This document shows positions 1 to 64,000 of a stretch of 64,000 nt of DNA, piece after piece. Below the pieces are notes generated by a model, which was not told where the DNA came from, made no database searches, and was given only the letters and a program-made list of their open reading frames with translations. Each line of letters begins with the position of its first letter. Positions within the stretch are counted from its first letter, which is position 1. Source of the stretch: an uncultured Bacillota bacterium (GTDB taxonomy: Bacteria; Bacillota_I; Bacilli_A; RF39; UBA660); the NCBI GenBank assembly GCA_946617625.1, contig CAMOKF010000001.1, positions 22,064 through 86,063 on the forward strand, given 5' to 3'. The translations under genes and the position numbers were made by a program.

Positions 1-8309: not shown

Positions 8310-10040
8310 TTATTCATAAGAAACAGTTGAAATTCTAGATTCATCTTTAGTTACTTTTAAAATAGAATCATATTTAATATCAACATTCTTCATATGACTT
8401 ATAACAAACATAGAGTCTATATCAGAAATTTGTGCTATCAAACTTGATACATTAGAAATTGCCGTTTCATCTAAGTTATCATATATCTCATCAAGCACCA
8501 ATAAATTACAATTCATTCCAGAAATACTTAAAGCTAAATCCCTTTGAGCAAATACCAAAGCTATATCAACTTTTCTTTTTTCTCCTCCGGACAATGTGTT
8601 ATATTCATATTCACCAACATAAATATTTAAGTTATCGTCAATATAAATATAATCAACTTCTATATTATTATATAACATTTTTGAATATTTGTATAATCTA
8701 TTATTCAAAAATTTTATAACATTAGTTAATAAGTATTCTCTAAAATCTTTTGTAGTTAATGATAAACAATGAGTAATAATCTCTACACTCTTTTCTATAT
8801 CTCCAACTTTATCTTTAGTATTTTGAACATTAGATTTTAAATCATCTAATGTGGATTCTTTATCACTAATTTCTTTCTTTATATTATCTATTTCATCTAG
8901 ATTTTCATAATCTTTATATTTATCTAGTATATCTTGTAGTGCTTTTACTTTAGACTGCAATTCATCATATCTTTCGTCTATTTCTATTTTTTCTTTTTGA
9001 TACTCAATTACTAACTCTTTACTTTTAGATAAACCCTTATTTAAATCTTGTAATTGTAATTCTAATAACTTAAGTTCTGAATCTATTTCTGATTTTAGTT
9101 CTTCCTGCTTATCATCTGTAATAGGTTGACCACAAGTATAACATTCTTTTGTAGTTTCTAATGTTTCCTTTTTATTCTTTAATTTTTCTATTTTCGATTC
9201 ACAAGAACTAATTTCAGATTTTAAAGCACTAAAGTTCTTATCAGCATCGCTAAATTTAGAATGAATCTCTGATTTTTTATCTGAGTAATCCATTAAATCT
9301 TTATGTCTAAAATCTAATTGTTCTCTAACTTCTTTTAAATCAGGAATATCTTCTGAAGCTTTTGATAATAATTCGTTTAACTCAATATTTAATTTATTTA
9401 TATCCTGTTCAACACTCTCTAATTGACCAGTAGCTTTTCCATATTCAAGAGTAGCATCACTCAATTCACTGTTTTTAGTACTCTTGTAATTTGAAAGTTT
9501 GTCTTTAAATGCCTCAATCATTATAGCACTTCCAGACAATCTCTCTAATCTATCTTTTCTGTTTGTAGGAGTTAAGCTAGTTAACTTACTAGAAAATCCT
9601 TGAGATAAAATAACTATTGAAGTAAATATATCTAAATCTACATCTAATAATTCTAATATGAGTTTATTACTATCAGTCTTATTTCTTCCTGAAATATCTT
9701 CTGAATTTTTTGTAATTATAACTTTATCTTTGTATGTCTTGTGTTTTTGAGCTCTTATAATTTTATAATCTACATTATCGATAGATAAGTCTAATTCTAC
9801 ATAGCACCCATCTTCAGCATAATGATTTTTAACATCTGATACTCCATTTGATGTTTTACCAAATAAACACCAAAGAATAGACTCAAAAATACTAGATTTA
9901 CCAGAACCATTTGATTCTGTAAATTCTTCGTATAAATTTTCTCCTTTAACATATACGATTCCAGTATTATTTAATTCTACTTCTGCATTACCTATACTTT
10001 GAAAATTATGTATACTAATATTTTTAAAATATAAATTCAT
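8310..10040 (-). CDS. sbcC: SbcC/Rad50-like recombination ATPase (T4 gp46 analogue)
   Basis: N-terminal Walker A GSGKSSIFESI, long coiled-coil middle, C-terminal ABC signature LSGGEKRKVDIAL and Walker B LLVLDEIYDNLD. Confidence 0.85.
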   Translation of the reverse strand: MNLYFKNISIHNFQSIGNAEVELNNTGIVYVKGENLYEEFTESNGSGKSSIFESILWCLFGKTSNGVSDVKNHYAEDGCYVELDLSIDNVDYKIIRAQKHKTYKDKVIITKNSEDISGRNKTDSNKLILELLDVDLDIFTSIVILSQGFSSKLTSLTPTNRKDRLERLSGSAIMIEAFKDKLSNYKSTKNSELSDATLEYGKATGQLESVEQDINKLNIELNELLSKASEDIPDLKEVREQLDFRHKDLMDYSDKKSEIHSKFSDADKNFSALKSEISSCESKIEKLKNKKETLETTKECYTCGQPITDDKQEELKSEIDSELKLLELQLQDLNKGLSKSKELVIEYQKEKIEIDERYDELQSKVKALQDILDKYKDYENLDEIDNIKKEISDKESTLDDLKSNVQNTKDKVGDIEKSVEIITHCLSLTTKDFREYLLTNVIKFLNNRLYKYSKMLYNNIEVDYIYIDDNLNIYVGEYEYNTLSGGEKRKVDIALVFAQRDLALSISGMNCNLLVLDEIYDNLDETAISNVSSLIAQISDIDSMFVISHMKNVDIKYDSILKVTKDESRISTVSYE

Positions 10041-10050
10041 AATAGCTCTC

Positions 10051-11088
10051 CTAATCTAATTCGTGTATTACATCTAAATAATCTTTTAATGGATGTTTTA
10101 ATGATTCTTGAGTATGTAAAAAATCTTCAAACTGTTTAGTAAGATTATCATAATCGATGTTTACTTCATCTAATTCCTCTTTTACAACATCACTATTTAT
10201 ACTGTTAGTAATAACTCTATAACTAATAAAAATATTACTATACTTATCTAATATATCTATTACCTTAGATTTATCTTCTGTTACTACTCTCAATACATAT
10301 TTGTGATGCGTATTCAGACATTTTTCAACAAACTCAATTAAACTATTTTCTCTAGTATCTAAACTTCTAAATAGTATTGAATGAGGATTCTCAAAACTTT
10401 CAGTTTCTTGTGTTTCAGAATCATAGATTATAAAACTAGGAATATAGTCTTGGTCATCGCTAAAGGAGTGACTAACGCAACTTCCTATATTCATAACATT
10501 TTCTGACAATACTTGTTGTGTATGAATATGACCATTAAACACTTTTTCGAAACCGTTAAATAAATTTGGTTCTACACCAAAATCTAATTTATATTTATTT
10601 CCTAATATTGAACCATATATATCAATATGTGATATAAGAATTTTATTACTAATATCTTTTATTAAATCTTCTGTAATCTTACTAAATGGCATATATGGAA
10701 GCACTGATAATTCATCGTCTATCTTTGTAGGTTTATTATAAATTGATACATTATCAAATAAATCTAACACTGAACTCGAATAGAAATTAGAATTATTATC
10801 TAGAATATCGTGATTACCAGTTATTATGATAAATGGAATCTTATTATTATAATACTTCATAGCATCTGAAAATGCTGTAATTTCTTCTGCTCTTAGTGTA
10901 TGAGCATTAAACATATCTCCTGCAAATATAATTTTATCCACATTCTCTTTTTCGGCAACTTCAAACATATGTTTTAATGTATCAATACACATTTGAAGTC
11001 TAGTAGTATAAATACTATTTTCACAAGATAATGGTAAGATACTAGAATTATAACTTAAGTGTAAATCAGTAAAAATTAAATATTTCAT
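10051..11088 (-). CDS. sbcD: SbcD/Mre11-like nuclease (T4 gp47 analogue)
   Basis: Calcineurin-like phosphoesterase motifs FTDLHL, FAGDMFN, ITGNHD, NGHIH. Confidence 0.85.
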   Translation of the reverse strand: MKYLIFTDLHLSYNSSILPLSCENSIYTTRLQMCIDTLKHMFEVAEKENVDKIIFAGDMFNAHTLRAEEITAFSDAMKYYNNKIPFIIITGNHDILDNNSNFYSSSVLDLFDNVSIYNKPTKIDDELSVLPYMPFSKITEDLIKDISNKILISHIDIYGSILGNKYKLDFGVEPNLFNGFEKVFNGHIHTQQVLSENVMNIGSCVSHSFSDDQDYIPSFIIYDSETQETESFENPHSILFRSLDTRENSLIEFVEKCLNTHHKYVLRVVTEDKSKVIDILDKYSNIFISYRVITNSINSDVVKEELDEVNIDYDNLTKQFEDFLHTQESLKHPLKDYLDVIHELD

Positions 11089-11096
11089 ATTTCCTC

Positions 11097-11342
11097 CTAT
11101 GATGTATATTGGCTAGAGCTTTCATTAGGCAATATCTCTACATTTTCTACAATAGTATCTACGGCCTTAATTAAAAACTCTCTTAGTTTTTCTTTAGATA
11201 TATCTAAAGGTACTCCTTGATTAAATTCATTATTGACATAATAACAAGCACAATAATCTACTAATGTTGAGCATTCATTTATTATGTCTAAAAATTCTCC
11301 TTCTATAAATAATAAATCTTTTGTACTATCTACTTTAATCAT
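11097..11342 (-). CDS. hypothetical protein
   Basis: ORF in minus-strand array. Confidence 0.4.
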   Translation of the reverse strand: MIKVDSTKDLLFIEGEFLDIINECSTLVDYCACYYVNNEFNQGVPLDISKEKLREFLIKAVDTIVENVEILPNESSSQYTS

Positions 11343-11352
11343 AATAATCTCC

Positions 11353-12291
11353 TTAATATAGACAATTTAATATTAAATAATCTAGTGCTATATCTTCAGA
11401 TAGCATTCCTAATTTAATACTTTTCTCTACGTCTTGACATATATTTATATTTCTAAGTAATTCTTTATTATTATATCCACCAGCATTTTTCTTAATTGCC
11501 CACATCTGTTTTTCTGATAAACCTATTCTATTAGCTGCATCTACTTTATTTTTTCCTAATCCTTGATATGCTAATAAATTTATGAAATTTTGATATAATA
11601 TAGAAACAATCCTTAAAACAGGTTCTCCTTTAATTTTTGCCTGTTCTAAATATTTTTGACTATTTTTTAAATCTCCATAAGTAATAGCATTAGTCAAATC
11701 AAATGTTATATCTCCTATCTCATTTATAAATAAATCATCTTCTAATAATTTTTCAAATGCTGCATTAGTAGAAATTTCTTGCTGCTTAGATAAATTATTT
11801 ATCTTATCTGATTCTAATAATAATTTTCCATAATCATTGTTACAAATACTATGTAATTTATATACGTATTCATCTTTTAATTTTGGTACCAATTTTATAA
11901 TATAATTTTGAAATACTTCATCTGACACATAATTAAATTCTACACACACATCTTTATTGTTTTTATAAAATTTTGAAGACTTTTTGATATTAAAATATCT
12001 TAATACTATTATATTTTTACCCTTAACTTCTTTCAATAAAGACCATTTACTTTCGTGTTTTAAAAAGTCTTCATCATTTGAAATTACAAATAATTTACTA
12101 CTTTCTATAAAACTTACTTTTTTGCTTTCTCTTAATGCTTCTGCAACAGTATCTTTATAAACTATAGAATATCCTAATTCACTTATTTTATCTATATACA
12201 CATCAATAATATTCTGCTCTTCTCCAAATAAAACAGAATACTTTAAAGGTTCTTTATTTATGATACAATTCATATAATCAACTAGTTGCAT
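11353..12291 (-). CDS. hypothetical protein, possible clamp-loader accessory (delta-like) subunit
   Basis: Position directly downstream of two clamp-loader subunits; no strong motif. Confidence 0.35.
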   Translation of the reverse strand: MQLVDYMNCIINKEPLKYSVLFGEEQNIIDVYIDKISELGYSIVYKDTVAEALRESKKVSFIESSKLFVISNDEDFLKHESKWSLLKEVKGKNIIVLRYFNIKKSSKFYKNNKDVCVEFNYVSDEVFQNYIIKLVPKLKDEYVYKLHSICNNDYGKLLLESDKINNLSKQQEISTNAAFEKLLEDDLFINEIGDITFDLTNAITYGDLKNSQKYLEQAKIKGEPVLRIVSILYQNFINLLAYQGLGKNKVDAANRIGLSEKQMWAIKKNAGGYNNKELLRNINICQDVEKSIKLGMLSEDIALDYLILNCLY

Positions 12292-13084
12292 TTAATTTTA
12301 CCTCGTTATACACATTTAATAGAAATGTTTCTAATAACATTTTTGAATTAATTGATTTGTTTTTTAATAATAGTGGTATATCATTTAAATTATTCAAAAA
12401 AGCTTTTTTTATATTAAAGTCTATATCTGAATAAGTAATCTCCTTAAATAATATAGACCAAAATAAATCATAATTTATACTTTTATCTTTATTACTTAAA
12501 TCTCTACAATATTTTATTAAAGTACTCCCTTTCTTCTCTTTTATACTTAATAGTATATTTTCAACTAAACCTGAAAGATTTGTGCATTCTATTCCATCTG
12601 TTTCTATACACATACCAGGAGTATTGCAATATCTTAATATTGTTTCGTTTGTATTAAATTCTCTTAATTCATCTTCTGTATATGGTTGCATATGTAATAT
12701 GAAAGCTCTACTTTTAACAGTATCTAAAACTAATTCTTCATTTTTAGATGTCATAATAAAATAGGCTTCATTTGGAGGTTCTTCTATAACTTTAAGAATT
12801 GAATTCTTAGCGTTTACACTCATCTCATCTATATCTCTTATAACATAACAAAATTTGTCTAAAATTTCATAAGAATTTGAAATTACTTTTCTAACATCAG
12901 AAATAGTTTTATCTAAAACTATCTGTTGTGCATTAAGACATTTAATAATTTCTTGAGATAATGTAAATCTTCCACTACCAAAATCGCCTATTATTAAAAT
13001 AAATCTAGGAAACTTATTATTTCGTTTCCAATATTCTATTGTCATTAAATTTTTATGCTGTCCTACCACGATTACTCTCCACAA
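12278..13084 (-). CDS. clamp-loader subunit (delta-prime/RFC small-subunit-like)
   Basis: NSILKVIEEPPNEAYFIMTS matches the LKxLEEPP box of DnaX/HolB/RFC; degenerate P-loop GDFGSGRFT. Confidence 0.6.
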   Translation of the reverse strand: MWRVIVVGQHKNLMTIEYWKRNNKFPRFILIIGDFGSGRFTLSQEIIKCLNAQQIVLDKTISDVRKVISNSYEILDKFCYVIRDIDEMSVNAKNSILKVIEEPPNEAYFIMTSKNEELVLDTVKSRAFILHMQPYTEDELREFNTNETILRYCNTPGMCIETDGIECTNLSGLVENILLSIKEKKGSTLIKYCRDLSNKDKSINYDLFWSILFKEITYSDIDFNIKKAFLNNLNDIPLLLKNKSINSKMLLETFLLNVYNEVKLNATS

Positions 13085-14103
13085 TATAATAAATATGTTA
13101 TGCTAAATAAAGTTTTTAAATCTGAATTAAATCTAGCTTCATAATTTAAGTCTTTTACTACACGTATTATATTTAATATAATTTCTTCTTTATCCTTAAA
13201 CTTATCTAATTTGCTTATAACATTATTGTCTTTAGGAAAATCTGTACTATCAATATTATTAAATATAATATAACTCATTACGTCTAATAAAAACTTCATA
13301 TAATCTAAATTGAATTGTTTTAAGTCTTTACCAGAATTATATAAATTATTTATAGTATTAATGCAATCTTTATCTTTATTTATTAATTTTTCTGTAAATG
13401 AGAAAAATGTATCGTAGTTAACAGTATCTATCACATTGATTACGACATCTAAATCTACAGATTTAGAAAATGATAAACATTTATCAAGATTAGTTATGGC
13501 AGTTCTTAAACCACCTCTAGCCAATTTTGAAATATAATCTAAAGCTTCATCAGATACAGTTATTTCGGAATCCTCTTCTTTTTCTTTATCGTATATATCA
13601 ACTAATCTAGATTTAATACCATCATTTGAAATCCGATTAAATTTAAATTGTTGCACTCTGGATATAATTGTTGCCGGTATTTTTTCAGGATTAGTCGTAC
13701 ATAAAATAAATATACTATACTTTGGTGATTCTTCGAGTAATTTTAATAATGCCTGCCACGCACTATTACTTAGTGAATGACACTCATCGATAATAAATAT
13801 TTTATATTCACTATCTAATGATTTCTTTTTACTATCATCAATAATATTATTTCTAATATTATCAACTCCACTATTACTCGCAGCATCAACCTCAATAGGC
13901 CTTCCTTTTCCATCATTTATCATATTTGCAAATATTCTTGCTGAAGTAGTTTTGCCAACTCCGGCAGAACCGATAAATAAATATGCGTGCTGAAAAGTTT
14001 TAGTTTCTACTTGATTAGTCAAAATAGAAACTATAGATTCTTGTTCACTTAAATCTTCAAAACTTTTAGGTCTATATTTTATAGCTAATGGTGTAACTGC
14101 CAT
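13072..14103 (-). CDS. clamp-loader ATPase (DnaX/gp44-like)
   Basis: Walker A GSAGVGKTT, Walker B IFIIDECH, sensor/SRC-like ISRVQ, ALLKLLEESP box. Confidence 0.8.
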   Translation of the reverse strand: MAVTPLAIKYRPKSFEDLSEQESIVSILTNQVETKTFQHAYLFIGSAGVGKTTSARIFANMINDGKGRPIEVDAASNSGVDNIRNNIIDDSKKKSLDSEYKIFIIDECHSLSNSAWQALLKLLEESPKYSIFILCTTNPEKIPATIISRVQQFKFNRISNDGIKSRLVDIYDKEKEEDSEITVSDEALDYISKLARGGLRTAITNLDKCLSFSKSVDLDVVINVIDTVNYDTFFSFTEKLINKDKDCINTINNLYNSGKDLKQFNLDYMKFLLDVMSYIIFNNIDSTDFPKDNNVISKLDKFKDKEEIILNIIRVVKDLNYEARFNSDLKTLFSITYLLYCGE

Positions 14104-14130
14104 AACTCCTCCCCTCTGATTTATATATAG

Positions 14131-14283
14131 TTATTTTTTTCTCTTTTTAATAATGAAATCCATAAACTTATGATACAAACTATTACCTAAACATAATATA
14201 ATCCATAATAAAACAGATGATATACCAATTAATATGAATATAAATAATATTTGTAAAGCGTAGAATACTATTTCTTTAATCAT
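14131..14283 (-). CDS. hypothetical small membrane protein (not in track)
   Basis: ATG overlapping stop of upstream gene; hydrophobic MIKEIVFYALQILFIFILIGISSVLLWIILCLG. Confidence 0.3.
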   Translation of the reverse strand: MIKEIVFYALQILFIFILIGISSVLLWIILCLGNSLYHKFMDFIIKKRKK

Positions 14284-14629
14284 TTTTTCCCAACTCTCTC
14301 ACATAATCTAAATAATCTAGAAATTGATTTTCGTCTAAAACGAAATAATTATCTCCACTAGGTTCAAACTGAAAAGCTAATATTCCTTCTGATTGTCCTT
14401 GTTCAAAAGCTTGTTCACTAACTTTATCAATCCATTCTTGTTTAATGCTAAATGATTTTTTTGGAGTAGTAGTTGTTTTAGCTTCAATTAAAATTGGTTC
14501 TGCTATTACGTCTCCTCCACTAAATTTAGTTCCACCTGAATTTGGTGTAACTTTTCCACCAGTTATTTTTGCTAAATATTTTTCTTGCAAATCACTAAAA
14601 TCTCTGGTACTCATTATACTACACTCCAA
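14276..14629 (-). CDS. hypothetical protein
   Basis: ORF in minus-strand array. Confidence 0.45.
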   Translation of the reverse strand: MECSIMSTRDFSDLQEKYLAKITGGKVTPNSGGTKFSGGDVIAEPILIEAKTTTTPKKSFSIKQEWIDKVSEQAFEQGQSEGILAFQFEPSGDNYFVLDENQFLDYLDYVRELGKND

Positions 14630-14964
14630 TCTACTATAGCAGTTTTAATAATCCAACCTGTCCAAGATTTGTTATCGGGTGTTTGAACTTTCATTCTATA
14701 CATACCACGAGTTTCATCAATCACTTTACCTCTAGCCACAACTCCTGGCATTGGAATATTATTATTCCATTTTAGCATAAAATCAAAATTACTATTAGAT
14801 TTTTTTGTCATATAATCCTTTACCCTAATATCATATATACCGTTAATTTGCATCTCTTTAGAATTTGTATTAAACTCAGGTTCTAATATGTATTCAAAAT
14901 AATCTCCATTCGATAAAGAATTATTAACATTTAAATTGTTAATATTGTTAAAAACTGTATTCAT
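14614..14964 (-). CDS. hypothetical protein
   Basis: ORF in minus-strand array. Confidence 0.45.
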   Translation of the reverse strand: MNTVFNNINNLNVNNSLSNGDYFEYILEPEFNTNSKEMQINGIYDIRVKDYMTKKSNSNFDFMLKWNNNIPMPGVVARGKVIDETRGMYRMKVQTPDNKSWTGWIIKTAIVDWSVV

Positions 14965-14968
14965 AATA

Positions 14969-16006
14969 TTACTCCGTTTGTAATTTATCTATGTCAGATA
15001 ACATCTTATCATACATAGAACTATTTTCTTTAAGATAATATAAACATTTAGATTTTCCTTGAAATTTAAGTGGTTCATCATTCTCTGATAGAATCTCTCC
15101 AGTTTCTGTATCAACTATGCTAAACCAAGCACCAGATTGATTTATAATACCTAACTTAACTGCTACATCAAAAGCATCTGATATATAATCTATACCATTT
15201 AAGTAGTTTAAAGTATAATAGCCAGTTTTTCTATCAGGTCTACAAACTTTACTTTTGATTAATGATACATTAACTAAATTACCAACTGGATTTTCACAAG
15301 ACATTGATAACTTATTACCCTTTTCATCTATATAATTACCACGTCTAAATTCTAATCTCATAGAACAACTATGTCTCCAATTCTTACCTCCAGTTGTAGT
15401 TGTTCCACCGTACATTGAATTCATATCATCTCTTAACTGATTTATTCCAATGAAAGCTGTCTTAGTCTTTGCTAATATAGGTGTAACTTTTTTAGCAAAT
15501 TCTGTTAAACTCATACTAATGCCACCATAAGTTCTTTCACCTATATTTTTTTCATTAGCTTGATTAGAAACCATAGCTCCAAGAGAATCTAAAATTCCTA
15601 AACTTATCTCATCGCTCTTCAATAATTCAATTAATGTATTAAATACTTCTTCTGCACCCATAGCATCTGGGTCAAAATATAAAATATTATCTATATCTAC
15701 TCCAAGTTTAGTAGCCCATACAGTATCAAAAGTATGTTCAATATCGCATATAAGAACTTTTTTATCAGGATATAATCTCTGTGCTTGTCCTGCTAAATCT
15801 AATGCTGTTGTAGTTTTTCCACTTCCATCGGCACCACTAAATTCTGTCATTCTTCCTATAGGAATTCCACCATAAGTCATATAATTTAATCTACAAGATG
15901 AAAATGGTATTCTTTCTAATTCTTGATATTCAACTCCAACTTGAATATTTCCCAACTTTAGTTTCTTATTTATATTTTTAATCGTAGCTTCTAAATTATT
16001 ACTCAT
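14969..16006 (-). CDS. recA: RecA recombinase (bacterial type)
   Basis: GSGKTT P-loop, KLGVDIDNIL (E. coli KLGVDIDNLL), FINQ, TTGG, GAWFS, QGK: collinear with bacterial RecA along its length. Confidence 0.9.
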   Translation of the reverse strand: MSNNLEATIKNINKKLKLGNIQVGVEYQELERIPFSSCRLNYMTYGGIPIGRMTEFSGADGSGKTTTALDLAGQAQRLYPDKKVLICDIEHTFDTVWATKLGVDIDNILYFDPDAMGAEEVFNTLIELLKSDEISLGILDSLGAMVSNQANEKNIGERTYGGISMSLTEFAKKVTPILAKTKTAFIGINQLRDDMNSMYGGTTTTGGKNWRHSCSMRLEFRRGNYIDEKGNKLSMSCENPVGNLVNVSLIKSKVCRPDRKTGYYTLNYLNGIDYISDAFDVAVKLGIINQSGAWFSIVDTETGEILSENDEPLKFQGKSKCLYYLKENSSMYDKMLSDIDKLQTE

Positions 16007-16529
16007 TTATTTTTTCCTCTTCTATGTTTGTTCCTATATATCTTGAATTAGATAATTCTAACTCTGATATTCTAGTTGTAAGTATTTTCTTTATTACATT
16101 AAGAACTTCATAACCAGCATCTATTTTACTCTTAGCTTGTTTATATGCTCTACTATAAACTGTAAGCACAACATCTTCTGACTGCGATGCCAATGTAGCA
16201 GCAGCTTCCTTATTAGCAACAGTTCCTTCTGTTTCTTGTTTAACTCTAGAGAAAACATCATTTTTAAGCTTTTTACTAACGTCTTCTTTGATGCCCAAAT
16301 TCTCTAATTGACTAACAGATGCATATAACATAGTAGCTAAATCTGCAATCATCTTATGTAGAGTTTCATTAGTCACAACTGTTATATCTTCCATAATTGC
16401 ACTTCTAATATCAAATACAATATTATCTAAATCTAGACAACATTTATCTACTGCCTCTTTAACTAATTTTTCTACATCTGATGATAAGTCAATAACTTCA
16501 TCATTAATTTTAATAATAGTTTCTTCCAT
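15999..16529 (-). CDS. hypothetical protein
   Basis: ORF in minus-strand array. Confidence 0.45.
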   Translation of the reverse strand: MEETIIKINDEVIDLSSDVEKLVKEAVDKCCLDLDNIVFDIRSAIMEDITVVTNETLHKMIADLATMLYASVSQLENLGIKEDVSKKLKNDVFSRVKQETEGTVANKEAAATLASQSEDVVLTVYSRAYKQAKSKIDAGYEVLNVIKKILTTRISELELSNSRYIGTNIEEEKINE

Positions 16530-16542
16530 AAAATTTTCCTCC

Positions 16543-17004
16543 CTAAAGATTTCTTCTTGCGTATTCAGCCATTAATAAAGCTTCAGCAATACCATCGTGG
16601 TCTTTTGTGCATCTCTTAGAACCCGCAGTTCTTCGTAAATCAACTTTTGGAAAAAGTCTTTTAGCAACTGCTATTGAAGTATTCTTATCACTAGTTACAC
16701 TAAATTCTTTCTTCCATTTTTGCGGTGTTACTAACTCAAATGGAATATCAAATGCTTTTAATAAACCTTGAATAAAACCAAAATTATTACCGAACGCAAA
16801 TGCACTTTTATGACTATCCCTCGGCATACTGTGTACGTGTTCTAAACAACAAACGCACGACTCACCTTGTAGCATTAGATTATGAATATGTCTTAAAGAT
16901 TCTAGATAATTTTCTTCTGAAAAAATTTGTCTAATCATTATATCTCTATTTTTAAGAACCACTAAAGCACCACTGTTACCTGGGTCAATACCTATAAATA
17001 TCAT
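16543..17004 (-). CDS. RuvC-like Holliday-junction resolvase
   Basis: N-terminus MIFIGIDPGNSGALVVL (RuvC IxGIDPG motif) taking the internal ATG at 17004; C-terminal acidic/His residues. Confidence 0.6.
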   Translation of the reverse strand: MIFIGIDPGNSGALVVLKNRDIMIRQIFSEENYLESLRHIHNLMLQGESCVCCLEHVHSMPRDSHKSAFAFGNNFGFIQGLLKAFDIPFELVTPQKWKKEFSVTSDKNTSIAVAKRLFPKVDLRRTAGSKRCTKDHDGIAEALLMAEYARRNL

Positions 17005-17006
17005 CG

Positions 17007-18104
17007 TTACTCTTCTTCCTCGTCGTCTTGTGATAAAGAAATTATGTGTACTATACTTCCACAATCAATCTTTATAACTGAATCATTGCCATAATAAATA
17101 TCTACTTCTGAAGCTGGTACTGATGATAACGCCTTTATAAATTCTGTTGCGTTTACTTTACAGCTAAATTCTAAATAATTCTCTGTATCTTCATTTGTCT
17201 GTAACTTCAACTCTTCATATGAACTATTATTTTTATTAGTTATTTTTACGAAATTACAATAAAAATCAAATACTAATTCATCATCGTCATATGGGTCTAT
17301 AAATAATCTTAATCTATCAATAGTAGATATATAATCATCGCAATCTATTTTACCACTATATTTAAATTCTGTATCTAATACCGATTTCAAATTTGTAATA
17401 GGATATTCATTAGAATTATGTAAACCTTTTGATGTTATTATAATATCACTGGATACAAATTGTAAACTATTATTTGATTTAATTAGTTTTACTTTATCAT
17501 CAGAACTTAAACAAATTAAATCTATAACTTTAGTAGGTATCAGCATAGGATTATCTTTTATAATAGATTTTTTATTAAATGTTGCTACAAAACCATTAGT
17601 TATTGTAGTATCTTCTAAGCCGCAATAATATGAAAATAAATAGTCTTCACTAGAATAATCGGAATTTTCACTTAACGATATTTTACTAAAATTTCTAATT
17701 GATTTAATATCAGATAATGGTATTTCACTTTCTTCACCTTGAATATCATTAGGTTCATCTATTGATACAATACCATTTTCATCTACAATTAAAGGAATTT
17801 TATATGTACCATTAGCCTTAACTACTAATGTATTATCCTCTACACTTAATTTAGTTTCGTCTGATGTTAGTTTTCCAACTAGTTTTGAAAATATATCTAC
17901 ATTAACAGAAACATCTAAATCTCCTTCAACATCATTAGTAATAACAGATGTTGTAGTATTAACATCAGATGTAATTAATCTAAATCTATTATTATCTACT
18001 TTTATGCCTAGCATAGATGTTAATACCACAACTGTACTAGAACCAGCACCTTTAATAGATTTATTCATCATTTCTTTTAGTTTACTTGTTTTTATTTTTA
18101 TCAT
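17007..18104 (-). CDS. possible sliding clamp (size and position only)
   Basis: 365 aa, located among clamp-loader/RecA/RuvC genes; no diagnostic motif. Confidence 0.35.
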   Translation of the reverse strand: MIKIKTSKLKEMMNKSIKGAGSSTVVVLTSMLGIKVDNNRFRLITSDVNTTTSVITNDVEGDLDVSVNVDIFSKLVGKLTSDETKLSVEDNTLVVKANGTYKIPLIVDENGIVSIDEPNDIQGEESEIPLSDIKSIRNFSKISLSENSDYSSEDYLFSYYCGLEDTTITNGFVATFNKKSIIKDNPMLIPTKVIDLICLSSDDKVKLIKSNNSLQFVSSDIIITSKGLHNSNEYPITNLKSVLDTEFKYSGKIDCDDYISTIDRLRLFIDPYDDDELVFDFYCNFVKITNKNNSSYEELKLQTNEDTENYLEFSCKVNATEFIKALSSVPASEVDIYYGNDSVIKIDCGSIVHIISLSQDDEEEE

Positions 18105-18116
18105 AATGATTACCTC

Positions 18117-18533
18117 CTATTCTCCAGTTGAACCAAATGCACCGGTACCGCGCTCATCTAGTTCATATTCTTCTACAAAATCTGCATATATTACGGGTCT
18201 AATTACAAGTTGTCCAACCTTATTTCCACTATACAATGTAAAATCCTCATCTGTAGTATTATACAATATTGCGTGAATTTCTCCAGTGTATCCAGCATCT
18301 ATTGGAGCATTTGCAGCCCATATACCTTTTTTACTTAAACCTGATTTACAATGAACTACTGCATCATATCCATCTGGTAATCTAAGTCCTATACCTGTTG
18401 GTATACATTCAACTGAATGAGCTTTAATCGTAACATCTTGCGTTGTAAAAATATCAGCTCCACTATCATTATGATAAGCTCTATCCGGCTTTCTAATTAG
18501 ATTATCATCAAATCTTATAATTTCAATTTTCAT
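18117..18533 (-). CDS. dut: dUTPase
   Basis: dUTPase motifs SGADIF, PIDAGYTGEI, RGTGAFGSTGE. Confidence 0.85.
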   Translation of the reverse strand: MKIEIIRFDDNLIRKPDRAYHNDSGADIFTTQDVTIKAHSVECIPTGIGLRLPDGYDAVVHCKSGLSKKGIWAANAPIDAGYTGEIHAILYNTTDEDFTLYSGNKVGQLVIRPVIYADFVEEYELDERGTGAFGSTGE

Positions 18534-18954
18534 AATTTATAATACCTCCTAAAGTAATTACTCTTGAAATTCCTGCGTTTCTAATCATACGTTCACATAA
18601 TGGACAAGGTTTTATATCTTCTATAACATTATCGTCTTCAGAACAAAATAAATATAAATCTCCACCTATCATATCACGTCTAGCAGCCGATAATAATGCA
18701 TTCTGTTCTGCGTGAACACTAGCACACACATCATAATCTCCAGAATTATGTTCTTTATCTAATCTAATACATTTACCTAAATCGCAGCAATTTAATTTAT
18801 TACGAACACTTCCATTATAACCAGTAGAAATTATCTCGTCATAATTTACTATTACTGCACCATACTGTCTTTTTAGACAAGTAGAACGTTTACTAACTGC
18901 CTGTGCGATATTCAAATAATAAGAATCTTTATCTAATCTCATAAATAACCTCAT
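18523..18954 (-). CDS. dCMP deaminase
   Basis: Zinc-binding HAEQNAL and PCPLCERMI (CDA-fold H-A-E / PCxxC). Confidence 0.85.
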   Translation of the reverse strand: MRLFMRLDKDSYYLNIAQAVSKRSTCLKRQYGAVIVNYDEIISTGYNGSVRNKLNCCDLGKCIRLDKEHNSGDYDVCASVHAEQNALLSAARRDMIGGDLYLFCSEDDNVIEDIKPCPLCERMIRNAGISRVITLGGIINYEN

Positions 18955-18956
18955 TA

Positions 18957-20117
18957 CTAAATAATTTTACTTAAACTATAAAATTTATCTTTACTATATT
19001 TAGCCAACTTTATATTATTTGGATTACATTGATTTATATAAATAATGTCATTATTATATAGTTGTTTACTACTAAATGCATTTTTTATTTGTTTTGATAT
19101 ATATCTTATAAAATTAACTGGAACACCTTGAGCAATACATTGAATAATTGGTGTTTTACATCTAGGTGTAAACTTAAAATCATTTGGATAACCCATCAAA
19201 GCAGCATACTCTCTTACGTAAAAATCTCTATTTTCTATTGGATGTATTATTTTAACGACAGACGCTAATGATGGAGCTCTATCATTTAATTTTGGTCTAT
19301 ATGGAGACTTGTCCCATATATTTTTATTATTATTAATCTTATCTTTAATTTTTATAATATCTTTTTTAACACTATCTGATAAATCTAAATCATCTAGATG
19401 TTCTACCTTAGATAATGCTACATATAAGCTCTCCTTTTCTTCTACCTTATCATAAAACTTAAACAACGATTCATCAGATTGTTCTGTAAAATTGCAATCA
19501 GTAGAAGAATAATCTATATTATTTAATACATTTTCTATATTGCAACGTTTACTATCTTGAACTATTTTAGGAATACCTGAAAAATTATCTCTGTTCCAAC
19601 CTATTATAAAAGTTCTACGTCTATGCATTGCAACATTATGATTACCGGCAATATCATTAATGATAGTAAATCTATAATTAGATAATAATTTTATCATATC
19701 TTTTAATATGGGCAAACCAGTAGTAGTCAATGTTGGAGCATTCTCTATTAAAAATGCTTTTGGATTAATTCTGTCTACCATTTTAAAAACATTATATAAA
19801 TATTTATTTACATCATTATCTACTTTAGCATTTCTATTTATAGAAGAAAGTCCTGAACAAGGTGGATTTGAAAATAGTAAATCGTAGTTTTCATCTTTTA
19901 ATTCATTTAAATAAGATTCATTATTTTCATATTCACTTGGAAGCTTTACTTCTATTTCTGGATAGTTTAACTTAAAATAGTGTGCATTTTGTTCTAACAT
20001 ATCATCGGTCATTTCAAGAATAGTATTTACATCCCATCCTTCTAGTAAATGACCTATAGTTTGACTTCCAGAAAATATATACATACCAATAGCTTTCATA
20101 ATTAGTCTCCTATGCAC
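18957..20117 (-). CDS. DNA (cytosine-5)-methyltransferase-like protein
   Basis: Motif I-like IFSGSQTIGH, motif IV FSNPPCSGLSSIN (Pro-Cys catalytic dipeptide), ENAP (motif VI ENV-like). Confidence 0.6.
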   Translation of the reverse strand: MHRRLIMKAIGMYIFSGSQTIGHLLEGWDVNTILEMTDDMLEQNAHYFKLNYPEIEVKLPSEYENNESYLNELKDENYDLLFSNPPCSGLSSINRNAKVDNDVNKYLYNVFKMVDRINPKAFLIENAPTLTTTGLPILKDMIKLLSNYRFTIINDIAGNHNVAMHRRRTFIIGWNRDNFSGIPKIVQDSKRCNIENVLNNIDYSSTDCNFTEQSDESLFKFYDKVEEKESLYVALSKVEHLDDLDLSDSVKKDIIKIKDKINNNKNIWDKSPYRPKLNDRAPSLASVVKIIHPIENRDFYVREYAALMGYPNDFKFTPRCKTPIIQCIAQGVPVNFIRYISKQIKNAFSSKQLYNNDIIYINQCNPNNIKLAKYSKDKFYSLSKII

Positions 20118-21370
20118 ATATTATATAGCTTTTTCATCATAATATCTCTATCAAAGACAGATTTATAATAATTATAAGCGTTATTTCTATACTCATCGTA
20201 TAAATCCATATTAGAATTAAGCTCATTCATAAGATTAAGTGTTTCTAAAGGATTATTTTCATCATACACAATTGTACCAATATCTTTTAGAGTATAATTA
20301 TCTAGTCTATCTCCACAGAAATTAGCACTATCATACAAATCTTTTCTAATAATTGGAATTGTACCACAAGCTACTATTTCTAATAAAGTTATTTCTAACT
20401 GTCCACCAAACTGTGGTCCAGTAAAAGTGAAAAACATACCAAATTTTGCTTTACTCAATCTCTCTAAAGCTTCTAATCTTACATATGGTCCATATATTTC
20501 CAAAGGATGATTACGATAATTTTCTATATTTTCTAAAACATCTTTTGGATTACCATTATCATTATAATTATTATCTTTTCTTAAGTCACCATATTTATTA
20601 GTTTTAGAATCATATTCCCATATAGCTTGCTTAGCATTTATAGAACGTTCAATTCCTTCAGCCACTGAAACATAATTATTATTCATAAGATATTCATAAT
20701 GAAATTCTCTAAAATACGTCCAACCCTTCCATAAAGCGGAACGTCCAATGAACCAACAAGTCTTATCTATCTTATCATTTGTCCAAAATCTATTTCTTAA
20801 ATCTTCGAAGTCTGTAGATATTAATTGTAACTGTTCTATTTTATAATTAGGTTTATCATTAATTAATGGTTTATTAATTAATGGCTTTACTTTTTTATTT
20901 ATAAACTTAGTACAAAAATCTGCTTGTTTATGATGAACAATAATTTTATCTAGAATACTAAAAAATCTCTTTATATAAGAACTATCTAAACAATAAAAAT
21001 TGCGATTAATGCTATGAATCTTATTATCTACTTGAAGATATACTAATTTTGTCCCATTATTATGCATATTTTCTAAAGTCAATAGAAAATTTTCAATAGT
21101 TTCTTCTGGATAATTTTTAGCTGGAACAGACATTATAATACATATATCTGGATTAAAACCAATTTTAGTATCTTCTAATAAACCTTCTTTAATAAAAGAA
21201 TGTTCCACAAAATCAGTTTCTTGCATATTTTTTCTACCCCAAGATTTGTCAGTTCCAGTAATAGTAATTACATTATTATTAATAGATTTTATATATTCTT
21301 CTAATTCAATAGTAATTCTAGTATTACCAGTACCTTCTGTACCTCTGGCTAATAGTAATAAAACGTTCAT
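20102..21370 (-). CDS. GT-B-fold glycosyltransferase (GT4-like)
   Basis: C-terminal FGMFFTFTGPQFGGQLEITLLEIVACGTIPII resembles the E-x7-E donor-binding motif region of GT4 enzymes. Confidence 0.5.
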   Translation of the reverse strand: MNVLLLLARGTEGTGNTRITIELEEYIKSINNNVITITGTDKSWGRKNMQETDFVEHSFIKEGLLEDTKIGFNPDICIIMSVPAKNYPEETIENFLLTLENMHNNGTKLVYLQVDNKIHSINRNFYCLDSSYIKRFFSILDKIIVHHKQADFCTKFINKKVKPLINKPLINDKPNYKIEQLQLISTDFEDLRNRFWTNDKIDKTCWFIGRSALWKGWTYFREFHYEYLMNNNYVSVAEGIERSINAKQAIWEYDSKTNKYGDLRKDNNYNDNGNPKDVLENIENYRNHPLEIYGPYVRLEALERLSKAKFGMFFTFTGPQFGGQLEITLLEIVACGTIPIIRKDLYDSANFCGDRLDNYTLKDIGTIVYDENNPLETLNLMNELNSNMDLYDEYRNNAYNYYKSVFDRDIMMKKLYNMCIGD

Positions 21371-21381
21371 AAATTAATTCC

Positions 21382-21612
21382 TTAGTCATTACTTTCTTTA
21401 AACTCTGGCATCTCTGTTCTAGGTCCAACATTAATGCTTATACTAAAATTGTTTACTCTGTAATTATTGCTACTTCCTTCTAGTGTTGATTGCATATTAA
21501 TATCAGTCTCAATTTCATCGTAATCTTCTAAATTTCTTAAGTTAGCATCCAATTCTTTTTTAAACTTTTTAATAATTACATCTTTATATCTCTTAATATC
21601 ATCTTTATTCAT
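21382..21612 (-). CDS. hypothetical protein
   Basis: ORF in minus-strand array. Confidence 0.4.
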   Translation of the reverse strand: MNKDDIKRYKDVIIKKFKKELDANLRNLEDYDEIETDINMQSTLEGSSNNYRVNNFSISINVGPRTEMPEFKESND

Positions 21613-21614
21613 CT

Positions 21615-22928
21615 TTAATTCTCCTTTATTATTTCTAATTCTATTAATTTATTTTTAAAATCTTTTTTAGATATAAATAAATCATCTACATAATTAACTA
21701 AAGCTGTTCTATATAAAAGTAATTTTTTAATGTTTAACACTTCATTACTTGATTCTAATGTACCATATGCAATATCTTTAAAAAATTGAATATCCTTATC
21801 ATATATATGTAGTGACATTGCATAATGATTATATGTTCCTACGTCTACATCTAACAATTCTGCTATATACTTTTGCAATGAAATGAAAAATCCTAAATCA
21901 TTAAGTACGCCATATCTCAAATCATTGCTACGCATAATTGTTGTACTATGTAATTTTTTATTTCTTATTTGATAGTTTAAACATATTGTACAAGGTTCAT
22001 CTTTAGTCTCTATTACTTTTTTATTAGGTATATTAATGTTTATAATAGCTCTTCTTGAATATGGGTCTTTTTTAAGCAATTCTACTATTTTTTCTATTTG
22101 ATTAAATCCATATTTTTGCTGTATTAAATACCCATAAGCCGAATTTGCAGTTAATCCATCATCTGAAACCTTTTCCCATAAACTAGCAAACTTACTAATA
22201 AATTTCAAATCATTTCTAGATGACCAATACCATAATAATTCTGCTGCTAAATATGTTAAATTAGTACCACCAGATTTCAAAGAAACATATTCATTATCTA
22301 AATCTGAAATAGAAAAACTATAATTACATAACTCTAAAGTGTGTCCTCTAGTATTTCTAGTTTCCATTGGATGTCCATTTTCTAAAACATCTCTGGCAAC
22401 TTGTCTATAAACAATGTTAGTAGTAGTTTTTCCATAATGACTATCTATCCAAGAATCTAACTTATCATAAGCATTATCTTCAGCTATATCGATAATATAA
22501 AAATTCTTATAATTATATTTATCTTTAAAATCCTTAGCTAATTTAGTAAAATGCTTATTTTGTGCTTCCATTATTGGAATAAAGCTATCTTCTCCACGTT
22601 CTTTGAGTCTTTTATTTATAATACTCATATCACTACTTATAAATACTATAAATAAATCATTATTATCTATAATTCTTTTGTTGATAGTTTCATATTCTTG
22701 AATACTTAACTTACAATCTCTATTATAAATAATTGGATATATCATTTCTCCAAAATGAAATCTTTCTAAAACTACATTATTTTGATAATCTAGTAAATTT
22801 ATATGATAGCCAAAATCATTTCTAGTTTTAGATGTAGAGTTAATTATAGACATATTATATTTAATTTTTAATTTATTCGATAATGTTGTTTTACCAGCTG
22901 CATCTAAACCTTCTAATATAATATTCAT
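21615..22928 (-). CDS. fusion: P-loop dNMP kinase domain + thymidylate-synthase/dNMP-hydroxymethylase-family domain
   Basis: N-term MNIILEGLDAAGKTTL (dNMP/thymidylate-kinase P-loop); C-term aligns with ThyA: ELLWYW, DPYSRRAIININ (RRIIVSAWN), DEPCTICLNYQI (catalytic PC), TIMRSNDLRYGVLNDLGF (QLYQRSCDVFLGLPFNI), SLHIY (THLY). Confidence 0.75.
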   Translation of the reverse strand: MNIILEGLDAAGKTTLSNKLKIKYNMSIINSTSKTRNDFGYHINLLDYQNNVVLERFHFGEMIYPIIYNRDCKLSIQEYETINKRIIDNNDLFIVFISSDMSIINKRLKERGEDSFIPIMEAQNKHFTKLAKDFKDKYNYKNFYIIDIAEDNAYDKLDSWIDSHYGKTTTNIVYRQVARDVLENGHPMETRNTRGHTLELCNYSFSISDLDNEYVSLKSGGTNLTYLAAELLWYWSSRNDLKFISKFASLWEKVSDDGLTANSAYGYLIQQKYGFNQIEKIVELLKKDPYSRRAIININIPNKKVIETKDEPCTICLNYQIRNKKLHSTTIMRSNDLRYGVLNDLGFFISLQKYIAELLDVDVGTYNHYAMSLHIYDKDIQFFKDIAYGTLESSNEVLNIKKLLLYRTALVNYVDDLFISKKDFKNKLIELEIIKEN

Positions 22929-22940
22929 ATGTAATTACTC

Positions 22941-23861
22941 CTATATCTTCATATACCAATTCTTCATAAAATCGCAATCACAGTTTAATGGTAAATCAAT
23001 TAAATCTGATGGAGCAGTTCTCATTAGATAAGATAATCTTTCTGCAACTTCTTTTTGATTTTCTTCAGGACACTCAACTATAACTTCATCGTGAACTTGA
23101 ATTATTAAATGCGCATCTAGTCTATTTAACTCTTCATCATTATTTATTTTAATCATAGCGAGCTTAGTCATATCGGCCGCGCTCCCTTGCACTCGCGAAT
23201 TAACACATTGTCTCTCTGCTTGTGATATAAATCCTGTATTATCTTTAATAACTATTCCATCATTTTTTCTTACATCTTGTATAAATTGATTTTTATTCTG
23301 CCAACCATAAATACTATTAAGTTCTTTAATATATGAATTCTTAATATTTATAGGTACCTCATTTGTATCTAAAGAAAAGTTTAATGGGTCAAATATTCTT
23401 GAATTTCCAGATAAATATTTAAAAGAGTATGGCTCTAATTGCATATCTGAAATGTGTCTTCGTCTTCCCCAAGCTGTAGTAACATACCCTTTCTCTTTAG
23501 CCATCTCTTGACTAGCTTCAATAAAATCTGCTAATTGTGGAAAAGCTCTTAACACAGCATCATATATCTCTTGAGCTTCTTTATTAGAAACATTTAATTG
23601 TTCAGCAATAGATGGAATCTGTCTTCCATAAAGAATACCTAATACAATACTCTTTGCCTGTGTTCTTCTTTCTTTACCTTCCACATTAGTTGAACCATCT
23701 TCATTGAACTCTAAGCATTCTTCATAACTTTTATGAAATGCTAAACTTGAAATAGTTGAATAAATATCTCTTCCATCGATAAATGCTTGCATCATCTTTT
23801 TATCTTGAGATAGATAAGAAGTAATCATTGGCTCCTGTTGTGACCTAAGAATAGTCAGCAC
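22941..23861 (-). CDS. family-A DNA polymerase, C-terminal part (motifs B and C); GTG start as drawn lacks motif A
   Basis: ITSYLSQDKKMMQAFIDGRDIY = PolI IMAHLSRDKGLLTAFAEGKDIH; motif B RTQAKSIVLGILYG; QGSAAD; motif C IQVHDEVIVE. Confidence 0.85.
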   Translation of the reverse strand: MLTILRSQQEPMITSYLSQDKKMMQAFIDGRDIYSTISSLAFHKSYEECLEFNEDGSTNVEGKERRTQAKSIVLGILYGRQIPSIAEQLNVSNKEAQEIYDAVLRAFPQLADFIEASQEMAKEKGYVTTAWGRRRHISDMQLEPYSFKYLSGNSRIFDPLNFSLDTNEVPINIKNSYIKELNSIYGWQNKNQFIQDVRKNDGIVIKDNTGFISQAERQCVNSRVQGSAADMTKLAMIKINNDEELNRLDAHLIIQVHDEVIVECPEENQKEVAERLSYLMRTAPSDLIDLPLNCDCDFMKNWYMKI

Positions 23862-23901
23862 CCACCATCACATATCTAGTTCTTGTTGCTAACTTTTTCA
23901 A
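23845..23901 (-). other. out-of-frame mini-ORF encoding polymerase motif A strand (TTG-KKLATRTRYVMVGADYS-TAG) with its own SD
   Basis: Minus strand AAAAGGGGGTGATAATAT-TTG...AGA TAT GTG ATG GTG GGT GCT GAC TAT TCT TAG; VMVGADYS = PolI VIVSADYS / T7 VLVGADAS; frame is -1 relative to 22941..23861. Confidence 0.4.
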
Positions 23902-23906
23902 TATTA

Positions 23907-24593
23907 TCACCCCCTTTTCCTATACCACTTTGGATATGTATATCTATTTCTTTTATAAGTATAATAACCTTGTTCTACACTTTGCTTAATTTTTCTTTGA
24001 TATACACACTCTGTTTTAGTATCAAATGGATTATCTATTTCTTTCCACCACTTCCAAGCATCTCTGTATGAATGAAATTCTAATTTTTCGCCTGTTTCCA
24101 TTATGCAATAACAACTTATTGACCTAGTATCACCAGTACCAAAATTATGGTTTCCTTTCATACTATTCGACAATCTTGCTCGGTGCTCATCAGTAAATAA
24201 TTCACCTAAAGCGGCTTTTCTCTTCATAGTTTCAGATATTTTCTTTCTTGTCTCTTCACTTCGCATACGTTTTTTATGTTTATCTCTAACATATGGTATG
24301 TCCATAACATTATTATCTCCGCCATCTACCATATTATAACCACTATTTATACTATCAAACTTATGTATGTAATAATTTTCTAGCTCATTTAATGTATCTT
24401 TATCTTCAGCAAAGCATATAACTTCCCAACTAAAATTATCTTCTCCATATTTTCTTATAGCACAATGAAATTGAACCTTACTACCATTTTTTGCGTCTCT
24501 AAGATGTCCTCTTTTTCTATCTAGTAATTTACGTCTTGTCTGTCCAATATACACTTTACCATTTATATTATTAGTAACCTTATATATTAACAA
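23907..24593 (-). CDS. GIY-YIG homing endonuclease (free-standing, inside polymerase gene)
   Basis: N-terminal IYKVTNNINGKVYIGQTRR...R..GH (GIY-YIG core), own SD GGAGGTG and TTG start. Confidence 0.85.
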   Translation of the reverse strand: MLIYKVTNNINGKVYIGQTRRKLLDRKRGHLRDAKNGSKVQFHCAIRKYGEDNFSWEVICFAEDKDTLNELENYYIHKFDSINSGYNMVDGGDNNVMDIPYVRDKHKKRMRSEETRKKISETMKRKAALGELFTDEHRARLSNSMKGNHNFGTGDTRSISCYCIMETGEKLEFHSYRDAWKWWKEIDNPFDTKTECVYQRKIKQSVEQGYYTYKRNRYTYPKWYRKRG

Positions 24594-24608
24594 ATAGTCA
24601 CCTCCAAT

Positions 24609-26126
24609 TTAATAATAAATTAATATATTATTATTGTCAGTAAGATTAACGATATTGGTGATAATAATCTCAAACTTGGCGTCGTTTTCGCTAACTAATA
24701 ATTTATCACCAACCACAAGATTACTAACGTATTTCCAGCCATCCGGCGTTTCAACCTCACTCCATTTTTTGACACAGAATGAATTATTAGACTCTTCTAC
24801 TATATCATCACTAGAATATGCTTTAAACATCGTTCTTATCTCTTTATTATGAGATGGAATATTCTGCATATTCGGGTCACTAGAACTAAATCTTCCTGTC
24901 TTAGCACCATATTGATTATAATTACAATGTATTCTACCATCATCATAAATAATTTCAGGCATCTTATCTATGTATGTAGACAACAATTTATCCGTTCCTC
25001 GTATATTTAAAATAGCCTCACATAAGTCTTTTTCTATATTATTTTGTGCAAAATGTTTAAGAATTTCTTCACCAGTACCTCTTGGAGATTTTTTAACTGG
25101 ACTTTCTAATTTTAAAATATCATAGAACAATATTGCAAGTTGTGTTGGACTTCCAATATTAATTGGGTCATTTAGTTTATGATTAGGATTATGTAGTTTA
25201 TATTGACTTATTTTTGAGTCATATTTATTTAGTATATTATTTATGACATCTGTCTGTTCTTCTCTAATTTTGTGATATTTATCTTTTAATTTATCACAAA
25301 CATCTAAATCAAGACAAACGCCTCTGTCTTCCATATCAGCACAAACATTTATAATAGGCATCTCAATATTTTTAAATACATTATATGGACCTTCCATATT
25401 ACTTTTTTCTAAAATATTCTTTTGATACTCATACAGCTCAAATGTTTTTATTGCATCTCCAGCTGCATATAAATATGCTGATGATATAGGAACTAAATCA
25501 AATGATACACCATTAAATAATTTATCAAATGTTAATGATTCTTTATCTAAACTATTACAATATTTTAAATGTAAATCTTTAAGTCCGTGTTTTTCGTTCT
25601 CGTTTATACAAAAACCAGCTAACATTGTATCCCAATAACATTCTAAATATAAATTCATAGTATGTCTTAATATTCTAATATCAAATTTAGCATTATGCAT
25701 AATCCATTTTCCATTGAATTTTTCTAATTCTAATTTAACATCATCAATATTTAACTGTGAATTTATTTTTTGACCAGTTATATACGATTTATGACCTATT
25801 GGAACATAAGCTGGTTTTTTGTTTGGAGTATAAAGACAAACACCAACTAAATCATCTCGCATAGTGTCTAATCCAGTAGTTTCTGTATCAATTGCACAAA
25901 TATTATTTTTAATAGCTTTCGAGATATATTCGCACAAATCATCTATGTTTTGAATTATTAGATATTTATCTTTATACTTACCAAGTTTATTTTCAGCACT
26001 AGAAACAATCTCCTGTATTTTAGCAGCAATATTATTAGTTCTTACGCTTTTAGGCTTAGCAGATTTAACTTTATTTAATAATTCCTTATCTGAAACTTTA
26101 GGTTTTTCAAATAAACCTCTCGCCAT
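24609..26126 (-). CDS. family-A DNA polymerase, N-terminal part (3'-5' exonuclease + first half of polymerase domain); last 55 codons Hint-like/intervening sequence
   Basis: Exo I ICAIDTETTGLD; pol region IIYDDGRIHCNYNQYGAKTGRFSSSDPNMQNIPSHNKEIRTMFKA = PolI [48 protein letters not shown]; homology stops at about residue 436. Confidence 0.9.
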   Translation of the reverse strand: MARGLFEKPKVSDKELLNKVKSAKPKSVRTNNIAAKIQEIVSSAENKLGKYKDKYLIIQNIDDLCEYISKAIKNNICAIDTETTGLDTMRDDLVGVCLYTPNKKPAYVPIGHKSYITGQKINSQLNIDDVKLELEKFNGKWIMHNAKFDIRILRHTMNLYLECYWDTMLAGFCINENEKHGLKDLHLKYCNSLDKESLTFDKLFNGVSFDLVPISSAYLYAAGDAIKTFELYEYQKNILEKSNMEGPYNVFKNIEMPIINVCADMEDRGVCLDLDVCDKLKDKYHKIREEQTDVINNILNKYDSKISQYKLHNPNHKLNDPINIGSPTQLAILFYDILKLESPVKKSPRGTGEEILKHFAQNNIEKDLCEAILNIRGTDKLLSTYIDKMPEIIYDDGRIHCNYNQYGAKTGRFSSSDPNMQNIPSHNKEIRTMFKAYSSDDIVEESNNSFCVKKWSEVETPDGWKYVSNLVVGDKLLVSENDAKFEIIITNIVNLTDNNNILIYY

Positions 26127-26127
26127 T

Positions 26128-26754
26128 TTAACCTCTTCTACTTCTTCTAGTTACTTGCTGTTCTGTATTGTCTTCACTACCATTTTCTGGAAATGCTCCA
26201 GTATCTATATAAGTATTAATTTCGTCTACAGTCTTATCTAGAATAAAACTTCCTAATAAATTAGGTCTTTCTACATCTTCAACATTTATTGGAGTAACAT
26301 CTGTAGCAGGTATTACTGTATATGTAGTATTTTGGTCACCTTTAGCTCCATTTCTAATTATTCTAAATGGTACTTTAGTAAAATCTGGATATTGAGTTGA
26401 ATAACCCTTCAATGTTTCTAAGAATTTTTTACCTCTTTGCCAAATCTTAACTTTCTTATCAGTGTGGTCGTAAAGACTCAAAATAATAACTGGCTTACGT
26501 TGGCTTCCTCTTTCACATAGTGGACATACATCTAATGGGTCATCATAATTTCTCTTACAATCTAAAAATCTAGTTTTAGATTGACCATTTTTGTACTTAA
26601 CTTCAACTTCGTGTACACTAAAAATATCTAAGTCATCTAAATCTTTAAATAAAAATTGTACTAGTGCACTATCATTGTTATTTTGAAGTTTAAACCAATC
26701 GTTACCAGTATTGTTTGAATAACTATCAACTTCATTAAAATTAATTCTTGCCAT
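26128..26754 (-). CDS. possible ssDNA-binding protein (T4 gp32-like zinc motif)
   Basis: H-x17-C-x10-C-x2-C (HEVEVKYKNGQSKTRFLDCKRNYDDPLDVCPLC) resembles gp32 His-Cys3 site; located next to polymerase and primase. Confidence 0.45.
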   Translation of the reverse strand: MARINFNEVDSYSNNTGNDWFKLQNNNDSALVQFLFKDLDDLDIFSVHEVEVKYKNGQSKTRFLDCKRNYDDPLDVCPLCERGSQRKPVIILSLYDHTDKKVKIWQRGKKFLETLKGYSTQYPDFTKVPFRIIRNGAKGDQNTTYTVIPATDVTPINVEDVERPNLLGSFILDKTVDEINTYIDTGAFPENGSEDNTEQQVTRRSRRG

Positions 26755-26805
26755 AGTTTTTCTCCCTTTCCTCTGTTTAATATTTTTTATAAAGTTTCTA
26801 TATGT

Positions 26806-26906
26806 GTGTATTTATCTCATTTTATAGCCTTTGTTTTACGTCCAATGCGTGAAAAACAAAATTGTAACATTTTTGTTTGATAAAAGGATAAATGAGATAA
26901 ATACAC
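26806..26906. repeat. 17-bp perfect inverted repeat (GTGTATTTATCTCATTT ... AAATGAGATAAATACAC) with 67-nt spacer in the SSB-gene leader
   Basis: Read directly; arms 26806..26822 and 26890..26906. Confidence 0.7.
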
Positions 26907-27161
26907 TTATTACAAAGAATAATTTAGTCAATATACAGTGGACGGTCTACTCTCTATTCCACAATTTAAGAGTTAATAATTCTACTTTTATAGGAGAGAT
27001 TCATAAAGAACTGACAACATAATAAAAATAAAATTAATAGACCTAGTGTTGCACAACTTTCTTTTAAGTTGGAAGTACGTCTTCCTAGACTCTTTTTCAT
27101 TTCTCTATGTATACTCGAAATGAAAATAATATATTATTATTCTTTATAAACTATAAATATA

Positions 27162-27190
27162 ATTATAATATACTTTTTACATATTGTAAA
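27162..27190 (-). promoter_or_regulatory. sigma-A-type promoter with TTTACA-N3-TGTAAA palindrome
   Basis: Minus strand TTTACAATATGTAAAAAGTATATTATAAT; 17-nt spacer; about 370-nt leader before the SSB-like gene. Confidence 0.55.
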
Positions 27191-27199
27191 CAGTAATAA

Positions 27200-28144
27200 T
27201 TAATATTTTTCATTAAGTACTAAAAAATCTTCTTGTAAATCATTTATGTCTTTATTTTTATCTACATATTCTATTTCTCTAACTATTTTATATTCGCTTA
27301 AATATTTCTTTAGTCTCTGTGTTCCCTTTCTTCCAGCCTCATCTGGGTCTAATGCTAAAATATATTTTCTTACTGGTAAATGTTGTAGCATTCTTATTTG
27401 ACTTGAACTTCCAGTACCCATTAATGCGACAGCTGGTAAACCTAACTTCCATAATGTAAGACAATTTAAAAAACTCTCTGTTATATAACATTTTTTATAT
27501 GAACCGAGTTGAAATTTCTCTGCACAATATATAGGTTTATCTTTTGTTTGTGGTATGTGAAAGAACTTACCTTCAACTGAACGTGTTGCAATCATTATTA
27601 CATCACCAGCATAATTCTTAACTGGAAAAGTTAAACATTTCTTTTCTTTGTCATAACCAATATCAAACTCTTCTATGATTTCGTCTGTTAGTCCTCGTTC
27701 ATACATATATGGATGAATGTATCTGTATTTATCTAATTCTTCTTCTGTTATGATTTTATCTTTTTCTTCTTTTTTAGAATTATTAAAAAATGACATTATA
27801 GGTTTTCGATTTTCTATTTCAGTAGAATTAAAATTTGTCACTAACCATTTTAATCCATACTGACCAAAATCTGTATGATGGCCGAATAATTCTGAAATCA
27901 TAGTTGTAATATCACCTGACCAATTACAACTAAAACAGTGTGCTTTACCATTATTTATATTTATTCCAAATGATGGTTTTCTCTCTTGACCATTCTTATG
28001 AAATGGGCAAGTACACTGAATATTTTCTCCATTAGGTTTTATATCTCTTAAATAATCTAAACCCTGATTATTAAGTTCTAACTTCAATGTATTAAGAACA
28101 TCTATCATCTCTGCTTGAATAACAGCACTCTCTAATTCAATCAT
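27200..28144 (-). CDS. dnaG: DnaG-type DNA primase
   Basis: Zinc-binding CTCPFHKNGQERKPSFGINI...CFSC; TOPRIM residues (YITESF..., LALDPDEAGRKG). Confidence 0.85.
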   Translation of the reverse strand: MIELESAVIQAEMIDVLNTLKLELNNQGLDYLRDIKPNGENIQCTCPFHKNGQERKPSFGININNGKAHCFSCNWSGDITTMISELFGHHTDFGQYGLKWLVTNFNSTEIENRKPIMSFFNNSKKEEKDKIITEEELDKYRYIHPYMYERGLTDEIIEEFDIGYDKEKKCLTFPVKNYAGDVIMIATRSVEGKFFHIPQTKDKPIYCAEKFQLGSYKKCYITESFLNCLTLWKLGLPAVALMGTGSSSQIRMLQHLPVRKYILALDPDEAGRKGTQRLKKYLSEYKIVREIEYVDKNKDINDLQEDFLVLNEKY

Positions 28145-28145
28145 A

Positions 28146-28400
28146 TTATTTAAATCCTAAAATTATACAATTATCTTTTAAACCAAAACCAGAATAAACA
28201 TATTCTATCTGAAATGTTCTGCCATTAATAGTATGGTCTGGAATTGCTATAGTTAAGTTATTAACAGCTTCAAATTGAATATTATCACCTATATTATAAT
28301 CTTTATCATTATAAACACCAATACATCGATATTGATTATCTAATATATTATCTGCGTAGCCCTCTGGTATTCTAATAATATGAATATTTGTATTTGTCAT
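28146..28400 (-). CDS. hypothetical protein
   Basis: ORF in minus-strand array. Confidence 0.45.
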   Translation of the reverse strand: MTNTNIHIIRIPEGYADNILDNQYRCIGVYNDKDYNIGDNIQFEAVNNLTIAIPDHTINGRTFQIEYVYSGFGLKDNCIILGFK

Positions 28401-28522
28401 ATATAATCCACCTCATTTCTATAACCAGTATATTATTATTTCAACTAAATATTGCAAGAAGTATAAGCATAAATATAATTGCTCCATAGTATATTAACTT
28501 CCATTTTGTTTCTTCTTTCATA

Positions 28523-28876
28523 TTAGTCTGCAGTATTATCTTTTGTATCTATGTCTTCTGTGTCTTCATCTGCGTCACACACATTCACAATATTTGGGTG
28601 AATAAGGCTGGCAGCTGACTGCGTTTCTGCTTCAAACCTTCCTAGTTCTTCACTAACTAAGCCTGAAAGATATACAAAATTCCCATTTAAATCTATTAAT
28701 CTTTTATATATAATATCTAATATGTCATACACTGTTTTAGAATTTAAACATTCATTATTATTCGATAATATATCAAATAATAATTTAAATTCTGATACTT
28801 GTTTGATAATGTCATCCTCAAAATCATAAAACTGTTTTTGTTTGTCTTTTATAATCTCTATTCTGTCTTTAAACAT
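28523..28876 (-). CDS. hypothetical protein
   Basis: ORF in minus-strand array. Confidence 0.45.
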   Translation of the reverse strand: MFKDRIEIIKDKQKQFYDFEDDIIKQVSEFKLLFDILSNNNECLNSKTVYDILDIIYKRLIDLNGNFVYLSGLVSEELGRFEAETQSAASLIHPNIVNVCDADEDTEDIDTKDNTAD

Positions 28877-28877
28877 A

Positions 28878-29087
28878 TTACTCTCCCTTTGTATGTTTTA
28901 GTGTTCCATAATAATGTCTGTCTTCTCCTTTACAGAGAAATACAGGTTCTCCTTCAATAAATAATCCCATATCTGCGCCACACTCTGGACACTTCTTTGG
29001 AACTGTTTCATCTTCATCTGTTAACCAAGGTTCTCCATCACTCTGTAATAAGATTTCTTCTTTATCTTCATTAATTATTTTCATCAT
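28878..29087 (-). CDS. hypothetical zinc-ribbon protein
   Basis: CPECG...C motif. Confidence 0.4.
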   Translation of the reverse strand: MMKIINEDKEEILLQSDGEPWLTDEDETVPKKCPECGADMGLFIEGEPVFLCKGEDRHYYGTLKHTKGE

Positions 29088-29488
29088 TTTTTTTCCTCCT
29101 GTGAATAATTATTTATTATATATTCTGCTAAATTATTAATGTTAGGTAATAGTTGATTATAAACATCAACCTTTTGTATATATCTAGGTGATTCTGAATC
29201 TCCTACATAAATCTCATACTCACATCTACTCCAAAAATAATAACTTATTTCTCGTCTTAATTTCTCGACAAAACTATTATATTGTAGTTCTGTATCTAAA
29301 AGTTTTTTAACATCTTGACAAAATTTCCAATTATTAAAAATGTTAAACATTACAGTTTCTCGTAAATTTACATCCCACATTAAAACATACCATTGAAAAT
29401 TTTCTTTATTGTCTTCGTGTTCAAAATGAATATGCCTTAAATTTATTGTTCCCATAATATCCTCCTTATTAAATAATCTATTTACCAC
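29084..29488 (-). CDS. hypothetical protein
   Basis: ORF in minus-strand array. Confidence 0.45.
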   Translation of the reverse strand: MVNRLFNKEDIMGTINLRHIHFEHEDNKENFQWYVLMWDVNLRETVMFNIFNNWKFCQDVKKLLDTELQYNSFVEKLRREISYYFWSRCEYEIYVGDSESPRYIQKVDVYNQLLPNINNLAEYIINNYSQEEKK

Positions 29489-30044
29489 TTCTTAACATAC
29501 AGAATAATAATTCTATAATTGAACGATGCCGATGTCCTGGACTACATTGTAGAGCAACTTTCAACTCATATCTTTTATCTGGTACTAATTCTGTAGGATT
29601 ATTAAACTCATCTTCTAACTGTCTGAACTCTGGAACTAAAACCATTATTCCGTAATTTAAACTACTTTCAGGATTAGTTTTTTCTAAATGCTTTCTAAAC
29701 TTATCAGACTGATTTATATCTAAAATTAGCTTTTTATAAACTTCCATAGTTGTAACAATATAATTCTTCTCGCCATAGAAGTTTAGTCCATTTCCACTAT
29801 ATACATCTTCATAGCAAGACTTGATTTCATAGCAAACAAAAGAACCAGCTTCTAATCCACTATTTGAATATTGATTAATCGGAATAAATTGCATCACATC
29901 TATTCTTTTAGGATGTGCCTTTGTATAATCAAGAGTTACTTCTGTAGCATAATATTTCCTATCATTAAGTCTTGTGTTGATTAAGGTATCTGTTAGTAAT
30001 TTTGTGATTTCTACTCTATTCATCATTACCTTTCTTGACATCAA
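29478..30044 (-). CDS. hypothetical protein
   Basis: ORF in minus-strand array. Confidence 0.45.
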   Translation of the reverse strand: MMSRKVMMNRVEITKLLTDTLINTRLNDRKYYATEVTLDYTKAHPKRIDVMQFIPINQYSNSGLEAGSFVCYEIKSCYEDVYSGNGLNFYGEKNYIVTTMEVYKKLILDINQSDKFRKHLEKTNPESSLNYGIMVLVPEFRQLEDEFNNPTELVPDKRYELKVALQCSPGHRHRSIIELLFCMLRSGK

Positions 30045-30903
30045 TAATTATTTGTTCAAACTCACATTGTTGAACTGCAAGTTTCTTTAATCTAATATCA
30101 TCAATGTCATTCCAACCATATAATCTAAATCTAGCATTTACTCTAATGTCAGTTAGTAATAAATTACTAAACTCACAATTTTTATTATTGCCGTCAAGAT
30201 AAACTAACTTTTCATCTTTATTAGGAAAATGTCCAGTATTCTTCCAGTAAATGTATTGTGATAAATAAGCATACCTATGTTCTTCTCCTACTTGTTTAGT
30301 TTCTTCATCAGTTAATCTGATTCTAGGTAACTTGCGACTATCTAAATAAATTTCGTGGTCATATCGTGATTGTGGTAAATAAGTTCTTCTGTCTTTAGGT
30401 TTAGCTAACCACTGTCTATTCTTTCTAGTACAAGTTGATGATATACATTCAACACTTCTATTCTCACCAAACTTTTTATTAAATTGTTTAGTTAATTCAT
30501 CTCTATAATATTTTGATGAATTTTCTTTCAACCAATTTAACTGTTCTTTAGAAAAATGTTTTCCTTGATTAACACCTAAACTTGTAGCTCTACTTCTTAG
30601 CTGAGCTGATGTTCGTTTTGTATTAAACCGTTCATTAAACAACTGTGCAAACTTATTACTATGTCCAACTTGTTTATAGTTATCTCTAATAAAATCTAAT
30701 TGTTCTTTTGTAAACTTCGTATATTCTGTTTTTTGTTTCTTTAATCCAAGTCTATTAACTTTAGAACTTACAGACTTTACAGTTTTACTGACATTAAATT
30801 TATTGTTAAGATTTTTAGTTAATTCTGAATAAGTCATTTTATCATAGTTAGACTCAATAAATTTAATCTCTTCGTCAGTAAAACTTTGATATACCTTACT
30901 CAT
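30016..30903 (-). CDS. HNH endonuclease with N-terminal repeated DNA-binding modules
   Basis: Three repeats (FTDEEIKFIESNY / FTKEQLDFIRDNY / FSKEQLNWLKENS) then C-terminal VYLDGNNKNCEFSNLLL (HNH-like). Confidence 0.5.
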   Translation of the reverse strand: MSKVYQSFTDEEIKFIESNYDKMTYSELTKNLNNKFNVSKTVKSVSSKVNRLGLKKQKTEYTKFTKEQLDFIRDNYKQVGHSNKFAQLFNERFNTKRTSAQLRSRATSLGVNQGKHFSKEQLNWLKENSSKYYRDELTKQFNKKFGENRSVECISSTCTRKNRQWLAKPKDRRTYLPQSRYDHEIYLDSRKLPRIRLTDEETKQVGEEHRYAYLSQYIYWKNTGHFPNKDEKLVYLDGNNKNCEFSNLLLTDIRVNARFRLYGWNDIDDIRLKKLAVQQCEFEQIIIDVKKGNDE

Positions 30904-30908
30904 ACAAA

Positions 30909-31142
30909 TTACCCAATTAATTTATCAATACGTTTATGTTTACCTTGCATTTTATCTGAACTCAAAACTACTTTTGCAATATTAATTGCTTGTTTCGATA
31001 GTTGTGACAAAACTTGAGATTTTTCAATTTCGTTCTGTCTTTCTGTAGGTGTCAGACCATCATCTAGTATTACATCTGCCTGTCCAGTTATTCTCCCATA
31101 AAGTTCTAATAATGATATTTGTTTCTTTGCTCGTTTCTTCAT
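30909..31142 (-). CDS. hypothetical protein
   Basis: ORF in minus-strand array. Confidence 0.4.
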   Translation of the reverse strand: MKKRAKKQISLLELYGRITGQADVILDDGLTPTERQNEIEKSQVLSQLSKQAINIAKVVLSSDKMQGKHKRIDKLIG

Positions 31143-31242
31143 AGTTTTTCTCCTTTTTTCTATTTCTTTTTATGTAGTTACAATTATATAACTAATAACT
31201 AATGACTCCAGGGTACTTACATTATACAATGGAGCTAAATGT

Positions 31243-31680
31243 TTAACAAATTTGGTCTACTATTTCTGTACAATTTTCCATTACATAATCTAAATCTTTT
31301 GTTGTTGGAGGATAATCATCCCATATAGGTCTACAACCTAAATCTAAATCTTGTAATCCTTTTATATATCTTTGTTGTTCTTCATCTGTAAAATATTTCA
31401 AAGCTGTTTCATAATCTGGTAAATCATCACAATGATTACAGTCAAAACCTATCCACCAAGTATCTTTATCATCTTGTCCTACTAAATAGTTTCTTGAGTA
31501 GGTTAAACCAAAGTGACATTGTATATCACATAATGGTTCAGACATAAAATCTTCAAGACCATAATACTTATGTTCTTTAGGTAGTCCTACATAACCACAT
31601 CGATGTCCCATTTTTTGAAACACGACAACACAAGGATAACCTTTATATTCAAATCTTGTTTCAACTTTCCAATCTTTCAT
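31243..31680 (-). CDS. hypothetical Cys/His-rich protein
   Basis: ORF; HRCGYVG...CHFG...FDCNHCDD. Confidence 0.45.
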   Translation of the reverse strand: MKDWKVETRFEYKGYPCVVVFQKMGHRCGYVGLPKEHKYYGLEDFMSEPLCDIQCHFGLTYSRNYLVGQDDKDTWWIGFDCNHCDDLPDYETALKYFTDEEQQRYIKGLQDLDLGCRPIWDDYPPTTKDLDYVMENCTEIVDQIC

Positions 31681-31681
31681 A

Positions 31682-32080
31682 TTATTCTCCTAAATATTTT
31701 TTAAGTTCATCATAATAACGTCCTCTATTACCTAGAATTTTCTTAGTGTAACACATAGCTAAACCTTTTTCTTTGTCATATTTTTCTCCGTCTTGAGTCT
31801 TTACTACTGTTTTAGTTCCATCTTTCCAAAGAACTATTGTAGCAGGGTCACTAAATATAACTTTTAAAGGTGTGATAAAATTAGAATAATGATTAGGTGT
31901 AAATTCACATAAATTAAAATCATCACCACATCTATAATAAAACTCTAACATAGTTTTATCTAAATCTGTTACATCACTAAATGTTACTTGAGCTGTTGGA
32001 CTACCTGATGAATGATAATAATTTAAACCTTGTCCCACATCAAACACATCAACACCACACTGATATTCAACTACTTTCAT
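31682..32080 (-). CDS. hypothetical protein
   Basis: ORF in minus-strand array. Confidence 0.45.
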   Translation of the reverse strand: MKVVEYQCGVDVFDVGQGLNYYHSSGSPTAQVTFSDVTDLDKTMLEFYYRCGDDFNLCEFTPNHYSNFITPLKVIFSDPATIVLWKDGTKTVVKTQDGEKYDKEKGLAMCYTKKILGNRGRYYDELKKYLGE

Positions 32081-32093
32081 AAATTATACCTCC

Positions 32094-33359
32094 CTAAAAT
32101 TCTTCATCTACATCGTCATATTGTTTTCTTAAATCTTCTGACCTTTGAACATCATTTACTCCACCCCTGTTTGATGGAATATAATCTAGTCTACCTTCAT
32201 CGATATTCCAAAGGTACGTTAATTTAGCATTAACACTTGAGTTTCTAGATTTCTTTAATGATAGATGTAATTCATTATTCTTCTGTTGTACTGCAATTAC
32301 AATACTAGCATTGTAAGCAATACCATCACTATCTCTAATATTAGTTAGTTCCAAATCTTCTGTAAGTGTACCCTCTCTATTTGATTGAGCAACTATGATA
32401 ACTGGAACTCCTAACTCAATAGATAATTCCATTAAGTCTTCACTAATATTTGTTAGTTGAGTAGTTTTATTATCTCCTCTTTCTTTTCTTTCATCCTTTA
32501 AGTAACTAATACCGTCAATAGCTAACATATCAAGTTTATTACTTTCTACAAATGTCTTTAATTTACTAACTGTTACTTTTCTTTGAAAATCTTTAGGATG
32601 AACTACATAAAGTGGTGTATCAGTTTCTTTTAAATATTGAATATATTCTTCATAATTTTCTACATCTTCACCACGAACTAATTTAGAATTTGATACATTA
32701 TTTTCCCAAGTATCAAATCTGTAACCAATTCTATTAGCACTCATTTCAGGTTCAAGTAAACCAACCCTCTTCTTCATTTTCCAAGCGTGATTCACCATTT
32801 TTAGAAGTACCCAAGATTTACCTTGATTAGTACGTGCAAATAAAACTACTAATTCTTCACCTGTATGAAAACCACCAATGATTTCATCTAATTCTTCGAA
32901 TCCCGAAGGAATAAATTTACTATCACTATTTTTCTTAACTTCTAAATATTCATCTAATCTACTTTGAGCTTCGTGAATAATATCTACACCTTGAACAAAT
33001 GATTTTAATTCGAGGTCTTCAATATGTTTCTGTAAATATCTCACAGCTTCATAAGAATTTTCTTGATATAAATCATCTACCTTCTTTAATATTGGAATAG
33101 ATTTAGAGTATAAATACTCTTCTTCAAAAGTTTTAGCTAAATACTCATCTGATTCATTCACTTGAATAATATCGAAATCTGAAAACTTATCTAGAAAAGA
33201 TTCTACATCTGGAATATTTCCATAATTATTTTTATGCTCTTTTATGAACTTCCATTCTTCAGCATACTCTGTAAAATATTCATCAGTAATGTTATAAGTT
33301 TTTATGATGTCATCATTACCGGTACTTAATATTTTATTTATTACTTGTAATTCTATCAT
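32094..33359 (-). CDS. DnaB-like replicative helicase
   Basis: Walker A LVVLFARTNQGKSWVLL, Walker B MLAIDGISYL, arginine-finger region VIIVAQSNREG (DnaB ALSQLNR). Confidence 0.7.
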   Translation of the reverse strand: MIELQVINKILSTGNDDIIKTYNITDEYFTEYAEEWKFIKEHKNNYGNIPDVESFLDKFSDFDIIQVNESDEYLAKTFEEEYLYSKSIPILKKVDDLYQENSYEAVRYLQKHIEDLELKSFVQGVDIIHEAQSRLDEYLEVKKNSDSKFIPSGFEELDEIIGGFHTGEELVVLFARTNQGKSWVLLKMVNHAWKMKKRVGLLEPEMSANRIGYRFDTWENNVSNSKLVRGEDVENYEEYIQYLKETDTPLYVVHPKDFQRKVTVSKLKTFVESNKLDMLAIDGISYLKDERKERGDNKTTQLTNISEDLMELSIELGVPVIIVAQSNREGTLTEDLELTNIRDSDGIAYNASIVIAVQQKNNELHLSLKKSRNSSVNAKLTYLWNIDEGRLDYIPSNRGGVNDVQRSEDLRKQYDDVDEEF

Positions 33360-34022
33360 TTAGTTTAGCCCCCTCTTATCAGTTTCTTTAAACTCGATAA
33401 CTTGGCTACAACCAAATAATCTACTTGCAAGTCTATCTCCTAATAATTGATAACTTTTATCTTTATCACAATTACCAGTAAAAATATTTGCTTTACCTGA
33501 ATTAATTCTATTATCTATATATTGAAGCATTATTTGATGTTCATAAGAAGTAAATTCTGAACTAGGTAAATCATCCCATATTACAAGTTCACAATTTTCT
33601 ATATTATCGCATAATTCTTCAAATCCATTAACATCTTTACTAATTGATTGTTTACAATTATAAAGAAATTTTGGGACATTAATGAATAATCCGTGACAAG
33701 TAAATCCAGCAATATTCCAAATTTTATCAAAATGTTTGATTAATAATCTTACAGACCAACTTGTTTTACCATTACCACAATTTTCTGAATAAATATATAG
33801 ATTTCTACCTTCATTTACAAATGTATCTATATTTGTTTCTATTTCTTTTAATTGCATAAAAGCTTCAGCATCTGTATTACCACAAGTTAATTGCTTATAA
33901 CTCCATAAATACTCTGGAAGATTACTATGTTCCATAAGAGATTTCATACAATTATATCTAATACAAGATTCTGTGCAAGTATTAGTACATATTTTTTTAT
34001 ACCAACAATTATTTATGTCCAT
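33360..34022 (-). CDS. AAA+ helicase loader (DnaC/IstB-like) with Cys-rich N-terminus
   Basis: Walker A SENCGNGKTSWS, Walker B LVIWDDLP; adjacent to DnaB-like gene. Confidence 0.5.
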   Translation of the reverse strand: MDINNCWYKKICTNTCTESCIRYNCMKSLMEHSNLPEYLWSYKQLTCGNTDAEAFMQLKEIETNIDTFVNEGRNLYIYSENCGNGKTSWSVRLLIKHFDKIWNIAGFTCHGLFINVPKFLYNCKQSISKDVNGFEELCDNIENCELVIWDDLPSSEFTSYEHQIMLQYIDNRINSGKANIFTGNCDKDKSYQLLGDRLASRLFGCSQVIEFKETDKRGLN

Positions 34023-34148
34023 TTTATAAATTCCTTTATATTGTAGAATGTAAATTTTAATTCATATTTCACTTTTTATTTATAAGATATATATTTTTAT
34101 AACTATTATATAAAAAATGAAATTTAATATTATTTTTTATCATCTAAA

Positions 34149-35045
34149 TTAGAATATATATTGCTCATTATCATTATTATCTATTCTCTGTTTAATTTCA
34201 GCAATTCGTTGATTATGTTCTTCTACTGTTTCAGTATCAGTTGTATCTAATCTATACGATTGTTTTTTAGAATTATTTTTATTTATAAATATACCTTTAT
34301 AACCTTGTTTAATAGAATTAGATATTGCTTCTAATTGTTTTTGTTCTGATACTTCAGATAATTCATTAAACATTACAGTAAGTTGATTATTTCCAGGATA
34401 ATCTTTATTATCTATTCTATCTTCATAAAACTCTAAAAGTTTTTCTTTTACTTTATCACTAAAATCATATTCTTCAAATTTAGCTATTACTAAATCAACA
34501 GCTTTATCCTTTTTAGATTTTTTACTAACACTAACACTCTTCTCATTTTTAGCAGTACTTATATTATTATCTATAGTACTTATATTATATTTAATAGTAC
34601 TTGTATCCTGCTTTGAACTAGTACCGTCTTGTACTTGTTCATTTGGGATATTGTTGCTTGTAGTATTATTTTCATTATCTACAGTTATTTTTATATCTTC
34701 TATGCTTTTAGGATTTATTATATATGATACTTTAACATACCAACCAGATATTTTGCCATTTTTTCTTCTTTGAACAATATCAATTAAACCATTTTCTTTA
34801 AGTGTTTGTTTAGTATTTCTTATTTTATTTATTCCCCACTTTAATGCTTTTTTAATATATGCATCATTAGCTTTAATTATATTAGTATTTTGCCATTTAG
34901 CAGTTTTATAGTAAAATACATATAAAGCAATACAATCTGCACAATTATCTAAGCAAAATAAATTATCTATAGTTTGTTTAGGTATAACTAATAAATCACT
35001 GGCTACATCTTTTAGTTCAATATTATTAATGTTATTATCACTCAT
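34149..35045 (-). CDS. possible replisome organiser (DnaD-like N-terminal winged helix)
   Basis: Position upstream of loader/helicase and next to iteron/IR region; weak similarity only. Confidence 0.35.
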   Translation of the reverse strand: MSDNNINNIELKDVASDLLVIPKQTIDNLFCLDNCADCIALYVFYYKTAKWQNTNIIKANDAYIKKALKWGINKIRNTKQTLKENGLIDIVQRRKNGKISGWYVKVSYIINPKSIEDIKITVDNENNTTSNNIPNEQVQDGTSSKQDTSTIKYNISTIDNNISTAKNEKSVSVSKKSKKDKAVDLVIAKFEEYDFSDKVKEKLLEFYEDRIDNKDYPGNNQLTVMFNELSEVSEQKQLEAISNSIKQGYKGIFINKNNSKKQSYRLDTTDTETVEEHNQRIAEIKQRIDNNDNEQYIF

Positions 35046-35242
35046 AATAAACTTTCTCCTTTAAGATATAAAAAAAAATAATCTATATAATAGGATGTAC
35101 CAACCGGACAGCAGTTAAAAATAAAAAATTAACCTAATAAGAAATTAGGGACCAAACAAAAATTTTTACTTTTTATAGGTGATACACCCTATTATATAGA
35201 CTATTCACTTAAGTATATTTTTTGTTTGGAATTTGTTTATTT

Positions 35243-35271
35243 ATTATAATAAATATTCTATGATTTGTAAA
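35243..35271 (-). promoter_or_regulatory. sigma-A-type promoter (no palindrome)
   Basis: Minus strand TTTACAAATCATAGAATATTTATTATAAT; 17-nt spacer. Confidence 0.5.
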
Positions 35272-35276
35272 TAATA

Positions 35277-35409
35277 AAATATACTACAGATAAGATTTTT
35301 TTAAAATTGAGGAAAAATTAATTCGATAGAGAATCAATTTTAAATATGTATAAAAATTACTATAAATGTGGTTATCATAATAATACAGTTACTTATCTGT
35401 AGTATATTT
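35277..35409. repeat. 18-bp perfect inverted repeat (AAATATACTACAGATAAG / CTTATCTGTAGTATATTT) flanking 97 nt
   Basis: Arms 35277..35294 and 35392..35409 read directly. Confidence 0.7.
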
Positions 35410-35439
35410 ATATATAAATAATGTATCTAGAAAGAGAAT

Positions 35440-35475
35440 ATCCTAACTATGGTAGTTATCCTAACTATGGTAGTG
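35440..35475. repeat. tandem direct repeat, 2 x 18 nt (ATCCTAACTATGGTAGTT/G)
   Basis: Read directly in the 468-nt AT-rich intergenic region. Confidence 0.7.
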
Positions 35476-35513
35476 ATAAAAAGCAGTAGATACATTAATT
35501 ATATCAAATTATT

Positions 35514-36011
35514 TTAATCTCCTTTAACTATATCATCAACTTGGTCATCTACGTCTTTATTTATTCTATTTATAAGTTTAGACTTTTCTTCCTGAATTTC
35601 AGATTCACTAGCATTTGGGTCAATCTTTCTTTTTTCTCCAATTTCTATTTTATACCAAATACTATTATGTTCTATAGATATTCCAGATATATAACTAATT
35701 TCTGATGGATATGAAATATTTTTAGAATTATCTGTATTAATCGTATATGTATTTGAGTTATCTTTATCATCATTAGTATTATTTAATGTTGATGTATTTT
35801 CTGATTTTAATACTTCATCTTTTAATGGGTCAACTGGATAATCTCTATAATCTACATCTTCATTAGATTCTACATAACCAGCACATTCTGTAGCTGGAAC
35901 TTCTTTATCTGCAACTACATAAGAAACTCCATTACATTCCTTACAATTTTTATCTGCTGCATCTCCTGCATATTTACATTTTTTCATATAATTGTACCTC
36001 CCTATAATCAA
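35514..36011 (-). CDS. hypothetical protein
   Basis: ORF in minus-strand array. Confidence 0.45.
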   Translation of the reverse strand: MIIGRYNYMKKCKYAGDAADKNCKECNGVSYVVADKEVPATECAGYVESNEDVDYRDYPVDPLKDEVLKSENTSTLNNTNDDKDNSNTYTINTDNSKNISYPSEISYISGISIEHNSIWYKIEIGEKRKIDPNASESEIQEEKSKLINRINKDVDDQVDDIVKGD

Positions 36012-36279
36012 TTAAATAAAATGTATCTTTTGGTATTGTAATATCTAATATGACTTCTAAATTACAAACAGTAACATTTAAAGGTATTCTCCATACACCT
36101 TTAATTCTAGGTACATTTGTATTACCTACAAGTGTTTTAGCAATATCAATACCAACATAAAATTTATAATCTTTAGAATAATAATACTCCATAAGTGTTT
36201 CTTGTAACTTACGTATTGAGTTTGACATATTATTTACTAATTTAAGTTGTTCATCTGTTAATTCTTCTATCTTCTGCAT
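35974..36279 (-). CDS. hypothetical protein
   Basis: ORF in minus-strand array. Confidence 0.45.
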   Translation of the reverse strand: MQKIEELTDEQLKLVNNMSNSIRKLQETLMEYYYSKDYKFYVGIDIAKTLVGNTNVPRIKGVWRIPLNVTVCNLEVILDITIPKDTFYLIDYREVQLYEKM

Positions 36280-36282
36280 ACA

Positions 36283-38055
36283 TTATTCATTAAATCCTAA
36301 TAATTGTTTTAGAATATTTTTTGGAACTTTACCCGTTTCACCATCAATTACGACATCAGATAATAGTCCTTTTTTATATACTATATCTTCAATTCGTTCA
36401 TCAATGGTATTCTTGGTTACTAATGTTATCACATTAACTGTACCTTTTGTACCAATTCTGTGAACTCTATCTTCTGCCTGGTCTTTCAATGCACGATTCC
36501 ACGGACTGTCTAAAAATATAACTGTTTGTGCTGCGGTTAAGGTTAAACCTGTTCCCATAGCACCAATAGTACCTATAATAACTTTACAAGATTCATCTTC
36601 CTGGAATTTATTTATTTCAGACATTCTCTGTTCAGGTTTAGTATTTCCTGTAATACAGGCTGGATTATACTTATTTAGTCTTAACATAACTTCATCTGTA
36701 ATACTTGTCCAATTACTAAATATTACACATTTTTGATTATTTTCAGCTAATTCTTGTACAAGTTCTTTCATTCTATCTAATTTAGCTGATTCGTGAATGG
36801 TATCACTTAATATACCAGTATAACCAGTTGCTTGTCTTAGTCTAATTAATAATGATAATGGATTATTGCTAAACTCTAATTTATTTGTATGTGTTTGAAT
36901 GTCGTTTTCAATCTCTTTATACAAAACATCTTGTTTAGCATTCATTTCTACATATTCAATTTGATGTAATTTCTCTGGTAAATCGAGAACTTCTGATTTT
37001 AATCTTCTAATCATTACTTTATTTACGTATTGACTTAATTGGTCTAAATTTCTATAGCCAACTATTTCTCGATTTTCATAACCACCCATTACACAATATT
37101 TATATTTAAACCTATACATACTATCAGTTTCATAACCTAACCAATACAGTGGAAAATAAACATCTAGTGGATTGTTCATAAGTGGAGTACCACTCATAGC
37201 AACCATATAATCTGATTGTAGAATCTTCATAGCTCTACCTTGCATAGATGTTATATCTTTTGCTTTATGACATTCATCAAATGCAATCATAGATATAGTT
37301 CCATTTTCACAAAGTTCTTTAATTTTCTCTGCAATAGGAAATGTATATGTAGTTTTAGATTTTTTTTCTGCAAGACCTCTTAATGTTTCTATGTTAGTAA
37401 TAATAAACTTATCTTCTGGAAGATTAGATAAATCTTCTAATTTATCTTTAGAACTTCCTTCATACATATTACCGTTTTTTCTATATCTAGTTCCAATAAC
37501 ATATCCTGTATAATTTGAATGAGTTTTAATCTCTTCTTGCCAGTTATATTTTAATGCATTAACACCACAAATTATCAAGACTTTATTTATCTTATTTTCT
37601 ACATCTAAACAACCAACTAAATCTATTATTTGTTTTGTTTTACCAAGACCTTGTTCATCACAAAGTAAGAAATGTTTTTTATTGAGTCCAAACTTGATTC
37701 CTTCCTCCTGATGCTTAAATGGCTTTGTTTTAAACTTATATGACTTAGGTATATTAATATCTAGCTCTTCATTAATACGCTCATATGTGCCACTTATTTT
37801 TATCTTGTACTTTTTTTGAAACTTATTACAAAAACCTACAACATCATTAATTGGTATTTCCCAAGTTTTAGTATCTTTTTCATAATATTTATTACTTAAA
37901 TTTCTAAAATAATCTACTATTTCTGGGTCATACTGTGATGTTATATATGCACTATGAGTAATTAAAATATTGTTTTTTAATTTATCGGGTTTGTCTATTT
38001 TTATATCTATCATATTAGTCTTCTTCTTTTTTCTTTTAAATGTTTTTTGTAGCAA
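36283..38055 (-). CDS. SNF2-family DNA helicase/translocase
   Basis: Motif I LLCDEQGLGKTKQ, motif II IAFDECHKAK, helicase-C GTGLTLTAAQTVIFLDSPWNRALKDQAEDRVHRIG. True start probably the internal ATG at 38013, which overlaps the stop of a small upstream ORF (ATGA). Confidence 0.85.
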   Translation of the reverse strand: MLQKTFKRKKKKTNMIDIKIDKPDKLKNNILITHSAYITSQYDPEIVDYFRNLSNKYYEKDTKTWEIPINDVVGFCNKFQKKYKIKISGTYERINEELDINIPKSYKFKTKPFKHQEEGIKFGLNKKHFLLCDEQGLGKTKQIIDLVGCLDVENKINKVLIICGVNALKYNWQEEIKTHSNYTGYVIGTRYRKNGNMYEGSSKDKLEDLSNLPEDKFIITNIETLRGLAEKKSKTTYTFPIAEKIKELCENGTISMIAFDECHKAKDITSMQGRAMKILQSDYMVAMSGTPLMNNPLDVYFPLYWLGYETDSMYRFKYKYCVMGGYENREIVGYRNLDQLSQYVNKVMIRRLKSEVLDLPEKLHQIEYVEMNAKQDVLYKEIENDIQTHTNKLEFSNNPLSLLIRLRQATGYTGILSDTIHESAKLDRMKELVQELAENNQKCVIFSNWTSITDEVMLRLNKYNPACITGNTKPEQRMSEINKFQEDESCKVIIGTIGAMGTGLTLTAAQTVIFLDSPWNRALKDQAEDRVHRIGTKGTVNVITLVTKNTIDERIEDIVYKKGLLSDVVIDGETGKVPKNILKQLLGFNE

Positions 38056-38147
38056 CTATTACCCATCTGTCTTTTGATTGAAATTGGGTCTTTAAGTTTT
38101 CTACCACATATTTTACATTTAACTATCTTATCTTTTTTATTCATCAT
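38010..38147 (-). CDS. hypothetical small zinc-finger protein (not in track)
   Basis: ATGATG start; MMNKKDKIVKCKICGRKLKD...NSCYKKH; stop overlaps internal ATG of helicase (ATGA). Confidence 0.3.
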   Translation of the reverse strand: MMNKKDKIVKCKICGRKLKDPISIKRQMGNSCYKKHLKEKRRRLI

Positions 38148-38385
38148 TATCTTCTAATACTGTTTTTATTAAATTTAGTTCATCCTTAGTAAATAATTCT
38201 TCTGCATTTTTTAATGCTATATCTAATAAAGTCTTTGCATCTTCTTTATATGTAGGACACAAATCACCTGATTTAGATAAATCTGCTTGTGTTATATAGA
38301 TATTTTTAGGTGCATTAGTGTGATGTCTAATGCACCTTTTATCTTTACAATTTTTATTTACACAAAATGTTATATCATAATTCAT
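38137..38385 (-). CDS. hypothetical Cys-rich protein
   Basis: First ORF after promoter 38403..38431; CVNKNCKDKRCIRHH. Confidence 0.45.
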   Translation of the reverse strand: MNYDITFCVNKNCKDKRCIRHHTNAPKNIYITQADLSKSGDLCPTYKEDAKTLLDIALKNAEELFTKDELNLIKTVLEDNDE

Positions 38386-38402
38386 ATTAATTATTATAAT
38401 AT

Positions 38403-38430
38403 ATAATTTACAATTTGTAAACCATATATT

Positions 38431-38431
<1 letters not shown>
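38403..38431 (-). promoter_or_regulatory. sigma-A-type promoter with TTTACA-N3-TGTAAA palindrome
   Basis: Minus strand TTTACAAATTGTAAATTATATATTATAAT; -35 abuts the GroEL stop codon. Confidence 0.55.
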
Positions 38432-40062
<1,631 letters not shown>

Positions 40063-40066
40063 TTAA

Positions 40067-40330
40067 TTATTTAATAATAGCAAGTATGTCATCTTCTTTT
40101 AAAATGACATAATGTTCTGCGTCAAGATGTATTTCTACACCAACATTAGTTGAATAAACAACTTTATTATCTACTGAAACATATTTAACATTTTTACCTA
40201 TTTCAAGAACTTTACCTTGATTAGAGTTCTCTTTTTGTTTTGTTGTTAAAATAATTCCAGATTTAGTTGTGTCTTCTTCAAATCTTAATTTTTGCACTAC
40301 TACTCTATTATCTGTAGGTACTATCTGCAT
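40067..40330 (-). CDS. groES: GroES co-chaperonin (Cpn10)
   Basis: 87 aa; VVQKL..EEDTTKSGIIL...GKVLEIG...HYVILKEDDILAII parallels GroES RVVIE...KTASGIVL...GKIVAVG...EYLILRESDILAVI. Confidence 0.8.
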   Translation of the reverse strand: MQIVPTDNRVVVQKLRFEEDTTKSGIILTTKQKENSNQGKVLEIGKNVKYVSVDNKVVYSTNVGVEIHLDAEHYVILKEDDILAIIK

Positions 40331-40563
40331 TATTTATCCTCCTTTAATATTATTTCTATATTTTCTAGGTTACTCCTTATATCTACAACATCATTTCTTA
40401 AAAATGTTAATACATCACTAGCAACTTTAGTATCTATTGTTTCGTGAGTTTTTAAAAAATGATAAGAAGTCATTAATTGTGTATAAGTTGATATTTTTTC
40501 TGCTAATATATAAGATAAATGAATACTAGTTTCAAGATATTTATCTAACTCTTTACTATTCAT
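40330..40563 (-). CDS. hypothetical protein
   Basis: ORF in minus-strand array. Confidence 0.4.
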   Translation of the reverse strand: MNSKELDKYLETSIHLSYILAEKISTYTQLMTSYHFLKTHETIDTKVASDVLTFLRNDVVDIRSNLENIEIILKEDK

Positions 40564-41209
40564 TATTAGTCTCCTCCTTAAATTTTTGTTTTCGTATACT
40601 TTTTTGTATACTTTTAATACTATAATTTACAGCCTGTCTAGTAATACCTAAACTTTCTGCAATATCTTTATCACTTCTACCATATTTTAAATGTTCTAAT
40701 AATTTCTTTCTATGAGTAGTCATAAGAAAATAATCTGAATTATCCATAAAGTATTTATAAAGTTCTTTTCTTTTATCTTCTTTATTTAATTTTCTTTCTA
40801 ATTTCTCTAACTCATATTTGCATTTTTTACAAATATTAGTTTTATTAGTACTTGCTTCATTGGGTTTTCTTGTTTTACAACCACAAATTTTACAAGTAAC
40901 ATATAAATCTTCATTTCTTTCAGAACTTATAACTAAATTATTAGGATTATAATTTTCTATATCTCCATCTTTGTGATAAACAAATTTATCATCTACATCA
41001 CCCAAAAATGTTCTAGCTACTATATTTTTATACACCTCATTTCTCTGTTTTCCGTGCTCTTTAGTTTGTAGATAATAATCTTTGTATCCATTAGGAAGTT
41101 CTCTTTTATTTAATTTTCTTTTAGTTAATGAATATGGATTACCATCTTTATCTATGTAGACATAATCATACCCATCTGCTTTATATAGTTCTATCTTTTT
41201 TGTTTTCAT
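40556..41209 (-). CDS. HNH endonuclease-like protein with zinc ribbon and C-terminal sigma-70 region-4-type HTH
   Basis: VYHKDGDIENYNPNNLVI (HNH), CKICGC...CKKC, C-terminal DKDIAESLGITRQAVNYSIKSIQK. Confidence 0.5.
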   Translation of the reverse strand: MKTKKIELYKADGYDYVYIDKDGNPYSLTKRKLNKRELPNGYKDYYLQTKEHGKQRNEVYKNIVARTFLGDVDDKFVYHKDGDIENYNPNNLVISSERNEDLYVTCKICGCKTRKPNEASTNKTNICKKCKYELEKLERKLNKEDKRKELYKYFMDNSDYFLMTTHRKKLLEHLKYGRSDKDIAESLGITRQAVNYSIKSIQKSIRKQKFKEETNNE

Positions 41210-41360
41210 CTTTATCCTTCCACATTCTTTTTGTTATTTTATTTCCTATATTCGAGATTACTTTACAAATACCTACAATTATTACAATTATAATTAGTAT
41301 AGCAAGTAATCCATATAATATAATATCTTCTATTGTATATATTAAAACACTATTTATCAT
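41181..41360 (-). CDS. hypothetical small membrane protein
   Basis: Internal ATG (MINSVLIYT...) chosen to avoid 80-nt overlap; hydrophobic core LLAILIIIVIIVGI. Confidence 0.35.
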   Translation of the reverse strand: MINSVLIYTIEDIILYGLLAILIIIVIIVGICKVISNIGNKITKRMWKDKDENKKDRTI

Positions 41361-41748
41361 CTTTTTTCTCCTTTTCTTCCCAATAAACTTTTTCCATCTC
41401 TTTATACTTATCTCTATAAAAAGAATCAAAGTCTTTTAGTATTGATTCTAGTCTAGCTCTTAAATCTGTATAGGCCTGTTGTTTAACTTTATATTCAATA
41501 CTTTCATATGGATTTAAAGATAAATTTGGTCTGAAATCATCTGGCATAATATTAAGAATAAGTTTATCTGATATTTCACTCATTACTTCATAAACATCAT
41601 TAATTTCCTTAAATATACTATTAATTAGTTTAGATAATAAATCGTGACCGTATTTTTGTACAACTAAAGCATCTATCTCTCCCCATAAATCCATATGCTG
41701 AAGTAATAATTGTTTTTTAAGTTCATATTCAAAATTTTCAGAAATCAT
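41350..41748 (-). CDS. hypothetical protein
   Basis: ORF in minus-strand array. Confidence 0.45.
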   Translation of the reverse strand: MISENFEYELKKQLLLQHMDLWGEIDALVVQKYGHDLLSKLINSIFKEINDVYEVMSEISDKLILNIMPDDFRPNLSLNPYESIEYKVKQQAYTDLRARLESILKDFDSFYRDKYKEMEKVYWEEKEKKDDK

Positions 41749-41751
41749 ATG

Positions 41752-42759
41752 TTACTCCTTGTTTAGTTCAGACAATAACGCATTACCACAAGTTATTCTA
41801 TCTTCATCTTCTTCTTTTGACGGTACGAAAACAATAACATCCCAACCGTCTTTAACTAACGGTTGTTCAAATTTTTCATATACATCATAATCTGTTACTA
41901 TTTCATAATCATTTTCAACAGCTGTATGTGTTTCGTGAATAGGAGTGATTTTGACAATACATTTTTCTTTGTCAAAATATTTATTCATTAAATCTACATC
42001 TAAATTAGATTCTGATGTAACAGCAAAATTTAATGTGTATTTTCTACCTTTTGGAACAGGAAGTGAATCAATAATATTTCCTATAGATTCTAATGACATT
42101 GATTTATTATTGAACATCTTATTTCTTTGTTCTTCATCTAAAGTATTTATAGAAAATTGTAAACCAACTCCACCATTCCATAATTTGTTTCCTAGTTTAT
42201 CCTCGTCACATTTAATCCACTCTTCTATAAAGTGTACAAAATCAACATAATTTTTAGGACACATTGTTGATACTACAGGATGATATTCATCGAAATCTAT
42301 AATTTTGAAACCATCACAGAGTTCTCTAGAATTTAAACATCCTATGTATCTTGCAGTTGTTATGACATCTTTATTTAGTGTAGGTTCTCCCATTCTTGCA
42401 AAATGAACATTAAGTCTTTTGCCCTTTTTTATTTCCGATAGAGCGATTGCTGAAACTATTTCATCTACCATTTCAGATTCACTCGCATTACCCTTAAATT
42501 CTAATTTAGGACAATCACAGAAATTACAACTCATAGGACAACCTTTTTGAGATGATACTGTTACAACTAATTTTTCAGTTAAATCAACATCTGTATGCTC
42601 TACTTTATCTATTCGTTTTGTATATCCAAGAAAATCAGCTTTTATATTATTTTCTTTTCCATAATCTCCAACATATAAATATTCAAGATGTTTATCTACA
42701 TCACTAATTATCTTACCTGTTCTAGTTTCTGTTATTTTCTTCATCATATTCTCCTTCAA
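41752..42759 (-). CDS. radical SAM enzyme, RlmN/Cfr-like signature
   Basis: VSSQKGCPMSCNFCDC (RlmN VSSQVGCALECKFCST; CxxxCxxC) and C-terminal ITCGNAL (RlmN AACGQLA). Confidence 0.7.
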   Translation of the reverse strand: MKENMMKKITETRTGKIISDVDKHLEYLYVGDYGKENNIKADFLGYTKRIDKVEHTDVDLTEKLVVTVSSQKGCPMSCNFCDCPKLEFKGNASESEMVDEIVSAIALSEIKKGKRLNVHFARMGEPTLNKDVITTARYIGCLNSRELCDGFKIIDFDEYHPVVSTMCPKNYVDFVHFIEEWIKCDEDKLGNKLWNGGVGLQFSINTLDEEQRNKMFNNKSMSLESIGNIIDSLPVPKGRKYTLNFAVTSESNLDVDLMNKYFDKEKCIVKITPIHETHTAVENDYEIVTDYDVYEKFEQPLVKDGWDVIVFVPSKEEDEDRITCGNALLSELNKE

Positions 42760-42761
42760 TA

Positions 42762-43409
42762 TTAATCTGTATAATCCTCATCTCCATCATATTCATCTTC
42801 ATATGGTGTTTCACTTTGTCTATACATTAAGTGTTCACACCAATTATGACTATTTTCATCTGACCAAGATGGCCTCTCATATAATTGACTATAAGGTTTA
42901 GGGTCATTTAATATAATTTCATCAAATAACTTAACTGTACACTCTTCATTATAACCTTCTTCGACAGTCAGATGTTTACCTTTTGGTGTTATAATATTAT
43001 TTCCATATATTCTTACGAATATATCTGTTATACCGATTCGTTTAACTAATCTACATAACCATTTCTGAAATTCTTTATTAGTTTCATATACAGTTCTATC
43101 TCTAAAATTACCTGTAAGTACAATATGGTAAATACATTTTGATTCAAAATCATCGAAATATCCTGTTCCTAAATTACTATGATTTCTGTATTCATCTGTA
43201 TTACTACTCATTGAATGTGTATGTTCTGGAATAATGTCTACAAACATATCTTCTTCAGAACCCGTTACTTTAGGTAAATGATTCAATACTTGTTTTAATA
43301 TATACTCTTTCTCATTATCACATCTTCCAAATGGATACACAGTGACAATTCCTTTAATGTAGCTCCATTTACTCATAATTATTCTCCTTCTTCTGAAATA
43401 TATTGCCAT
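42762..43409 (-). CDS. hypothetical protein
   Basis: ORF immediately downstream of radical-SAM gene. Confidence 0.45.
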   Translation of the reverse strand: MAIYFRRRRIIMSKWSYIKGIVTVYPFGRCDNEKEYILKQVLNHLPKVTGSEEDMFVDIIPEHTHSMSSNTDEYRNHSNLGTGYFDDFESKCIYHIVLTGNFRDRTVYETNKEFQKWLCRLVKRIGITDIFVRIYGNNIITPKGKHLTVEEGYNEECTVKLFDEIILNDPKPYSQLYERPSWSDENSHNWCEHLMYRQSETPYEDEYDGDEDYTD

Positions 43410-43747
43410 TTAATAATTTCAGTTAAAACATTATTATCATAATTAGCATTAACATTATACTCAATAAATTTATTGTCTGTGTAGTATGCAAGAAAGCAGC
43501 AATCATTTTTGTCAACAACAACTACAAATGAATCATCGTTTGGAAATCCATTATTATTTTCTGTGTACTTCCATTTGTATTCATTCTCTACTGTATCTAA
43601 AGAACCTATAATCATTTGTAAATAAAATTGTACCTCATAAGCAGGTACATCTTTACCTTCTTGCGCTAATTTCATATAATCTTTTTGTCTTTTTTGTATA
43701 TTTTCTTTAAGTATTTTAAGTTCTGACATCTTACTCTCCTTAACCAT
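43379..43747 (-). CDS. hypothetical protein
   Basis: ORF in minus-strand array. Confidence 0.45.
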   Translation of the reverse strand: MVKESKMSELKILKENIQKRQKDYMKLAQEGKDVPAYEVQFYLQMIIGSLDTVENEYKWKYTENNNGFPNDDSFVVVVDKNDCCFLAYYTDNKFIEYNVNANYDNNVLTEIIKWQYISEEGE

Positions 43748-44219
43748 AAATACCCCACTTCACACCTTTATAATCATTACTATAATCTCTTATAACTGTA
43801 ATGAGTTTAGTTATAATTCTTGATACTTTCTTTGTGCCTGATGAAGCACATTTAGTTAAATCTTCTATAGTTAATTTTTTAAGATTTTTATATGATAGGG
43901 GTTCTTCCTTACCAAATCTATATCTATAACACGATATAAAATCTACAAATAATGATTTTGATTCAAATGTAATATTCATAATCAATTCAAAATCTCTAGT
44001 ATCTATCTTTTCACCATCTTTTTTATAGATATACTTAGCAGGAATTAATTTCTCTCCAGTTTCTTCATCTATAACAGCTTCAATGACTTTATTATTGAAC
44101 ATTCTCCAAATATCACCACCTGATATTCCATATAACATACTAACCACTTCAATAGAATAAGCGGGTTGTAATAAAGTTTTAGGAATTCTAAATCTAGGTT
44201 TAATATCAATATTTATCAT
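43740..44219 (-). CDS. hypothetical protein
   Basis: ORF in minus-strand array. Confidence 0.45.
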   Translation of the reverse strand: MINIDIKPRFRIPKTLLQPAYSIEVVSMLYGISGGDIWRMFNNKVIEAVIDEETGEKLIPAKYIYKKDGEKIDTRDFELIMNITFESKSLFVDFISCYRYRFGKEEPLSYKNLKKLTIEDLTKCASSGTKKVSRIITKLITVIRDYSNDYKGVKWGIYG

Positions 44220-44620
44220 ATATTACTCCTTACTGTATTCCATATGTATATTTTTTGTGACCAATGAATAATTCTACGATAAAATAGATAATCTCCTTGG
44301 GTTTTCTTAATATTTTCTGGATATACTTTTAATATCAGTGTAAGGTTTAGGCCCGCGTGTTCAACATCTGATTTAAGTAATTTAATTATTAGTTCATCTA
44401 CAACTTTTAACTTATCATTGATACCATCTCTAGCTTTCATTCTAGGATTAACCTTATTTTCATAATATGTATTTAATTCACTAAATATTTTATGAATCTT
44501 TTTTAATATCTTACCTTCTTCACTAGATTCATCTAAATTATGTTTTACTATCTCAATCTCTTCTTCAGACATTCCGTGAAGTTTACCAAACAACTCAATA
44601 TAATCATTTGTACTAACCAT
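44216..44620 (-). CDS. hypothetical protein
   Basis: ORF in minus-strand array. Confidence 0.45.
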   Translation of the reverse strand: MVSTNDYIELFGKLHGMSEEEIEIVKHNLDESSEEGKILKKIHKIFSELNTYYENKVNPRMKARDGINDKLKVVDELIIKLLKSDVEHAGLNLTLILKVYPENIKKTQGDYLFYRRIIHWSQKIYIWNTVRSNI

Positions 44621-44622
44621 AT

Positions 44623-44751
44623 TTACTCCTTATCATCAAATAATTGTGCTAAGTCTACATCAGAATATGACTCTTTAACACGTTCTTCTAGTTCCTCTTG
44701 ATTTTTAATTTCATTTTCTACTTCTTTAAACGTAAATCTTTCTTCTTTCAT
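44623..44751 (-). CDS. hypothetical small protein (not in track)
   Basis: 42-codon ORF MKEERFTFKEVENEIKNQEE... filling the gap. Confidence 0.3.
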   Translation of the reverse strand: MKEERFTFKEVENEIKNQEELEERVKESYSDVDLAQLFDDKE

Positions 44752-45240
44752 TTATTTCTCCTTATTTTTATCTTTCTCAATAATTTTAACTGTGTCTGTA
44801 ATTCCGTAATAAATAATTACTCTCTTTCCCTGTTCGTTTTCAAATTTTAGTTTTCTTTCATCAACTTCTTCTTGTTCTTGAATATCACATTTGCCCGTAT
44901 AGTCATAAATAACTTTTCCATCATCATTTGTGATTGTTATTTCTCGGTATATTCCATTGTTCATATTTGATTTAAAATCTTTATAATGTCTTATTCCATT
45001 TGCTGTTGATGTGTTATACCAATTTATTCCAAACATTATTCCTAGCGTTATTGCTACTCCTAAAAATATTGCAACGAAACAACCTATACGCAATTTTTTT
45101 ACATTTGTAGTTTCTTTTCCTGTTGTATAATCTGTAATTGTTTGTTCTTCGTCCCACCAACAACAAAACAAAGTCACTCCAATCAAACAAACCAAACCTA
45201 TAAAACATACAAATACCCAATTTCCTATTGTTAAACTCAT
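44752..45240 (-). CDS. hypothetical membrane protein
   Basis: Two predicted TM helices (NWVFVCFIGLVCLIGVTLFCC; IGCFVAIFLGVAITLGIMFGI). Confidence 0.5.
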   Translation of the reverse strand: MSLTIGNWVFVCFIGLVCLIGVTLFCCWWDEEQTITDYTTGKETTNVKKLRIGCFVAIFLGVAITLGIMFGINWYNTSTANGIRHYKDFKSNMNNGIYREITITNDDGKVIYDYTGKCDIQEQEEVDERKLKFENEQGKRVIIYYGITDTVKIIEKDKNKEK

Positions 45241-45253
45241 AGTTTTTCTCCTT

Positions 45254-45445
45254 TCAATCTTCTTCGAATCTTTCTATATCTCTAATAATTTCATCATAAG
45301 TGTCAACAGTAATTTTAGTATAATTATCTTTTTCTTTAGATAATTCCCAAATATTATCTCTTTTTTTCTTCAAATGTTTTAATATTCTCTGTTTCATATC
45401 TTTCATATAATTATTTACCTCGCATTTCATCAATTTTAAGGTCAA
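45254..45445 (-). CDS. hypothetical protein
   Basis: ORF in minus-strand array. Confidence 0.4.
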   Translation of the reverse strand: MTLKLMKCEVNNYMKDMKQRILKHLKKKRDNIWELSKEKDNYTKITVDTYDEIIRDIERFEED

Positions 45446-45884
45446 TCATAAAATCTCTTGCACGTTCTTTTTGTATCTCTTCAGATTCTTCTTCGTCTTC
45501 ATTTAACATTTCTTCTTGTATACGTTCTTCCCAAGCATAGTAATCTTCATAACCACTAACGATTGGTTTTACCCTTGTTTTTACACCATCAATAATCTTA
45601 TAATGTTTACAATAACCACTTGATGCACGGTCCCATTTAAACTTTAATTCTAGTTTTAAGAAATCGATTACTGACTCTAATTCTTTAATTGGAAAGTTTA
45701 TAGTGTGATAACCCTTATTTCTTTCTAGTAAATCTTTATATACATCTTCTAACCAATCAATAACAACTCTATCCATTGTTTGTATTGTTTCTTCTTTTTT
45801 ACAGATAATTTCATCTCGCCAATCTTCATAATTAGTGTATGTTTTTTCTGCTTGTTCTTCTAAAAACTCTTTATATGTTTTCAT
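45411..45884 (-). CDS. hypothetical protein
   Basis: ORF in minus-strand array. Confidence 0.45.
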   Translation of the reverse strand: MKTYKEFLEEQAEKTYTNYEDWRDEIICKKEETIQTMDRVVIDWLEDVYKDLLERNKGYHTINFPIKELESVIDFLKLELKFKWDRASSGYCKHYKIIDGVKTRVKPIVSGYEDYYAWEERIQEEMLNEDEEESEEIQKERARDFMIDLKIDEMRGK

Positions 45885-45899
45885 AGTTTCTCTCCTCTC

Positions 45900-46163
45900 T
45901 TATAATTCATCTTCATTTTCCCGTTTCTCTATTTTTCTCTTGTGTTTAATTGTAGTAGTAATATATTCAGTATCCTCAATAACACTTTTAACTTCTGTTA
46001 CATCTATTATGGTAGAAGAGTTTTTAGTTTTAAAATATTTATCACTCTCTCCAGATGATTTTAGATAAATACCAAATAATATTCCAATAATAACTAAACT
46101 AAAATCTAAAATTGAAATTGCAATAAAGACTGTGAAATCTGTAAATTCTATAAAATCCAACAT
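45900..46163 (-). CDS. hypothetical membrane protein
   Basis: N-terminal TM segment FTVFIAISILDFSLVIIGILFGIYL. Confidence 0.45.
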   Translation of the reverse strand: MLDFIEFTDFTVFIAISILDFSLVIIGILFGIYLKSSGESDKYFKTKNSSTIIDVTEVKSVIEDTEYITTTIKHKRKIEKRENEDEL

Positions 46164-46166
46164 AGT

Positions 46167-46649
46167 TTAATCTCCGTTCTTAATTTTAATTTTTAAGTAT
46201 TTCACACCAAATCTTTTTGCATCTTTATGATGTTTAAAATAAATGTCTATGCATTTATTCTTTATAGCACTACCACAATCTTCTGCAATATATTCTTTAT
46301 TATTAATTATGACTATAGAACCATAAGGAATAACTTTAGGGTCAACCGCAATAGTTCTACCTTCTTTAGCTCTTACACCAATTGCAGTCATATCTTTAAA
46401 GTTTCCAGAACATTTTTTACAAGGACAATATGCTGTACATTTGAACTTGCCTAAATCTTGATATGGAAGTTTAACTAAATTTAGTTCTGTGGTAGGTTCT
46501 TGTTTAATAACTTTATGTTCAACTTTTCTATTACTCGTGTTTAAGAAAATTAATGACATTAAGATTAAATTTATACATATTGATATTATAAATATTTTAT
46601 TTACCATTTTCTTCTCCATATTCATATAGTTCTTCCACAGTTCCGTCAA
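46167..46649 (-). CDS. membrane-anchored 3D-domain protein (MltA-type cell-wall hydrolase-like)
   Basis: TM anchor then CTAYCPCKKC...TAIGVRAKEGRTIAVDPKVIPYGSIVII...YIAEDCGSAIKNKCIDIY (3D-domain Asp pattern). Confidence 0.5.
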   Translation of the reverse strand: MTELWKNYMNMEKKMVNKIFIISICINLILMSLIFLNTSNRKVEHKVIKQEPTTELNLVKLPYQDLGKFKCTAYCPCKKCSGNFKDMTAIGVRAKEGRTIAVDPKVIPYGSIVIINNKEYIAEDCGSAIKNKCIDIYFKHHKDAKRFGVKYLKIKIKNGD

Positions 46650-46842
46650 AGTAATATATATTTGTTCTTATCCAATTATTCTTTTGACAAGTTACAGTTT
46701 TCCATATTAACTTATTATCATCATCTACTCCTGCAACAGTCACAACTACAATTTCACCATTTTCGGATGTAGTAGTTAATGGTAAATCTTTGATTGCATA
46801 TCCTTCTTTAGTCAATGCTTTTTCAAAATCATCATAGGTCAT
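46597..46842 (-). CDS. hypothetical protein
   Basis: ORF in minus-strand array. Confidence 0.4.
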   Translation of the reverse strand: MTYDDFEKALTKEGYAIKDLPLTTTSENGEIVVVTVAGVDDDNKLIWKTVTCQKNNWIRTNIYYFDGTVEELYEYGEENGK

Positions 46843-46844
46843 AT

Positions 46845-47087
46845 TTATTTACTCCTTCTATGTCTTTTACTATTTCTTTTTCTATCTATTCTCAATGCCC
46901 ATCTATAAATACTTATTAGTATTGACATAATTACTATGAATAATAATATAGCAACAACTATTATTCTAAAGATTGAGAAATTATCAATTTTCATATAGTA
47001 GTACATATTAGGATTACCAAAGAATAGATAATAAACTAATAATAAATCTGTTAGTATAAAACTTCCAATTATAACATTCTCTTTCAT
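46845..47087 (-). CDS. hypothetical membrane protein with basic tail
   Basis: Two hydrophobic segments, C-terminal RKRNSKRHRRSK. Confidence 0.45.
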   Translation of the reverse strand: MKENVIIGSFILTDLLLVYYLFFGNPNMYYYMKIDNFSIFRIIVVAILLFIVIMSILISIYRWALRIDRKRNSKRHRRSK

Positions 47088-47121
47088 AACTGCTCTCCTT
47101 TATATTATTTATTATATAAGT

Positions 47122-47150
47122 ATTATACCATAAAATAAATAATTTGTAAA
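47122..47150 (-). promoter_or_regulatory. sigma-A-type promoter (no palindrome)
   Basis: Minus strand TTTACAAATTATTTATTTTATGGTATAAT; 17-nt spacer; TGn. Confidence 0.55.
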
Positions 47151-47161
47151 TACTTTTATTA

Positions 47162-47488
47162 TTAAAAATTATAAATTTTTTCTATTTCGTTAATACTTCT
47201 TGTTATCATTATATCATCGTTAGATTTTAAAAACACTATATTATCTTTAATCCTAGTAACCTCAAACTCTTTATTCAATAAATCTGGACTTTCATTATTT
47301 TTAGTATTTGCAAGTTTAGCTTTGTCTCCAACTTTTATGCTAGGTTTATATTCATAATCAATAATTTCTAAATTATTAGTTAAACTGTATATGTTATTTA
47401 TTAGAACAAAAGCTACTATACTCCATAGTATTAAAAATATAATAAATATAAATATTATCATATACTCATACACTCCATATTTCTTCAA
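47162..47488 (-). CDS. hypothetical membrane-anchored protein
   Basis: N-terminal TM IIFIFIIFLILWSIVAFVLI. Confidence 0.45.
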   Translation of the reverse strand: MKKYGVYEYMIIFIFIIFLILWSIVAFVLINNIYSLTNNLEIIDYEYKPSIKVGDKAKLANTKNNESPDLLNKEFEVTRIKDNIVFLKSNDDIMITRSINEIEKIYNF

Positions 47489-47660
47489 GTATATCTAATA
47501 TAGATTTTGCACACTCTTCACATAATCTATATTCTTTCTTTGGAAATTGTTGTTCTACATAGTCCCTTTTCCAGAATTTCATATCTTCATCCATATCAAC
47601 AGTTATTATATAATAACCTTCGCTTTGTGCTTCTTTAAAGCATTTATCACATACTATCAT
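47466..47660 (-). CDS. hypothetical zinc-ribbon protein
   Basis: CDKC...CEEC. Confidence 0.4.
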   Translation of the reverse strand: MIVCDKCFKEAQSEGYYIITVDMDEDMKFWKRDYVEQQFPKKEYRLCEECAKSILDILEEIWSV

Positions 47661-47663
47661 TAT

Positions 47664-48161
47664 TTACTCCTCCACTCCAAATATATATTTTTTAATTCTA
47701 TTTTCGCCGACCTTCTCTATTGCTTTTTCCATAATTTCTTTTGTTTCAAAATATATACTATCTCTTTGTATCCAATGACTTATACAATAACCAATTTCAT
47801 TCATACTGTGACTATATGTAATAGTATAGTTATTTTGGTTTCTATCTTCCCAGTTAGGTTCAAATGCGAACTCTTTTAGTTCTGCAATAACTTTTAATCT
47901 CTCAACTTCAAACTCTGCTTCTTCTTTAGTTTTGAAACAGTTGCCAATACTAATTATATTTTTGTAATATGTGCCGTCATCGTTGTAACTACGAATAGCT
48001 TCTCCATCAGAATCGATATAATAATATTGTTCGTTCCGTTCGGGTATCCATCTGCCTTCTGTCTTATTAAGTTGTTCCTCCAGATTGTTTATAGTTTCCT
48101 GTAATTCTGTTATCTGTTCTTTTGCTTCCTTGATTTTGTTTTTAATTTTCTTTTTATTCAT
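47664..48161 (-). CDS. hypothetical protein
   Basis: ORF in minus-strand array. Confidence 0.45.
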   Translation of the reverse strand: MNKKKIKNKIKEAKEQITELQETINNLEEQLNKTEGRWIPERNEQYYYIDSDGEAIRSYNDDGTYYKNIISIGNCFKTKEEAEFEVERLKVIAELKEFAFEPNWEDRNQNNYTITYSHSMNEIGYCISHWIQRDSIYFETKEIMEKAIEKVGENRIKKYIFGVEE

Positions 48162-48519
48162 CTTCTATCTCCTTATCTTTTGTTAGTGCATTATTATGTC
48201 TTAACTCATATAATGCTTTAATTCTTTTATCATCATAACCTAAATCGTGTAGAACACCTTTAGCCTCTTTTAGTTCTTGTTTTGTTTCATCTAATTGTTT
48301 TTCTGTTGACTCTAACTGTTCATACATAATAGCTTCTTGTGGAGTACTAAATGTTTCTATATAGCACTTTTTACAAAAGTATTCTATGGTAGGTTCTATA
48401 TGAATAGTTGCTCCATTTACATAATCAGGAGCTGGTTGAATAGCACTAGTTCCATAAATATCATTTGTATTTAATTCTTTATGACAACCGCTGCAATATA
48501 TTTTTTCGTTAATATGCAT
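48154..48519 (-). CDS. hypothetical zinc-ribbon/coiled-coil protein
   Basis: CSGC...CKKC. Confidence 0.4.
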   Translation of the reverse strand: MHINEKIYCSGCHKELNTNDIYGTSAIQPAPDYVNGATIHIEPTIEYFCKKCYIETFSTPQEAIMYEQLESTEKQLDETKQELKEAKGVLHDLGYDDKRIKALYELRHNNALTKDKEIEDE

Positions 48520-48836
48520 TATTGTTTATCTCCCTCATTTAAATATTCTATTTCTTCTTGTAAGCTTAGAATCTCATTTTCATATGAATCAATTTCTTCA
48601 TATAAATCGCGGTTTTCTTCTTCTAGTGCAGAAATTTTTTCCTCTAACATTTCTATATTTTGCATATCGTGTATAGCTTTGTCTAGAGATTTTATAATTT
48701 TTTGACTACTGCAAGTTACGTTACTTTTTCTGTCTTTTAAATTTTTATTCCACGCATCTTCTTCTAATTTTAAATATTTTATGTGTTCTTTTATTATATT
48801 AATAGTGACTTCTTGTTCTTTGCTTAATGTACTCAT
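48519..48836 (-). CDS. hypothetical coiled-coil protein
   Basis: ORF in minus-strand array. Confidence 0.4.
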   Translation of the reverse strand: MSTLSKEQEVTINIIKEHIKYLKLEEDAWNKNLKDRKSNVTCSSQKIIKSLDKAIHDMQNIEMLEEKISALEEENRDLYEEIDSYENEILSLQEEIEYLNEGDKQ

Positions 48837-48841
48837 TTTTA

Positions 48842-49210
48842 TTATCCTTCTTTCTTTAAAAATCTAAACTCTGTCTTGCACAAATGACAATAGTATGTAT
48901 TATCTTTTATTTTTTCTAATAGTATTTTATTTGTATGTCTCGTTTTATTACATACAGGACAAGATTTAACCTCTTTTGCATCTAATTTTTCTAAATACTT
49001 AAACAACTCTGATAATTCCAGTTTTAAAACCTCTGCACTCTTTCTAAAAATATTAAATCTTATATCGGCATCTTCTCTGGCTCTACCTTTTGTATGTCTT
49101 TTTATGTAACCATTAGTAGTACCAATTCTTTTTTCAAAATCTTCTAAAGTAAACCCTCGCATTTTAGCAAGAATTATTAAATTTTCCATTAGTTTATAGT
49201 TTGGTATCAT
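48842..49210 (-). CDS. hypothetical protein (HTH-like N-terminus, zinc finger)
   Basis: CPVC...CHLC. Confidence 0.4.
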   Translation of the reverse strand: MIPNYKLMENLIILAKMRGFTLEDFEKRIGTTNGYIKRHTKGRAREDADIRFNIFRKSAEVLKLELSELFKYLEKLDAKEVKSCPVCNKTRHTNKILLEKIKDNTYYCHLCKTEFRFLKKEG

Positions 49211-49213
49211 AAC

Positions 49214-49516
49214 TTACTCCTCTACTTCCATTATTTCTCCACAATTCTCACAAATATCTTCTGTTCCATCACTACTAATTATGCCACAATTACTACAACG
49301 ATAATAAGGTGCTTCATCTTCATCTGCACTATAAAGCCACTTTGCTTTCGGTGTCTCTAACTCGTCTAACATAGATAAAATTACAACTAATTTTTCTATT
49401 ATTTCACCAGTGTATGTTTCCCCTATAATTTCACCTTTATTGTTATAAACATACTTGTTTAAATTTGTGGCTTTTATTGCTTTCTTAACATACTCTTTTA
49501 TCTCTGCTACTGTCAT
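49214..49516 (-). CDS. hypothetical zinc-ribbon protein
   Basis: CSNCG...CENCG. Confidence 0.4.
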   Translation of the reverse strand: MTVAEIKEYVKKAIKATNLNKYVYNNKGEIIGETYTGEIIEKLVVILSMLDELETPKAKWLYSADEDEAPYYRCSNCGIISSDGTEDICENCGEIMEVEE

Positions 49517-49534
49517 ATCTATTCACTCTCCTTA

Positions 49535-49732
49535 TCATCTAAGTATTATCCTATTATCTATGTAATAATCTAAACCTAAAAAATCATAAAGTTGTTTTAA
49601 GCAATTTTCACACAAAAAGTATTTCTTACACACATAACCTTTTGCCCATAATCGCCTATTGACGTCTAAATCAACACAGCCCATATCAACTCTACGTTCT
49701 ACTATTCCACATCTTTCACATCTTTTTCTCAT
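49535..49732 (-). CDS. hypothetical zinc-ribbon protein
   Basis: CERCG...CENC. Confidence 0.4.
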   Translation of the reverse strand: MRKRCERCGIVERRVDMGCVDLDVNRRLWAKGYVCKKYFLCENCLKQLYDFLGLDYYIDNRIILR

Positions 49733-50087
49733 TCTTCATCACTCCCCCCCCATTCATTGTTTCATCATAAACTCTTCTACCACATTCTGGACAATATTTA
49801 AGTTCATATTGATAATGTAATTCTTCTCCATCGTCTTCATCAATTTCTACTCTTACCCATTCCATTAAATGTAAACCACATTTTCTACAAACAAATTCGT
49901 CAACTTCGTTGTATCTTTGATTTACATTTTCTGTAAAAATATCTTCTTTTGCTATATCAACTATTACCCATTTTGGTATACTTTTAATATCTTGATAATT
50001 AGATATTCTTCCTGTCTCATATTTTTTTAATTTTATCTTTCTTTTTAGATGGATAGTTTTTAGCAGAATTACCTGCACTATAGCCAC
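49716..50087 (-). CDS. hypothetical zinc-ribbon protein
   Basis: CRKCG...CPECG. Confidence 0.4.
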   Translation of the reverse strand: MAIVQVILLKTIHLKRKIKLKKYETGRISNYQDIKSIPKWVIVDIAKEDIFTENVNQRYNEVDEFVCRKCGLHLMEWVRVEIDEDDGEELHYQYELKYCPECGRRVYDETMNGGGVMKNEKKM

Positions 50088-50132
50088 TTCTATATATTTC
50101 CCACTCTCTATCTGTTCTTAAGTCTTCTCGTT

Positions 50133-50300
50133 TCATTCTTCATCACCTTCCTCTATTTCTTTATCAAGCCAGTCTAATAACTCATAAGAATTTTTCCATT
50201 CTTCATCGACATAAACCATACCCGTATCTTCGCCTATCTCATATAAAAATCTGCATAAATCTCTATTATTCATTTTTCTAATTTTATCGCCATTCGTCAT
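50133..50300 (-). CDS. hypothetical small acidic protein (not in track)
   Basis: ATG with SD AAGGAGTGA; MTNGDKIRKMNNRDLCRFLYEIGEDTG... Confidence 0.35.
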   Translation of the reverse strand: MTNGDKIRKMNNRDLCRFLYEIGEDTGMVYVDEEWKNSYELLDWLDKEIEEGDEE

Positions 50301-50318
50301 TCTTTATCACTCCTTATC

Positions 50319-50549
50319 TTAAAAATATTTTGTTGTCCACGCATCTGGTCTATCAACTATTAAATCTATAAATTCCTTAACATCTTCTACGCTAGTTATA
50401 GGTTTATATACATAATGTTGATAAATCGGCATAATCGTTCCGTTTTTAATAGCCTTTATTGAAAAATGTCCTGCGTGATTTCCGAGAGTCATCATTTTTT
50501 GTGAAAATTTATAATTTCTGTACTCGTACTCTTTTATGTAATCTTTCAC
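50319..50549 (-). CDS. hypothetical protein
   Basis: GTG start overlapping upstream stop (GTGA). Confidence 0.4.
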   Translation of the reverse strand: MKDYIKEYEYRNYKFSQKMMTLGNHAGHFSIKAIKNGTIMPIYQHYVYKPITSVEDVKEFIDLIVDRPDAWTTKYF

Positions 50550-50713
50550 TCTTTATCACTCCCTTGTTCTAATTCATCTAACATTTCCCATATTGTATAT
50601 AATTTGTTTCTTGCATAGCACAGGTTTCCAACATACATTATTTGTGTATGGTCTAATGTAAATGAAACTAATTCTTTTATTTCTTTTATCTTTTTTGCTT
50701 CTTCTCTAGTCAT
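50546..50713 (-). CDS. hypothetical small protein (not in track)
   Basis: MTREEAKKIKEIKELVSFTLDHTQIMYVGNLCYARNK...; start overlaps upstream stop (ATGACTAG). Confidence 0.3.
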   Translation of the reverse strand: MTREEAKKIKEIKELVSFTLDHTQIMYVGNLCYARNKLYTIWEMLDELEQGSDKE

Positions 50714-50831
50714 TCTTCATAATGCCTCTTTTTCTTTTTCTCATAAACCTAATTGCAAGTCTATTTATATCCAACATATTTAAGTTCTCCCACCATAATT
50801 CTTTAGCCTTTTTAATCTTATCATAATTCAT
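50706..50831 (-). CDS. hypothetical small basic protein (not in track)
   Basis: MNYDKIKKAKELWWENLNMLDINRLAIRFMRKRKRGIMKND; ATG overlaps upstream stop (ATGA). Confidence 0.3.
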   Translation of the reverse strand: MNYDKIKKAKELWWENLNMLDINRLAIRFMRKRKRGIMKND

Positions 50832-51100
50832 CTTTTATTCTCCTTTTCGTAATCAACTTCAAAAATCATTTTGTCATAATCTATATAATCTCCGTCAATA
50901 ACTAATTTTGGTATGGTGTGGTAAAATTCAATTTTGGTTTTATCATCTAACCACACATCATCTGCTAAATCAATTCGTGTAGGTTTATCATCTAGTTCAG
51001 CAATAATTCTATTGTCCTTAAAAAATTGTATTTTACATACTCCTATATCTTCTAGTTTTCCAAATACTTTTAATGCGTCTATTGTTGCTTTATCGCTCAT
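50828..51100 (-). CDS. hypothetical protein
   Basis: ORF in minus-strand array. Confidence 0.45.
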   Translation of the reverse strand: MSDKATIDALKVFGKLEDIGVCKIQFFKDNRIIAELDDKPTRIDLADDVWLDDKTKIEFYHTIPKLVIDGDYIDYDKMIFEVDYEKENKR

Positions 51101-51127
51101 TCTCCATCATTCCTTTATATACTTAAT

Positions 51128-51340
51128 CTATTTTTTCAAGTCTGTTGTAAATCCATAAGTTATTCTTGGGAAGTTATTATCATACTCATAATCTTTACAG
51201 TCTTTAGCATAAGTAATAGTATCTTCAATAACTTCTCCATCATAGTATTCATCGGCATCCCAATGACATAATACTTTCCCATCATCAGTTAAACAATTTC
51301 CCCATTTACAAAAATGACAATCTCTTTTAAATTCATTCAT
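51128..51340 (-). CDS. hypothetical Cys-rich protein
   Basis: CHFCKWGNC...C. Confidence 0.4.
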   Translation of the reverse strand: MNEFKRDCHFCKWGNCLTDDGKVLCHWDADEYYDGEVIEDTITYAKDCKDYEYDNNFPRITYGFTTDLKK

Positions 51341-51439
51341 TCTTCGTCACTCCCATAAATTAATATTTAATAATTTCGCCAATTGTTCTATCTGTTCTAA
51401 TATTTCTTTATAATTTTTTATTACTCTATAATTCAAATT

Positions 51440-51670
51440 TCATCGCTCCTTAACTTTTTGTATTATATAATCTTTCATTTCTTCTAAACACTTATCACAC
51501 AGCATAAGCTCTCGTCTATTAAAAGATGTTTTAAGTTTATATTTTTTAGTATATGTAATAAAACTTTTGTATTTAATTGTGTTAATTTGATTTTTATTTT
51601 TTCTATAGAATTTGCGTTCACAAATATCACACTGATAATATACTTCTTTAGGTTGAACACATTTACCCAT
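51440..51670 (-). CDS. hypothetical zinc-ribbon protein
   Basis: CDICERK...CDKC. Confidence 0.4.
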   Translation of the reverse strand: MGKCVQPKEVYYQCDICERKFYRKNKNQINTIKYKSFITYTKKYKLKTSFNRRELMLCDKCLEEMKDYIIQKVKER

Positions 51671-51687
51671 TTTATATCAACTCCTTT

Positions 51688-52035
51688 CTATTCTTTATCT
51701 GAATATAGTGGGTCACTTGAACAACATAATCCTGTAAGTTCTTTTTTGCATTTTGGACATATAACACTTAATGCTGTACCTAATTCTGTTTTAGTAAAAA
51801 TATAATCTATATATCTATTTCTACATTCCATATTATGTTCTGTTTCCCATTCAAGTATTTTTTCTTCGCTTTTTTCACTAATAGCAAAACCTCTATAGAT
51901 ATAATCGCAAAGTAAATCTTCAGTTGTTTGTTTTTCCTTTTTAAGATTTTTTATGCGTTCTTGCCAATATTCTATTGTAGATTCAGCCTTCTTAATCTCT
52001 TCATCGATATTCATAATTGTTTTTGTAGGTAACAC
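51688..52035 (-). CDS. hypothetical zinc-ribbon protein
   Basis: CPKCKKELTGLCC. Confidence 0.4.
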   Translation of the reverse strand: MLPTKTIMNIDEEIKKAESTIEYWQERIKNLKKEKQTTEDLLCDYIYRGFAISEKSEEKILEWETEHNMECRNRYIDYIFTKTELGTALSVICPKCKKELTGLCCSSDPLYSDKE

Positions 52036-52047
52036 TTTTATTCCTCC

Positions 52048-52329
52048 CTAAACTGTTATTTTATTAGGTGTCCCTAGAATACAGTGACATATTCCACTTC
52101 CACCATTACTAGGATGATTAGAACAGGTCTTACAAGGTTCTGGTATAAAACTTTCTGTACGATTATAATCATATTCAAGTGTTTTATATCTATACCAATT
52201 AGGTTCTATATAATCTAGTTTTTTATTTATCTTATTCAGCTCTTCATATAAATTATTAATTTCTTTATGTAATTTATCTATTTGTTTATCATATTCTTTT
52301 CTACTTACAAATAATTTATTAAACATCAT
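52048..52329 (-). CDS. hypothetical Cys-rich protein
   Basis: Internal ATGATG start chosen to avoid 83-nt overlap; CKTC...CHC. Confidence 0.4.
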   Translation of the reverse strand: MMFNKLFVSRKEYDKQIDKLHKEINNLYEELNKINKKLDYIEPNWYRYKTLEYDYNRTESFIPEPCKTCSNHPSNGGSGICHCILGTPNKITV

Positions 52330-52636
52330 AATCTCCTTTATATGGTATAAATATATTACTACTGAGAACTCTTTTATCAGTCCAGTTTTTACTATGACCA
52401 TATACCAATGTATATTTAATATCAGGATTTCTAACTTCTAATGTTTTATAATCTACTTCTACCCACAACTTTTTACCATCTTTAGTTACTTCTCCTGTAG
52501 GTAGTGCATAAATATATCCAAAATAACCACCATATCTATCTCGTAGTTTATTTACTCCTTCATCATATATAGGACCAAATCTAGTGTGTGGTCTACTCGG
52601 CTTTTTCTTTTTAAATAATTTTTTAAGTATTTTCAT
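52319..52636 (-). CDS. hypothetical protein
   Basis: ORF in minus-strand array. Confidence 0.4.
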   Translation of the reverse strand: MKILKKLFKKKKPSRPHTRFGPIYDEGVNKLRDRYGGYFGYIYALPTGEVTKDGKKLWVEVDYKTLEVRNPDIKYTLVYGHSKNWTDKRVLSSNIFIPYKGDYDV

Positions 52637-52648
52637 AATTATTTATCC

Positions 52649-52840
52649 TTATCTATTATACCAAATTACAAAATGTGTGTCTGACTTACTCCTTAAAAAA
52701 TTTATATCTTCAATATCATTAATATATGATATATTTTTAGTATTGTTGAAAGATACTAATTTTCCATAACCATCATAATTTATAATACCTCCACACTCTA
52801 CGTGTTCTATCATTTTTTCTATTAGCATTTTTTTCACCAA
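52649..52840 (-). CDS. hypothetical protein
   Basis: ORF in minus-strand array. Confidence 0.4.
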   Translation of the reverse strand: MVKKMLIEKMIEHVECGGIINYDGYGKLVSFNNTKNISYINDIEDINFLRSKSDTHFVIWYNR

Positions 52841-52898
52841 TATCTTCTTGATAATAATTTAATATTCTTAATTTATCTTTTCTTTTCATAATATATAC

Positions 52899-53186
52899 CT
52901 ACCATAAATCTTCTGAAAATAATTCAGTTTGTTTTTTCTCATAATATCTATCTCTAACTCTTTTATTAACTTGTCCAATAGTAACTGCGTGAGCTATTGC
53001 TTCTTCTCTAGTTAAAAATCTATTATCGTGAGTCATAAAACCTTGTTCTATCTCTTCATAACCTTTTTTAGGTTCAAAACCTAATTCACTTAATTGTGAA
53101 AAACAATCTCTGTGTCTTACTCCACACAATATTGTTTCTTGATTAGTTTTTTCTATTTTAAATTTAATTGATGCACATACAATCAC
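52899..53186 (-). CDS. hypothetical protein
   Basis: ORF in minus-strand array. Confidence 0.4.
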   Translation of the reverse strand: MIVCASIKFKIEKTNQETILCGVRHRDCFSQLSELGFEPKKGYEEIEQGFMTHDNRFLTREEAIAHAVTIGQVNKRVRDRYYEKKQTELFSEDLW

Positions 53187-53503
53187 TATTCTACTATCTC
53201 CGTTATTATTTCTTTGATATTATCATTTTTAATATAGATTGAATCTCCACCCTCTATGATAACAACAAAATTGTTTAAGTCTTTAATTCCGTCTACACCA
53301 AGAAAGTTTCTTGTACTTACATAATCATTTACTGCAAAATCAAACTGTGGAGAATCAAAAATAATTTTAACATCTAATTTAGTTTTATGATTTAAAATCG
53401 TTTCTTTTAATTCTTCTAGATGTTCTTTAGGTGTTTTACCACTAGATAAATCATTTGCAATTTTATCTTCTATTATTCCTATTAATGTTGCTGTTAGTAT
53501 CAA
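53186..53503 (-). CDS. hypothetical protein
   Basis: ORF in minus-strand array. Confidence 0.4.
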   Translation of the reverse strand: MILTATLIGIIEDKIANDLSSGKTPKEHLEELKETILNHKTKLDVKIIFDSPQFDFAVNDYVSTRNFLGVDGIKDLNNFVVIIEGGDSIYIKNDNIKEIITEIVE

Positions 53504-53904
53504 AGTTCTTCTCCTTCTATAACATCGAGTTCTTTAATTGAATCTCTTAAATCTAGTACCTTTATTGCACCTGTCAGATATATTAAACCATCCATACCAT
53601 CTTTTGACGGTGTAAATTTTATTAGTCCTTGTTCTAATAGTTCTAGTCCTATGTTTTCAGCAACCTGTTCTTTTGTAAAATCAACTATACCTGTAGTATC
53701 TTTTCTTATAGGAACTATGTGTTTGTTTTGTACATCTACAACTTTAACTTGTTTCTTTGTAACTTCACAGTAGTTATTCCATTGTTTAAATGGGTCATAG
53801 TCAAAGTTTTTACTTTTCTTTTTTAATTTTCTTTCATATAAAAAATTTTTAATCTTCTTCTTTATATTCATTTCTCTCCTTTGTTTGAACTTTACCTGAT
53901 ACAT
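53500..53904 (-). CDS. hypothetical protein
   Basis: ORF in minus-strand array. Confidence 0.45.
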   Translation of the reverse strand: MYQVKFKQRREMNIKKKIKNFLYERKLKKKSKNFDYDPFKQWNNYCEVTKKQVKVVDVQNKHIVPIRKDTTGIVDFTKEQVAENIGLELLEQGLIKFTPSKDGMDGLIYLTGAIKVLDLRDSIKELDVIEGEEL

Positions 53905-54025
53905 ATGTTTTCATCTCGTAAAAACAAGACTGACATATTATATATTTATCAGTTGCCCAACCTTCACTTGTTATGTGTGAGTGGTATCTAATTTTAAACT
54001 TTCTTAATCCACCCCAATCACATCA

Positions 54026-54088
54026 GTCAAAAAATTTTCTTCTACAAAAATCACAAGAATAATATTTACGACTTCTATGTTTTGACAT
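54026..54088 (-). CDS. hypothetical zinc-ribbon peptide truncated by in-frame TGA (21 codons; second CxxC knuckle lies after the stop)
   Basis: SD TAGGAGAATAACA-ATG; MSKHRSRKYYSCDFCRRKFFD-TGA-CDWGGL...IICQSCFYEM in the same frame. Confidence 0.3.
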
Positions 54089-54187
54089 TGTTATTCTCCT
54101 ATAATTCTATTCCTAATAAATCTAATAATTCTTCTAACTGTCTTAATTTCTCTTTATAATTATATATTGGTCTAATTCTCATTATTA

Positions 54188-54424
54188 TTACTCCTTCTCA
54201 TCTTCGACATTAAAATACTGTTCATCAATCGTATTTGGAATACGACTAATAGTTAATTTCATACCTTTTTTATTTTCTGTGTCTATTTCTAACTGGTCTA
54301 TATTCTCTAAAATATAAACTACGTCATCTAATGCACGTATTTCACTATCTCGTATGATGTATGATGCTTTTAGACTATATGATTTCTCTTCTGTTAAGTT
54401 ACTTTTGTATTTTTTAATCAACAT
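54188..54424 (-). CDS. hypothetical protein
   Basis: ORF in minus-strand array. Confidence 0.4.
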   Translation of the reverse strand: MLIKKYKSNLTEEKSYSLKASYIIRDSEIRALDDVVYILENIDQLEIDTENKKGMKLTISRIPNTIDEQYFNVEDEKE

Positions 54425-54488
54425 ACTCTCTAATACATTTTTTTATTCTGAATAAATCATCTCTATTAATTATCATATTTATTCTCCT

Positions 54489-54854
54489 TTAATACATAAA
54501 ATGTTCTAAATTTATAATTCCTTTTTTGGTAATAAATTGTTTTGGTATACATATACTTTTTAATTGGTGTGGTGGATGTGGAATACCGTGTCTTTCAAAA
54601 TGTTTAAGTCTTGAATAATACTTTGGATTATAAAAGTTTTCTTCAACTGCTGACATCGATTCCATTTGTGTGATTGAATAAGCAAAATTTATACAACAAT
54701 TTTTAAGTTCATCTACCCACCAAGTTTCTATTACTGTATCATCGCCTAAACTTGGATAAATATAAGTACAATTTTCTGCATTTTTAAGTTTCTTTTTAGT
54801 AGGGTTACATTCTAATACACCATCAATTACAACCCATTGTTTCTTATTTGACAT
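54489..54854 (-). CDS. hypothetical protein
   Basis: ORF in minus-strand array. Confidence 0.45.
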   Translation of the reverse strand: MSNKKQWVVIDGVLECNPTKKKLKNAENCTYIYPSLGDDTVIETWWVDELKNCCINFAYSITQMESMSAVEENFYNPKYYSRLKHFERHGIPHPPHQLKSICIPKQFITKKGIINLEHFMY

Positions 54855-54918
54855 AAATAGTTTAATCCTTTAAATTATATTCTATTATTTTATAAATAGT
54901 CTTAAATGTATTTTAATA

Positions 54919-55182
54919 TTACTTACTACTATTGAATAAATCTAGTTGTATTTTTCTTAACTTACTATTTGTTTCAGCTAAATCATTATCGAATGAATCA
55001 ATTATTTCAAGGTATTCTCCACCTTCTTCTTCATCTTCGATAACTAATTCTGCCCAAACACATAAACGGTTTTCTTTGAGTTTATTGAAAAGATTTCTTG
55101 CTTTTCTTTTAGTTAAATCACATTCACAGTTAATATATGGACCATTTCCATCCTTATCATAATCACAATATCTAACTCTCAT
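54919..55182 (-). CDS. hypothetical protein
   Basis: ORF in minus-strand array. Confidence 0.4.
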   Translation of the reverse strand: MRVRYCDYDKDGNGPYINCECDLTKRKARNLFNKLKENRLCVWAELVIEDEEEGGEYLEIIDSFDNDLAETNSKLRKIQLDLFNSSK

Positions 55183-55216
55183 AATTACTCCTTTTTGTAT
55201 TTATAATTATTATACA

Positions 55217-55711
55217 CTAACTCCAACCAATTGACCATCTTGCAATTCCAACTGACCAACTTCCCGTGTCTTTACAATCAGTTTTCCAACCATATTTTAG
55301 TTTTTTAAGTGTTACTAGTTCTCTATTTTGATTACTCCATAGATTAGTTTCAGTTCCTTGATATGGAGCATCTGCTTTTGCATCTAATCGTCTTACAACT
55401 ATTTTCTTATCACTAATAACTTTAACTATCTCATATGGATAACAATCTGTGAATGGAGAATATGTAACTCCCATTCCGACTACAGGTGTAATCTCTTCGT
55501 CATTCTCTAACTTATCTAGAATTTCATCGTGGTCATAGTTGAAAAATCTTCTCTTATTATCGTTTTCATCATCAAACAAATAATCTATAACTTCCATATA
55601 TTCATCTTCATTATTAAATCTTTCAGTATTTACTACTTCAGCAATAGATTCATCTTTGTTCAAATCATACTTAATGATAAAATTCATAAATTCTTTTTGT
55701 TTGTTTGTCAT
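55217..55711 (-). CDS. hypothetical protein
   Basis: First ORF after promoter 55740..55768. Confidence 0.45.
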   Translation of the reverse strand: MTNKQKEFMNFIIKYDLNKDESIAEVVNTERFNNEDEYMEVIDYLFDDENDNKRRFFNYDHDEILDKLENDEEITPVVGMGVTYSPFTDCYPYEIVKVISDKKIVVRRLDAKADAPYQGTETNLWSNQNRELVTLKKLKYGWKTDCKDTGSWSVGIARWSIGWS

Positions 55712-55739
55712 AATATATAACCTCCTTTTTTATTATGTA

Positions 55740-55768
55740 TATATTATAACACATATTATTAATTTTGT
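55740..55768 (-). promoter_or_regulatory. sigma-A-type promoter (no palindrome)
   Basis: Minus strand TTTACAAAATTAATAATATGTGTTATAAT; 17-nt spacer; TGn. Confidence 0.55.
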
Positions 55769-55778
55769 AAATACTTTT

Positions 55779-56012
55779 TTAATAACCTTCAAATTCAGGT
55801 TCTTCTTCATTATTCGATTCTTTATCATTTTTGATTACTTGTTTCATTCTAAATCCATAAGATTTATTGTAATCAGACTCATCAAATATTTTTCTTATAC
55901 TGTTAAGATATTCTTCATCTTCATACTTTTCTTTAGTTAGATATACAATAGGAATACTTCCATCTATCTCTACATCTAAACCCTTTTCTTTTAAAACTTC
56001 AATAATATCCAT
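55779..56012 (-). CDS. hypothetical protein, paralogue of 59646..60011
   Basis: Shared EEYLNxIR...SYGFR core; SD AAAGGAGGAATAAA before ATG. Confidence 0.5.
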   Translation of the reverse strand: MDIIEVLKEKGLDVEIDGSIPIVYLTKEKYEDEEYLNSIRKIFDESDYNKSYGFRMKQVIKNDKESNNEEEPEFEGY

Positions 56013-56052
56013 TTTATTCCTCCTTTATATTTTTATTATTTATTATATAAAT

Positions 56053-56081
56053 ATTATACCATAAAATTAATGATTTGTAAA
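56053..56081 (-). promoter_or_regulatory. sigma-A-type promoter (no palindrome)
   Basis: Minus strand TTTACAAATCATTAATTTTATGGTATAAT. Confidence 0.55.
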
Positions 56082-56092
56082 TACTTTTTTAA

Positions 56093-56129
56093 TAAAAAAT
56101 TAGAGCATTATTTTATTAATGCTCTATAT
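56093..56129 (-). terminator. rho-independent terminator
   Basis: Minus strand TAGAGCATTA-ATAAAA-TAATGCTCTA (10-bp stem) followed by ATTTTTTATT. Confidence 0.6.
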
Positions 56130-56132
56130 AAA

Positions 56133-56402
56133 TTAACCTAAAAGTCTTTTTGTCTTATTATTATTTTTCTTCTTTATTTTATTTTTAATTCTATTTATAC
56201 TCAAAATAATTATAGCAATAATAAGTAATGTGATAATAGTTAATATTATACAGGATAAAACAAACTGAAATAAAAATATACCCCTAGTATTTGAGAATAT
56301 TAAGACATTATACTTCACTAGAAGGTGAGTGATTAGTATACTACACAACCATACTTGAATAAATAATAATAGTTTATAAATAAAATTATCTTCTTTCATC
56401 AT
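56133..56402 (-). CDS. hypothetical membrane protein
   Basis: Two TM segments, basic C-terminus KIKKKNNNKTKRLLG. Confidence 0.45.
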   Translation of the reverse strand: MMKEDNFIYKLLLFIQVWLCSILITHLLVKYNVLIFSNTRGIFLFQFVLSCIILTIITLLIIAIIILSINRIKNKIKKKNNNKTKRLLG

Positions 56403-56794
56403 ACATCAATACTCCTTAAATATTTTATTCTAATAAGGTCTAAATATTCCCTTGGATTCTCTTCAAAGGTTATTGTTTCTGTCCACCTTTTTTCTTCATC
56501 ATAATCTTCTACTTGCACCATTTCTAATTGTGGCACTCTGTTTTCATCTATGCCTTTATCTATAAGTTCTCTATGACTTCCGTAATATTTAAATGGTTTA
56601 TATCTCTCAACTTCTAAAGGCTTAAAGCCTTTCTTCTTGGCTATCTCTAGCAATTCTTTATCTAAATACTCGACTTTTTTAAGTTTAGTAATTTGCTCTT
56701 TTAGGTCTTCATTTTCTTTCTTTTGATATTTGATTTCTTTATCTAGTTTTATGAGCATATTTTCTAATTGTTTTATATATTTTCGTTTACGCAT
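56399..56794 (-). CDS. hypothetical protein
   Basis: ORF in minus-strand array. Confidence 0.45.
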   Translation of the reverse strand: MRKRKYIKQLENMLIKLDKEIKYQKKENEDLKEQITKLKKVEYLDKELLEIAKKKGFKPLEVERYKPFKYYGSHRELIDKGIDENRVPQLEMVQVEDYDEEKRWTETITFEENPREYLDLIRIKYLRSIDV

Positions 56795-56836
56795 TTTTAT
56801 TCTCCTTTGACTCAGTATCTTCTGATTGTAACTTAT

Positions 56837-57088
56837 CTAGCATAGACAAAACTTCTCGCAATACTTCGTCTGCTTTTTCTTTGCGTTTGGTGCTAACATA
56901 TTATCAATTTTTACTTTGCTATCTTGTATGTAATTTTTTATATCTGTTACTACTATTTCTTGATAAATGATATAATCTATTAAAACATTTGTCACTTCGC
57001 AAATTGCATTTGCTTGTATTCCTGTTTCACATTCTGCTAGTGCTTGTTGTAATTTATTTTTATATTTTTTCTTGAATTTATCTGTCAT
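56837..57088 (-). CDS. hypothetical protein
   Basis: ORF in minus-strand array. Confidence 0.4.
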   Translation of the reverse strand: MTDKFKKKYKNKLQQALAECETGIQANAICEVTNVLIDYIIYQEIVVTDIKNYIQDSKVKIDNMLAPNAKKKQTKYCEKFCLC

Positions 57089-57103
57089 AAATCTAACTCC
57101 TTT

Positions 57104-57397
57104 TTAACAATTTCCATTCCCACTCATAAGATATTTTCTTTTGTTTTCGGCAATTTCTTCTTCTCGTTCTCGTCTTTGTTTTTCTTCGATTTTTTCTTCT
57201 ATAACTTTTTTTACTTCTTCAAAACATTCTTCACACAACTCATAATTCTTCGTTGCTTTAGCGCTTAAATATTCTCCCCTATCTTTATATTCTAAAGTTA
57301 TATTGAAATCATCATTTAATAATTTTAATCTGCATTTATCACATACTTTCATTCTGCTACTCCTTTCTTTCATATGCATTAATTTCTCTCCACGCAA
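57104..57397 (-). CDS. hypothetical zinc-ribbon protein
   Basis: CDKC...CEEC. Confidence 0.4.
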   Translation of the reverse strand: MRGEKLMHMKERSSRMKVCDKCRLKLLNDDFNITLEYKDRGEYLSAKATKNYELCEECFEEVKKVIEEKIEEKQRREREEEIAENKRKYLMSGNGNC

Positions 57398-57779
57398 CTA
57401 CTTTTGGTGTAATGTTAAGACTATCTCTCATAGCAATCCATTTATTATCTTTATAAACAGCCCATTCAATATTTTTTATAACATCAACTTCCCACTGAAC
57501 TAAATATTCACCATCTTTAATTGGTGGTTTACTAATATTAGTCCACTCATTAGATTTCTCTAAATACTCGATTTTATCTTCTAGTAGACCAATATTTTGT
57601 AGTTCATAAATAGTTATGTCCATACCTCGTATTCTGTCTTGTAAACTACTTAATATTTTTAATGCAGAACCAGTATTTTCTCTACCTTTCCAAATTTCTT
57701 TCTGTGATTCTAATTCAGACTGTAGTTCTAATTTCTCTTGTTGTATTGTACTAATTAATTCTTCTCTATTTATTATCAT
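57357..57779 (-). CDS. hypothetical protein
   Basis: ORF in minus-strand array. Confidence 0.45.
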   Translation of the reverse strand: MIINREELISTIQQEKLELQSELESQKEIWKGRENTGSALKILSSLQDRIRGMDITIYELQNIGLLEDKIEYLEKSNEWTNISKPPIKDGEYLVQWEVDVIKNIEWAVYKDNKWIAMRDSLNITPKVVAWREINAYERKE

Positions 57780-57784
57780 ATTAA

Positions 57785-58048
57785 TTACTCCTCTATAACT
57801 GCAAGAATATCGGGTTCTCTCATAATATACAATGTATCTTCTCCATCTTGAATCTTGTTTGGATTAAACGATGTAAATAATACATTATCACCAACTTTAA
57901 TATTTTCTACTAAATCGCCAATAGCTAATACTTCACCTGTCTTATTAACGTTCTTTGAGTTATAAGTTTCAAGTAGAATAACTTCACTTTTAATATCTAG
58001 CAGGTCTTTCTCTTTAATTACAATTTTGTCTTGAATAGGTTTATACAT
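57785..58048 (-). CDS. second GroES-like co-chaperonin paralogue
   Basis: 87 aa; DKIVIKEK...KTGEVLAIG...DTLYIMREPDILAVIEE; same length and mobile-loop/roof pattern as 40067..40330 and bacterial GroES. Confidence 0.6.
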   Translation of the reverse strand: MYKPIQDKIVIKEKDLLDIKSEVILLETYNSKNVNKTGEVLAIGDLVENIKVGDNVLFTSFNPNKIQDGEDTLYIMREPDILAVIEE

Positions 58049-58049
58049 T

Positions 58050-58520
58050 TTAATTCTCCTCTCTATACTTTTCTACATAATCTATAGTATTTTTGTAAAA
58101 CAAATTCTTATTAAAACATTTAAACTGATTAATGTGATTACATATACGATTCATATACGTAATAGTAAAATCTTCCATTTCGTGTACTAGAGATAATCTA
58201 TCTTTATCTGTATAATCTAATACACACATACAATACACGAATCCTATATCATAATAATTGACTATTAACCAATTCTTTAGATACCTATTTATAGTTCTAG
58301 AATCTATGTATCTATCTTTACCTGATATTGTAACGTAGTTTAAATCACATAAGTAACCACATAATCGTTTTGTAATGTTATCTATATGACTATTATCTAT
58401 TTCTCTAGATGAACAAACTTCATCTAAATATAATTCGAAAATCAAATAAACAATATCTAATCTATCATCTAATAATTTTTGTTTTATTCTATTTTTAGAT
58501 ATTTTATAATCACTAAACAT
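58050..58520 (-). CDS. hypothetical protein
   Basis: ORF in minus-strand array. Confidence 0.45.
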   Translation of the reverse strand: MFSDYKISKNRIKQKLLDDRLDIVYLIFELYLDEVCSSREIDNSHIDNITKRLCGYLCDLNYVTISGKDRYIDSRTINRYLKNWLIVNYYDIGFVYCMCVLDYTDKDRLSLVHEMEDFTITYMNRICNHINQFKCFNKNLFYKNTIDYVEKYREEN

Positions 58521-59226
58521 TTTGTTTATTATACTCCTTTAATTTTCTTCTATCATCTTTCTTAGTTTTATCTACCCTAACAACAATCTCTTCAAGTTCA
58601 TTGATTCTATCTTTGAGTTCTCTAATCTCATTTTCTATAGAAAATAGATAGTGTTTAATATCACCATTAATTTTCTGTCTATATGTAGTTTTAAGCTTAT
58701 ATGATTTCTTTTCATATCTAGGTTTAGACTCATAACTACTCATTGTTCTATGATAGTTTCTTACTGGTGGTATTTCAAAATTGTTTATTTGATTTTCATC
58801 TTTAGCTATTTCAACAATAGTTGAAATCCTACATCTTAATCCTGTAGAACCCTGACATAGCTTATAAATAGTTCTATAGGTTATATTATCGTAATGTTCT
58901 GTACATTTTAATTTTGATAAAAATGTTCCGTGTAATCCTGCACCTTTGCATATTTGCATATGATTAGTATTATAAGTTCTACATACATCTTCAGCTCTTT
59001 TAAGTATTGCTAATCTAATTAATTTTGGATTATCAATAATAAATACATAATCTTCTGCAATATCTCTAGGCACATAATAAACATTATCTTTTAAATGTGT
59101 ACCTCTTAGCAATCTAGCCTTAATGACATTCATTACTCGTTGTGTGCTTAAATTTTTAGACATTGCTACAATTTCTTTTACAGTTACAAATTCATTCTTT
59201 TCTCTTTCAGTGTTTCTCATCAACAT
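58513..59226 (-). CDS. hypothetical DNA-binding-like protein, paralogue of 60305..60937
   Basis: Shared block ICKGA...LSKxK...DNITYRTIYKLC..S.GLRC.IS..V..AK plus C-terminal coiled coil. Confidence 0.45.
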   Translation of the reverse strand: MLMRNTEREKNEFVTVKEIVAMSKNLSTQRVMNVIKARLLRGTHLKDNVYYVPRDIAEDYVFIIDNPKLIRLAILKRAEDVCRTYNTNHMQICKGAGLHGTFLSKLKCTEHYDNITYRTIYKLCQGSTGLRCRISTIVEIAKDENQINNFEIPPVRNYHRTMSSYESKPRYEKKSYKLKTTYRQKINGDIKHYLFSIENEIRELKDRINELEEIVVRVDKTKKDDRRKLKEYNKQNV

Positions 59227-59467
59227 AATTTTTCTCCTCCCTTTTATTAATTACATTGTTTACTATTAACAAAGAATCTGTACAAAGCTTTAACAATTCT
59301 ACAAAATATTCATTTATTGCTATTAAAAATTCTCTAAATCTCTTTTCATTTATTTGATTATCTGTGTCTTCTTTTAATTTTTCAACATATTCATTAATTG
59401 TTGTTTCAATATCTGATTTAGAAATAATTAATTTAGCAATCAATTCATAGTATTCATTATCATTCAT
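59207..59467 (-). CDS. hypothetical protein
   Basis: Start taken at internal ATG (MNDNEYYELIAK) with SD AAGGATG, downstream of promoter 59496..59524. Confidence 0.45.
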   Translation of the reverse strand: MNDNEYYELIAKLIISKSDIETTINEYVEKLKEDTDNQINEKRFREFLIAINEYFVELLKLCTDSLLIVNNVINKREEKNYVDEKH

Positions 59468-59495
59468 TTTGTACATCCTTAAAATTTGTAATTGT

Positions 59496-59524
59496 ATTAT
59501 AACATAAAGTTTACTTAAAGTAAA
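59496..59524 (-). promoter_or_regulatory. sigma-A-type promoter with palindrome variant GTTTAC-N5-GTAAAC
   Basis: Minus strand TTTACTTTAAGTAAACTTTATGTTATAAT; 17-nt spacer; TGn. Confidence 0.55.
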
Positions 59525-59532
59525 CACTTTTT

Positions 59533-59580
59533 TTGAAAAAAAATAAAAGTACTCATTATTTAAATGAATAACGAGTACTT
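59533..59580 (-). terminator. rho-independent terminator
   Basis: Minus strand AAGTACTCGTTATT-CATTTA-AATAATGAGTACTT (14-bp stem incl. one G-U) followed by TTATTTTTTTTC. Confidence 0.7.
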
Positions 59581-59645
59581 AAAATTAATCTATTTATTAT
59601 TTTGTATTATTTATTATACTTTTTAGAGTCACTACTATCTTCTGA

Positions 59646-60011
59646 TTATTCTTCAGAATCCACGGACTCTTCTTCATTCTCTCCCACATACTCATCGGTG
59701 TCATCTCCGGCATCTTCTTCAGTTGTTTCTGTATTAGATTCTTCATTTGAAGGTTGCTCTGATACTGAAGTATCTTCTTGAGCATCATCATCTGAACTTG
59801 TTGAGCTAACTTCTTCTGCATTTCCGGAGTCATTTGGTCTAACTCTGAATCCGTAAGATTGACTATATGGTAGTTCTCGTATTTTTGCTCTGATTCCATT
59901 TAAATACTCCTCATCTGTAAACTGTTCTTCTGTAAGTAAAATTATGGGCAAATTATTTTCTATAATTACTTCATATCCCAATTCTCTCAAAGCTTCCTCA
60001 AATGTTTTCAT
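59646..60011 (-). CDS. hypothetical protein with acidic Ser/Asp/Glu tail, paralogue of 55779..56012
   Basis: EEYLNGIR...SYGFR core; ORF 59597..59899 in track is the overlapping alternate frame. Confidence 0.5.
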   Translation of the reverse strand: MKTFEEALRELGYEVIIENNLPIILLTEEQFTDEEYLNGIRAKIRELPYSQSYGFRVRPNDSGNAEEVSSTSSDDDAQEDTSVSEQPSNEESNTETTEEDAGDDTDEYVGENEEESVDSEE

Positions 60012-60012
60012 A

Positions 60013-60312
60013 CTAATCCATCTCCTTTATATCTATTCCATATGATTCACATACTTGATGTTCAATCTTACATCCTCTAGCGTCTTGCCACCCTTTACAG
60101 AATATTGCTAAATCTGCTTGTGATAAAAATTGAATAGACATAGCTAAGAAAAATACAGGTTTTGCATTATGAGGTAAATCTTCAATAAAACTATCTATGA
60201 TTTCATATTCATCATAATGTTTATCTAGATATTTTTTAGCCTCTTCTCTTTCTGCCATTATTTCTTCATTTGTCTTATCCTTCATTGGTTGTGAAATAAA
60301 TACTTTAGTCAT
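60013..60312 (-). CDS. hypothetical protein
   Basis: ORF in minus-strand array. Confidence 0.45.
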   Translation of the reverse strand: MTKVFISQPMKDKTNEEIMAEREEAKKYLDKHYDEYEIIDSFIEDLPHNAKPVFFLAMSIQFLSQADLAIFCKGWQDARGCKIEHQVCESYGIDIKEMD

Positions 60313-60937
60313 TTTTTCCTCCTTTATTTAATTTATTATATTTTCTTAATTTTCTCTTGCTTACTTTAGAGATAAATTTAAGTCTATCTATTTCTGAACG
60401 TAACCAGTTTAAATTATCTCGTTGTTCTGAAATAATTCGTTCAAGCTTAATTATTTCTTGTTCTGTTTTATCTGTAGTAGAAACTAAACTACAATCTGCA
60501 GATTTAGATTTACTGCTATCTTTTGCAAGTTTTACTAGTTTAGATATTTTGCAACGTAATCCAGCAGATTTTTTACATAATTTATAAATTGTTCTATAAG
60601 TAATATTATCTGCTTTATTATTTTTTATTTTAGATAATATTGAAATATCTACATCTGCGCCTTTACATATTTGCGTATTAGAAATATCATATTTCTTATT
60701 AACCTCTTTAGCTCTTATAGCTATTGCATCAATGATTTCTTTTTTATGGTCAATTATATAAATGTAATTTTCTGCAACACTCTTAGGTATTAACCACGAT
60801 GTTTGATTTTCAATGTAAAATGCTCCATCAATAAAACCATCTTTTACTAACATTAATAAACTACTATAATTACCATTTCTAGTTTTCCTAATTACTTCAT
60901 TTGGTGTGTAATAGTATTTACCATTAACTTTTTCCAT
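60305..60937 (-). CDS. hypothetical DNA-binding-like protein, paralogue of 58513..59226
   Basis: Shared ICKGA/DNITYRTIYKLC/GLRCKIS block; SD GGAGGTTATTTAAT before ATG. Confidence 0.45.
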   Translation of the reverse strand: MEKVNGKYYYTPNEVIRKTRNGNYSSLLMLVKDGFIDGAFYIENQTSWLIPKSVAENYIYIIDHKKEIIDAIAIRAKEVNKKYDISNTQICKGADVDISILSKIKNNKADNITYRTIYKLCKKSAGLRCKISKLVKLAKDSSKSKSADCSLVSTTDKTEQEIIKLERIISEQRDNLNWLRSEIDRLKFISKVSKRKLRKYNKLNKGGKND

Positions 60938-60968
60938 ATTAAATAACCTCCGAACTTCATTTTAATTA

Positions 60969-60997
60969 AATATATCATATTATTTACAATATGTAAA
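60969..60997 (-). promoter_or_regulatory. sigma-A-type promoter with TTTACA-N3-TGTAAA palindrome
   Basis: Minus strand TTTACATATTGTAAATAATATGATATATT (-10 TATATT). Confidence 0.5.
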
Positions 60998-61013
60998 TAG
61001 TAATTTATGAATA

Positions 61014-61050
61014 ACTATAAAATAAAAAGGGATTCTCGTAAGAATCCCTT
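61014..61050 (-). terminator. rho-independent terminator
   Basis: Minus strand AAAGGGATTCT-TACG-AGAATCCCTTT (perfect 11-bp stem) followed by TTATTTTAT. Confidence 0.75.
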
Positions 61051-61255
61051 TAATCTTAAGGCTTCGCAAGTTTCTTAAGACAAATGGTCGACCCCTATAT
61101 AATTCGACCATATTCACATATTATTTACCAATATTAATTGCGAAAGGAGGTGAATAATATGTAGATTTAAAATTGTCCACTAAGGCAGGACCTCTCCATA
61201 CTATGAAAAAAATATATTTGTGTCAAAAGTATAAACACACAAACTTTTGACATTT
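61051..61255 (-). ncRNA. candidate small non-coding RNA (promoter-to-terminator unit without an SD-led ORF)
   Basis: Bounded by promoter 61258..61286 and terminator 61014..61050. Contains internal hairpins (TGTCAAAAGT/ACTTTTGACA, ATGGTCGA/TCGACCAT, TCTTAAG/CTTAAGA) and the anti-SD-like run UCACCUCCUUUC. Only tiny ORFs lacking an SD. Confidence 0.4.
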
Positions 61256-61257
61256 TG

Positions 61258-61286
61258 ATTATAATACAAAAGTTACTAAATGTAAA
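61258..61286 (-). promoter_or_regulatory. sigma-A-type promoter (partial palindrome)
   Basis: Minus strand TTTACATTTAGTAACTTTTGTATTATAAT; 17-nt spacer; begins 1 nt after the stop of 61290..63989. Confidence 0.55.
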
Positions 61287-61289
61287 CCT

Positions 61290-63989
61290 TTAATCTTCAT
61301 CTCGCATTATATGAATTATATCACCGCTGAAATCTCTGTATTTTCTGTCATCAGCATAATCACTATCAGGATGATTATCTGATTCATTTACGATTGTAAG
61401 ATTATCAGATTCATCTTCATTAATCATCGTATCATATAAATCTGAATTATGATTAATTATATAAGTATTATCTAATGATTGTGTTGATTGTATATGTAGC
61501 CCATATGCCATTTCAAAATTAAAGTATCTAATAAATTCATCAATATCTAATGTTTTTGTAAATTCCCAATTAGATAATGCAAAAATAAATTCTACATACT
61601 TAATCTGTGTCATATCGATATAACTGAAACTAAATTCGTGTGGTAGTACATCAGTTATTGATATTGTATTTAATTCTGTAAATATTAAATTACTCTTATC
61701 AGATGAATCATAGAAATTAACTGATATGTCTATACTAAGATTTAATGATTCAGTGTATGTGTTAGTATATGTGTAATCTGTTTTTGCTGTATGTACATAG
61801 TTACTCAAAAAGTTTAATTTTAATTTTAACATATCATCATAGTTATTAAACCCGCCAGTCTCAAACTCATAAGTATGAATAAGAACACTAGCACCTTCAC
61901 TATTTACATATTCAAGAAATTCCATAGTACTACCATACGGTATTAAAGTTGATGATATTATTTGTCTTTGATTTAATAATCTTTTTTGTGGAAATACATA
62001 TTCATCATCAGTATTATAAGTCATTAATTCTTGTTTTAACTTTGAAATTTGTAATGTTCTATTATTCCAATATGCATTAGAAACACTAAAGTCATAACCA
62101 GAAGTCTCTGTAAAATTATCTAATTCTACATACATAGCTTTTGCTTTTTGAATGCTATTAACTGCGTGAGTATTAGAATCTGTTAAATAGAATTTATATT
62201 TCAAAAAATAATTATTTGACGATGTATCGGAAGTTATCTTTTCCCAAATTCCAATACCACTATCATCAAATTCGATATTAGCATTTCCAACTTTAACTCT
62301 GGAAGTATCATTAATAGATGAAATATCATATCTATATACATTTGTAGGATTATTCAATAAAGAATTTTCTACTTCAGATGTAATATTAGCACTAGGAGTA
62401 CCATTTAATATACCGATATATTCTATACTTCTGTTCATTATTACCTTTACAAGTGTCTCTTTGTTCTTTAATTCAGTATCTATAATAAATGTTAATTGAT
62501 GTTTATCGTCTGATATTGTGCCAACACTAGAATTAGACAGTTCGATATTATCATCAAATCTTATTTTAAGAACATTTTCTAAATTTGAACCTACACTTTC
62601 TGTAACAGTAGATACATTTTCTAGTATAGAATTAGAAAAATGAACTTTATATAAGCCTTCCTTATAATAATTTCTAGTAGTAATTATATTATGTGTCTCA
62701 TTCCAGTTTATACTTGTATAATGACTAGGTTCTAAACCTTCTCCAAATCTATTATAAATAGCTATGTTATGGATTAAACCTGTATTATCCATAATTTTAA
62801 AATAATTAACCTGTTTTGAATTATCAGAAAGTTTAACTTTAATAACATTCTCTAATTCTCTTGCAGGAATAGATATATCAGAAAATACATTTGTATCTAT
62901 ATCTAAATAATAGAATCTACTATAATGAGTAAAGTTTTTAGTAACTTTATTTTTAAATATAATATAAAATTCCTTATCGAAATCTTCTCCATACTCTTCA
63001 TTAGAATCAACTGAAACTAATGAGAACTGGGTAGAACTATCATTAAAATCATAACCTTTTAAATTATTATTATTCTTATAAGTAATACTACTTTGATAAT
63101 CTAAATAATCAATGACTGGTAATATATTATACTTATTATCATTATTATGATAATTTGTAGAATTTAAATATAAATATCTCTTACTTATATTTATTATATT
63201 ATGTTCATAATCTACCCAACTAGCAAAACCATAAGGAATTGAAAAATAATTATACTTGATTAATTCACTTACATTATATACCTTTAAACTATATAGTAAT
63301 ATATTTTTAGTTACTCCACTTGAAGTTCTAGTTGATTGAGTTGTGATTATCTCTGTATTATCATCTAGTTTAAGTAATCTTGCAACATTTTGATTAAAGT
63401 TAATAATGAATGTGTCAGAAGAAGAATCATATTCAACTGAACTAACATAATCATTATTACTTACAGAAGTATACAACATATAAATTTTATTATCTCTAGT
63501 AAATGATAAATATTTTGAAGAGTCACTCCAAATTGTATTATCTTTAAAAGTAGTAGGATATAATCCAGGAACACATCCCCAATCTACATATGTATGATTA
63601 GATGAATCTATAAATGATAAATCATTATAAGAATCATCACTAAATCCTATAAAGTAATATTCATCTTCAGTTATATCAACATCTGTATCATACTTTTCTT
63701 CATAATTAAATGTTATTACAACTTGATTAGCTTTAATGTTTTTAAAGTTGAAAGTTTTAATGTTTAAACAATCTTTATTAAAATCACTAAATGTAATAAT
63801 ATTACCGTCAGAATCTGTTATATATTGATAATTAGACTGTTCACTACTTTTATATTGAACTTGAATAAAATAATTACTTCTTTTTCTCGTTTTAACCGTT
63901 AAAGTGTTAATTACCTTATCTTCATTATAAGTATATCTAATAGTATCTGAGATATTTGAGGGACTCCAAGAATCTGTATTATCTTCCAT
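61290..63989 (-). CDS. large Asn/Ser/Thr/Tyr-rich hypothetical protein (possibly structural/adhesin-like)
   Basis: 899-aa uninterrupted ORF; composition typical of fibre/receptor-binding proteins; no catalytic motif recognised. Confidence 0.5.
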   Translation of the reverse strand: MEDNTDSWSPSNISDTIRYTYNEDKVINTLTVKTRKRSNYFIQVQYKSSEQSNYQYITDSDGNIITFSDFNKDCLNIKTFNFKNIKANQVVITFNYEEKYDTDVDITEDEYYFIGFSDDSYNDLSFIDSSNHTYVDWGCVPGLYPTTFKDNTIWSDSSKYLSFTRDNKIYMLYTSVSNNDYVSSVEYDSSSDTFIINFNQNVARLLKLDDNTEIITTQSTRTSSGVTKNILLYSLKVYNVSELIKYNYFSIPYGFASWVDYEHNIINISKRYLYLNSTNYHNNDNKYNILPVIDYLDYQSSITYKNNNNLKGYDFNDSSTQFSLVSVDSNEEYGEDFDKEFYIIFKNKVTKNFTHYSRFYYLDIDTNVFSDISIPARELENVIKVKLSDNSKQVNYFKIMDNTGLIHNIAIYNRFGEGLEPSHYTSINWNETHNIITTRNYYKEGLYKVHFSNSILENVSTVTESVGSNLENVLKIRFDDNIELSNSSVGTISDDKHQLTFIIDTELKNKETLVKVIMNRSIEYIGILNGTPSANITSEVENSLLNNPTNVYRYDISSINDTSRVKVGNANIEFDDSGIGIWEKITSDTSSNNYFLKYKFYLTDSNTHAVNSIQKAKAMYVELDNFTETSGYDFSVSNAYWNNRTLQISKLKQELMTYNTDDEYVFPQKRLLNQRQIISSTLIPYGSTMEFLEYVNSEGASVLIHTYEFETGGFNNYDDMLKLKLNFLSNYVHTAKTDYTYTNTYTESLNLSIDISVNFYDSSDKSNLIFTELNTISITDVLPHEFSFSYIDMTQIKYVEFIFALSNWEFTKTLDIDEFIRYFNFEMAYGLHIQSTQSLDNTYIINHNSDLYDTMINEDESDNLTIVNESDNHPDSDYADDRKYRDFSGDIIHIMRDED

Positions 63990-64000
63990 TGTAGGAATAA

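What the first reader, a model, noticed from the sequence alone, without database searches (positions are those of the whole stretch)
18117..22928. Contiguous pyrimidine-modification cluster: dUTPase, dCMP deaminase, C5-MTase-like, GT-B glycosyltransferase, dNMP kinase::ThyA-like fusion - predicts hypermodified (hydroxymethylated +/- glycosylated) DNA
Five adjacent genes supply every step needed to divert dUMP or dCMP into a hydroxymethyl-pyrimidine nucleotide pool, as in SPO1 (hmdU) or T-even (hmdC) phages. dCMP deaminase and dUTPase supply dUMP and remove dUTP. A ThyA-family enzyme with the catalytic Pro-Cys and the C-terminal folate-site block lacks ThyA-specific assignability. A dedicated kinase domain is fused to it. 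A GT-B glycosyltransferase and a cytosine-5-MTase-like enzyme could further decorate bases in DNA. The window therefore predicts a non-canonical base and an anti-restriction strategy.
Basis: partly seen in the sequence, partly recalled or inferred. Interest (0 to 1): 0.8.

Follow-up and report, generated by a model that had tools for sequence, protein, structure and literature searches.

The report
Phage glycosyl-hydroxymethylcytosine DNA modification cluster
An uncultivated low-GC phage carries a tightly packed gene set that most likely replaces cytosine in its DNA with sugar-decorated 5-hydroxymethylcytosine, as phage T4 does, but with a fused kinase-hydroxymethylase and an unexplained cytosine-methyltransferase-like partner.

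Summary
Window 18117-22928 (minus strand) holds six back-to-back ORFs: dUTPase, dCMP deaminase, a C5-MTase-fold protein, a T4 alpha-glucosyltransferase (AGT, PF11440) homologue, a 76-aa orphan, and a kinase::ThyA-like fusion.

The evidence points to cytosine. The ThyA-like domain carries the same residues as experimentally characterised T4 dCMP hydroxymethylase gp42 at all ten diagnostic positions. This argues against dUMP, CMP, 5-hydroxy-dCMP and simple methylation.

Homologues in other phages sit next to enzymes that decorate 5hmC: alpha-GT, beta-GT, TAGT and 5hmC-carbamoyltransferase. The closest cultured relatives, Enterococcus phages VPE25 and VFW, have DNA reported to be glycosylated at cytosine.

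"Every step needed" is overstated. The window has no dCTPase, TET or true thymidylate synthase.

The C5-MTase-like gene is unexplained. It belongs to a divergent clade with an atypical motif I. Its ribosome-binding site lies inside the AGT gene's 3' end. In relatives it follows three unrelated GT families.

Verdict: a new variant of the known T-even-type hmC/glycosyl-hmC system. Interest is moderate.

The parts
21615..22433 (-). ThyA-fold dCMP 5-hydroxymethylase domain (aa 166-437 of the fusion). Key codons: Cys313 (21992-21990), Asp310 (22001-21999), Asp336 (21923-21921), Asp344 (21899-21897), Ser334, Arg292.
   Evidence: PF00303 at 5e-26. Best PDB sequence hits are MilA CMP hydroxymethylase (3e-26) and T4 dCMP hydroxymethylase (7e-13), ahead of most true thymidylate synthases. 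Foldseek top hits are MilA at 1e-17 and T4 dCH at TM 0.72. Identical to T4 gp42 at ten diagnostic positions. Residues verified.
22434..22928 (-). N-terminal P-loop nucleoside-monophosphate kinase domain (aa 1-165), fused to the hydroxymethylase. Inferred to be a 5hm-dCMP kinase.
   Evidence: PF02223 Thymidylate_kin at 1.6e-8 and phrog_761 at 1.5e-11. Closest solved structure is the SPbeta prophage protein YorR, 2.4e-7; T4 gp1 was not detected. P-loop residues G7, D9, G12 and K13 are invariant in 35 homologues. In Enterococcus Denvervirus phages the kinase is a separate gene directly upstream of the ThyA-like gene.
21382..21612 (-). 76-aa ORF of unknown function between the fusion and the AGT gene.
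   Evidence: No Pfam, PHROG or NCBIfam match. No tblastn match in any of 55 related loci. It is absent in L005, where the AGT gene directly follows the fusion.
20102..21370 (-). DNA glycosyltransferase of the T4 alpha-glucosyltransferase (AGT, GT-B) family. Inferred to add a sugar to 5hmC in DNA.
   Evidence: PF11440 at 1.7e-24 (87 bits, cutoff 25) and phrog_2888 at 6e-54. Aligns end to end with T4 AGT 1xv5 at E 1.7e-31. About 30% identical to T-even a-gt. Gly15, Asp115, His146 (T4 H140), Arg210 (T4 R204) and Glu331 (T4 E311) are conserved. T4 His114 and His116 are Val114 and Asn116 here.
18957..20099 (-). C5-cytosine DNA methyltransferase-fold protein of a divergent phage clade. Catalytic residues are intact and motif I is atypical. 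Its role in the pathway is unresolved.
   Evidence: PF00145 at 1e-26. AlphaFold pLDDT 92.5; Foldseek matches prophage Cp-933R MTase, M.HaeIII, M.HhaI and DNMT1 at 1e-18 to 1e-15. Family invariants are Pro80-Cys81, Glu119-Asn120, Arg160/Arg162 and Gln324-Gly-Val-Pro. Motif I reads F-x-G-S-Q-T. The AGGAG ribosome-binding site lies inside the AGT gene's 3' end. The gene follows AGT, beta-GT-like or TAGT genes in relatives.
18523..18954 (-). dCMP deaminase (zinc-dependent). Inferred to divert dCMP to dUMP for dTTP supply in a 73% A+T genome.
   Evidence: PF00383 at 2.9e-17 and phrog_174 at 6e-37. HAE and PCxxC motifs are present in the sequence. Homologues 58-65% identical lie in hydroxymethylase/carbamoyltransferase loci.
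18117..18533 (-). Trimeric dUTPase. Inferred to keep uracil out of DNA and return dUMP.
   Evidence: PF00692 at 4e-21, phrog_135 at 1e-33, TIGR00576 at 2e-29. Motifs I-V can be read in the sequence. A dUTPase lies just downstream of the ThyA-like gene in most related loci, including the Denvervirus phages.
22941..26126 (-). Context: family A DNA polymerase gene in two pieces (24609-26126 and 22941-23861), separated by a GIY-YIG/NUMOD3 endonuclease ORF (23907-24593). This polymerase is the presumed consumer of 5hm-dCTP.
   Evidence: PF00476 profile positions 18-149 are on the N-terminal piece and 160-381 on the C-terminal piece; PF01612 exonuclease domain; PF01541 and PF07460 on the middle ORF. 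The gene order Pol, then Kin::TS, is conserved in L005-L007.

Best explanation
The cluster is a T-even-type cytosine-replacement pathway rebuilt from partly different parts.

Shown by sequence or structure comparison:
- The C-terminal domain of the 437-aa fusion is a folate-type ThyA-fold enzyme with the active-site signature of dCMP 5-hydroxymethylase.
- Its N-terminal domain is a P-loop NMP kinase.
- The next enzyme gene downstream, after the 76-aa orphan ORF, encodes a full-length homologue of T4 DNA alpha-glucosyltransferase.
- The cluster sits inside the replisome operon, between the DNA polymerase/SSB genes and the sliding-clamp gene.

Inferred:
- dCMP is converted to 5hm-dCMP. Cys313 attacks C6, Asp344 reads the cytosine N3/N4, and Asp310/Glu311 let water quench the exocyclic methylene.
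- The fused kinase phosphorylates 5hm-dCMP to the diphosphate, and a host NDP kinase makes 5hm-dCTP.
- The adjacent phage family A polymerase incorporates it.
- After replication, the AGT homologue transfers a hexose from an NDP-sugar onto the 5-hydroxymethyl group. The sugar may not be glucose, because two glucose-contacting histidines are replaced.
- dCMP deaminase shunts part of the dCMP into dUMP for dTTP synthesis, and dUTPase keeps the resulting uracil out of DNA.

The outcome would be glycosyl-5hmC DNA that resists restriction and probably Cas nucleases.

The C5-MTase-fold enzyme is translationally coupled to the GT. My best guess is that it methylates cytosines that escape replacement, since no dCTPase was found. 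This step is the weakest.
For: 1. Family and structure matches for all genes.
2. Diagnostic residues, in E. coli ThyA numbering, taken from PMC13326640, PMC8670742 and PMC5175136:
- C146 is Cys313.
- N177 is Asp344, the cytosine type.
- L143 is Asp310, the hydroxymethyl rather than methyl type.
- D169 is kept as Asp336, so it is not the D169N 5-hydroxy-dCMP synthase type.
- S167 is Ser334 and R126 is Arg292, the deoxyribose rather than MilA ribose type.
These are invariant in 35 family members. All ten positions checked are identical to T4 gp42 in 57 of 58 homologues.
3. Guilt by association. ThyA-like homologues with this same signature lie next to AGT, T4-beta-GT-like, TAGT with UDP-galactopyranose mutase, or carbamoyltransferase genes. 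The carbamoyltransferase family was shown experimentally to act on 5hmC in DNA (PMC8670742).
4. The closest cultured relatives, Enterococcus phages VPE25 and VFW (about 45% identical, with the same kinase, ThyA-like, dUTPase, GT order), have DNA that resists bisulfite and MspI and is cut by PvuRts1I. That paper interprets this as cytosines modified by glycosylation (PMC4999554).
5. Operon-like packing and a ribosome-binding site inside the upstream gene.
Against: - There is no biochemical or DNA-composition data for this phage. Everything rests on homology.
- No dCTPase was found in the window, so complete replacement of C is not assured. The window covers only 64 kb of a genome of at least 136 kb.
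- AGT positions His114 and His116, which contact glucose in T4, are not conserved, so the sugar is uncertain.
- The kinase is not a T4 gp1 homologue, and its substrate is inferred only from the fusion.
- A C5-MTase has no obvious substrate in fully hmC-substituted DNA.
- Two distant members of the MTase-like family (L057, L058) have no GT or ThyA-like gene within 10 kb.
Confidence: 0.74

Rival explanations
1. Thymine-side pathway (SPO1 or ViI type). The ThyA-like domain hydroxymethylates dUMP supplied by dCMP deaminase and dUTPase, and 5hmU is then glycosylated or otherwise modified.
For: Many phages use 5hmdU as a handle (PMC5889632, listed).
Against: The pyrimidine-discriminating residue is Asp344, not Asn. 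It is invariant in the family and identical to T4 gp42 Asp179. No 5hmU DNA kinase or related later-step enzymes were found in the window. AGT, beta-GT and the 5hmC carbamoyltransferase are cytosine-side enzymes.
Confidence: 0.03
2. 5-hydroxycytosine pathway (RB69 or DLP3 type). The ThyA homologue is a flavin-dependent 5-hydroxy-dCMP synthase, and the GT makes an ether-linked glycoside.
For: ThyA homologues with N177D and an acidic residue at position 143 can be 5hodCMP synthases, and GT-B enzymes decorate 5hoC (PMC13326640).
Against: The diagnostic D169N substitution is absent. Asp336 is invariant, as in T4 gp42. No arabinose or NDP-sugar biosynthesis genes are in the cluster. The GT is an AGT homologue, not an RB69-type arabinosyltransferase.
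Confidence: 0.05
3. Methyl rather than hydroxymethyl. The ThyA-like domain is an XP12-type dCMP methylase, or the DNA C5-MTase is the main modifier. The DNA would carry 5mC, and the GT would act on something else, for example a non-DNA acceptor.
For: N177D alone converts thymidylate synthase into a dCMP methylase (cited in PMC8670742). An intact C5-MTase-fold gene is present.
Against: Position 143 is acidic (Asp310), as in hydroxymethylases. The C-terminal part of the ThyA profile (positions 219-266) is not matched, as in T4 dCH and MilA. The GT belongs to a family known only as a DNA 5hmC glucosyltransferase. No TET/5mYOX enzyme is present to turn 5mC into an acceptor.
Confidence: 0.06
4. The MTase-like protein is an integral, chemically new step of the hypermodification. 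It would use Cys81 attack at C6 of (glycosyl-)5hmC in DNA to exchange or elaborate the 5-substituent, rather than acting as a plain SAM methylase.
For: It is a distinct clade. Ordinary phage C5-MTases are only 22-30% identical, and the only close cultured homologue is Bacillus phage G gp301, which sits among two AGT homologues. Motif I is F-x-G-S-Q-T instead of F-x-G-x-G-G, and motif X has Gln324 at the position that sets the transferred group in CmoX and M.MpeI N374K (PMC12783734). It follows three unrelated GT families in relatives. C5-MTases exchanging the 5-CH2OH group in vitro is from my own knowledge and was not checked here.
Against: All other C5-MTase motifs and the target-recognition domain are conventional. 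Bona fide MTases vary at the motif X position (DNMT3 has Arg; from my own knowledge). L057 and L058 carry the gene without a nearby GT or ThyA-like gene. Conserved synteny in one phage lineage could explain part of the linkage.
Confidence: 0.1

Closest known systems
T-even (Tequatrovirus) hmC / glucosyl-hmC system: gp42 dCMP hydroxymethylase, gp1 dNMP kinase, gp56 dCTPase, cd dCMP deaminase, alpha- and beta-glucosyltransferases
   Same: The logic is the same: pre-replicative 5hm-dCMP synthesis, a kinase, a dCMP deaminase, then post-replicative glycosylation. The hydroxymethylase shares all ten diagnostic residues with gp42. The GT is a full-length AGT homologue at E 1e-31 to 1e-33.
   Different: The kinase is fused to the hydroxymethylase and is not a gp1 homologue. 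No gp56-type dCTPase is in the window. The dUTPase is of the trimeric type. A C5-MTase-fold gene is coupled to the GT. The replisome uses a family A polymerase. The host lineage has low GC (27%).
Enterococcus Denvervirus phages (VPE25, VFW, 9183, Planchet) and Lactobacillus phage ATCCB
   Same: These are the closest cultured homologues of the kinase and ThyA-like domains, at 39-45% identity over both. They share the kinase, ThyA-like, dUTPase, GT order. VPE25 and VFW DNA is reported to be modified at cytosine by glycosylation (PMC4999554).
   Different: There the kinase and ThyA-like proteins are separate genes. The GTs are beta-GT-like or other families rather than AGT. They have no C5-MTase-like gene and no dCMP deaminase in the cluster.
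Metavirome ThyA-homologue / 5hmC-carbamoyltransferase clusters (MetaGPA, PMC8670742)
   Same: ThyA homologues with the same signature (44-45% identical) and dCMP deaminases 58-65% identical to the window's lie next to carbamoyltransferase genes (L017, L020, L029, L031).
   Different: The decoration there is a carbamoyl group rather than a sugar. No MTase-like gene is present in those loci.
Bacillus phage G cluster gp301-gp317
   Same: It has the only close cultured homologue of the MTase-like protein (gp301, 49%), two AGT homologues, a dCMP deaminase and a Thymidylate_kin-like kinase.
   Different: The kinase is fused to a UDG-superfamily domain, not to a ThyA-fold domain. No ThyA-like gene lies in the 25 kb examined. 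A sugar nucleotidyltransferase and a HAD phosphatase are present. No data on the phage G DNA modification state was found.
Phage C5-MT / 5mYOX (TET) / GT post-replicative pathway (bioRxiv 10.1101/2023.12.21.572611)
   Same: A C5-MTase-fold gene sits adjacent to a DNA glycosyltransferase.
   Different: No TET/JBP-type dioxygenase is in the window. A ThyA-type hydroxymethylase is present instead. That paper found ThyS and 5mYOX together on only six contigs.

Membership tests
dCMP 5-hydroxymethylase (T4 gp42 type, ThyA fold) | ThyA fold with a catalytic Cys (E. coli C146) | tested here: met
   PF00303 at 5e-26. Foldseek: MilA 1e-17, T4 dCH TM 0.72. Cys313 is invariant.
dCMP 5-hydroxymethylase (T4 gp42 type, ThyA fold) | Asp at the N177 position (cytosine rather than uracil) | tested here: met
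   Asp344 aligns with T4 gp42 Asp179 and MilA Asp186. In the thymidylate synthase 6auj the aligned residue is Asn. Invariant in the family.
dCMP 5-hydroxymethylase (T4 gp42 type, ThyA fold) | Acidic residue at the L143 position (water access, giving hydroxymethyl rather than methyl) | tested here: met
   Asp310 aligns with Leu in thymidylate synthase and with Asp in MilA and gp42. The criterion comes from PMC13326640.
dCMP 5-hydroxymethylase (T4 gp42 type, ThyA fold) | Ser167 and Arg126 (deoxyribose preference, as opposed to MilA Ala176 and Lys133) | tested here: met
   Ser334 and Arg292 are invariant. The criterion comes from PMC5175136.
dCMP 5-hydroxymethylase (T4 gp42 type, ThyA fold) | Catalytic conversion of dCMP plus CH2-THF to 5hm-dCMP | not testable with these tools
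   Needs an enzyme assay or in vivo expression followed by LC-MS.
5-hydroxy-dCMP synthase (RB69 gp48 / DLP3 gp80 type) | D169N substitution | tested here: not met
   Asp336 is retained and invariant. The criterion comes from PMC13326640.
Thymidylate synthase ThyA / dUMP hydroxymethylase (SPO1 gp29 type) | Asn at position 177 (uracil recognition) | tested here: not met
   Asp344. All NCBIfam thymidylate synthase equivalogs score far below their cutoffs.
T4 DNA alpha-glucosyltransferase family (PF11440, GT-B) | Full-length homology above the curated threshold | tested here: met
   87 bits against a cutoff of 25. Residues 1-416 align to residues 2-396 of 1xv5 at E 1.7e-31.
T4 DNA alpha-glucosyltransferase family (PF11440, GT-B) | UDP-binding residues Gly15, Arg204 and Glu311, plus Asp115 | tested here: met
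   Gly15, Arg210, Glu331 and Asp115 are conserved in the alignment. The residue list comes from PMC6024577.
T4 DNA alpha-glucosyltransferase family (PF11440, GT-B) | Glucose-contacting His114, His116 and His140 | tested here: inconclusive
   T4 His140 is conserved (His146 here), but His114 is Val and His116 is Asn. The sugar donor may differ.
DNA C5-cytosine methyltransferase (PF00145) | Fold plus catalytic motifs IV (Pro-Cys), VI (Glu-Asn-Val type) and VIII (Arg-x-Arg), and a target-recognition domain | tested here: met
   PF00145 at 1e-26. Pro80-Cys81, Glu119-Asn120 and Arg160/Arg162 are invariant. Foldseek matches to M.HaeIII, M.HhaI and DNMT1.
DNA C5-cytosine methyltransferase (PF00145) | Canonical SAM-binding motif I (F-x-G-x-G-G) and motif X (G-N-S/A-V) | tested here: inconclusive
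   Motif I reads F-S/G-G-S-Q-T. Motif X reads A-Q-G-V-P, with Gln324 invariant. The Pfam match starts only at profile position 29. Cofactor use cannot be decided from sequence.
CmoX DNA C5-carboxymethyltransferase | SPPC motif, Arg350 at the motif X position, and CmoA (Cx-SAM synthase) nearby | tested here: not met
   The family has NPPC and Gln324. No CmoA-like family was detected in the window. The criteria come from PMC12783734.
C5-MT / 5mYOX (TET) / GT post-replicative hmC pathway | A TET/JBP-type dioxygenase encoded next to the MT and GT | tested here: not met
   No such family was found among the window's ORFs of 70 aa or more or in L003 and L059.
Complete T-even-type C-to-hmC replacement system | A dCTPase that removes dCTP (T4 gp56 or a MazG/PRA-PH analogue) | tested here: not met
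   There are no Pfam/PHROG hits. phmmer with T4 gp56 against all 430 stop-to-stop frames gave a best E of 0.29. The rest of the genome of at least 136 kb was not available.
Trimeric dUTPase | Five conserved motifs and a family match | tested here: met
   PF00692 at 4e-21. TIGR00576 scores 102.2 bits against a cutoff of 102.55. Motifs GAD, KSG, IDAGYTGE, GQL and RGTGAFGSTG can be read.

The most novel reading that the evidence does not exclude
The divergent C5-MTase-fold enzyme may be a dedicated partner of DNA glycosyltransferases in hmC phages, not a housekeeping methylase. Two possibilities are open. It may install 5mC on the cytosines that escape hmC replacement, giving a two-layer, fully C5-blocked genome without a dCTPase. 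More radically, it may use covalent Cys-C6 catalysis on (glycosyl-)5hmC in DNA to exchange the 5-substituent, which would be a new class of post-replicative cytosine hypermodification. The stated probability refers to the radical, new-chemistry version.
Probability: 0.1. Interest if true: 0.85.

Novelty: new variant of a known kind. Interest (0 to 1): 0.45.

Why it matters
Glycosyl-hmC DNA is the classic phage anti-restriction and anti-CRISPR device, but it is characterised almost only in T-even coliphages. This window shows the same chemistry assembled in an uncultivated low-GC phage lineage that is abundant in metagenomes. There are at least 282 fusion-protein clusters, some on contigs of 330-530 kb.

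Three features are new:
- A kinase-hydroxymethylase fusion, which suggests channelling of 5hm-dCMP.
- An alpha-GT homologue outside the T-evens and phage G.
- A glycosyltransferase slot that swaps between AGT, beta-GT and TAGT while a peculiar C5-MTase-fold gene stays attached.

This matters in practice. Such DNA resists many restriction enzymes and biases sequencing and cloning of these phages. It also predicts sensitivity to type IV systems and to DNA-glycosylase defences. The MTase-like partner is a concrete, testable unknown in a pathway otherwise thought to be understood.

Tried and rejected
- Nucleotide search of the cluster against 50,697 phage records found no match.
- Exact-protein contig look-ups for the window's own fusion protein found nothing on record. 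The rest of the 136-kb genome therefore could not be inspected for a dCTPase, ThyX or TET.
- A single-sequence scan of viral contigs found nothing. It succeeded only with the family alignment.
- The genome-contig scan gave only two MAG contigs, one Candidatus Limenecus and one Bacilli, so there is no firm host call.
- The promoter scan was no better than shuffled sequence, and no terminator-like sites were found.
- Cluster-member look-up returned no source names.
- Searches for a dCTPase (MazG, PRA-PH, HD or gp56 type) and for TET/5mYOX in the window were negative.
- The Rfam gathering scan found no group I intron in the split polymerase, only one tRNA.
- Rejected on diagnostic residues: a CMP-specific (MilA-type) enzyme, a 5hodCMP synthase, a dUMP hydroxymethylase and CmoX.
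- Literature searches for a described ThyA-type hydroxymethylase, C5-MTase and GT combination, or for the kinase fusion, found nothing specific.

Full report
**1. What is there**

The window is a 27% G+C phage segment with essentially all genes on the minus strand. Between the sliding-clamp gene (17007-18104, phrog_947) and a family A DNA polymerase gene (22941-26126) lie six ORFs. The gaps between them run from -11 to +12 nt. No terminator-like site occurs in 16500-27500.

The six ORFs, with their best matches:
- dUTPase, 18117-18533: PF00692, 4e-21.
- dCMP deaminase, 18523-18954: PF00383, 3e-17.
- C5-MTase-fold protein, 18957-20099: PF00145, 1e-26.
- T4 DNA alpha-glucosyltransferase (AGT) homologue, 20102-21370: PF11440 at 87 bits against a cutoff of 25, and phrog_2888 at 6e-54.
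- An orphan 76-aa ORF, 21382-21612: no match in any library.
- A 437-aa fusion, 21615-22928: a Thymidylate_kin-like P-loop kinase (aa 1-165) joined to a ThyA-fold domain (aa 166-437, PF00303, 5e-26).

There are two corrections: the extra small ORF, and the MTase start. The start is most likely the ATG at 20099, with an AGGAG 7 nt upstream that lies inside the last codons of the AGT gene.

**2. Which base is modified**

Published work gives residue-level diagnostics for ThyA homologues.
- N177 (E. coli numbering) selects uracil, and Asp there selects cytosine (PMC8670742; PMC13326640).
- L143 is hydrophobic in methyl-forming enzymes and acidic in hydroxymethylases.
- D169N marks the flavin-dependent 5-hydroxy-dCMP synthases of RB69 and DLP3.
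- Ser167 and Arg126 give deoxyribose preference, against Ala176 and Lys133 in the CMP-preferring MilA (PMC5175136).

HMMER alignments to MilA, to a true thymidylate synthase and to T4 gp42 place the window's residues as follows:
- Cys313 at C146.
- Asp310 at L143.
- Thr314 at H147.
- Ser334 at S167.
- Asp336 at D169.
- Asp344 at N177.
- Arg292 at R126.

All are invariant in a 35-member family alignment. In a 59-sequence alignment that includes T4 gp42, 57 of 58 homologues have exactly the gp42 residues at all ten positions checked.

The best solved-structure relatives are the cytosine hydroxymethylases. By sequence, MilA scores 3e-26 and T4 dCH 7e-13. By fold, on an AlphaFold model with pLDDT 91.5 and pTM 0.90, MilA scores 1e-17 and T4 dCH reaches TM 0.72.

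So the hmU option is contradicted. The 5hoC, CMP and plain-methyl options fail their defining residues.

**3. Context in relatives**

The fusion belongs to a large uncultivated family. At least 282 clusters score E <= 1e-10, the listed ones at 52-70% identity, on contigs up to 532 kb. I fetched 51 viral loci plus several metagenomic ones.

In cultured phages the two domains are adjacent separate genes. This holds in the Enterococcus Denvervirus phages (VPE25, VFW, 9183, Planchet) and in Lactobacillus phage ATCCB.

VPE25 and VFW DNA resists bisulfite conversion and MspI and is cut by PvuRts1I. That paper interprets this as cytosines modified by glycosylation (PMC4999554).

The gene slot next to the hydroxymethylase is filled by different enzymes in different relatives:
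- AGT: the window, L005, L038.
- T4 beta-GT-like enzymes: L006, L007, L009, L010, L014, L024, and the VPE25 group.
- TAGT, with or without UDP-galactopyranose mutase or a sugar nucleotidyltransferase: L003, L008, L011, L021, L030, L037, L059.
- Carbamoyltransferases: L017, L020, L029, L031, L039.

The carbamoyltransferase family was shown experimentally to carbamoylate 5hmC in DNA (PMC8670742). Every decorator found is a 5hmC-directed enzyme family, which independently supports 5hmC as the product.

A dUTPase directly follows the ThyA-like gene in most loci. dCMP deaminases 58-65% identical to the window's occur in the carbamoyltransferase loci.

**4. The glycosyltransferase**

The AGT homologue aligns end to end with T4 AGT at E 1.7e-31. 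phmmer gives 1e-33.

It keeps Gly15, Asp115, His146 (T4 H140), Arg210 (T4 R204) and Glu331 (T4 E311). It has Val and Asn at the glucose-contacting positions His114 and His116. The residue list comes from PMC6024577.

Only 38 AGT-family clusters were found in the large collection, against at least 282 for the fusion. Published surveys find alpha-GT outside T-even phages only in Bacillus phage G among RefSeq genomes (PMC13216743).

The fold and the acceptor are thus well supported. The sugar identity is not.

**5. What is missing**

No dCTPase of the MazG, PRA-PH, HD or gp56 type was detectable in the 64-kb window. No TET/5mYOX, no true ThyA or ThyX and no NDP kinase was detectable either.

"Every step needed" is therefore too strong. 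The genome is at least 136 kb, and I could not retrieve the remainder.

**6. The MTase-like gene**

It has a complete C5-MTase fold (pLDDT 92.5). Foldseek matches M.HaeIII, M.HhaI and DNMT1 at 1e-18 to 1e-15. Pro-Cys, Glu-Asn, Arg-x-Arg and motifs IX and X are invariant. Motif I reads F-x-G-S-Q-T, and motif X has an invariant Gln where canonical enzymes have Asn.

It is not a CmoX carboxymethyltransferase. It has NPPC rather than SPPC, has no Arg at the motif X position, and the window has no CmoA (PMC12783734).

Ordinary phage C5-MTases are only 22-30% identical. The only close cultured homologue is phage G gp301 at 49%. That gene sits in a cluster with two AGT homologues, a sugar nucleotidyltransferase, a dCMP deaminase and a kinase::UDG-domain fusion.

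In relatives the gene sits directly downstream of AGT, beta-GT-like or TAGT genes. In some cases the stop and start overlap, and the pair stays together even where the hydroxymethylase is 7 kb away. It is absent from the carbamoyltransferase and Denvervirus loci.

Two distant members, L057 and L058, lack any GT within 10 kb.

A C5-MTase has no substrate in fully hmC-substituted DNA, so its role is unexplained. The conservative guess is methylation of residual unsubstituted cytosines, which is plausible because no dCTPase was found. Alternatively, the linkage may reflect a conserved backbone gene sitting next to a GT swap hot-spot. The radical reading is new chemistry on (glycosyl-)hmC.

**7. 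Verdict**

The cluster is real and is best explained as a T-even-type pathway: pre-replicative 5hm-dCMP synthesis followed by post-replicative glycosylation. Confidence is about 0.74.

It is a new variant of a known kind. The kinase::hydroxymethylase fusion, an AGT homologue outside the T-evens, and a GT-coupled divergent C5-MTase-fold enzyme were not described in the literature I could search.

Interest is moderate, at 0.45. Specialists already expect ThyA-homologue and GT clusters in metaviromes (bioRxiv 10.1101/2023.12.21.572611). The MTase-like partner is a real, testable unknown.

Noticed in passing
window 22941-26126 (-): The family A DNA polymerase gene is in two ORFs, split between Pfam DNA_pol_A profile positions 149 and 160, near motif A. 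A GIY-YIG/NUMOD3 homing-endonuclease ORF (23907-24593) lies between them. The N-terminal piece carries about 67 extra C-terminal residues with no polymerase match (aa 439-505). Rfam found no group I intron at gathering score, so whether this is an intron, a split-intein-like arrangement or a true two-subunit polymerase is open.
   Followed up: partly
L056 (Bacillus phage G, JN638751 207471-232547), gp301-gp317: Phage G has a cluster with the MTase-like homologue gp301, two AGT homologues (gp306, gp313), a glucose-1-phosphate thymidylyltransferase, a HAD phosphatase, a dCMP deaminase, and gp315. gp315 is a Thymidylate_kin-like kinase fused to a UDG-superfamily domain (PF03167, 1.5e-12). No ThyA-like gene lies in these 25 kb. 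This suggests an uncharacterised DNA modification in phage G.
   Followed up: partly
L003, L005-L011, L014, L017, L020, L024, L029-L031, L037-L039, L059: The gene slot beside the hydroxymethylase varies widely among relatives. It holds AGT, T4-beta-GT-like, TAGT with UDP-galactopyranose mutase, CofD-like plus nucleotidyltransferase (L009), or carbamoyltransferase. The upstream chemistry is constant while the decoration diversifies.
   Followed up: partly
window 18117-18533 and most of L001-L040: A trimeric dUTPase gene lies immediately downstream of the dCMP-hydroxymethylase-type gene in most loci, across unrelated phage groups, while no dCTPase was seen. Whether these dUTPases also hydrolyse dCTP, the gp56 role, was not tested.
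   Followed up: no
window 38431-40050 (-) and small ORFs nearby: The phage encodes a GroEL-type chaperonin (PF00118, 2e-77). Two small ORFs match Cpn10/GroES (3e-19), but their exact coordinates were not resolved because they were scanned as a pool.
   Followed up: no
window 41752-42759 (-): A 335-aa protein has a weak radical-SAM match (PF04055, 4e-6, below cutoff) and a strong match to PHROG 24834, of unknown function (3e-79).
   Followed up: no
window 1093-1163 (-): A single tRNA gene (Rfam RF00005, 69.5 bits).
   Followed up: no
window 21382-21612 (-): A 76-aa ORF is wedged between the fusion and the AGT gene, with no homologue in any library or related locus. It is absent in L005, where the AGT gene directly follows the fusion.
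   Followed up: partly
L003 (ENA ERZ28573570 scaffold_1, 532,570 bp) and other contigs of 330-440 kb listed: Close homologues of the fusion (57-64% identity) occur on very large contigs, suggesting that huge phages also carry this hmC module.
   Followed up: no

What the first reader, a model, noticed from the sequence alone, without database searches (positions are those of the whole stretch)
21615..22928. Single polypeptide fusing a P-loop dNMP kinase to a thymidylate-synthase/hydroxymethylase-fold domain
The N-terminal 170 aa begin MNIILEGLDAAGKTTL (deoxynucleotide/thymidylate-kinase P-loop). The C-terminal about 250 aa align motif by motif with ThyA (ELLW, DPYSRR, PC, RSxD...G..NDLGF, SLHIY). 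In T4 and SPO1 the hydroxymethylase and the hm-dNMP kinase are separate proteins. A fusion would channel a modified dNMP directly to the diphosphate. Whether the base specificity determinant is Asn (uracil) or Asp (cytosine) cannot be settled by eye: the local sequence is LNDLGF.
Basis: partly seen in the sequence, partly recalled or inferred. Interest (0 to 1): 0.65.

Follow-up and report, generated by a model that had tools for sequence, protein, structure and literature searches.

The report
Fused kinase–dCMP hydroxymethylase in a phage
A phage gene joins in one protein the enzyme that makes 5-hydroxymethyl-dCMP and a kinase predicted to phosphorylate it, two steps that are separate proteins in phage T4; this is a new architecture for a well-known DNA-modification pathway, not a new pathway.

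Summary
A 437-aa ORF sits at 21615-22928, but on the minus strand. Residues 1-165 are a thymidylate-kinase/YorR-like P-loop kinase; residues 170-437 are a thymidylate-synthase-fold enzyme. Published residue codes identify a dCMP hydroxymethylase: Asp310 three residues before catalytic Cys313, Ser263-x-Tyr265, Asp336 retained, Ser334 and Arg292. It is not a true thymidylate synthase, a 5-hydroxy-dCMP synthase or a CMP enzyme. All these residues are invariant in 121 fused homologues, so the fusion is not an assembly artefact. Cultured relatives (Enterococcus phages VPE25, 9183 and Planchet; Lactobacillus phage ATCCB) carry the same two genes abutting or overlapping, in the same order. VPE25 DNA behaves experimentally as glucosyl-5hmC. 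A reverse-order fusion also exists. A full-length homologue of T4 DNA alpha-glucosyltransferase lies one small ORF downstream. Most likely pathway: dCMP to hm-dCMP to hm-dCDP on one polypeptide, incorporation, then alpha-glucosylation. The kinase substrate and any channelling are inferred. I found no paper describing this fusion. Verdict: a new variant of a known kind, of moderate interest.

The parts
21615..22928 (-). Whole ORF, 437 aa: fused kinase / dCMP-hydroxymethylase gene (stop codon at 21615-21617)
   Evidence: ORF list and translation. Two Pfam domains above their cut-offs. 121 fused homologues. AlphaFold model with pLDDT 94.2 and pTM 0.91.
22938..22942 (-). AGGAG Shine-Dalgarno-like sequence, 9 nt upstream of the ATG, overlapping the TAG stop of the upstream DNA polymerase ORF
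   Evidence: Sequence read directly.
22434..22928 (-). N-terminal P-loop kinase domain (aa 1-165), thymidylate-kinase / YorR-like
   Evidence: PF02223 is above its cut-off and matches aa 41-150, not just the P-loop. The kinase-domain profile hits SPbeta YorR (2axp) at E 6e-15. It superposes on phage thymidylate kinases in BFVD with TMt 0.6-0.76.
22887..22910 (-). Walker A / P-loop GLDAAGKT (aa 7-14); G7, G12 and K13 are invariant
22758..22766 (-). ERF motif (aa 55-57; DRF in at least 90% of the family; Arg56 invariant), matching the DR(Y/F) motif I recall for thymidylate kinases
   Evidence: Alignments. That this corresponds to the TMPK DRY/F motif is my own knowledge, not tested here.
22590..22610 (-). 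Putative LID segment RLKERGE (aa 107-113); R107, R111 and E113 are invariant
   Evidence: It aligns with KKRLRVRGDE of YorR.
21618..22421 (-). C-terminal thymidylate-synthase-fold domain (aa 170-437), dCMP-hydroxymethylase type
   Evidence: PF00303 at E 5e-26. Best solved relatives are the CMP hydroxymethylase MilA (E 8e-26; Foldseek E 1e-18) and T4 dCMP hydroxymethylase (E 1.7e-12; TMt 0.77).
21990..21992 (-). Catalytic nucleophile Cys313 (equivalent to E. coli ThyA C146 and T4 dCH C148)
   Evidence: Aligned. Invariant in 121/121 family members.
21999..22001 (-). Asp310, three residues before the Cys (equivalent to ThyA L143 and T4 dCH D145): the residue that activates water for hydroxymethylation
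   Evidence: Asp in 121/121. The signature is defined in PMC6400193 and PMC13326640.
22134..22142 (-). Ser263-Ala-Tyr265 (equivalent to T4 dCH Ser94-x-Tyr96), the second half of the hydroxymethylation signature
   Evidence: Invariant. T4 'NSNYGW' aligns with the query's 'NSAYGY'. The signature is defined in PMC6400193.
21897..21899 (-). Asp344 (equivalent to ThyA N177, T4 dCH D179 and MilA D186): the cytosine-versus-uracil determinant
   Evidence: Asp in 121/121. It aligns to T4 D179, and to Asn in the D179N mutant chain 6l18. Its role is described in PMC5175136 and PMC13326640.
21921..21923 (-). Asp336 (equivalent to ThyA D169), retained; it would be Asn in a 5-hydroxy-dCMP synthase
   Evidence: Asp in 121/121, while the RB69 gp48 control shows Asn in this column. 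The rule comes from PMC13326640.
21927..21929 (-). Ser334 (equivalent to ThyA S167; Ala176 in MilA), the deoxyribose-type residue
   Evidence: Ser in 119/121. The rule comes from PMC5175136.
22050..22055 (-). Arg292-Arg293 (equivalent to ThyA R126' and R127'): phosphate-binding arginines donated across the TS dimer interface. Arg292 is the deoxyribose-type residue (Lys133 in MilA)
   Evidence: Invariant. The rule comes from PMC5175136. The dimer itself is inferred.
20102..21370 (-). Associated gene: homologue of T4 DNA alpha-glucosyltransferase (422 aa), the predicted user of 5hmC in DNA
   Evidence: PF11440 AGT at E 1.7e-24. phrog_2888 at E 6e-54 over the full length. The only PDB hits are T4 AGT (1xv5, 1y6f), E 1.7e-31, aa 1-416 against 2-396. 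The gene order is the same in L012.
18957..20117 (-). Associated gene, role unexplained: C5 cytosine DNA methyltransferase-like protein (probable true start is the ATG at 20099)
   Evidence: PF00145 at E 1e-26. The PPC and ENA motifs are visible in the translation. Orthologues (56% identity) sit beside the fusion plus a glycosyltransferase in L008, L012 and L018.
18523..18954 (-). Associated nucleotide-metabolism gene: dCMP deaminase
   Evidence: PF00383 at E 3e-17; phrog_174.
18117..18533 (-). Associated nucleotide-metabolism gene: ordinary trimeric dUTPase
   Evidence: PF00692. PDB dUTPases at E 1e-20, including the C-terminal GFGSTG motif. It recurs near the fusion in L010, L011, L013, L014, L016 and L017.

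Best explanation
The ORF encodes a bifunctional enzyme for the first two committed steps of 5-hydroxymethylcytosine DNA synthesis. The C-terminal thymidylate-synthase-fold domain, probably dimeric, takes dCMP and methylene-tetrahydrofolate. Cys313 attacks C6 of the base, and a water activated by Asp310 hydrates the exocyclic methylene intermediate to give 5-hydroxymethyl-dCMP. The N-terminal thymidylate-kinase/YorR-like P-loop domain then uses ATP to convert hm-dCMP to hm-dCDP. A host NDP kinase makes hm-dCTP, and the phage family-A DNA polymerase encoded immediately upstream incorporates it. The T4-AGT homologue one small ORF downstream then glucosylates 5hmC in the DNA. What is shown: the domain identities, the residue signatures, the conservation of the fusion, the gene neighbourhood, and glucosyl-5hmC-like DNA in phages carrying the unfused orthologues. 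What is inferred: the kinase's substrate, dimerisation, any channelling, and the extent to which C is replaced.
For: (1) Both domains pass curated thresholds.

(2) The best solved relatives are cytosine hydroxymethylases: MilA at E 8e-26 and T4 dCH at E 1.7e-12, with nearly the same motif (MRSNDVVFGFRND in T4, MRSNDLRYGVLND in the query). True thymidylate synthases score about E 1e-13 or weaker.

(3) The published residue codes are all met and are invariant in 121/121 fused homologues. Asp is at the N177 position, which means dCMP (PMC5175136; PMC13326640). Asp is three residues before the Cys, together with Ser-x-Tyr, which means a hydroxymethyl product (PMC6400193). D169 is retained, which excludes a 5hodCMP synthase (PMC13326640). 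Ser167 (119/121) and Arg126 indicate a deoxyribose substrate. The controls in the same alignment behave as published: RB69 gp48 has Asn at position 169, the SPO1-like enzyme keeps Asn177, and the T4-like dCH has Asp at positions 143 and 177.

(4) Rosetta-stone evidence. The same two genes abut or overlap, in the same order, in cultured phages: TAA-ATG in frame in phage 9183 and an ATGTTGA overlap in VPE25. In viral contigs, relatives above 50% identity are fused and those at 43-47% are abutting pairs. P0265 is an independent reverse-order fusion (TS then kinase) with the same signature.

(5) Experimental anchor. DNA of phiVPE25 and phiVFW resists bisulfite conversion and MspI and is cut by PvuRts1I (PMC4999554). 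VPE25's TS-like protein is 52% identical to the query's domain and has the same signature.

(6) The nearby downstream gene is an end-to-end T4 alpha-glucosyltransferase homologue.

(7) In this 64-kb window no other TS homologue turned up, and no other protein with both a Walker A motif and a nucleotide-kinase assignment. The fused kinase is therefore the only candidate here for the hm-dCMP kinase step that T4-type pathways need.

(8) The model has pLDDT 94 and pTM 0.91, which implies a fixed two-domain arrangement.
Against: No biochemical data exist for this protein or for any member of its kinase family. YorR is a structural-genomics structure without an assigned substrate. In RB69 and DLP3 the enzyme shown to phosphorylate the modified dCMP is the T4 gp1-type dNMP kinase, while the YorR-like 'nucleotide kinase' in those clusters has no assigned substrate. 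The match to Thymidylate_kin is modest (35-39 bits). No dCTPase was found in the window, and a C5 cytosine methyltransferase-like gene rides with the module. Both are odd if cytosine were fully replaced. The window covers only 64 kb of a contig of about 136 kb, so the absence of other kinases or TS genes is not conclusive. In other phages the fused gene is followed by quite different partners, such as a SAM-dependent methyltransferase plus SAM synthetase, so the final DNA base need not be glucosyl-hmC everywhere.
Confidence: 0.72

Rival explanations
1. The C-terminal domain is a dCMP hydroxymethylase as above, but the kinase domain does not act on its product. It could be a deoxycytidine (nucleoside) kinase feeding dCMP into the hydroxymethylase, a general dNMP or dTMP kinase, or it could carry out the second phosphorylation.
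For: One source annotates a family member as 'thymidylate synthase/deoxyadenosine/deoxycytidine kinase'. Pfam dNK gives weak hits in 11/19 members. The query itself reads ERF rather than DRF. In RB69 and DLP3 the tested kinase for the modified dCMP is the gp1-type enzyme, not the YorR-like one.
Against: The dNK hits cover only the P-loop (aa 3-30), whereas Thymidylate_kin matches aa 41-150 and passes its cut-off. No other NMP-kinase-like protein was found in the window to perform the required hm-dCMP step. Two independent fusions and tight gene abutment with the hydroxymethylase fit consecutive steps best, although an upstream-feeding kinase would also fit.
Confidence: 0.15
2. The TS-fold domain performs different C5 chemistry on dCMP, such as 5-hydroxylation (5hodCMP synthase, as in RB69 gp48) or methylation (a dCMP methyltransferase), and the kinase phosphorylates that product.
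For: TS homologues with Asp177 and an acidic residue at position 143 include the flavin-dependent 5hodCMP synthases, so those two residues alone do not prove hydroxymethylation. Partner genes vary between phages.
Against: The only reported discriminator, D169N, is absent in 121/121 members, while the RB69 control shows Asn in the same column. The Ser-x-Tyr plus Asp(-3) hydroxymethylation signature is complete. A methyl-forming enzyme would be expected to have a hydrophobic residue at position 143. The neighbouring GT is a homologue of T4 AGT, whose substrate is 5hmC. VPE25 DNA is cut by the (g)hmC-specific enzyme PvuRts1I.
Confidence: 0.07
3. It is an ordinary thymidylate synthase fused to thymidylate kinase (dUMP to dTMP to dTDP), fed by the adjacent dCMP deaminase and dUTPase.
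For: The database names say 'thymidylate synthase' and 'thymidylate kinase'. A dCMP deaminase and a dUTPase, both suppliers of dUMP, lie within 3.5 kb.
Against: The Asn177 position is Asp and the Leu143 position is Asp in all 121 members. NCBIfam thymidylate-synthase equivalog scores are far below their cut-offs, for example 68.8 bits against 327. Cytosine hydroxymethylases score much better than true TS.
Confidence: 0.04
4. The kinase domain acts on polymer DNA (like the 5-hmdU DNA kinases of thymidine-hypermodifying phages) or on a sugar or cofactor, and the fusion only ensures co-expression.
For: P-loop kinases that phosphorylate hydroxymethyl groups in DNA are known in other phages (PMC8989533, seen in the listing; details are my own knowledge). 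Relatives of the kinase are fused to other partners, such as a UDG-superfamily domain or CBS plus ACT domains.
Against: The domain resembles small nucleotide kinases (TMPK, YorR) of about 165 aa, with no extra DNA-binding region. It is fused to an enzyme that works on mononucleotides. This rival was not tested directly.
Confidence: 0.02

Closest known systems
Phage T4 gp42 dCMP hydroxymethylase plus gp1 dNMP kinase plus alpha-glucosyltransferase (the T4 hmC pathway and its 'dNTP synthetase complex')
   Same: The predicted chemistry and order of steps are the same. The active-site signature is the same: Cys, Asp at Cys-3, Ser-x-Tyr, Asp171, Asp179, and the MRSND...ND motif. The downstream glucosyltransferase is a full-length homologue of T4 AGT. 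That the T4 enzymes associate non-covalently is my own knowledge (work of the Mathews laboratory), not tested here.
   Different: Here the two activities are one polypeptide. The kinase is TMPK/YorR-like, not a gp1-family enzyme: T4 gp1 structures do not appear among the profile hits, and PF21448 matches 1/19 members weakly. The hydroxymethylase is closer to MilA than to gp42 and has a roughly 50-aa C-terminal tail that T4 dCH lacks. No dCTPase was found.
Adjacent kinase / TS-homologue gene pairs of Enterococcus phages VPE25, VFW, 9183 and Planchet (Andrewesvirinae) and Lactobacillus phage ATCCB
   Same: These are the closest cultured relatives of both halves (39-45% identity overall; 52% for the VPE25 TS domain). 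The gene order is the same (kinase then TS), the signature residues are the same, and glycosyltransferase genes follow. VPE25 and VFW DNA behaves as glucosyl-5hmC.
   Different: These are two separate genes, either abutting (TAA-ATG in frame in 9183) or overlapping (VPE25), not one ORF. The glycosyltransferases are different (beta-GT and others). The VPE25 paper does not mention the TS-like gene and attributes 5hmC to methylation followed by hydroxylation.
MilA, the CMP 5-hydroxymethylase of Streptomyces rimofaciens (PDB 5jnh, 5b6d)
   Same: It is the best sequence and structure match to the C-terminal domain (E 8e-26; Foldseek E 1e-18; 27% identity). It shares Cys, Glu, Asp186, His and Tyr, and Asp at Cys-3.
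   Different: MilA's ribose-preference residues Lys133 and Ala176 are Arg292 and Ser334 here, as in enzymes that use deoxyribonucleotides. MilA has no kinase domain and acts in antibiotic biosynthesis.
5-hydroxy-dCMP synthase clusters of RB69, DLP3 and RL38J1 (PMC13326640)
   Same: Each is a TS homologue with Asp177 and an acidic residue at position 143, sitting in a cluster with glycosyltransferases and a YorR/TMPK-like 'nucleotide kinase' (DLP3_078, RB69p045, RL38J1_214).
   Different: Those enzymes carry D169N and make 5-hydroxy-dCMP with a flavin and O2, whereas here D169 is retained. Their kinase is a separate gene, and its substrate was not assigned. The words 'fusion' and 'fused' do not occur in that paper.
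Bifunctional DHFR-TS of protozoa and plants
   Same: Another enzyme of the pathway is fused to the N-terminus of a TS-fold domain. Foldseek aligns the model with DHFR-TS chains through the TS part.
   Different: The partner domain and reaction are different (DHFR recycles the folate, whereas here a kinase acts on the nucleotide product). The TS part there is a true dUMP methylase.

Membership tests
Thymidylate synthase / pyrimidine hydroxymethylase superfamily (PF00303) | TS fold, with profile similarity above the curated threshold | tested here: met
   91.8 bits against a cut-off of 24.3. Foldseek probability 1.00 to MilA, TS and T4 dCH.
Thymidylate synthase / pyrimidine hydroxymethylase superfamily (PF00303) | Catalytic Cys (ThyA C146) and general acid Glu (E58), with phosphate-binding Arg126', Arg127' and Arg166, and His207 and Tyr209 | tested here: met
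   C313, E230, R292, R293, R333, H374 and Y376 are each present in 121/121 members.
Thymidylate synthase / pyrimidine hydroxymethylase superfamily (PF00303) | Obligate homodimer with shared active sites | not testable with these tools
   Only a monomer could be modelled. Conservation of the cross-subunit arginines R292 and R293 is consistent with a dimer.
dCMP hydroxymethylase (T4 gp42 type) | Asp at the position of ThyA Asn177 (T4 D179): cytosine specificity | tested here: met
   D344, present in 121/121 members, aligned to T4 D179 and MilA D186.
dCMP hydroxymethylase (T4 gp42 type) | [quoted passage not shown] | tested here: met
   D310 in the motif KDEPC, present in 121/121 members.
dCMP hydroxymethylase (T4 gp42 type) | Ser(Thr)-x-Tyr (T4 S94 and Y96) interacting with that Asp | tested here: met
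   S263-A264-Y265 is invariant. 'NSAYGY' aligns with T4 'NSNYGW'.
dCMP hydroxymethylase (T4 gp42 type) | Enzymatic formation of 5hm-dCMP from dCMP and CH2-THF | not testable with these tools
   The only support is indirect: glucosyl-hmC-like DNA in VPE25 and VFW, which carry the orthologue.
True thymidylate synthase (ThyA) | Asn177 and a hydrophobic Leu143. The NCBIfam equivalog cut-off should also be passed | tested here: not met
   Both positions are Asp. All TS equivalog scores are far below their cut-offs.
5-hydroxy-dCMP synthase (RB69 gp48 type) | Asn at the position of ThyA Asp169 (D169N) | tested here: not met
   D336 is present in 121/121 members, while the RB69 gp48 control has Asn in the same column.
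CMP hydroxymethylase (MilA / BcmA type) | Lys133' and Ala176, which confer ribose preference | tested here: not met
   The residues are Arg292 and Ser334 (Ser in 119/121 members).
Thymidylate kinase-like nucleotide kinases (PF02223), including SPbeta YorR | Profile similarity above the curated threshold that extends beyond the P-loop | tested here: met
   34.9-38.9 bits against a cut-off of 27, covering aa 41-150. 16/19 family members match. YorR (2axp) matches the profile at E 6e-15.
Thymidylate kinase-like nucleotide kinases (PF02223), including SPbeta YorR | Walker A GxxxxGK(S/T), a D/E-R-(F/Y) motif, and an Arg-rich LID | tested here: met
   G7, G12 and K13; D/E55-R56-F57; R107 and R111. 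R56, R107 and R111 are invariant. Interpreting these as TMPK motifs is my own knowledge.
Thymidylate kinase-like nucleotide kinases (PF02223), including SPbeta YorR | Phosphorylation of a (modified) dNMP | not testable with these tools
   No member of this subfamily has a demonstrated substrate. They are listed only as 'nucleotide kinase' in PMC13326640.
T4 gp1 dNMP kinase family (PF21448; PDB 1dek, 1del) | Sequence similarity to gp1 | tested here: not met
   No gp1 structure appears among the 53 PDB hits of the kinase profile at E up to 0.1. PF21448 matches 1/19 members at E 0.004.
Deoxynucleoside kinases (PF01712) | Profile similarity above threshold over the whole domain | tested here: not met
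   12.9-16.7 bits against a cut-off of 27, covering the P-loop only (aa 3-31).
5-hmdU DNA kinase (5-HMUDK) of thymidine-hypermodifying phages | Similarity to that family, and activity on DNA | not tested
   No reference sequence was compared.
T4 DNA alpha-glucosyltransferase (PF11440), for the neighbouring gene 20102-21370 | Full-length similarity to T4 AGT | tested here: met
   PF11440 scores 87 bits against a cut-off of 25. 1xv5 matches at E 1.7e-31 over aa 1-416. The sugar donor and acceptor were not tested.

The most novel reading that the evidence does not exclude
The fusion is a covalent, minimal version of the T4 'dNTP synthetase complex' and truly channels hm-dCMP from the hydroxymethylase site to the kinase site. 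It also defines the substrate of the uncharacterised YorR-like 'nucleotide kinases' found in many pyrimidine-hypermodification clusters. In addition, it is the core of a conserved three-part module: the fusion, a DNA glycosyltransferase (AGT or TAGT type), and one particular clade of C5 cytosine methyltransferase-like proteins. That module would combine pre-replicative hmC synthesis with post-replicative C5 chemistry on the cytosines that escape replacement, which would be a hybrid pathway not yet described.
Probability: 0.2. Interest if true: 0.65.

Novelty: new variant of a known kind. Interest (0 to 1): 0.45.

Why it matters
The pathway itself (dCMP hydroxymethylase, then a kinase, then glucosylation) has been textbook knowledge since T4, so no new chemistry is implied. 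The value lies in three points.

First, fusions in both domain orders, together with abutting gene pairs, are genetic 'Rosetta-stone' evidence that this YorR/TMPK-like kinase family is the dedicated partner of TS-fold cytosine modifiers. The same kinases sit, without an assigned substrate, in the RB69, DLP3 and RL38J1 hypermodification clusters.

Second, a single 437-aa protein that should turn dCMP into hm-dCDP is a compact test bed for the long-debated question of substrate channelling in phage dNTP synthesis. It is also a handy tool for making 5hmC-containing DNA in vivo.

Third, the fused gene is a clean marker for finding cytosine-hypermodifying phages in metagenomes. It occurs in contigs from 34 kb (temperate) to more than 500 kb, with different downstream tailoring enzymes.

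Tried and rejected
- **Source of the window.** Looking up the exact protein's contig returned nothing. Megablast of 15 kb around the gene against cultured phages found no match. The source phage therefore remains unidentified; it has 26.8% GC.
- **AFDB.** The Foldseek search against AFDB, meant to see whether UniProt already holds full-length fusions, could not be run because the library was unavailable. BFVD was used instead and gave only single-domain matches (TMq at most 0.52).
- **Literature.** Four searches for a described kinase-hydroxymethylase fusion found none (also 'fusion' and 'fused' in PMC13326640). The library does not cover all journals, so this is absence of evidence only.
- **Other pathway genes in the window.** No second TS or ThyX-like gene and no second nucleotide kinase turned up. 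No dCTPase was found among about 40 annotated ORFs.
- **The dUTPase-fold gene as the missing dCTPase.** Rejected: it looks like an ordinary trimeric dUTPase with the C-terminal GFGSTG motif.
- **The 76-aa ORF between the fusion and the AGT gene (21382-21612) as a conserved part.** Rejected: it has no family hits and no homologue next to other fused genes.
- **Assembly or frameshift artefact.** Rejected on conservation.
Full report
**1. The observation**

The interval 21615-22928 holds one uninterrupted ORF of 437 codons, on the minus strand; the plus strand of the interval is full of stop codons. It begins MNIILEGLDAAGKTTL. An AGGAG sequence lies 9 nt upstream of the ATG and overlaps the stop codon of the preceding DNA polymerase ORF. 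Pfam assigns Thymidylate_kin to the N-terminal part (34.9 bits, cut-off 27) and Thymidylat_synt to aa 174-383 (91.8 bits, cut-off 24.3). NCBIfam and PHROGs agree.

**2. The fusion is genuine and conserved**

A search of 5.8 billion predicted proteins returned an identical protein plus at least 120 further clusters of about 437 aa. These are 52-70% identical over 96-100% of the length, and many already carry both Pfam domains in the precomputed annotation. In an alignment of 109 of them the linker is as conserved as the domains. An AlphaFold2 model built on that alignment has mean pLDDT 94.2 and pTM 0.91, with only about five non-helical residues between the last kinase helix (aa 153-164) and the first helix of the TS domain (aa 170-184). 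That indicates a fixed two-domain arrangement.

**3. What the C-terminal domain is**

By sequence, the best solved relative is the CMP 5-hydroxymethylase MilA (E 8e-26). True thymidylate synthases come in at about E 1e-13, and T4 dCMP hydroxymethylase at E 1.7e-12. By structure MilA is again first (Foldseek E 1e-18), and T4 dCH superposes with TMt 0.77.

Three papers give residue codes for this superfamily:
- **Base and sugar.** Asp instead of Asn at ThyA position 177 selects cytosine. Ser167 and Arg126' (Ala176 and Lys133' in MilA) select deoxyribose (PMC5175136).
- **Hydroxymethyl product.** An Asp or Glu three residues before the catalytic Cys, plus Ser-x-Tyr, marks hydroxymethylation. D145N kills T4 dCH (PMC6400193).
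- **5-hydroxy-dCMP synthases.** Asn instead of Asp at position 169 marks the newly found flavin-dependent 5-hydroxy-dCMP synthases (PMC13326640).

I aligned 121 fused proteins with five kinds of reference. These were E. coli ThyA (recalled sequence, validated at 16 numbered positions), a T4-like gp42, an SPO1-like dUMP hydroxymethylase, RB69 gp48, and the Enterococcus and Lactobacillus phage homologues. The references behaved as published. The fused family showed E58, W80, Y94, R126, R127, C146, R166, D169, Asp at 177, H207 and Y209 in 121/121 members, and S167 in 119/121. Read relative to the Cys, the -3 residue is Asp in 121/121.

In the query these residues are E230, Y265 (with S263), R292, R293, D310, C313, S334, D336, D344, H374 and Y376. 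T4 dCH reads MRSNDVVFGFRND against the query's MRSNDLRYGVLND. The domain has the complete signature of a dCMP hydroxymethylase. It fails the defining residues of a true TS, of a 5hodCMP synthase and of a CMP-specific enzyme.

**4. What the N-terminal domain is**

A profile of the kinase half (17 fused members plus the free-standing Planchet and ATCCB kinases) finds the SPbeta prophage protein YorR (2axp/3kb2) at E 6e-15. Otherwise it finds only weak matches to adenylate, guanylate, uridylate and thymidylate kinases. T4 gp1 does not appear. Pfam Thymidylate_kin is the top family for 16/19 members, and its match spans aa 41-150. The dNK and T4 DNMK models touch only the P-loop. In BFVD the domain superposes on phage 'thymidylate kinases' with TMt 0.6-0.76.

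Invariant residues are G7, G12 and K13 (Walker A), R56 in a D/E-R-F motif, G60-E61, Y68, R70, R107 and R111 (putative LID), and D147. An exhaustive HMMER scan of 1.84 billion cluster representatives with aa 1-166 gave 594 relatives. Most are free-standing proteins of 155-180 aa, and only a few representatives are fused. This is a small nucleotide kinase of the TMPK/YorR type. Its substrate has not been shown for any member.

**5. Evidence that the two activities work together**

- **Cultured relatives.** The closest cultured relatives of both halves are adjacent genes in the same order. They occur in Enterococcus phages 9183, Planchet, VPE25, VFW and others, and in Lactobacillus phage ATCCB, and glycosyltransferase genes follow them. 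In phage 9183 the kinase's TAA is followed directly and in frame by the ATG of the TS homologue, so a single substitution would create the fusion. In VPE25 the two genes overlap (ATGTTGA).
- **Viral contigs.** Among 83 TS-like genes recovered from viral and metagenome contigs, those more than 50% identical to the query are fused (12). Those at about 43-47% are mostly abutting kinase-then-TS pairs (13). More distant ones have the kinase elsewhere or undetected.
- **Reverse order.** One representative, P0265 (494 aa), has the reverse order. Its TS-like domain is N-terminal and the same kind of kinase is C-terminal, and it carries the same dCMP-hydroxymethylase signature. That makes it an independent fusion.
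- **Other clusters.** YorR/TMPK-like 'nucleotide kinases' are also embedded in the TS-homologue clusters of DLP3, RB69 and RL38J1.

**6. Context in the window**

The gene lies in a replication and nucleotide-metabolism block transcribed on the minus strand. Immediately upstream is a family-A DNA polymerase, interrupted by a GIY-YIG endonuclease ORF. Downstream, in order, come:
- a 76-aa ORF with no relatives;
- a 422-aa protein that matches T4 DNA alpha-glucosyltransferase end to end (PF11440; 1xv5 at E 1.7e-31);
- a C5 cytosine methyltransferase-like protein;
- a dCMP deaminase;
- an ordinary trimeric dUTPase;
- a sliding clamp, a resolvase, UvsX, clamp loaders and SbcCD.

No second TS homologue, no second nucleotide-kinase-like P-loop protein and no dCTPase was found in the 64 kb.

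**7. Experimental anchor**

Duerkop et al. (PMC4999554) showed that phiVPE25 and phiVFW DNA resists bisulfite conversion, EcoRI and MspI, and is cut by PvuRts1I. This is the behaviour of glucosylated 5hmC. These phages carry the unfused kinase/TS-like pair. The VPE25 TS-like protein is 52% identical to the query's domain and has the same DEMC, D169 and D177 signature. That paper does not mention the TS-like gene.

**8. Most likely mechanism**

The TS-fold domain converts dCMP plus CH2-THF to hm-dCMP. The fused kinase converts hm-dCMP to hm-dCDP. A host NDP kinase makes hm-dCTP and the phage polymerase incorporates it. The AGT homologue then alpha-glucosylates 5hmC in the DNA.

The first step rests on residue signatures validated with controls. 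The last rests on strong homology and neighbourhood. The kinase step rests on fusion and synteny logic, and on the lack of any alternative kinase in the window. Channelling and dimerisation are inferences. The conserved cross-subunit arginines R292 and R293 are consistent with a TS-type dimer.

Two things argue against assuming complete replacement of C: no dCTPase was detected, and a C5-methyltransferase-like gene is conserved beside the module.

**9. Comparison with what is known, and novelty**

Functionally this is the T4 gp42 + gp1 + alpha-gt pathway. It differs in architecture (one polypeptide), in the kinase family used (TMPK/YorR-like, not gp1) and in the subfamily of the hydroxymethylase (closer to MilA, with a C-terminal tail). 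One source's automatic annotation already names both halves (P0085), and the precomputed Pfam assignments show both domains. However, I found no paper that describes the fusion, and BFVD contains no full-length structural match. AFDB could not be searched. I therefore rate it a new variant of a known kind: real, conserved and useful, but not surprising chemistry.

**10. Distribution**

Fused genes occur on contigs of very different kinds, with different tailoring genes:
- **Close relatives of this window.** The polymerase is upstream and AGT plus the C5-methyltransferase are downstream (L012; L007 is cut off just after the fused gene).
- **Very large scaffolds.** A 532-kb scaffold and IMG/VR contigs of 88-394 kb (L008, L015, L018). 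In L008 and L018 a TAGT-type glycosyltransferase and the same C5-methyltransferase clade lie near the fusion, and L008 also has an NTP-transferase.
- **A temperate phage.** A 34-kb integrase-bearing phage in which the fusion is followed by a CMAS-like SAM methyltransferase, SAM synthetase and dUTPase (L010, L011).

The fused gene thus looks like a portable 'starter module' for several cytosine hypermodifications.

Noticed in passing
window 18957-20117 (-); L008:12561-13706; L012:10585-11691; L018:16339-17308: One particular clade of C5 cytosine DNA methyltransferase-like proteins rides next to the fused gene plus a glycosyltransferase in unrelated contigs. The window and L008 proteins are 56% identical (E 5e-156). 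The PPC and ENA motifs are present, and the N-terminal SAM motif reads FSGSQT. It is unexplained why a C5 methyltransferase accompanies a pathway that already substitutes C5 before replication.
   Followed up: partly
L010:8001-11645 and L011:7293-10937: In a 34-kb integrase-bearing (temperate) phage the fused gene is followed directly by a CMAS-like SAM-dependent methyltransferase, a SAM synthetase (MetK) and a dUTPase, with no glycosyltransferase. This hints at a different, possibly methylated, derivative of 5hmC.
   Followed up: no
P0265 (494 aa); also P0213, P0214, P0248 and P0170, all: Relatives of the kinase occur in other architectures: a reverse-order TS-like plus kinase fusion (P0265), kinase plus a UDG-superfamily domain (P0213), tandem double kinases (P0214, P0248), and kinase plus CBS plus ACT domains (P0170).
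   Followed up: partly
window 22941-26126 (-): The family-A DNA polymerase is split into two ORFs: 24609-26126 (3'-5' exonuclease plus the N-terminal part of the polymerase) and 22941-23861 (the C-terminal part). Between them is a GIY-YIG/NUMOD3 homing-endonuclease ORF (23907-24593). In relatives L007, L012, L013 and L014 the polymerase is a single ORF of about 820-840 aa. This is likely an intron or a mobile-endonuclease insertion.
   Followed up: partly
L090 (VPE25) 5001-6355; PMC4999554: The paper that demonstrated glycosylated cytosine in phiVPE25 and phiVFW attributes 5hmC to methylation followed by hydroxylation. It never mentions the phage's own kinase/TS-like gene pair, which by its signature (DEMC, D169, D177) is the probable source of the hmC. 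In the VPE25 record the kinase is annotated as 'hypothetical protein' and the hydroxymethylase as 'Thymidylate synthase'.
   Followed up: yes
window 38431-40050 (-): There is a phage-encoded GroEL-type chaperonin (phrog_5725, E 3e-167).
   Followed up: no
window 30016-30903 (-) and 40556-41209 (-): Two further HNH endonuclease-like ORFs sit in the replication module, so the genome carries several mobile endonucleases.
   Followed up: no
window 21382-21612 (-): A 76-aa ORF lies between the fused gene and the AGT homologue. It has no family match and no counterpart next to other fused genes.
   Followed up: partly
window 1093-1163 (-): A single tRNA-Gln (anticodon TTG) is present. The window has 26.8% GC and nearly all ORFs are on the minus strand.
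   Followed up: no
L006 (RB69) 4048-4596: RB69p045, annotated 'thymidylate kinase', lies three genes from the 5hodCMP synthase gp48. Together with DLP3_078 and RL38J1_214 it belongs to the same cluster-embedded nucleotide kinases, whose substrate was left open in PMC13326640. The fusion described here suggests they act on the modified dCMP.
   Followed up: partly

Follow-up and report, generated by a model that had tools for sequence, protein, structure and literature searches.

Organization of the interrupted polymerase gene

On the minus strand of the window, the 64,000-nucleotide stretch of DNA that was analysed, the phage gene of a family-A DNA polymerase (PolA) is split by a cassette carrying a GIY-YIG endonuclease gene, and the insertion point lies just upstream of the catalytic motif A. 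This interruption, which the initial annotation had sized at about 1 kb with the endonuclease gene inside the break, was confirmed: homology with uninterrupted homologs stops exactly after FKA of ...IRTMFKA in the alignment (codon 24821–24819). The N-part, collinear with these homologs as far as FKA, matches Pfam DNA_pol_A_exo1 and positions 18–149 of the DNA_pol_A profile; the C-part, also collinear, matches positions 160–381. The annotated end of homology at about 24819 agrees with the alignment to homologs. The annotated restart at about 23825 does not, as YVMVGADYS is already encoded at 23874–23848, in a frame other than that of the C-part, which continues with QQEP... from 23840. The features of the locus are as follows:

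24609–26126, minus strand: N-part ORF, 505 aa
24819–26126, minus strand: PolA N-part proper, 3′–5′ exonuclease domain and N-terminal part of the polymerase domain, terminus ...NMQNIPSHNKEIRTMFKA
24612–24818, minus strand: C-terminal extension (CTE), cassette-encoded, 69 aa, a 14-aa acidic linker and a 55-aa predicted Hint-like β domain
24818–24777, minus strand: acidic linker of the CTE, YSSDDIVEESNNSF, 14 aa
24776–24774, minus strand: Cys codon TGT, start of the predicted Hint-like domain of the CTE (55 aa)
24611–24609, minus strand: N-part stop TAA
24598–24605, minus strand: endonuclease Shine-Dalgarno (SD) GGAGGTGA, 4 nt ahead of TTG, read from the sequence
23907–24593, minus strand: endonuclease ORF, 228 aa, TTG start
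23907–23914, minus strand: C-part SD GGGGGTGA, overlapping the endonuclease stop TGA (23909–23907)
23875–23901, minus strand: N-terminal extension (NTE) of the C-part, TTG start then KKLATRTR, basic (+4), cassette-encoded
23848–23874, minus strand: HomR, YVMVGADYS, cassette-encoded replacement of the parental motif-A strand
23856–23854, minus strand: catalytic Asp codon GAC in HomR
23850–23848, minus strand: putative take-off codon TCT in HomR
23844–23847, minus strand: coding gap, stop TAG (23847–23845) and one base G (23844)
23841–23843, minus strand: putative landing codon TCA (Ser), followed by CAA CAG GAG CCA (QQEP)
22941–23861, minus strand: C-part ORF, 306 aa
22941–23840, minus strand: remainder of the PolA C-part, rest of motif A (QQEP), motifs B and C, up to the stop

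The same layout was found in 8 contigs related to the window, in 15 more loci retrieved by a DNA pattern, and in 2 more retrieved by a search without the gap assumption. The three window ORFs had been described as sharing a single reading frame, which is correct by coordinates; the frames differ in relatives with a 5-nt gap, and the shared frame is therefore incidental.

The middle ORF is a free-standing GIY-YIG gene with its own SD and TTG, as had been annotated, and matches Pfam GIY-YIG (2e-8) and NUMOD3 (1.7e-5), the PHROG homing endonuclease family (1e-34), and the I-TevI catalytic domain in the PDB (1ln0/1mk0). It begins only 15 nt after the N-part stop and has a dN/dS of 0.07–0.26. Endonuclease-less cassettes, which are only 305–372 nt long, still contain the CTE, the NTE, and the gap.

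The second half of the polymerase starts at its own strong SD and TTG 23901 and reads MKKLATRTR-YVMVGADYS. In the cassettes examined, an equivalent GGTGAT-type SD lies ahead of the mini-ORF, and each mini-ORF start has a strong SD in front of it. The NTE follows the pattern M-[KN]-[KR]-[SL]-x-[RKT]-x-[RK], conserved in 23 junctions, and its basic charge complements the acidic linker of the CTE, with which it may associate. An alternative GTG start for the NTE is present at 23910. As a lead only, a similarity was noted between the NTE and the first strand of Npu DnaE IntC (MIKIATRKYLG, 4lx3_B). The adjoining HomR aligns with QDG-YVMVGADYS of uninterrupted homologs; it ends at the TAG and is 7 nt out of register with S-QQEP.

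The C-terminal extension

The CTE gives weak profile matches to Hint domains (Pfam Hint_2, E=0.096; also a BIL domain and the gp41-1 intein), and its predicted fold is a partial Hint, with about 55 residues aligning to Hint structures of 126–170 residues or more. The window Cys is aligned with intein residue 1. Both the insert's Hint-like 5′ end and the agreement of this Cys with intein block A, noted in the initial annotation, were thus borne out. Its view of the tail as a decayed relic was not: every cassette retains the CTE, even where the endonuclease has been lost, and the CTE is under purifying selection (dN/dS 0.2–0.46). From base composition, we estimate p ~0.002 for an open stretch of 69 codons at 27% GC. 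The CTE is a conserved, selected domain that does not splice, and its predicted fold resembles a Hint domain's N-terminal half.

Mobility of the cassette and selection on its parts

The cassette is a mobile element. Between the window and a related contig (L004), the polymerase parts share 64% and 74% protein identity with dS >2, whereas the cassette parts are 84% (CTE), 92% (endonuclease), and 100% (NTE and HomR) identical with dS 0.09–0.46; identity declines in gradients into the flanks. Empty alleles exist whose flanks are 94–96% identical to those of cassette-bearing alleles, and the near-isogenic empty alleles encode YVLMSSDYS-QQEP exactly. In these pairs, the parental SDG-YVLMSSDYS is replaced by the CTE, the endonuclease, and the NTE with YVLMSSDYS and the gap, with loss of the parental SDG. 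In these pairs, the 9 aa of HomR are those of the empty allele, with 18/27 (L049 versus L082) or 20/27 (L066 versus L048) identical nucleotides. Both polymerase halves are under purifying selection (dN/dS 0.09–0.37).

A conserved coding gap in motif A

We compared 23 distinct cassette junctions in public contigs. All 23 have TCT, a stop, a gap, and TCN-CAR-CAR-GAR, that is, a stop right after the take-off codon and a landing codon that matches the one at take-off; 15 of the 23 came from a pattern search that required TCT, TRR, and TCN, so that these loci cannot test those features, which are testable on the 8 relatives of the window and the 10 loci of a survey made without assuming a gap, and because the cassettes share ancestry, the 23 junctions are not fully independent observations. 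GAC-TWT-TCT precedes the stop in 23/23. The stops are TAG (15), TGA (7), and TAA (1), and the landing codons are TCA (14), TCT (4), TCC (3), and TCG (2). The gaps are 4 nt (14), 5 nt (7), 3 nt (1), or 13 nt (1) long, which gives frame offsets of 0, +1, or +2. At the same positions, 51 uninterrupted alleles use six Ser, both Asp, and four Tyr/Phe codons. In the survey without the gap assumption, the gap was present in 10/10 cassette alleles, and 0/10 alleles were fused.

No strong stimulatory RNA structure is conserved family-wide (fold z-scores −0.25 to −2.4), and the hairpin of the window-type junction is absent from the TAG-T-TCC variants. Neither a conserved take-off stem-loop nor a mini-SD was found at the cassette junctions.

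Proposed decoding of the interrupted gene

A stop and a frame break inside motif A call for recoding. We consider it probable, with good confidence, that a mobile cassette consisting of the CTE, the endonuclease, the NTE, a recoded HomR, and a coding gap is inserted in PolA and that its decoding relies on a minimal stop-hop. The polymerase would be made as two polypeptides that reassemble non-covalently, and the CTE and NTE would probably aid this reassembly. The second polypeptide would initiate at TTG 23901. At the take-off codon UCU (23850–23848), with UAG in the A site, the peptidyl-tRNA-Ser would detach, the mRNA would slide by 7 nt, and the tRNA would re-pair at UCA (23843–23841). Decoding would then restart at CAA and yield ...VGADYS-QQEP... 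with an intact motif A, and the predicted junction peptide of the bypass product is YVMVGADYSQQEPMITSYLSQDK. Judged from the reading frames, an intact second half appears possible only if the ribosome hops over a stop and one base in the catalytic motif, which points to translational bypass at the window junction. By analogy with T4 MobA and gene 60, HomR and the gap together probably protect the DNA that carries the cassette from cleavage by the cassette's endonuclease.

Alternative explanations

The initial annotation had preferred a group I intron with an embedded GIY-YIG gene, in which the ~1-kb insert would be spliced from the mRNA and one polymerase translated. Endonuclease-bearing group I introns are known in phage polymerase genes generally, and related polymerases carry them at other sites: the second insert of L009, at motif B, was found by the same kind of scan that we applied here (E=1.9e-5 and 0.012), and L013 has a likely group I intron elsewhere in the polymerase with the core element AAGATATAGTCC. 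In the window, however, the proposed covariance check, run as a permissive Rfam scan of 23600–25100, returned no Intron_gpI even at E<=10; none reached the gathering score in the whole window, and the insert contains no P7-type AAGATATAGTC-like element. Almost no non-coding RNA is available, as the 5′ 207 nt of the insert encode a selected protein domain and zero non-coding nucleotides lie on the 3′ side of the endonuclease gene, whose stop overlaps the next SD; with only 15 nt on its 5′ side, a ribozyme core has no space, whereas an intron of this class would be expected to surround its ORF with about 200 nt or more of structured non-coding RNA. The short endonuclease-less cassettes keep protein-coding parts and gap alike, and excision at any boundary upstream of RYVMVGADYS would leave TAG and 1 nt between ADYS and QQEP, so that no continuous ORF is restored. 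The group I intron was rejected on these grounds, and the model, to which we assign an extremely low probability, is effectively refuted. An active or split intein, in which (trans-)splicing by the Hint-like tail together with the beginning of the C-part would yield one polymerase chain, could draw on the predicted fold of the tail, the window Cys at intein residue 1, the similarity of the NTE to Npu DnaE IntC, and a layout that recalls the "fractured genes" (Dassa et al. 2009, PMC2677866). Position 1 is nevertheless not conserved, being Cys in the window and S, E, I, V, T, K, or M in relatives; the tail spans only about half a Hint domain; and, in keeping with two earlier observations on this insert, the tail in the window lacks the block-B-like His and the insert leaves no space for a C-terminal intein half, with nothing resembling blocks F/G downstream of the CTE. 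There is no terminal His-Asn, and NTE+HomR (MKKLATRTRYVMVGADYS) contains no Asn and no His. Splicing at Cys1 would moreover leave a 14-aa linker inside the polymerase and the motif-A gap unrepaired. An active intein was rejected, and we regard splicing in either form as very unlikely.

Ribosomal frameshifting or readthrough, by +1 (in the window), by +2, or by readthrough of the stop, would give ...DYS-(R/K)-S-QQEP with one to four extra residues in motif A. Stop codons in the A site classically stimulate +1 shifts, the 4-nt gap of the window is formally a +1 event, and many variants would gain R/K-S as extra residues. Against this, homologous cassettes would need +1, +2, readthrough, or +1 across 13 nt by one mechanism, the +1 frame of L066 runs into TAA at once, and tRNA-Ser on UCU is unable to re-pair at the overlapping CUU. 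No aligned uninterrupted homolog has an insertion between DYS and QQEP, and the empty alleles give DYS-QQEP as the ancestral protein. This makes frameshifting or readthrough improbable; the hop product, unlike the frameshift product, would read YVMVGADYSQQEPM.... It is also quite improbable that three polypeptides are made, with the 18-aa mini-ORF ending at the TAG, the C-part starting separately or by termination-reinitiation, and the peptide with the catalytic Asp binding non-covalently. Many junctions do have GTG, TTG, or ATG in the C-part frame 6–30 nt from the landing codon (GTG at 23861 in the window, TTG overlapping the stop in TGA-type gaps, ATG-GAG-TCA in L066). Yet 5/23 junctions have no ATG, GTG, or TTG there in the C-part frame upstream of QQEP, the candidate positions are not conserved and none has an SD, and the landing Ser codon, on which this model places no constraint, is invariant. 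We know of no precedent for a polymerase palm whose catalytic strand comes from an 18-mer. A stop and a frameshift in a catalytic motif would, in a single sequence, look like a pseudogene or an indel error. Independent samples and assemblers gave the same interruption at 23 distinct junctions, the purifying selection described above acts on both polymerase halves, and a second DNA polymerase was not noticed in the vicinity of the replication module; a dead gene or a sequencing or assembly error therefore has a negligible probability. The minor alternative of the initial annotation, a "fractured gene" expressed as two polypeptides, came closest to our findings; it missed the stop and the frame break in motif A.

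Relation to known systems

Bonocora et al. in 2011 are said to have described the MobA element of T4-like phages, with topoisomerase genes 39/60 and the 50-nt bypass of gene 60. The T4 MobA element comprises a CTE, an endonuclease, an NTE, HomR, and a bypass cassette that has been called "unique" to Topo2L, and its gap was proposed to block self-cleavage (Manning & Atkins, bioRxiv 10.1101/2022.08.31.505936). Of a working definition of MobA-type elements drawn from that paper, a CTE and an NTE with an endonuclease between them, HomR, a gap, and mobility were found in the PolA cassette. The two resemble each other in that (i) the order is the same, with an in-frame CTE on ORF1, a free-standing endonuclease, an NTE on ORF2, HomR, and a coding gap; (ii) HomR replaces deleted host sequence at about 67–81% nucleotide identity; (iii) the gap opens with a stop next to the take-off codon, to which the landing codon is matched; (iv) the element is mobile and near-identical empty alleles are known; and (v) the CTE, NTE, and gap can persist when the endonuclease is lost or exchanged. 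They differ in the host gene (PolA motif A here, the Toprim domain of Topo2L in T4), the endonuclease (GIY-YIG versus HNH MobA), the CTE (predicted to be Hint-like in the PolA cassette), the length of NTE+HomR (18–19 versus ~45 aa), the gap (3–13 nt, 4 nt in the window, versus 50 or 20 nt), and the codon pair (Ser UCU/UCN versus Gly or Asp). In addition, the PolA cassette has neither the conserved UUCG-tip take-off stem-loop nor a mini-SD 5–7 nt before the landing codon. No sequence homology between the two was seen. The PolA cassette is an analogue of the MobA element and does not belong with it by descent.

Stop-hops in E. coli constructs were reportedly inefficient, at ~1% (Weiss et al. in 1987). 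Hops over a stop between matched codons are known from synthetic constructs, and no natural in-frame stop-hop is known according to a review (PMC5009743). The PolA junctions share with these constructs the matched codons flanking a stop and, in the proposed decoding, the downstream re-pairing of the peptidyl-tRNA; TCT TAG TCA of L049 corresponds to the case in which "9 nt specify one amino acid". The synthetic stop-hops are low-efficiency artefacts, whereas the PolA arrangement is conserved in an essential phage gene; most PolA versions also change frame, with 10–11 nt for one amino acid in the window type. Another short coding gap in an essential phage gene is the 10-nt insert of the Streptomyces phage phiHau3 terminase, for which a junction peptide from mass spectrometry supports bypass (Antonov et al. 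2023, PMC10732093). In contrast to the PolA gap, it has a rare UUA codon instead of a stop as trigger and a proposed regulatory role, and is associated neither with a homing endonuclease nor with a split gene.

In fractured genes, which carry split inteins, a free-standing endonuclease gene separates the two halves of the gene (Dassa et al. 2009, PMC2677866). Here too, a GIY-YIG gene lies between the halves of a replication gene and an apparently Hint-derived module, whose best sequence match is the gp41-1 split intein of the same study, ends the first half. The PolA cassette differs in having a translational gap and neither a C-intein nor catalytic residues, and trans-splicing is therefore not expected. 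Essential enzyme genes split by an endonuclease gene with no intein or intron are represented by Aeh1 nrdA/mobE and Aeromonas phage 25 gp43, the latter with a GIY-YIG gene. In these cases, the halves act as a complex, as we propose for PolA, and CTE/NTE tails matter for activity in NrdA; a coding gap, recoding, or a Hint-like tail is not known from them. If the stop-hop proposed here is correct, the PolA cassette would represent a rare, natural, short translational bypass in the catalytic motif of a phage DNA polymerase.

PolA is interrupted within motif A

PolA, on the minus strand of the window, is spread over the following elements:

24609-26126, minus strand: PolA N-part ORF (505 aa), with Pfam DNA_pol_A_exo1 and DNA_pol_A profile positions 18-149
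23907-24593, minus strand: endonuclease ORF (228 aa, TTG start), with Pfam GIY-YIG and NUMOD3
23901, minus strand: TTG start of the C-part mini-ORF, preceded by the SD GGGGGTGA (23914-23907) that shares bases with the stop codon of the endonuclease
22941-23861, minus strand: PolA C-part ORF (306 aa), with Pfam DNA_pol_A positions 160-381

The interruption of PolA noticed in the initial annotation was confirmed by the three ORFs, the Pfam split and an alignment that ends at FKA. Because the DNA_pol_A profile ends at position 149 in the N-part and restarts at position 160 in the C-part, approximately 10 positions, corresponding to the motif-A β strand that bears the catalytic Asp, are absent from the two halves. 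For comparison, we used the uninterrupted polymerases of Clostridium phage FA88, Bacillus phage Flasso, and Dp-1, and the closer metagenomic homologs P0002 and P0004 (72-75% identical). Uninterrupted homologs read ...IRTMFKA-QDG-[YF][IV][ML]VGADYS-QQEP[FM]LTSYLSQDKKMM... in the alignment; the match with the window runs to FKA (24819), returns at YVMVGADYS (23874-23848), and then at QQEPMITSYLSQ from 23840. A mobile GIY-YIG cassette that splits PolA into two polypeptides is almost certain.

YVMVGADYS is out of frame with the 306-aa C-part ORF, which the initial annotation overlooked. It belongs to the product of the mini-ORF, M-KKLATRTR-YVMVGADYS, and we refer to its two parts as NTE (the basic N-terminal extension encoded by the cassette) and HomR (the recoded motif-A strand). 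Because the mini-ORF closes at a TAG (23847-23845) and, after the single base G 23844, TCA CAA CAG GAG CCA encodes S-QQEP in the C-part frame, a stop codon and a shift of frame split the catalytic motif of the polymerase. Deletion of 7 nt exactly regains ...GADYSQQEP....

No terminator-like site was found in 22800-26300, which is compatible with a single transcript. The GC content of the window is 26.8%, and megablast matched no near relative of the region among INPHARED phages. The window ORFs had no exact-protein matches under the ORF boundaries used; P0001 is a protein identical to the PolA N-part. Directly downstream of the polymerase are a thymidylate-kinase-like/thymidylate-synthase-like fusion protein (21615-22928, minus strand) and a homolog of the T4-type DNA alpha-glucosyltransferase (20102-21370, minus strand), and these genes at 20102-22928 suggest that the phage DNA may contain hypermodified (hydroxymethyl, glucosyl) pyrimidines. 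Relatives have TAGT/DpdA-like genes in their place.

Introns in the polymerase family

The initial annotation preferred a group I intron with an embedded endonuclease gene and proposed a covariance-model search. A permissive Rfam scan of 23600-25100 returned neither group I nor group II introns with E-values of up to 10 allowed, and at the gathering score Rfam found one tRNA and nothing else in the whole window. The sensitivity of the scan was adequate, because the same kind of scan detected an intron in the second insert of the polymerase of the relative L009 (Intron_gpI, E=1.9e-5 and 0.012, including the AAGAUAUAGUC element); the window's insert has no AAGAUAUAGUC-type element. Nor is there space for a ribozyme, since the N-part stop and the endonuclease start are only 15 nt apart and the 3' side of the endonuclease overlaps the next element. 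The group I intron was therefore rejected.

The L009 intron (L009:3050-4115) is located at motif B, between …KSIVLG and ILYGR…, and houses a further GIY-YIG/NUMOD3 gene (3243-4007). The proteins P0017, P0049, P0072, and P0091 terminate in the conserved read-through RQNNMPLYSVMSIANYVNPITQGCVA followed by a stop, which is part of this intron. A third insertion site in the family is occupied at L013:1071-1905 by an HNH_3 endonuclease gene (1116-1838) followed by AAGATATAGTCC; this insert shares the element seen in the L009 intron and is therefore probably another group I intron. The L013 polymerase is in at least three coding pieces, in addition to the putative hop described below. In the relative L004, a free-standing GIY-YIG gene (L004:141-854) lies between the DnaB helicase and primase genes; homing endonucleases have a hotspot in the replication module of these phages.

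The junction across the family

We collected 23 distinct junctions, namely, 8 from relatives of the window N-part, 13 from a DNA pattern search, and 2 from an unbiased survey that used the C-part protein of the relative L017 alone as query and assumed no gap. The first pattern, with ...CCN ATG, was too strict, and dropping the ATG yielded 15 loci (13 distinct junctions). All 23 junctions, which are related by ancestry and of which the pattern-derived ones were preselected for TCT, TRR, and TCN, have the order GAC-T[AT]T-TCT, stop codon, 0-10 bases, UCN codon, CAR-CAR-GAR.

Table. Composition of the 23 distinct junctions
Stop codon: TAG 15, TGA 7, TAA 1
Gap length including the stop: 4 nt (14), 5 nt (7), 3 nt (1, L049: TCT TAG TCA), 13 nt (1, L066)
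Landing codon: TCA 14, TCT 4, TCC 3, TCG 2

The unbiased survey found the gap structure in 10 of 10 cassette alleles and a fused form in none of the 10. Among the best 120 matches, no fused, gapless cassette (NTE-HomR-QQEP as one ORF) was present; the ~317-aa proteins starting MFKAQDG... are exon fragments of polymerases interrupted elsewhere. In 51 distinct uninterrupted alleles, Ser is encoded by TCA, AGT, AGC, TCG, TCT, or TCC, Asp by GAC or GAT, and Tyr/Phe by TAT, TAC, TTC, or TTT. Because these alleles vary there, the freezing of the 9 nt that precede the stop is specific to alleles with the cassette. Among the codons used in the window itself, GAC accounts for 13% of Asp codons and TCT for 29% of Ser codons. 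The only TAA-type gap in the set (TCT TAA G TCT) is that of L014. The C-part ORFs of P0126 and P0129, available as proteins only, start MLTILESQQEP (MLTILRSQQEP in the window), which implies a further gap variant, TCT TGA R TCN.

Decoding of the junction

Judged from sequence, the best explanation is that PolA depends on a 7-nt ribosomal hop (UCU-UAG-G-UCA) that would rebuild motif A. With the stop in the A site, peptidyl-tRNA-Ser would detach from UCU and re-pair at the next UCN, a frame-independent translational bypass or "stop-hop". The hop would reproduce the parental protein exactly, and the predicted product carries the tryptic peptide YVMVGADYSQQEPMITSYLSQDK and the junction sequence YVLMSSDYSQQEPK. 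Bypass is favored, and is probably the decoding mechanism, because it is the sole event that is workable in all variants and yields the exact parental protein.

Classical frameshifting or readthrough at the stop is very unlikely. A +1 shift in the window would give YVMVGADYSR followed by SQQEPMITSYLSQDK, but homologous copies would need readthrough, +1, +2, or +1 over 13 nt, the +1 frame of L066 meets a TAA at once, and tRNA-Ser on UCU is unable to re-pair with the overlapping CUU. Initiation of the C-part independently of the mini-ORF is highly improbable: start codons upstream of QQEP, where present, vary in position and have no SD, 5 of the 23 junctions lack any ATG, GTG, or TTG in that stretch of the C-part frame, and the mini-ORF starts examined do have a strong GGTGAT-type SD. 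Transcriptional slippage was rejected, the window having no homopolymer run, as was stop-codon reassignment, all three stops being used and the frames differing.

As to what might stimulate the bypass, the conserved basic nascent peptide of 18-19 residues is a candidate, for which T4 gene 60 serves as the model. No conserved stimulatory RNA structure was demonstrated at the junction across the family. A local inverted repeat (UGACU...GGUCA) around the take-off codon could form a hairpin with 92% of cells paired in window-type cassettes and no covariation; as a general requirement it was rejected, being absent from the TAG-T-TCC variants. In a predicted long hairpin (23826-23922, minus strand), the SD and first codons of the mini-ORF (GUGAU…GAAAAAGUUAGCA) would pair with the take-off/landing region (UGCUGACUAUUC…GGUCAC). 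One covarying pair (G-C to C-G) was found among 8 relatives, and z-scores range from -0.25 to -2.4 across variants (-2.4 in the window). Neither this hairpin nor the UGACU/GGUCA repeat is conserved in the IMG/VR branch. A phage-encoded tRNA-Gln(UUG) is present in the window (1093-1163, minus strand) and in relatives just upstream of the polymerase module (L004:2751-2823, L005:2943-3014, and L008:358-431, the last also with a tRNA-Met); no tRNA-Ser relevant to the hop was found.

The tail resembles half of a Hint fold

The 69 codons past FKA, the C-terminal extension (CTE) of the N-part, are open and conserved in relatives with polymerases just 56-61% identical. Nei-Gojobori dN/dS values are 0.2-0.46 for this tail and 0.07-0.26 for the endonuclease. 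An AlphaFold model from an 8-sequence alignment is all-β (pLDDT 79), and HMMER aligned tail residues 20-41 with residues 6-27 of the gp41-1 split intein, placing the window Cys at intein position 1. Across the family, the equivalent of position 1 is C, S, E, I, V, T, K, or M; the domain is only approximately half a Hint fold, and nothing similar to blocks F/G or the terminal His-Asn was found downstream. Protein splicing was therefore excluded, and of the decayed intein considered as an alternative in the initial annotation, only the ancestry may stand. The Hint-like module has presumably been co-opted.

Net charge is -4 to -6 (acidic) in the 14-aa linker of the CTE and +3 to +5 (basic) at the beginning of the second half. 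By eye, the NTE (MKKLATRTRY; 23875-23901, minus strand) resembles the first strand of the Npu DnaE C-intein (MIKIATRKYLG; PDB 4lx3_B); a profile of the 18-aa NTE and HomR had no matches in the PDB. The IntC-like, basic NTE and the acidic linker hint at a possible descent of the cassette from a split intein and at binding that may persist between CTE and NTE.

Mobility, empty alleles, and cargo

Between the window and L004, identity falls gradually into both flanks, as expected under co-conversion.

Table. Window versus L004 (protein identity; dS)
Polymerase N-part: 64%; >2
Polymerase C-part: 74%; >2
Tail (CTE): 84%; 0.46
Endonuclease: 92%; 0.30
NTE and HomR: 100%; 0.09

In IMG/VR, cassette alleles have empty-site counterparts with flanks 94-96% identical. 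Side by side, the parental ...MFVA-SDG-YVLMSSDYS-QQEPKVM... becomes ...MFVA-[CTE]...[endonuclease]...M-KRSIRTRKS-YVLMSSDYS-[gap]-S-QQEPKVM.... The same nine residues, YVLMSSDYS, are present in both alleles, yet just 18-20 of the 27 nt are identical. Several IMG/VR loci (L016, L022/L061, L023/L025/L069/L070, and L028) have lost the endonuclease and retained the tail, NTE, HomR, stop, and gap, in cassettes as short as 305-372 nt; these "hit and run" cassettes parallel the T4 MobA clades without endonuclease. The cassette also picks up cargo, as seen from a LAGLIDADG_3 endonuclease in the GIY-YIG slot of L024 (reverse strand, ~4092-5049), a PAPS-reductase-like ORF between tail and endonuclease in L066 (1441-2428), and additional ORFs of ~190-236 aa with no named function at the same position in L049 (1959-2670) and L017 (756-1332).

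Window-type queries for the tail or C-part found nothing in IMG/VR and GTDB, and the broad CTE alignment was too diverse to serve as a query. In the GTDB genome collection, the sole match was L014 (JBGVOD010000040.1), a contig of 130 kb from a fecal Lachnospiraceae MAG. This suggests that the hosts are gut Clostridia/Lachnospiraceae or, alternatively, that a contig of phage origin was placed in the MAG during binning.

Discussion

To our knowledge, natural programmed bypass is limited to very few systems, namely, the T4 gene 60 family, the yeast mitochondrial "byps", and the phiHau3 candidate. The T4 MobA element, which splits topoisomerase into genes 39 and 60, has the same part list as the PolA cassette (CTE, endonuclease, NTE, HomR, and coding gap) and shares the recoded HomR, the loss or replacement of the endonuclease with tails and gap kept, and the stop after the take-off codon. 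By contrast, the two elements differ in host gene, endonuclease family, tail fold, codon pair, and gap length, and no homology was seen; we therefore treat the PolA cassette as an independent analogue. In T4, the gap rather than HomR is proposed to block self-cleavage by MobA, and the bypass cassette "remains unique" to Topo2L (Manning & Atkins, bioRxiv 10.1101/2022.08.31.505936).

According to a 2016 review, stop-hops between matched codons were restricted to synthetic constructs, with no natural case known (PMC5009743). The 10-nt gaps of the phiHau3 terminase, where bypass has mass-spectrometry support (PMC10732093), have no endonuclease link, unlike the PolA cassette. "Fractured genes" (Dassa 2009, PMC2677866) also have Hint ancestry and an endonuclease gene between the halves of the split gene, but they trans-splice. 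Within the literature covered by a full-text search, no description of PolA-linked bypass was found.

We tentatively offer a joint reading, which we regard as a real possibility without leaning towards it. "Endonuclease plus ribosome-hop" immunity would have evolved at least twice independently, and the PolA cassette would be a degenerate, non-splicing split intein whose Hint N-half (the acidic CTE) and IntC-like basic strand (the NTE) zip the polymerase halves together. Its stop-hop would be minimal and independent of frame (3-13 nt, from UCU to UCN), might be aided by the basic 18-aa nascent peptide, and would restore the catalytic motif with the efficiency that an essential replicase of gut Firmicutes phages needs.

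If true, this would be the first natural programmed stop-hop and a compact, portable bypass signal. For researchers on recoding, the dozens of natural minimal-hop variants (gaps of 3, 4, 5, and 13 nt, three stops, and four landing codons) would form a mutational series on what ribosomes require for take-off and landing. Current annotation calls the ORFs of such polymerases truncated or frameshifted and misses where the second half truly begins. With respect to intein evolution, the cassette suggests a possible route by which split inteins may decay into non-covalent assembly modules. For researchers on mobile elements, it would show that the combination of endonuclease, tails, recoded homology, and coding gap is a general way into highly conserved catalytic motifs rather than a T4 one-off.

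What the first reader, a model, noticed from the sequence alone, without database searches (positions are those of the whole stretch)
41752..42759. Radical-SAM enzyme with RlmN/Cfr-like signature in a phage
VSSQKGCPMSCNFCDC reproduces the RlmN/Cfr cluster VSSQVGCxxxCxFC, and ITCGNAL near the C-terminus resembles the methyl-carrier Cys loop (AACGQL). The upstream Cys equivalent to RlmN C118 is Thr, however. An RlmN/Cfr-type enzyme methylates A2503 of 23S rRNA or A37 of tRNA. A phage copy could retune host translation, or be repurposed for nucleic-acid modification together with the two uncharacterised ORFs immediately downstream (42762..43747).
Basis: partly seen in the sequence, partly recalled or inferred. 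Interest (0 to 1): 0.55.

Follow-up and report, generated by a model that had tools for sequence, protein, structure and literature searches.

The report
Phage RlmN-like radical-SAM enzyme, repurposed
This phage gene encodes a radical-SAM enzyme descended from the RlmN/Cfr RNA methylases that has lost two features those enzymes need to methylate RNA, and its close relatives in other genomes often sit inside NAD (vitamin B3) salvage operons, so it more likely works on a small molecule than on the ribosome.

Summary
A 335-aa ORF lies on the minus strand at 41752..42759. It carries VSSQKGCPMSCNFCDC and a C-terminal ITCGNAL, and Thr67 replaces RlmN Cys118.

RlmN/Cfr are the nearest relatives by sequence profile (E 7e-25) and by fold (top 10 PDB hits). 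However, the protein scores 50 bits against RlmN's cut-off of 290. It lacks the N-terminal RlmN domain. The resolving Cys118 is Thr in its whole clade (389 sequences with the Thr + CGN signature). It keeps the Fe-S cysteines, the GEP motif and the Cys355 equivalent (Cys324), so it is probably an active enzyme.

The family is very large: more than 7,000 homologues, mostly from gut metagenomes, on viral contigs of 4.3-225 kb. PHROGs lists it as phrog_24834, function unknown.

The two flanking ORFs are upstream, not downstream, and occur in none of 247 other loci apart from a contig of the same phage.

Same-clade relatives (41-67% identical) lie within 2 kb of NAD-salvage genes in 11 of 130 lineages, often inside complete operons. 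Other relatives are fused to an ECF transporter component plus MTA/SAH nucleosidase, or abut an FMN reductase.

Best reading: a small-molecule radical-SAM enzyme tied to NAD/niacin salvage. Its substrate is unknown, and this window contains no NAD genes.

The parts
41752..42759 (-). Radical-SAM gene of the RlmN/Cfr lineage (335 aa from TTG; probable true start is Met6 at 42744, giving 330 aa)
   Evidence: ORF list. P0001 is 100% identical at 330 aa. phrog_24834 matches full length at 267 bits. AlphaFold model pLDDT 92.1, nearest fold RlmN.
42511..42558 (-). VSSQKGCPMSCNFCDC: [4Fe-4S]/SAM cluster motif (Cys74, Cys78, Cys81) in its RlmN-type context
   Evidence: Cys74 and Cys81 are invariant and Cys78 invariant or nearly so across the family alignments. 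Aligned with RlmN Cys125/129/132.
42559..42561 (-). Thr67, the position of RlmN Cys118 (the resolving cysteine), not a Cys
   Evidence: Alignment with E. coli RlmN. 389 clade members combine Thr here with the CGN tail; Cys occurs only in the distant, more RlmN-like phage clade.
41776..41796 (-). ITCGNAL loop; Cys324 is equivalent to RlmN Cys355 (the methyl-carrier Cys)
   Evidence: Cys324 is invariant or nearly so. The HMM alignment places the family's CGQ/CGN motif on RlmN AACGQL.
42637..42738 (-). N-terminal extension (residues 8-41), predicted as beta-strands and conserved in the clade (LEYLYVGDYGK.NNIKADFLG); it takes the place of the RlmN N-terminal domain
   Evidence: DSSP on the model. 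A gap of about 55 residues relative to E. coli RlmN. The profile covers only RlmN residues 81-376.

Best explanation
The gene encodes a catalytically competent radical-SAM enzyme that branched from the class-A RlmN/Cfr methylases and is no longer an rRNA/tRNA adenine methyltransferase.

Shown: it keeps the Fe-S/SAM site and the mobile C-terminal cysteine (Cys324, equivalent to RlmN Cys355). It has replaced the RlmN N-terminal domain with a short beta-strand extension. It has Thr where RlmN has the resolving Cys118.

Inferred: it acts on a small molecule connected with NAD/niacin salvage. A phage would carry it as an auxiliary metabolic or counter-defence gene that helps keep NAD+ available during infection. 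Cys324 would act either as a methyl carrier or as a hydrogen-atom donor. Electrons would come from a flavodoxin-like or FMN-reductase partner, or from the host's own system. The substrate and the reaction are not known.
For: Descent from RlmN/Cfr:
- Family profile against PDB: RlmN E 6.8e-25, Cfr E 1.7e-21, next enzyme 1e-3.
- Foldseek top 10 hits are all RlmN, E 7.6e-11 to 5e-8, on a model with pLDDT 92.

Probably active:
- The cluster cysteines, the GEP motif and Cys324 are invariant or nearly so.
- There are more than 7,000 homologues.
- An FMN_red gene abuts the gene in 18 loci.
- One relative is fused to a bona fide MTA/SAH nucleosidase (228 bits against a cut-off of 169), the enzyme that removes SAH and 5'-deoxyadenosine.

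Small-molecule substrate:
- Four relatives are fused behind an ECF-type transporter S component.

NAD link, within the same Thr/CGN clade at 41-67% identity to the window protein:
- Gene orders seen include NAPRTase - PncA-like - rSAM - NadE - DUF5662 - NUDIX/NrtR, with intergenic gaps of 6 and 12 bp.
- Other orders add NMNAT, CinA/PncC and NAD kinase.
- These occur in Alphaproteobacteria, Firmicutes, Patescibacteria and DPANN archaea, and on IMG/VR viral contigs.
- NAD genes lie within 2 kb in 11 of 130 dereplicated lineages and within the fetched flank in 18 of 130.
- rSAM-isochorismatase fusions exist.
- A more RlmN-like phage clade sits directly after Prs-like and NAMPT-like genes in Vibrio phages.
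Against: - The window itself holds no NAD-salvage gene among its ORFs of 100 aa or more across 64 kb.
- Most lineages (about 86%) show no NAD gene in the fetched flanks.
- No formal background control for neighbour frequency was run.
- DNA methyltransferases (24 of 130 lineages) and RNA-repair genes Thg1 and RlaP (13 of 130) are also recurrent neighbours.
- Some 'cellular' MAG contigs could be mis-binned phage.
- No known NAD-salvage step needs radical chemistry.
- None of the papers read or searched mentions a radical-SAM partner for NARP1-3 or for NAD salvage.
- The transporter domain's best Pfam match is QueT (37-40 bits, cut-off 33.7), which points to queuosine precursors, not niacin.
Confidence: 0.45

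Rival explanations
1. It is still an RNA adenine C-methyltransferase (tRNA A37 or 23S A2503, or a phage or host tRNA) that uses a different residue in place of Cys118. On this reading it retunes translation or protects tRNAs from host anticodon nucleases.
For: The nearest family by sequence and fold is RlmN/Cfr, and the Cys355 equivalent is kept. Distant phage homologues sit inside the tRNA gene cluster of T5-like Stenotrophomonas phages. Thg1 and RlaP RNA-repair genes recur nearby. The window carries a tRNA-Gln(UUG) with A at position 37.
Against: Cys118 is Thr in the whole clade and no second conserved Cys exists. To my knowledge, C118A RlmN stalls as a covalent RNA adduct; the PDB entry titles 5hr6/5hr7 say as much. 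The RlmN N-terminal domain is absent. The protein scores 50 bits against a cut-off of 290. The phage homologues found in tRNA clusters belong to a different clade that does keep Cys118. The protein is acidic (net charge -17), but this is weak evidence because E. coli RlmN is itself at -1.
Confidence: 0.12
2. It is a queuine-lyase-like enzyme (QueL-type) that salvages a 7-deazapurine precursor such as preQ1 from queuine, for tRNA or for phage DNA modification.
For: Relatives at 37-38% identity are fused to a QueT-family transporter domain (Pfam 37-40 bits, above the cut-off) and a nucleosidase. This resembles the C. difficile queK-qrtT-queL operon. QueL is a radical-SAM enzyme common in gut bacteria.
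Against: QueL (UniProt Q186P0) is catalogued under InterPro IPR006638, the Elp3/MiaB/NifB type, which is not the RlmN class. The fused nucleosidase is MtnN, a generic by-product scavenger, and not QueK. No preQ1 riboswitch lies upstream of the fused genes. NCBIfam finds no QueT match. Pfam finds no TGT/DpdA or queuosine gene among the window's ORFs of 100 aa or more, and none of the neighbour families identified in the other loci is one. The QueL sequence itself could not be obtained, so the direct comparison was not made.
Confidence: 0.1
3. It modifies DNA or deoxynucleotides, for example C-methylation of adenine, as part of the phage's DNA-modification repertoire.
For: C5 and N6/N4 DNA methyltransferase genes lie within 300 bp in 9 of 130 lineages and within the flank in 24 of 130. 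This phage has a DNA hypermodification-like cassette: thymidylate-synthase-like/kinase fusion, alpha-glucosyltransferase and C5-methylase-like gene.
Against: The window's modification cassette is about 20 kb away. Several of the methyltransferase-adjacent loci belong to a single phage lineage, and I did not measure how often methyltransferases occur in phage genomes generally. Operon embedding in cellular NAD clusters and the transporter fusions do not fit a DNA substrate.
Confidence: 0.08

Closest known systems
RlmN (TIGR00048; E. coli b2517; PDB 3RFA, 5HR7), the dual-specificity 23S rRNA A2503 / tRNA A37 C2-methyltransferase
   Same: Same radical-SAM core fold. Same VSSQxGCxxxCxFC cluster context. 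Same GEPxxN motif. Same C-terminal CG(Q/N) loop cysteine aligned to Cys355.
   Different: About 16-20% identity. 50 bits against a cut-off of 290. No N-terminal RlmN domain, replaced by a beta-strand extension of about 35 residues. Thr instead of Cys118. 'ARMGEP' instead of 'MGMGEP'. Genomic contexts are NAD salvage, transporter fusion or phage accessory regions, not the rlmN housekeeping locus.
Cfr (NF000424 / TIGR04432; PDB 9P0P), the 23S rRNA A2503 C8-methyltransferase that confers resistance to several antibiotic classes
   Same: Same class-A lineage: profile E 1.7e-21 across the core, including the C-terminal Cys.
   Different: 27-28 bits against cut-offs of 530-550. The Cys118-equivalent position, a Cys in E. 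coli RlmN and (as far as I know) also in Cfr, is Thr here. There is no evidence for ribosome targeting, so a resistance phenotype is not expected.
Short RlmN-like proteins of cultured phages (Vibrio phage PS17B-2 gp170, Stenotrophomonas phages BUCTxx99 and ANB28, Pseudomonas phage 201phi2-1)
   Same: Phage-encoded, about 300 aa, lacking the RlmN N-terminal domain. Some lie next to NAD+ reconstitution-type genes (Prs-like + NAMPT-like).
   Different: Only 23-27% identical to the window protein. They keep Cys118 and GGCGQL and score 115-122 bits on the RlmN model, so they may still be methyltransferases. The window clade has Thr67 and TCGN.
Phage NAD+ reconstitution pathways NARP1, NARP2 and NARP3 (Adps/Namat; Nampt/Nmnat; PnuC/NadR)
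   Same: Phage-borne NAD+ supply genes. Relatives of this gene are neighbours of Nampt-, NAPRTase-, PncA-, NadE- and Nmnat-type genes.
   Different: No radical-SAM component has been described for any NARP. This window contains none of those genes.
QueL queuine lyase (C. difficile CD1684, UniProt Q186P0)
   Same: A radical-SAM enzyme of gut bacteria that acts on an imported small molecule, encoded next to an ECF S component and a nucleoside hydrolase.
   Different: Catalogued under a different radical-SAM signature (IPR006638). No queuosine genes or preQ1 riboswitch were found around this family. Direct comparison was not possible.

Membership tests
RlmN/Cfr class-A radical-SAM RNA methyltransferases | CxxxCxxC cluster within the VSSQxGC context | tested here: met
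   VSSQKGCPMSCNFC, residues 68-81, aligned to RlmN Cys125/129/132
RlmN/Cfr class-A radical-SAM RNA methyltransferases | Score at or above the curated cut-off of the family models (TIGR00048 290 bits; Cfr models 468-550 bits) | tested here: not met
   49.9 bits on TIGR00048, covering residues 51-136 only; 26-28 bits on the Cfr models
RlmN/Cfr class-A radical-SAM RNA methyltransferases | C-terminal loop cysteine (RlmN Cys355) that carries the methyl group | tested here: met
   Cys324 in ITCGNAL aligns with AACGQL and is invariant or nearly so in the family
RlmN/Cfr class-A radical-SAM RNA methyltransferases | Second catalytic cysteine (RlmN Cys118) that resolves the enzyme-substrate adduct | tested here: not met
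   Thr67. 389 clade sequences combine Thr with the CGN tail. No other conserved Cys exists
RlmN/Cfr class-A radical-SAM RNA methyltransferases | N-terminal accessory domain (the RlmN_N region, roughly residues 1-80 of E. coli RlmN) | tested here: not met
   About 55 residues of RlmN have no counterpart. The profile covers RlmN residues 81-376 only. The model's N-terminus is beta-strand
RlmN/Cfr class-A radical-SAM RNA methyltransferases | RlmN-type core fold | tested here: met
   The Foldseek top 10 PDB hits are all RlmN, TM 0.55-0.62; the next fold is PFL-activating enzyme at E 2.5e-5
RlmN/Cfr class-A radical-SAM RNA methyltransferases | Methylation of A2503 in 23S rRNA or A37 in tRNA | not testable with these tools
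   Needs primer extension or LC-MS after expression in an rlmN-deleted host
PHROG phrog_24834 (phage protein family of unknown function) | Full-length match to the family profile | tested here: met
   E 3.4e-79, 267 bits, residues 7-330 against profile positions 5-323 of 336
QueL queuine lyase | Homology to C. difficile CD1684 (Q186P0; InterPro IPR006638) | not tested
   The sequence was not obtainable with these tools. Only the InterPro label is known, and it is not the RlmN class
QueL queuine lyase | Genomic link to queuosine salvage (QueK, QrtT/QueT, preQ1 riboswitch, TGT) | tested here: inconclusive
   QueT-like fusion in 4 relatives. But no preQ1 riboswitch, no NCBIfam QueT match, and no queuosine or TGT gene in the window or among the neighbour families identified in the 248 loci
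Phage NAD+ reconstitution modules (NARP-type) | Co-located NAD+ salvage or reconstitution genes in the same genome | tested here: not met
   None among the window's ORFs of 100 aa or more. Present near same-clade relatives in 11-18 of 130 lineages. The rest of this phage genome was not seen

The most novel reading that the evidence does not exclude
This clade is a previously unrecognised kind of class-A radical-SAM enzyme that works on a pyridine or adenine nucleotide metabolite, not on RNA. One possibility is that it frees nicotinate or nicotinamide from an N-methylated vitamer abundant in the gut (trigonelline or 1-methylnicotinamide). In that scheme the methyl group passes to Cys324 and is then removed after hydrogen abstraction by the 5'-deoxyadenosyl radical, a route that needs no Cys118. 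Another possibility is that it alters NAD+ or ADP-ribose so that host NAD-degrading defence enzymes cannot deplete it. Either way it would be an unreported accessory to phage and symbiont NAD+ supply, carried by thousands of gut phages.
Probability: 0.2. Interest if true: 0.85.

Novelty: new variant of a known kind. Interest (0 to 1): 0.6.

Why it matters
- Databases label this abundant gut-phage protein either as 'unknown' (PHROGs) or as '23S rRNA (adenine2503-C2)-methyltransferase' (JGI automatic names). The second label is probably wrong, and it could suggest an antibiotic-resistance risk (Cfr-like) that the sequence does not support.
- The clade offers a natural experiment in RlmN/Cfr chemistry, because the methyl-carrier cysteine is kept and the resolving cysteine is lost.
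- Its repeated embedding in NAD(P) salvage operons of reduced-genome symbionts, and next to phage NAD+ genes, suggests an undescribed radical step in NAD or niacin metabolism. It could also be a new element in the phage-host contest over NAD+. Both ideas are directly testable with a single recombinant protein.

Tried and rejected
- Near-identical phage genomes: a megablast of 36-48 kb against 50,697 phage records found nothing.
- Conserved operon with the two flanking ORFs: rejected. Homologues of 42762-43409, 43379-43747 and 41350-41748 occur only in L001, a contig of the same phage.
- Riboswitch test of the substrate: no preQ1 or NAD+ riboswitch was found in 12 NAD-cluster loci or upstream of the transporter-fused genes. 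This was uninformative.
- Obtaining QueL: the Yuan et al. 2019 paper is not held, and the scans did not return the C. difficile locus. Only its UniProt and InterPro identifiers were found.
- Reading the PNP_UDP_1 fusion as a queuosine nucleosidase: rejected. It is a bona fide MTA/SAH nucleosidase.
- Net charge as evidence against RNA binding: weak, because E. coli RlmN is itself near neutral.
- Two encoding-contig look-ups with my own ORF starts found nothing.
- Literature searches for a radical-SAM enzyme linked to phage RlmN, NARP or NAD salvage found nothing relevant.

Full report
**1. The observation**

The window has about 27% G+C, and almost every ORF is on the minus strand. The ORF at 41752..42759 is on the minus strand and encodes 335 aa from a TTG start. 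An identical 330-aa product starting at Met6 is on record on contigs of up to 136 kb. VSSQKGCPMSCNFCDC is residues 68-83 and ITCGNAL is residues 322-328.

In a MAFFT alignment with E. coli RlmN:
- Cys74/78/81 align with RlmN Cys125/129/132.
- Cys324 aligns with Cys355.
- Thr67 aligns with Cys118.

The ORFs at 42762..43747 are upstream of a minus-strand gene, not downstream.

**2. How close it is to RlmN/Cfr**

With the single sequence:
- The best NCBIfam model is RlmN (TIGR00048), at 49.9 bits against a cut-off of 290 and covering residues 51-136 only. The Cfr models give 26-28 bits.
- Pfam Radical_SAM is just below threshold, at 27.5 bits against 29.5.
- The only full-length match is phrog_24834, of unknown function (267 bits).

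With a 26-sequence family profile against PDB sequences:
- RlmN scores E 6.8e-25 and Cfr E 1.7e-21 across the whole core, including the C-terminal CGQ motif.
- The next radical-SAM enzyme is at E 1e-3.

An AlphaFold model built on 48 sequences has pLDDT 92.1 and pTM 0.91. Its ten best PDB matches are all RlmN (E 7.6e-11 to 5e-8, TM 0.55-0.62). PFL-activating enzyme follows at 2.5e-5.

The family is therefore a true but distant sister of the class-A methylases.

**3. What it has lost and kept**

- The profile covers only RlmN residues 81-376.
- About 55 residues of the RlmN N-terminus have no counterpart.
- The model's first 40 residues are beta-strands. They form a clade-specific conserved motif, LEYLYVGDYGK.NNIKADFLG.
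- Only four cysteines are conserved: the three cluster ligands and Cys324.
- Across 472 collected sequences, 389 combine Thr at the Cys118 position with a C-terminal CGN. A bacterial sub-clade has Ile, Asn or Met there with CGQ. Only a distant phage sub-clade has Cys there with CGQ.
- That last group includes the Vibrio-phage and Stenotrophomonas-phage proteins. They score 115-122 bits on the RlmN model over the full core.

From established knowledge of RlmN, Cys355 carries the methyl group and Cys118 is needed to release the methylated base. The titles of PDB entries 5HR6 and 5HR7 ('C118A RlmN with cross-linked tRNA') illustrate the consequence of losing it. A clade-wide Thr at that position, together with the missing N-terminal domain, argues against canonical A2503/A37 methylation.

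**4. Distribution**

- A word-indexed search gave 7,272 proteins with E <= 0.001, capped at 8,000 candidates. Most come from gut metagenomes, and some carry the JGI automatic name '23S rRNA (adenine2503-C2)-methyltransferase'.
- An exhaustive HMMER search of 1.84 billion cluster representatives gave only 776 hits, so this is a compact clade separate from bulk RlmN.
- The 79 closest genome loci (39-68% identity) come from Treponema, Clostridia, Alphaproteobacteria, Bacteroidales, Patescibacteria, and Methanobrevibacter and Nanoarchaeota MAGs.
- The 80 closest IMG/VR loci (55-71% identity) lie on viral contigs of 4.3-225 kb.
- Among cultured phages, Bacteroides phage Versailles has a 43%-identical copy.

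**5. Neighbours**

I called ORFs in 248 loci, clustered them by BLASTP and identified the recurrent clusters with Pfam. There is no universal partner. The window's own flanking ORFs recur only in a contig of the same phage.

*Recurrent partners*

(a) NAD(P) salvage.
- In Alphaproteobacteria MAGs the order is NAPRTase - nicotinamidase-like isochorismatase - rSAM - NAD synthase - DUF5662 - NUDIX/NrtR, with 6-bp and 12-bp gaps around the rSAM.
- In a Firmicutes MAG, an unclassified bacterium and a Patescibacteria MAG the order is rearranged. NMNAT and NAD kinase are added in all three, and CinA/PncC in the first two.
- In DPANN archaea the order is rSAM - NMNAT - NUDIX/NrtR, and one such locus lies next to a 16S rRNA gene.
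- NAD genes also occur near the gene on IMG/VR contigs (L213, L234-L237).
- After dereplicating the rSAM at 90% identity, NAD genes lie within 2 kb in 11 of 130 lineages and within the fetched flank in 18 of 130.
- All these members carry the Thr/ARMGEP/TCGN signature and are 41-67% identical to the window protein.

(b) An FMN_red flavoprotein gene abuts the rSAM in 18 loci (5 lineages).

(c) DNA methyltransferases occur in 24 of 130 lineages.

(d) The RNA-repair genes Thg1 and RlaP occur in 13 of 130 lineages.

(e) Band_7 occurs in 7 of 130 lineages.

*Fusion proteins*
- ECF S component (best Pfam match QueT, 37-40 bits) + rSAM + bona fide MTA/SAH nucleosidase, in Bacilli MAGs.
- S component + rSAM.
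- rSAM + isochorismatase, in Elusimicrobiota.

In Vibrio phages, the Cys118-containing cousin follows Prs-like and NAMPT-like genes directly.

**6. The window itself**

Pfam on the 77 other ORFs of 100 aa or more found the following:
- Replication and recombination genes: Pol A, clamp loader, RecA, DnaB, primase and SbcCD.
- Nucleotide metabolism genes.
- A probable DNA-hypermodification cassette.
- GroES/GroEL and an SNF2 helicase.

It found no NAD-salvage gene, no TGT/DpdA and no flavodoxin. The gene sits among small ORFs of unknown function. The NAD link is therefore inferred from same-clade relatives and is not seen in this phage.

**7. The queuine-lyase idea**

The QueT + rSAM + nucleosidase fusion recalled the C. 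difficile queK-qrtT-queL operon. Several results weaken the idea:
- QueL (Q186P0) is catalogued under IPR006638, which is not the RlmN class.
- The fused nucleosidase is MtnN.
- No preQ1 riboswitch precedes the fused genes.
- No queuosine gene was found in the window or among the neighbour families identified.

The QueL sequence could not be retrieved, so the direct test remains open.

**8. Mechanism, and what is shown versus inferred**

Shown:
- Descent from RlmN/Cfr.
- An intact cluster and SAM site.
- A conserved Cys324.
- Loss of Cys118 and of the N-terminal domain.
- Recurrent operon-level association with NAD(P) salvage.
- Fusion to a vitamin-type transporter component and to the scavenger of SAH and 5'-deoxyadenosine.
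- An adjacent flavoprotein gene in some phages.

Inferred:
- The substrate is an imported or salvaged small molecule related to NAD or niacin.
- Cys324 is either a methyl carrier or a hydrogen donor.
- In phages the gene supports the NAD+ supply, possibly against NAD-depleting defences.

One chemically economical scheme is demethylation of an N-methylpyridinium vitamer through S-methyl-Cys324, which would need no Cys118. This is speculation.

None of the NARP1, NARP2 or NARP3 papers read mentions a radical-SAM component. No paper in the library links radical SAM with NAD salvage.

**9. Caveats**

- ORFs in the loci were called mechanically.
- Neighbour families depend on a BLASTP threshold of 1e-5.
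- Many loci come from a few samples, which is why I dereplicated.
- Some MAG contigs may be phage.
- No matched background frequency was computed. The only yardstick is the published genome-wide figure of about 4.3% of phages carrying NARP1 (PMC13464706).

**10. Verdict**

The motif observation is right. Calling the protein 'RlmN/Cfr-like' is right as ancestry and wrong as function. The likeliest role is a small-molecule radical-SAM reaction connected to NAD or niacin salvage (confidence 0.45). Canonical RNA methylation is unlikely (about 0.12). This is a new variant of a known enzyme class, abundant in gut phages, and it can be tested with a single recombinant protein.

Noticed in passing
window 18957-22928 (-): A probable DNA-hypermodification cassette. 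21615-22928 is a thymidylate-kinase-like + thymidylate-synthase-like fusion (437 aa). 20102-21370 is a DNA alpha-glucosyltransferase (AGT, 87 bits). 18957-20117 is a C5 cytosine-methylase-like gene. dCMP deaminase, dUTPase and a dCTP-deaminase-like gene lie elsewhere in 496-32080. This suggests glucosylated hydroxymethyl-pyrimidine DNA.
   Followed up: partly
window 22941-26126 (-): The family-A DNA polymerase is split into two ORFs: 24609-26126 (exonuclease plus the N-terminal part of the polymerase domain) and 22941-23861 (the C-terminal part). A GIY-YIG/NUMOD3 homing-endonuclease ORF at 23907-24593 lies between them.
   Followed up: partly
window 38431-40330 (-): A phage-encoded chaperonin pair, GroEL (539 aa, 38431-40050) and GroES (87 aa, 40067-40330), lies about 1.4 kb downstream of the radical-SAM gene.
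   Followed up: no
window 1093-1163 (-): A single tRNA gene, tRNA-Gln(UUG), with A at position 37. As I recall, E. coli tRNA-Gln is an RlmN substrate, but this is weak circumstantial evidence.
   Followed up: partly
L172 2131-5822 (Vibrio phage PS17B-2, OZ196882.1) and sister phages: A short RlmN-like protein that keeps both catalytic cysteines lies directly after a PRPP-synthetase-like gene and a NAMPT-like gene. That pair is annotated the way NARP1 (Adps/Namat) genes usually are. No NARP paper read mentions this third gene.
   Followed up: partly
L007 and L008 (Stenotrophomonas phages BUCTxx99 and ANB28), locus positions 3881-4840: The Cys118-containing short RlmN-like gene sits inside the phage tRNA gene cluster. 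In BUCTxx99 it is annotated 'prohibitin family protein', which looks like a mis-annotation.
   Followed up: partly
L109, L111, L114, L115, L117, L118, L121, L142, L043, L053 and others: An FMN_red-family flavoprotein gene of about 199 aa overlaps or abuts the 3' end of the radical-SAM gene in 18 loci. It is a likely dedicated electron donor.
   Followed up: partly
L170 10001-12445 (Bacilli MAG, MCQ2753177.1): An 814-aa triple fusion of an ECF S-component-like membrane domain, the radical-SAM domain and MTA/SAH nucleosidase. It stands alone among housekeeping genes and is annotated only as a nucleosidase.
   Followed up: partly
L002-L004, about 1 kb upstream to immediately downstream of the gene: In gut phages of about 55-190 kb the gene is flanked by a Thg1-like gene (tRNA-His guanylyltransferase family), a P22 antirepressor-like gene and a Band_7/SPFH gene. 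NUDIX and NMNAT-like genes lie 2-6 kb away.
   Followed up: partly
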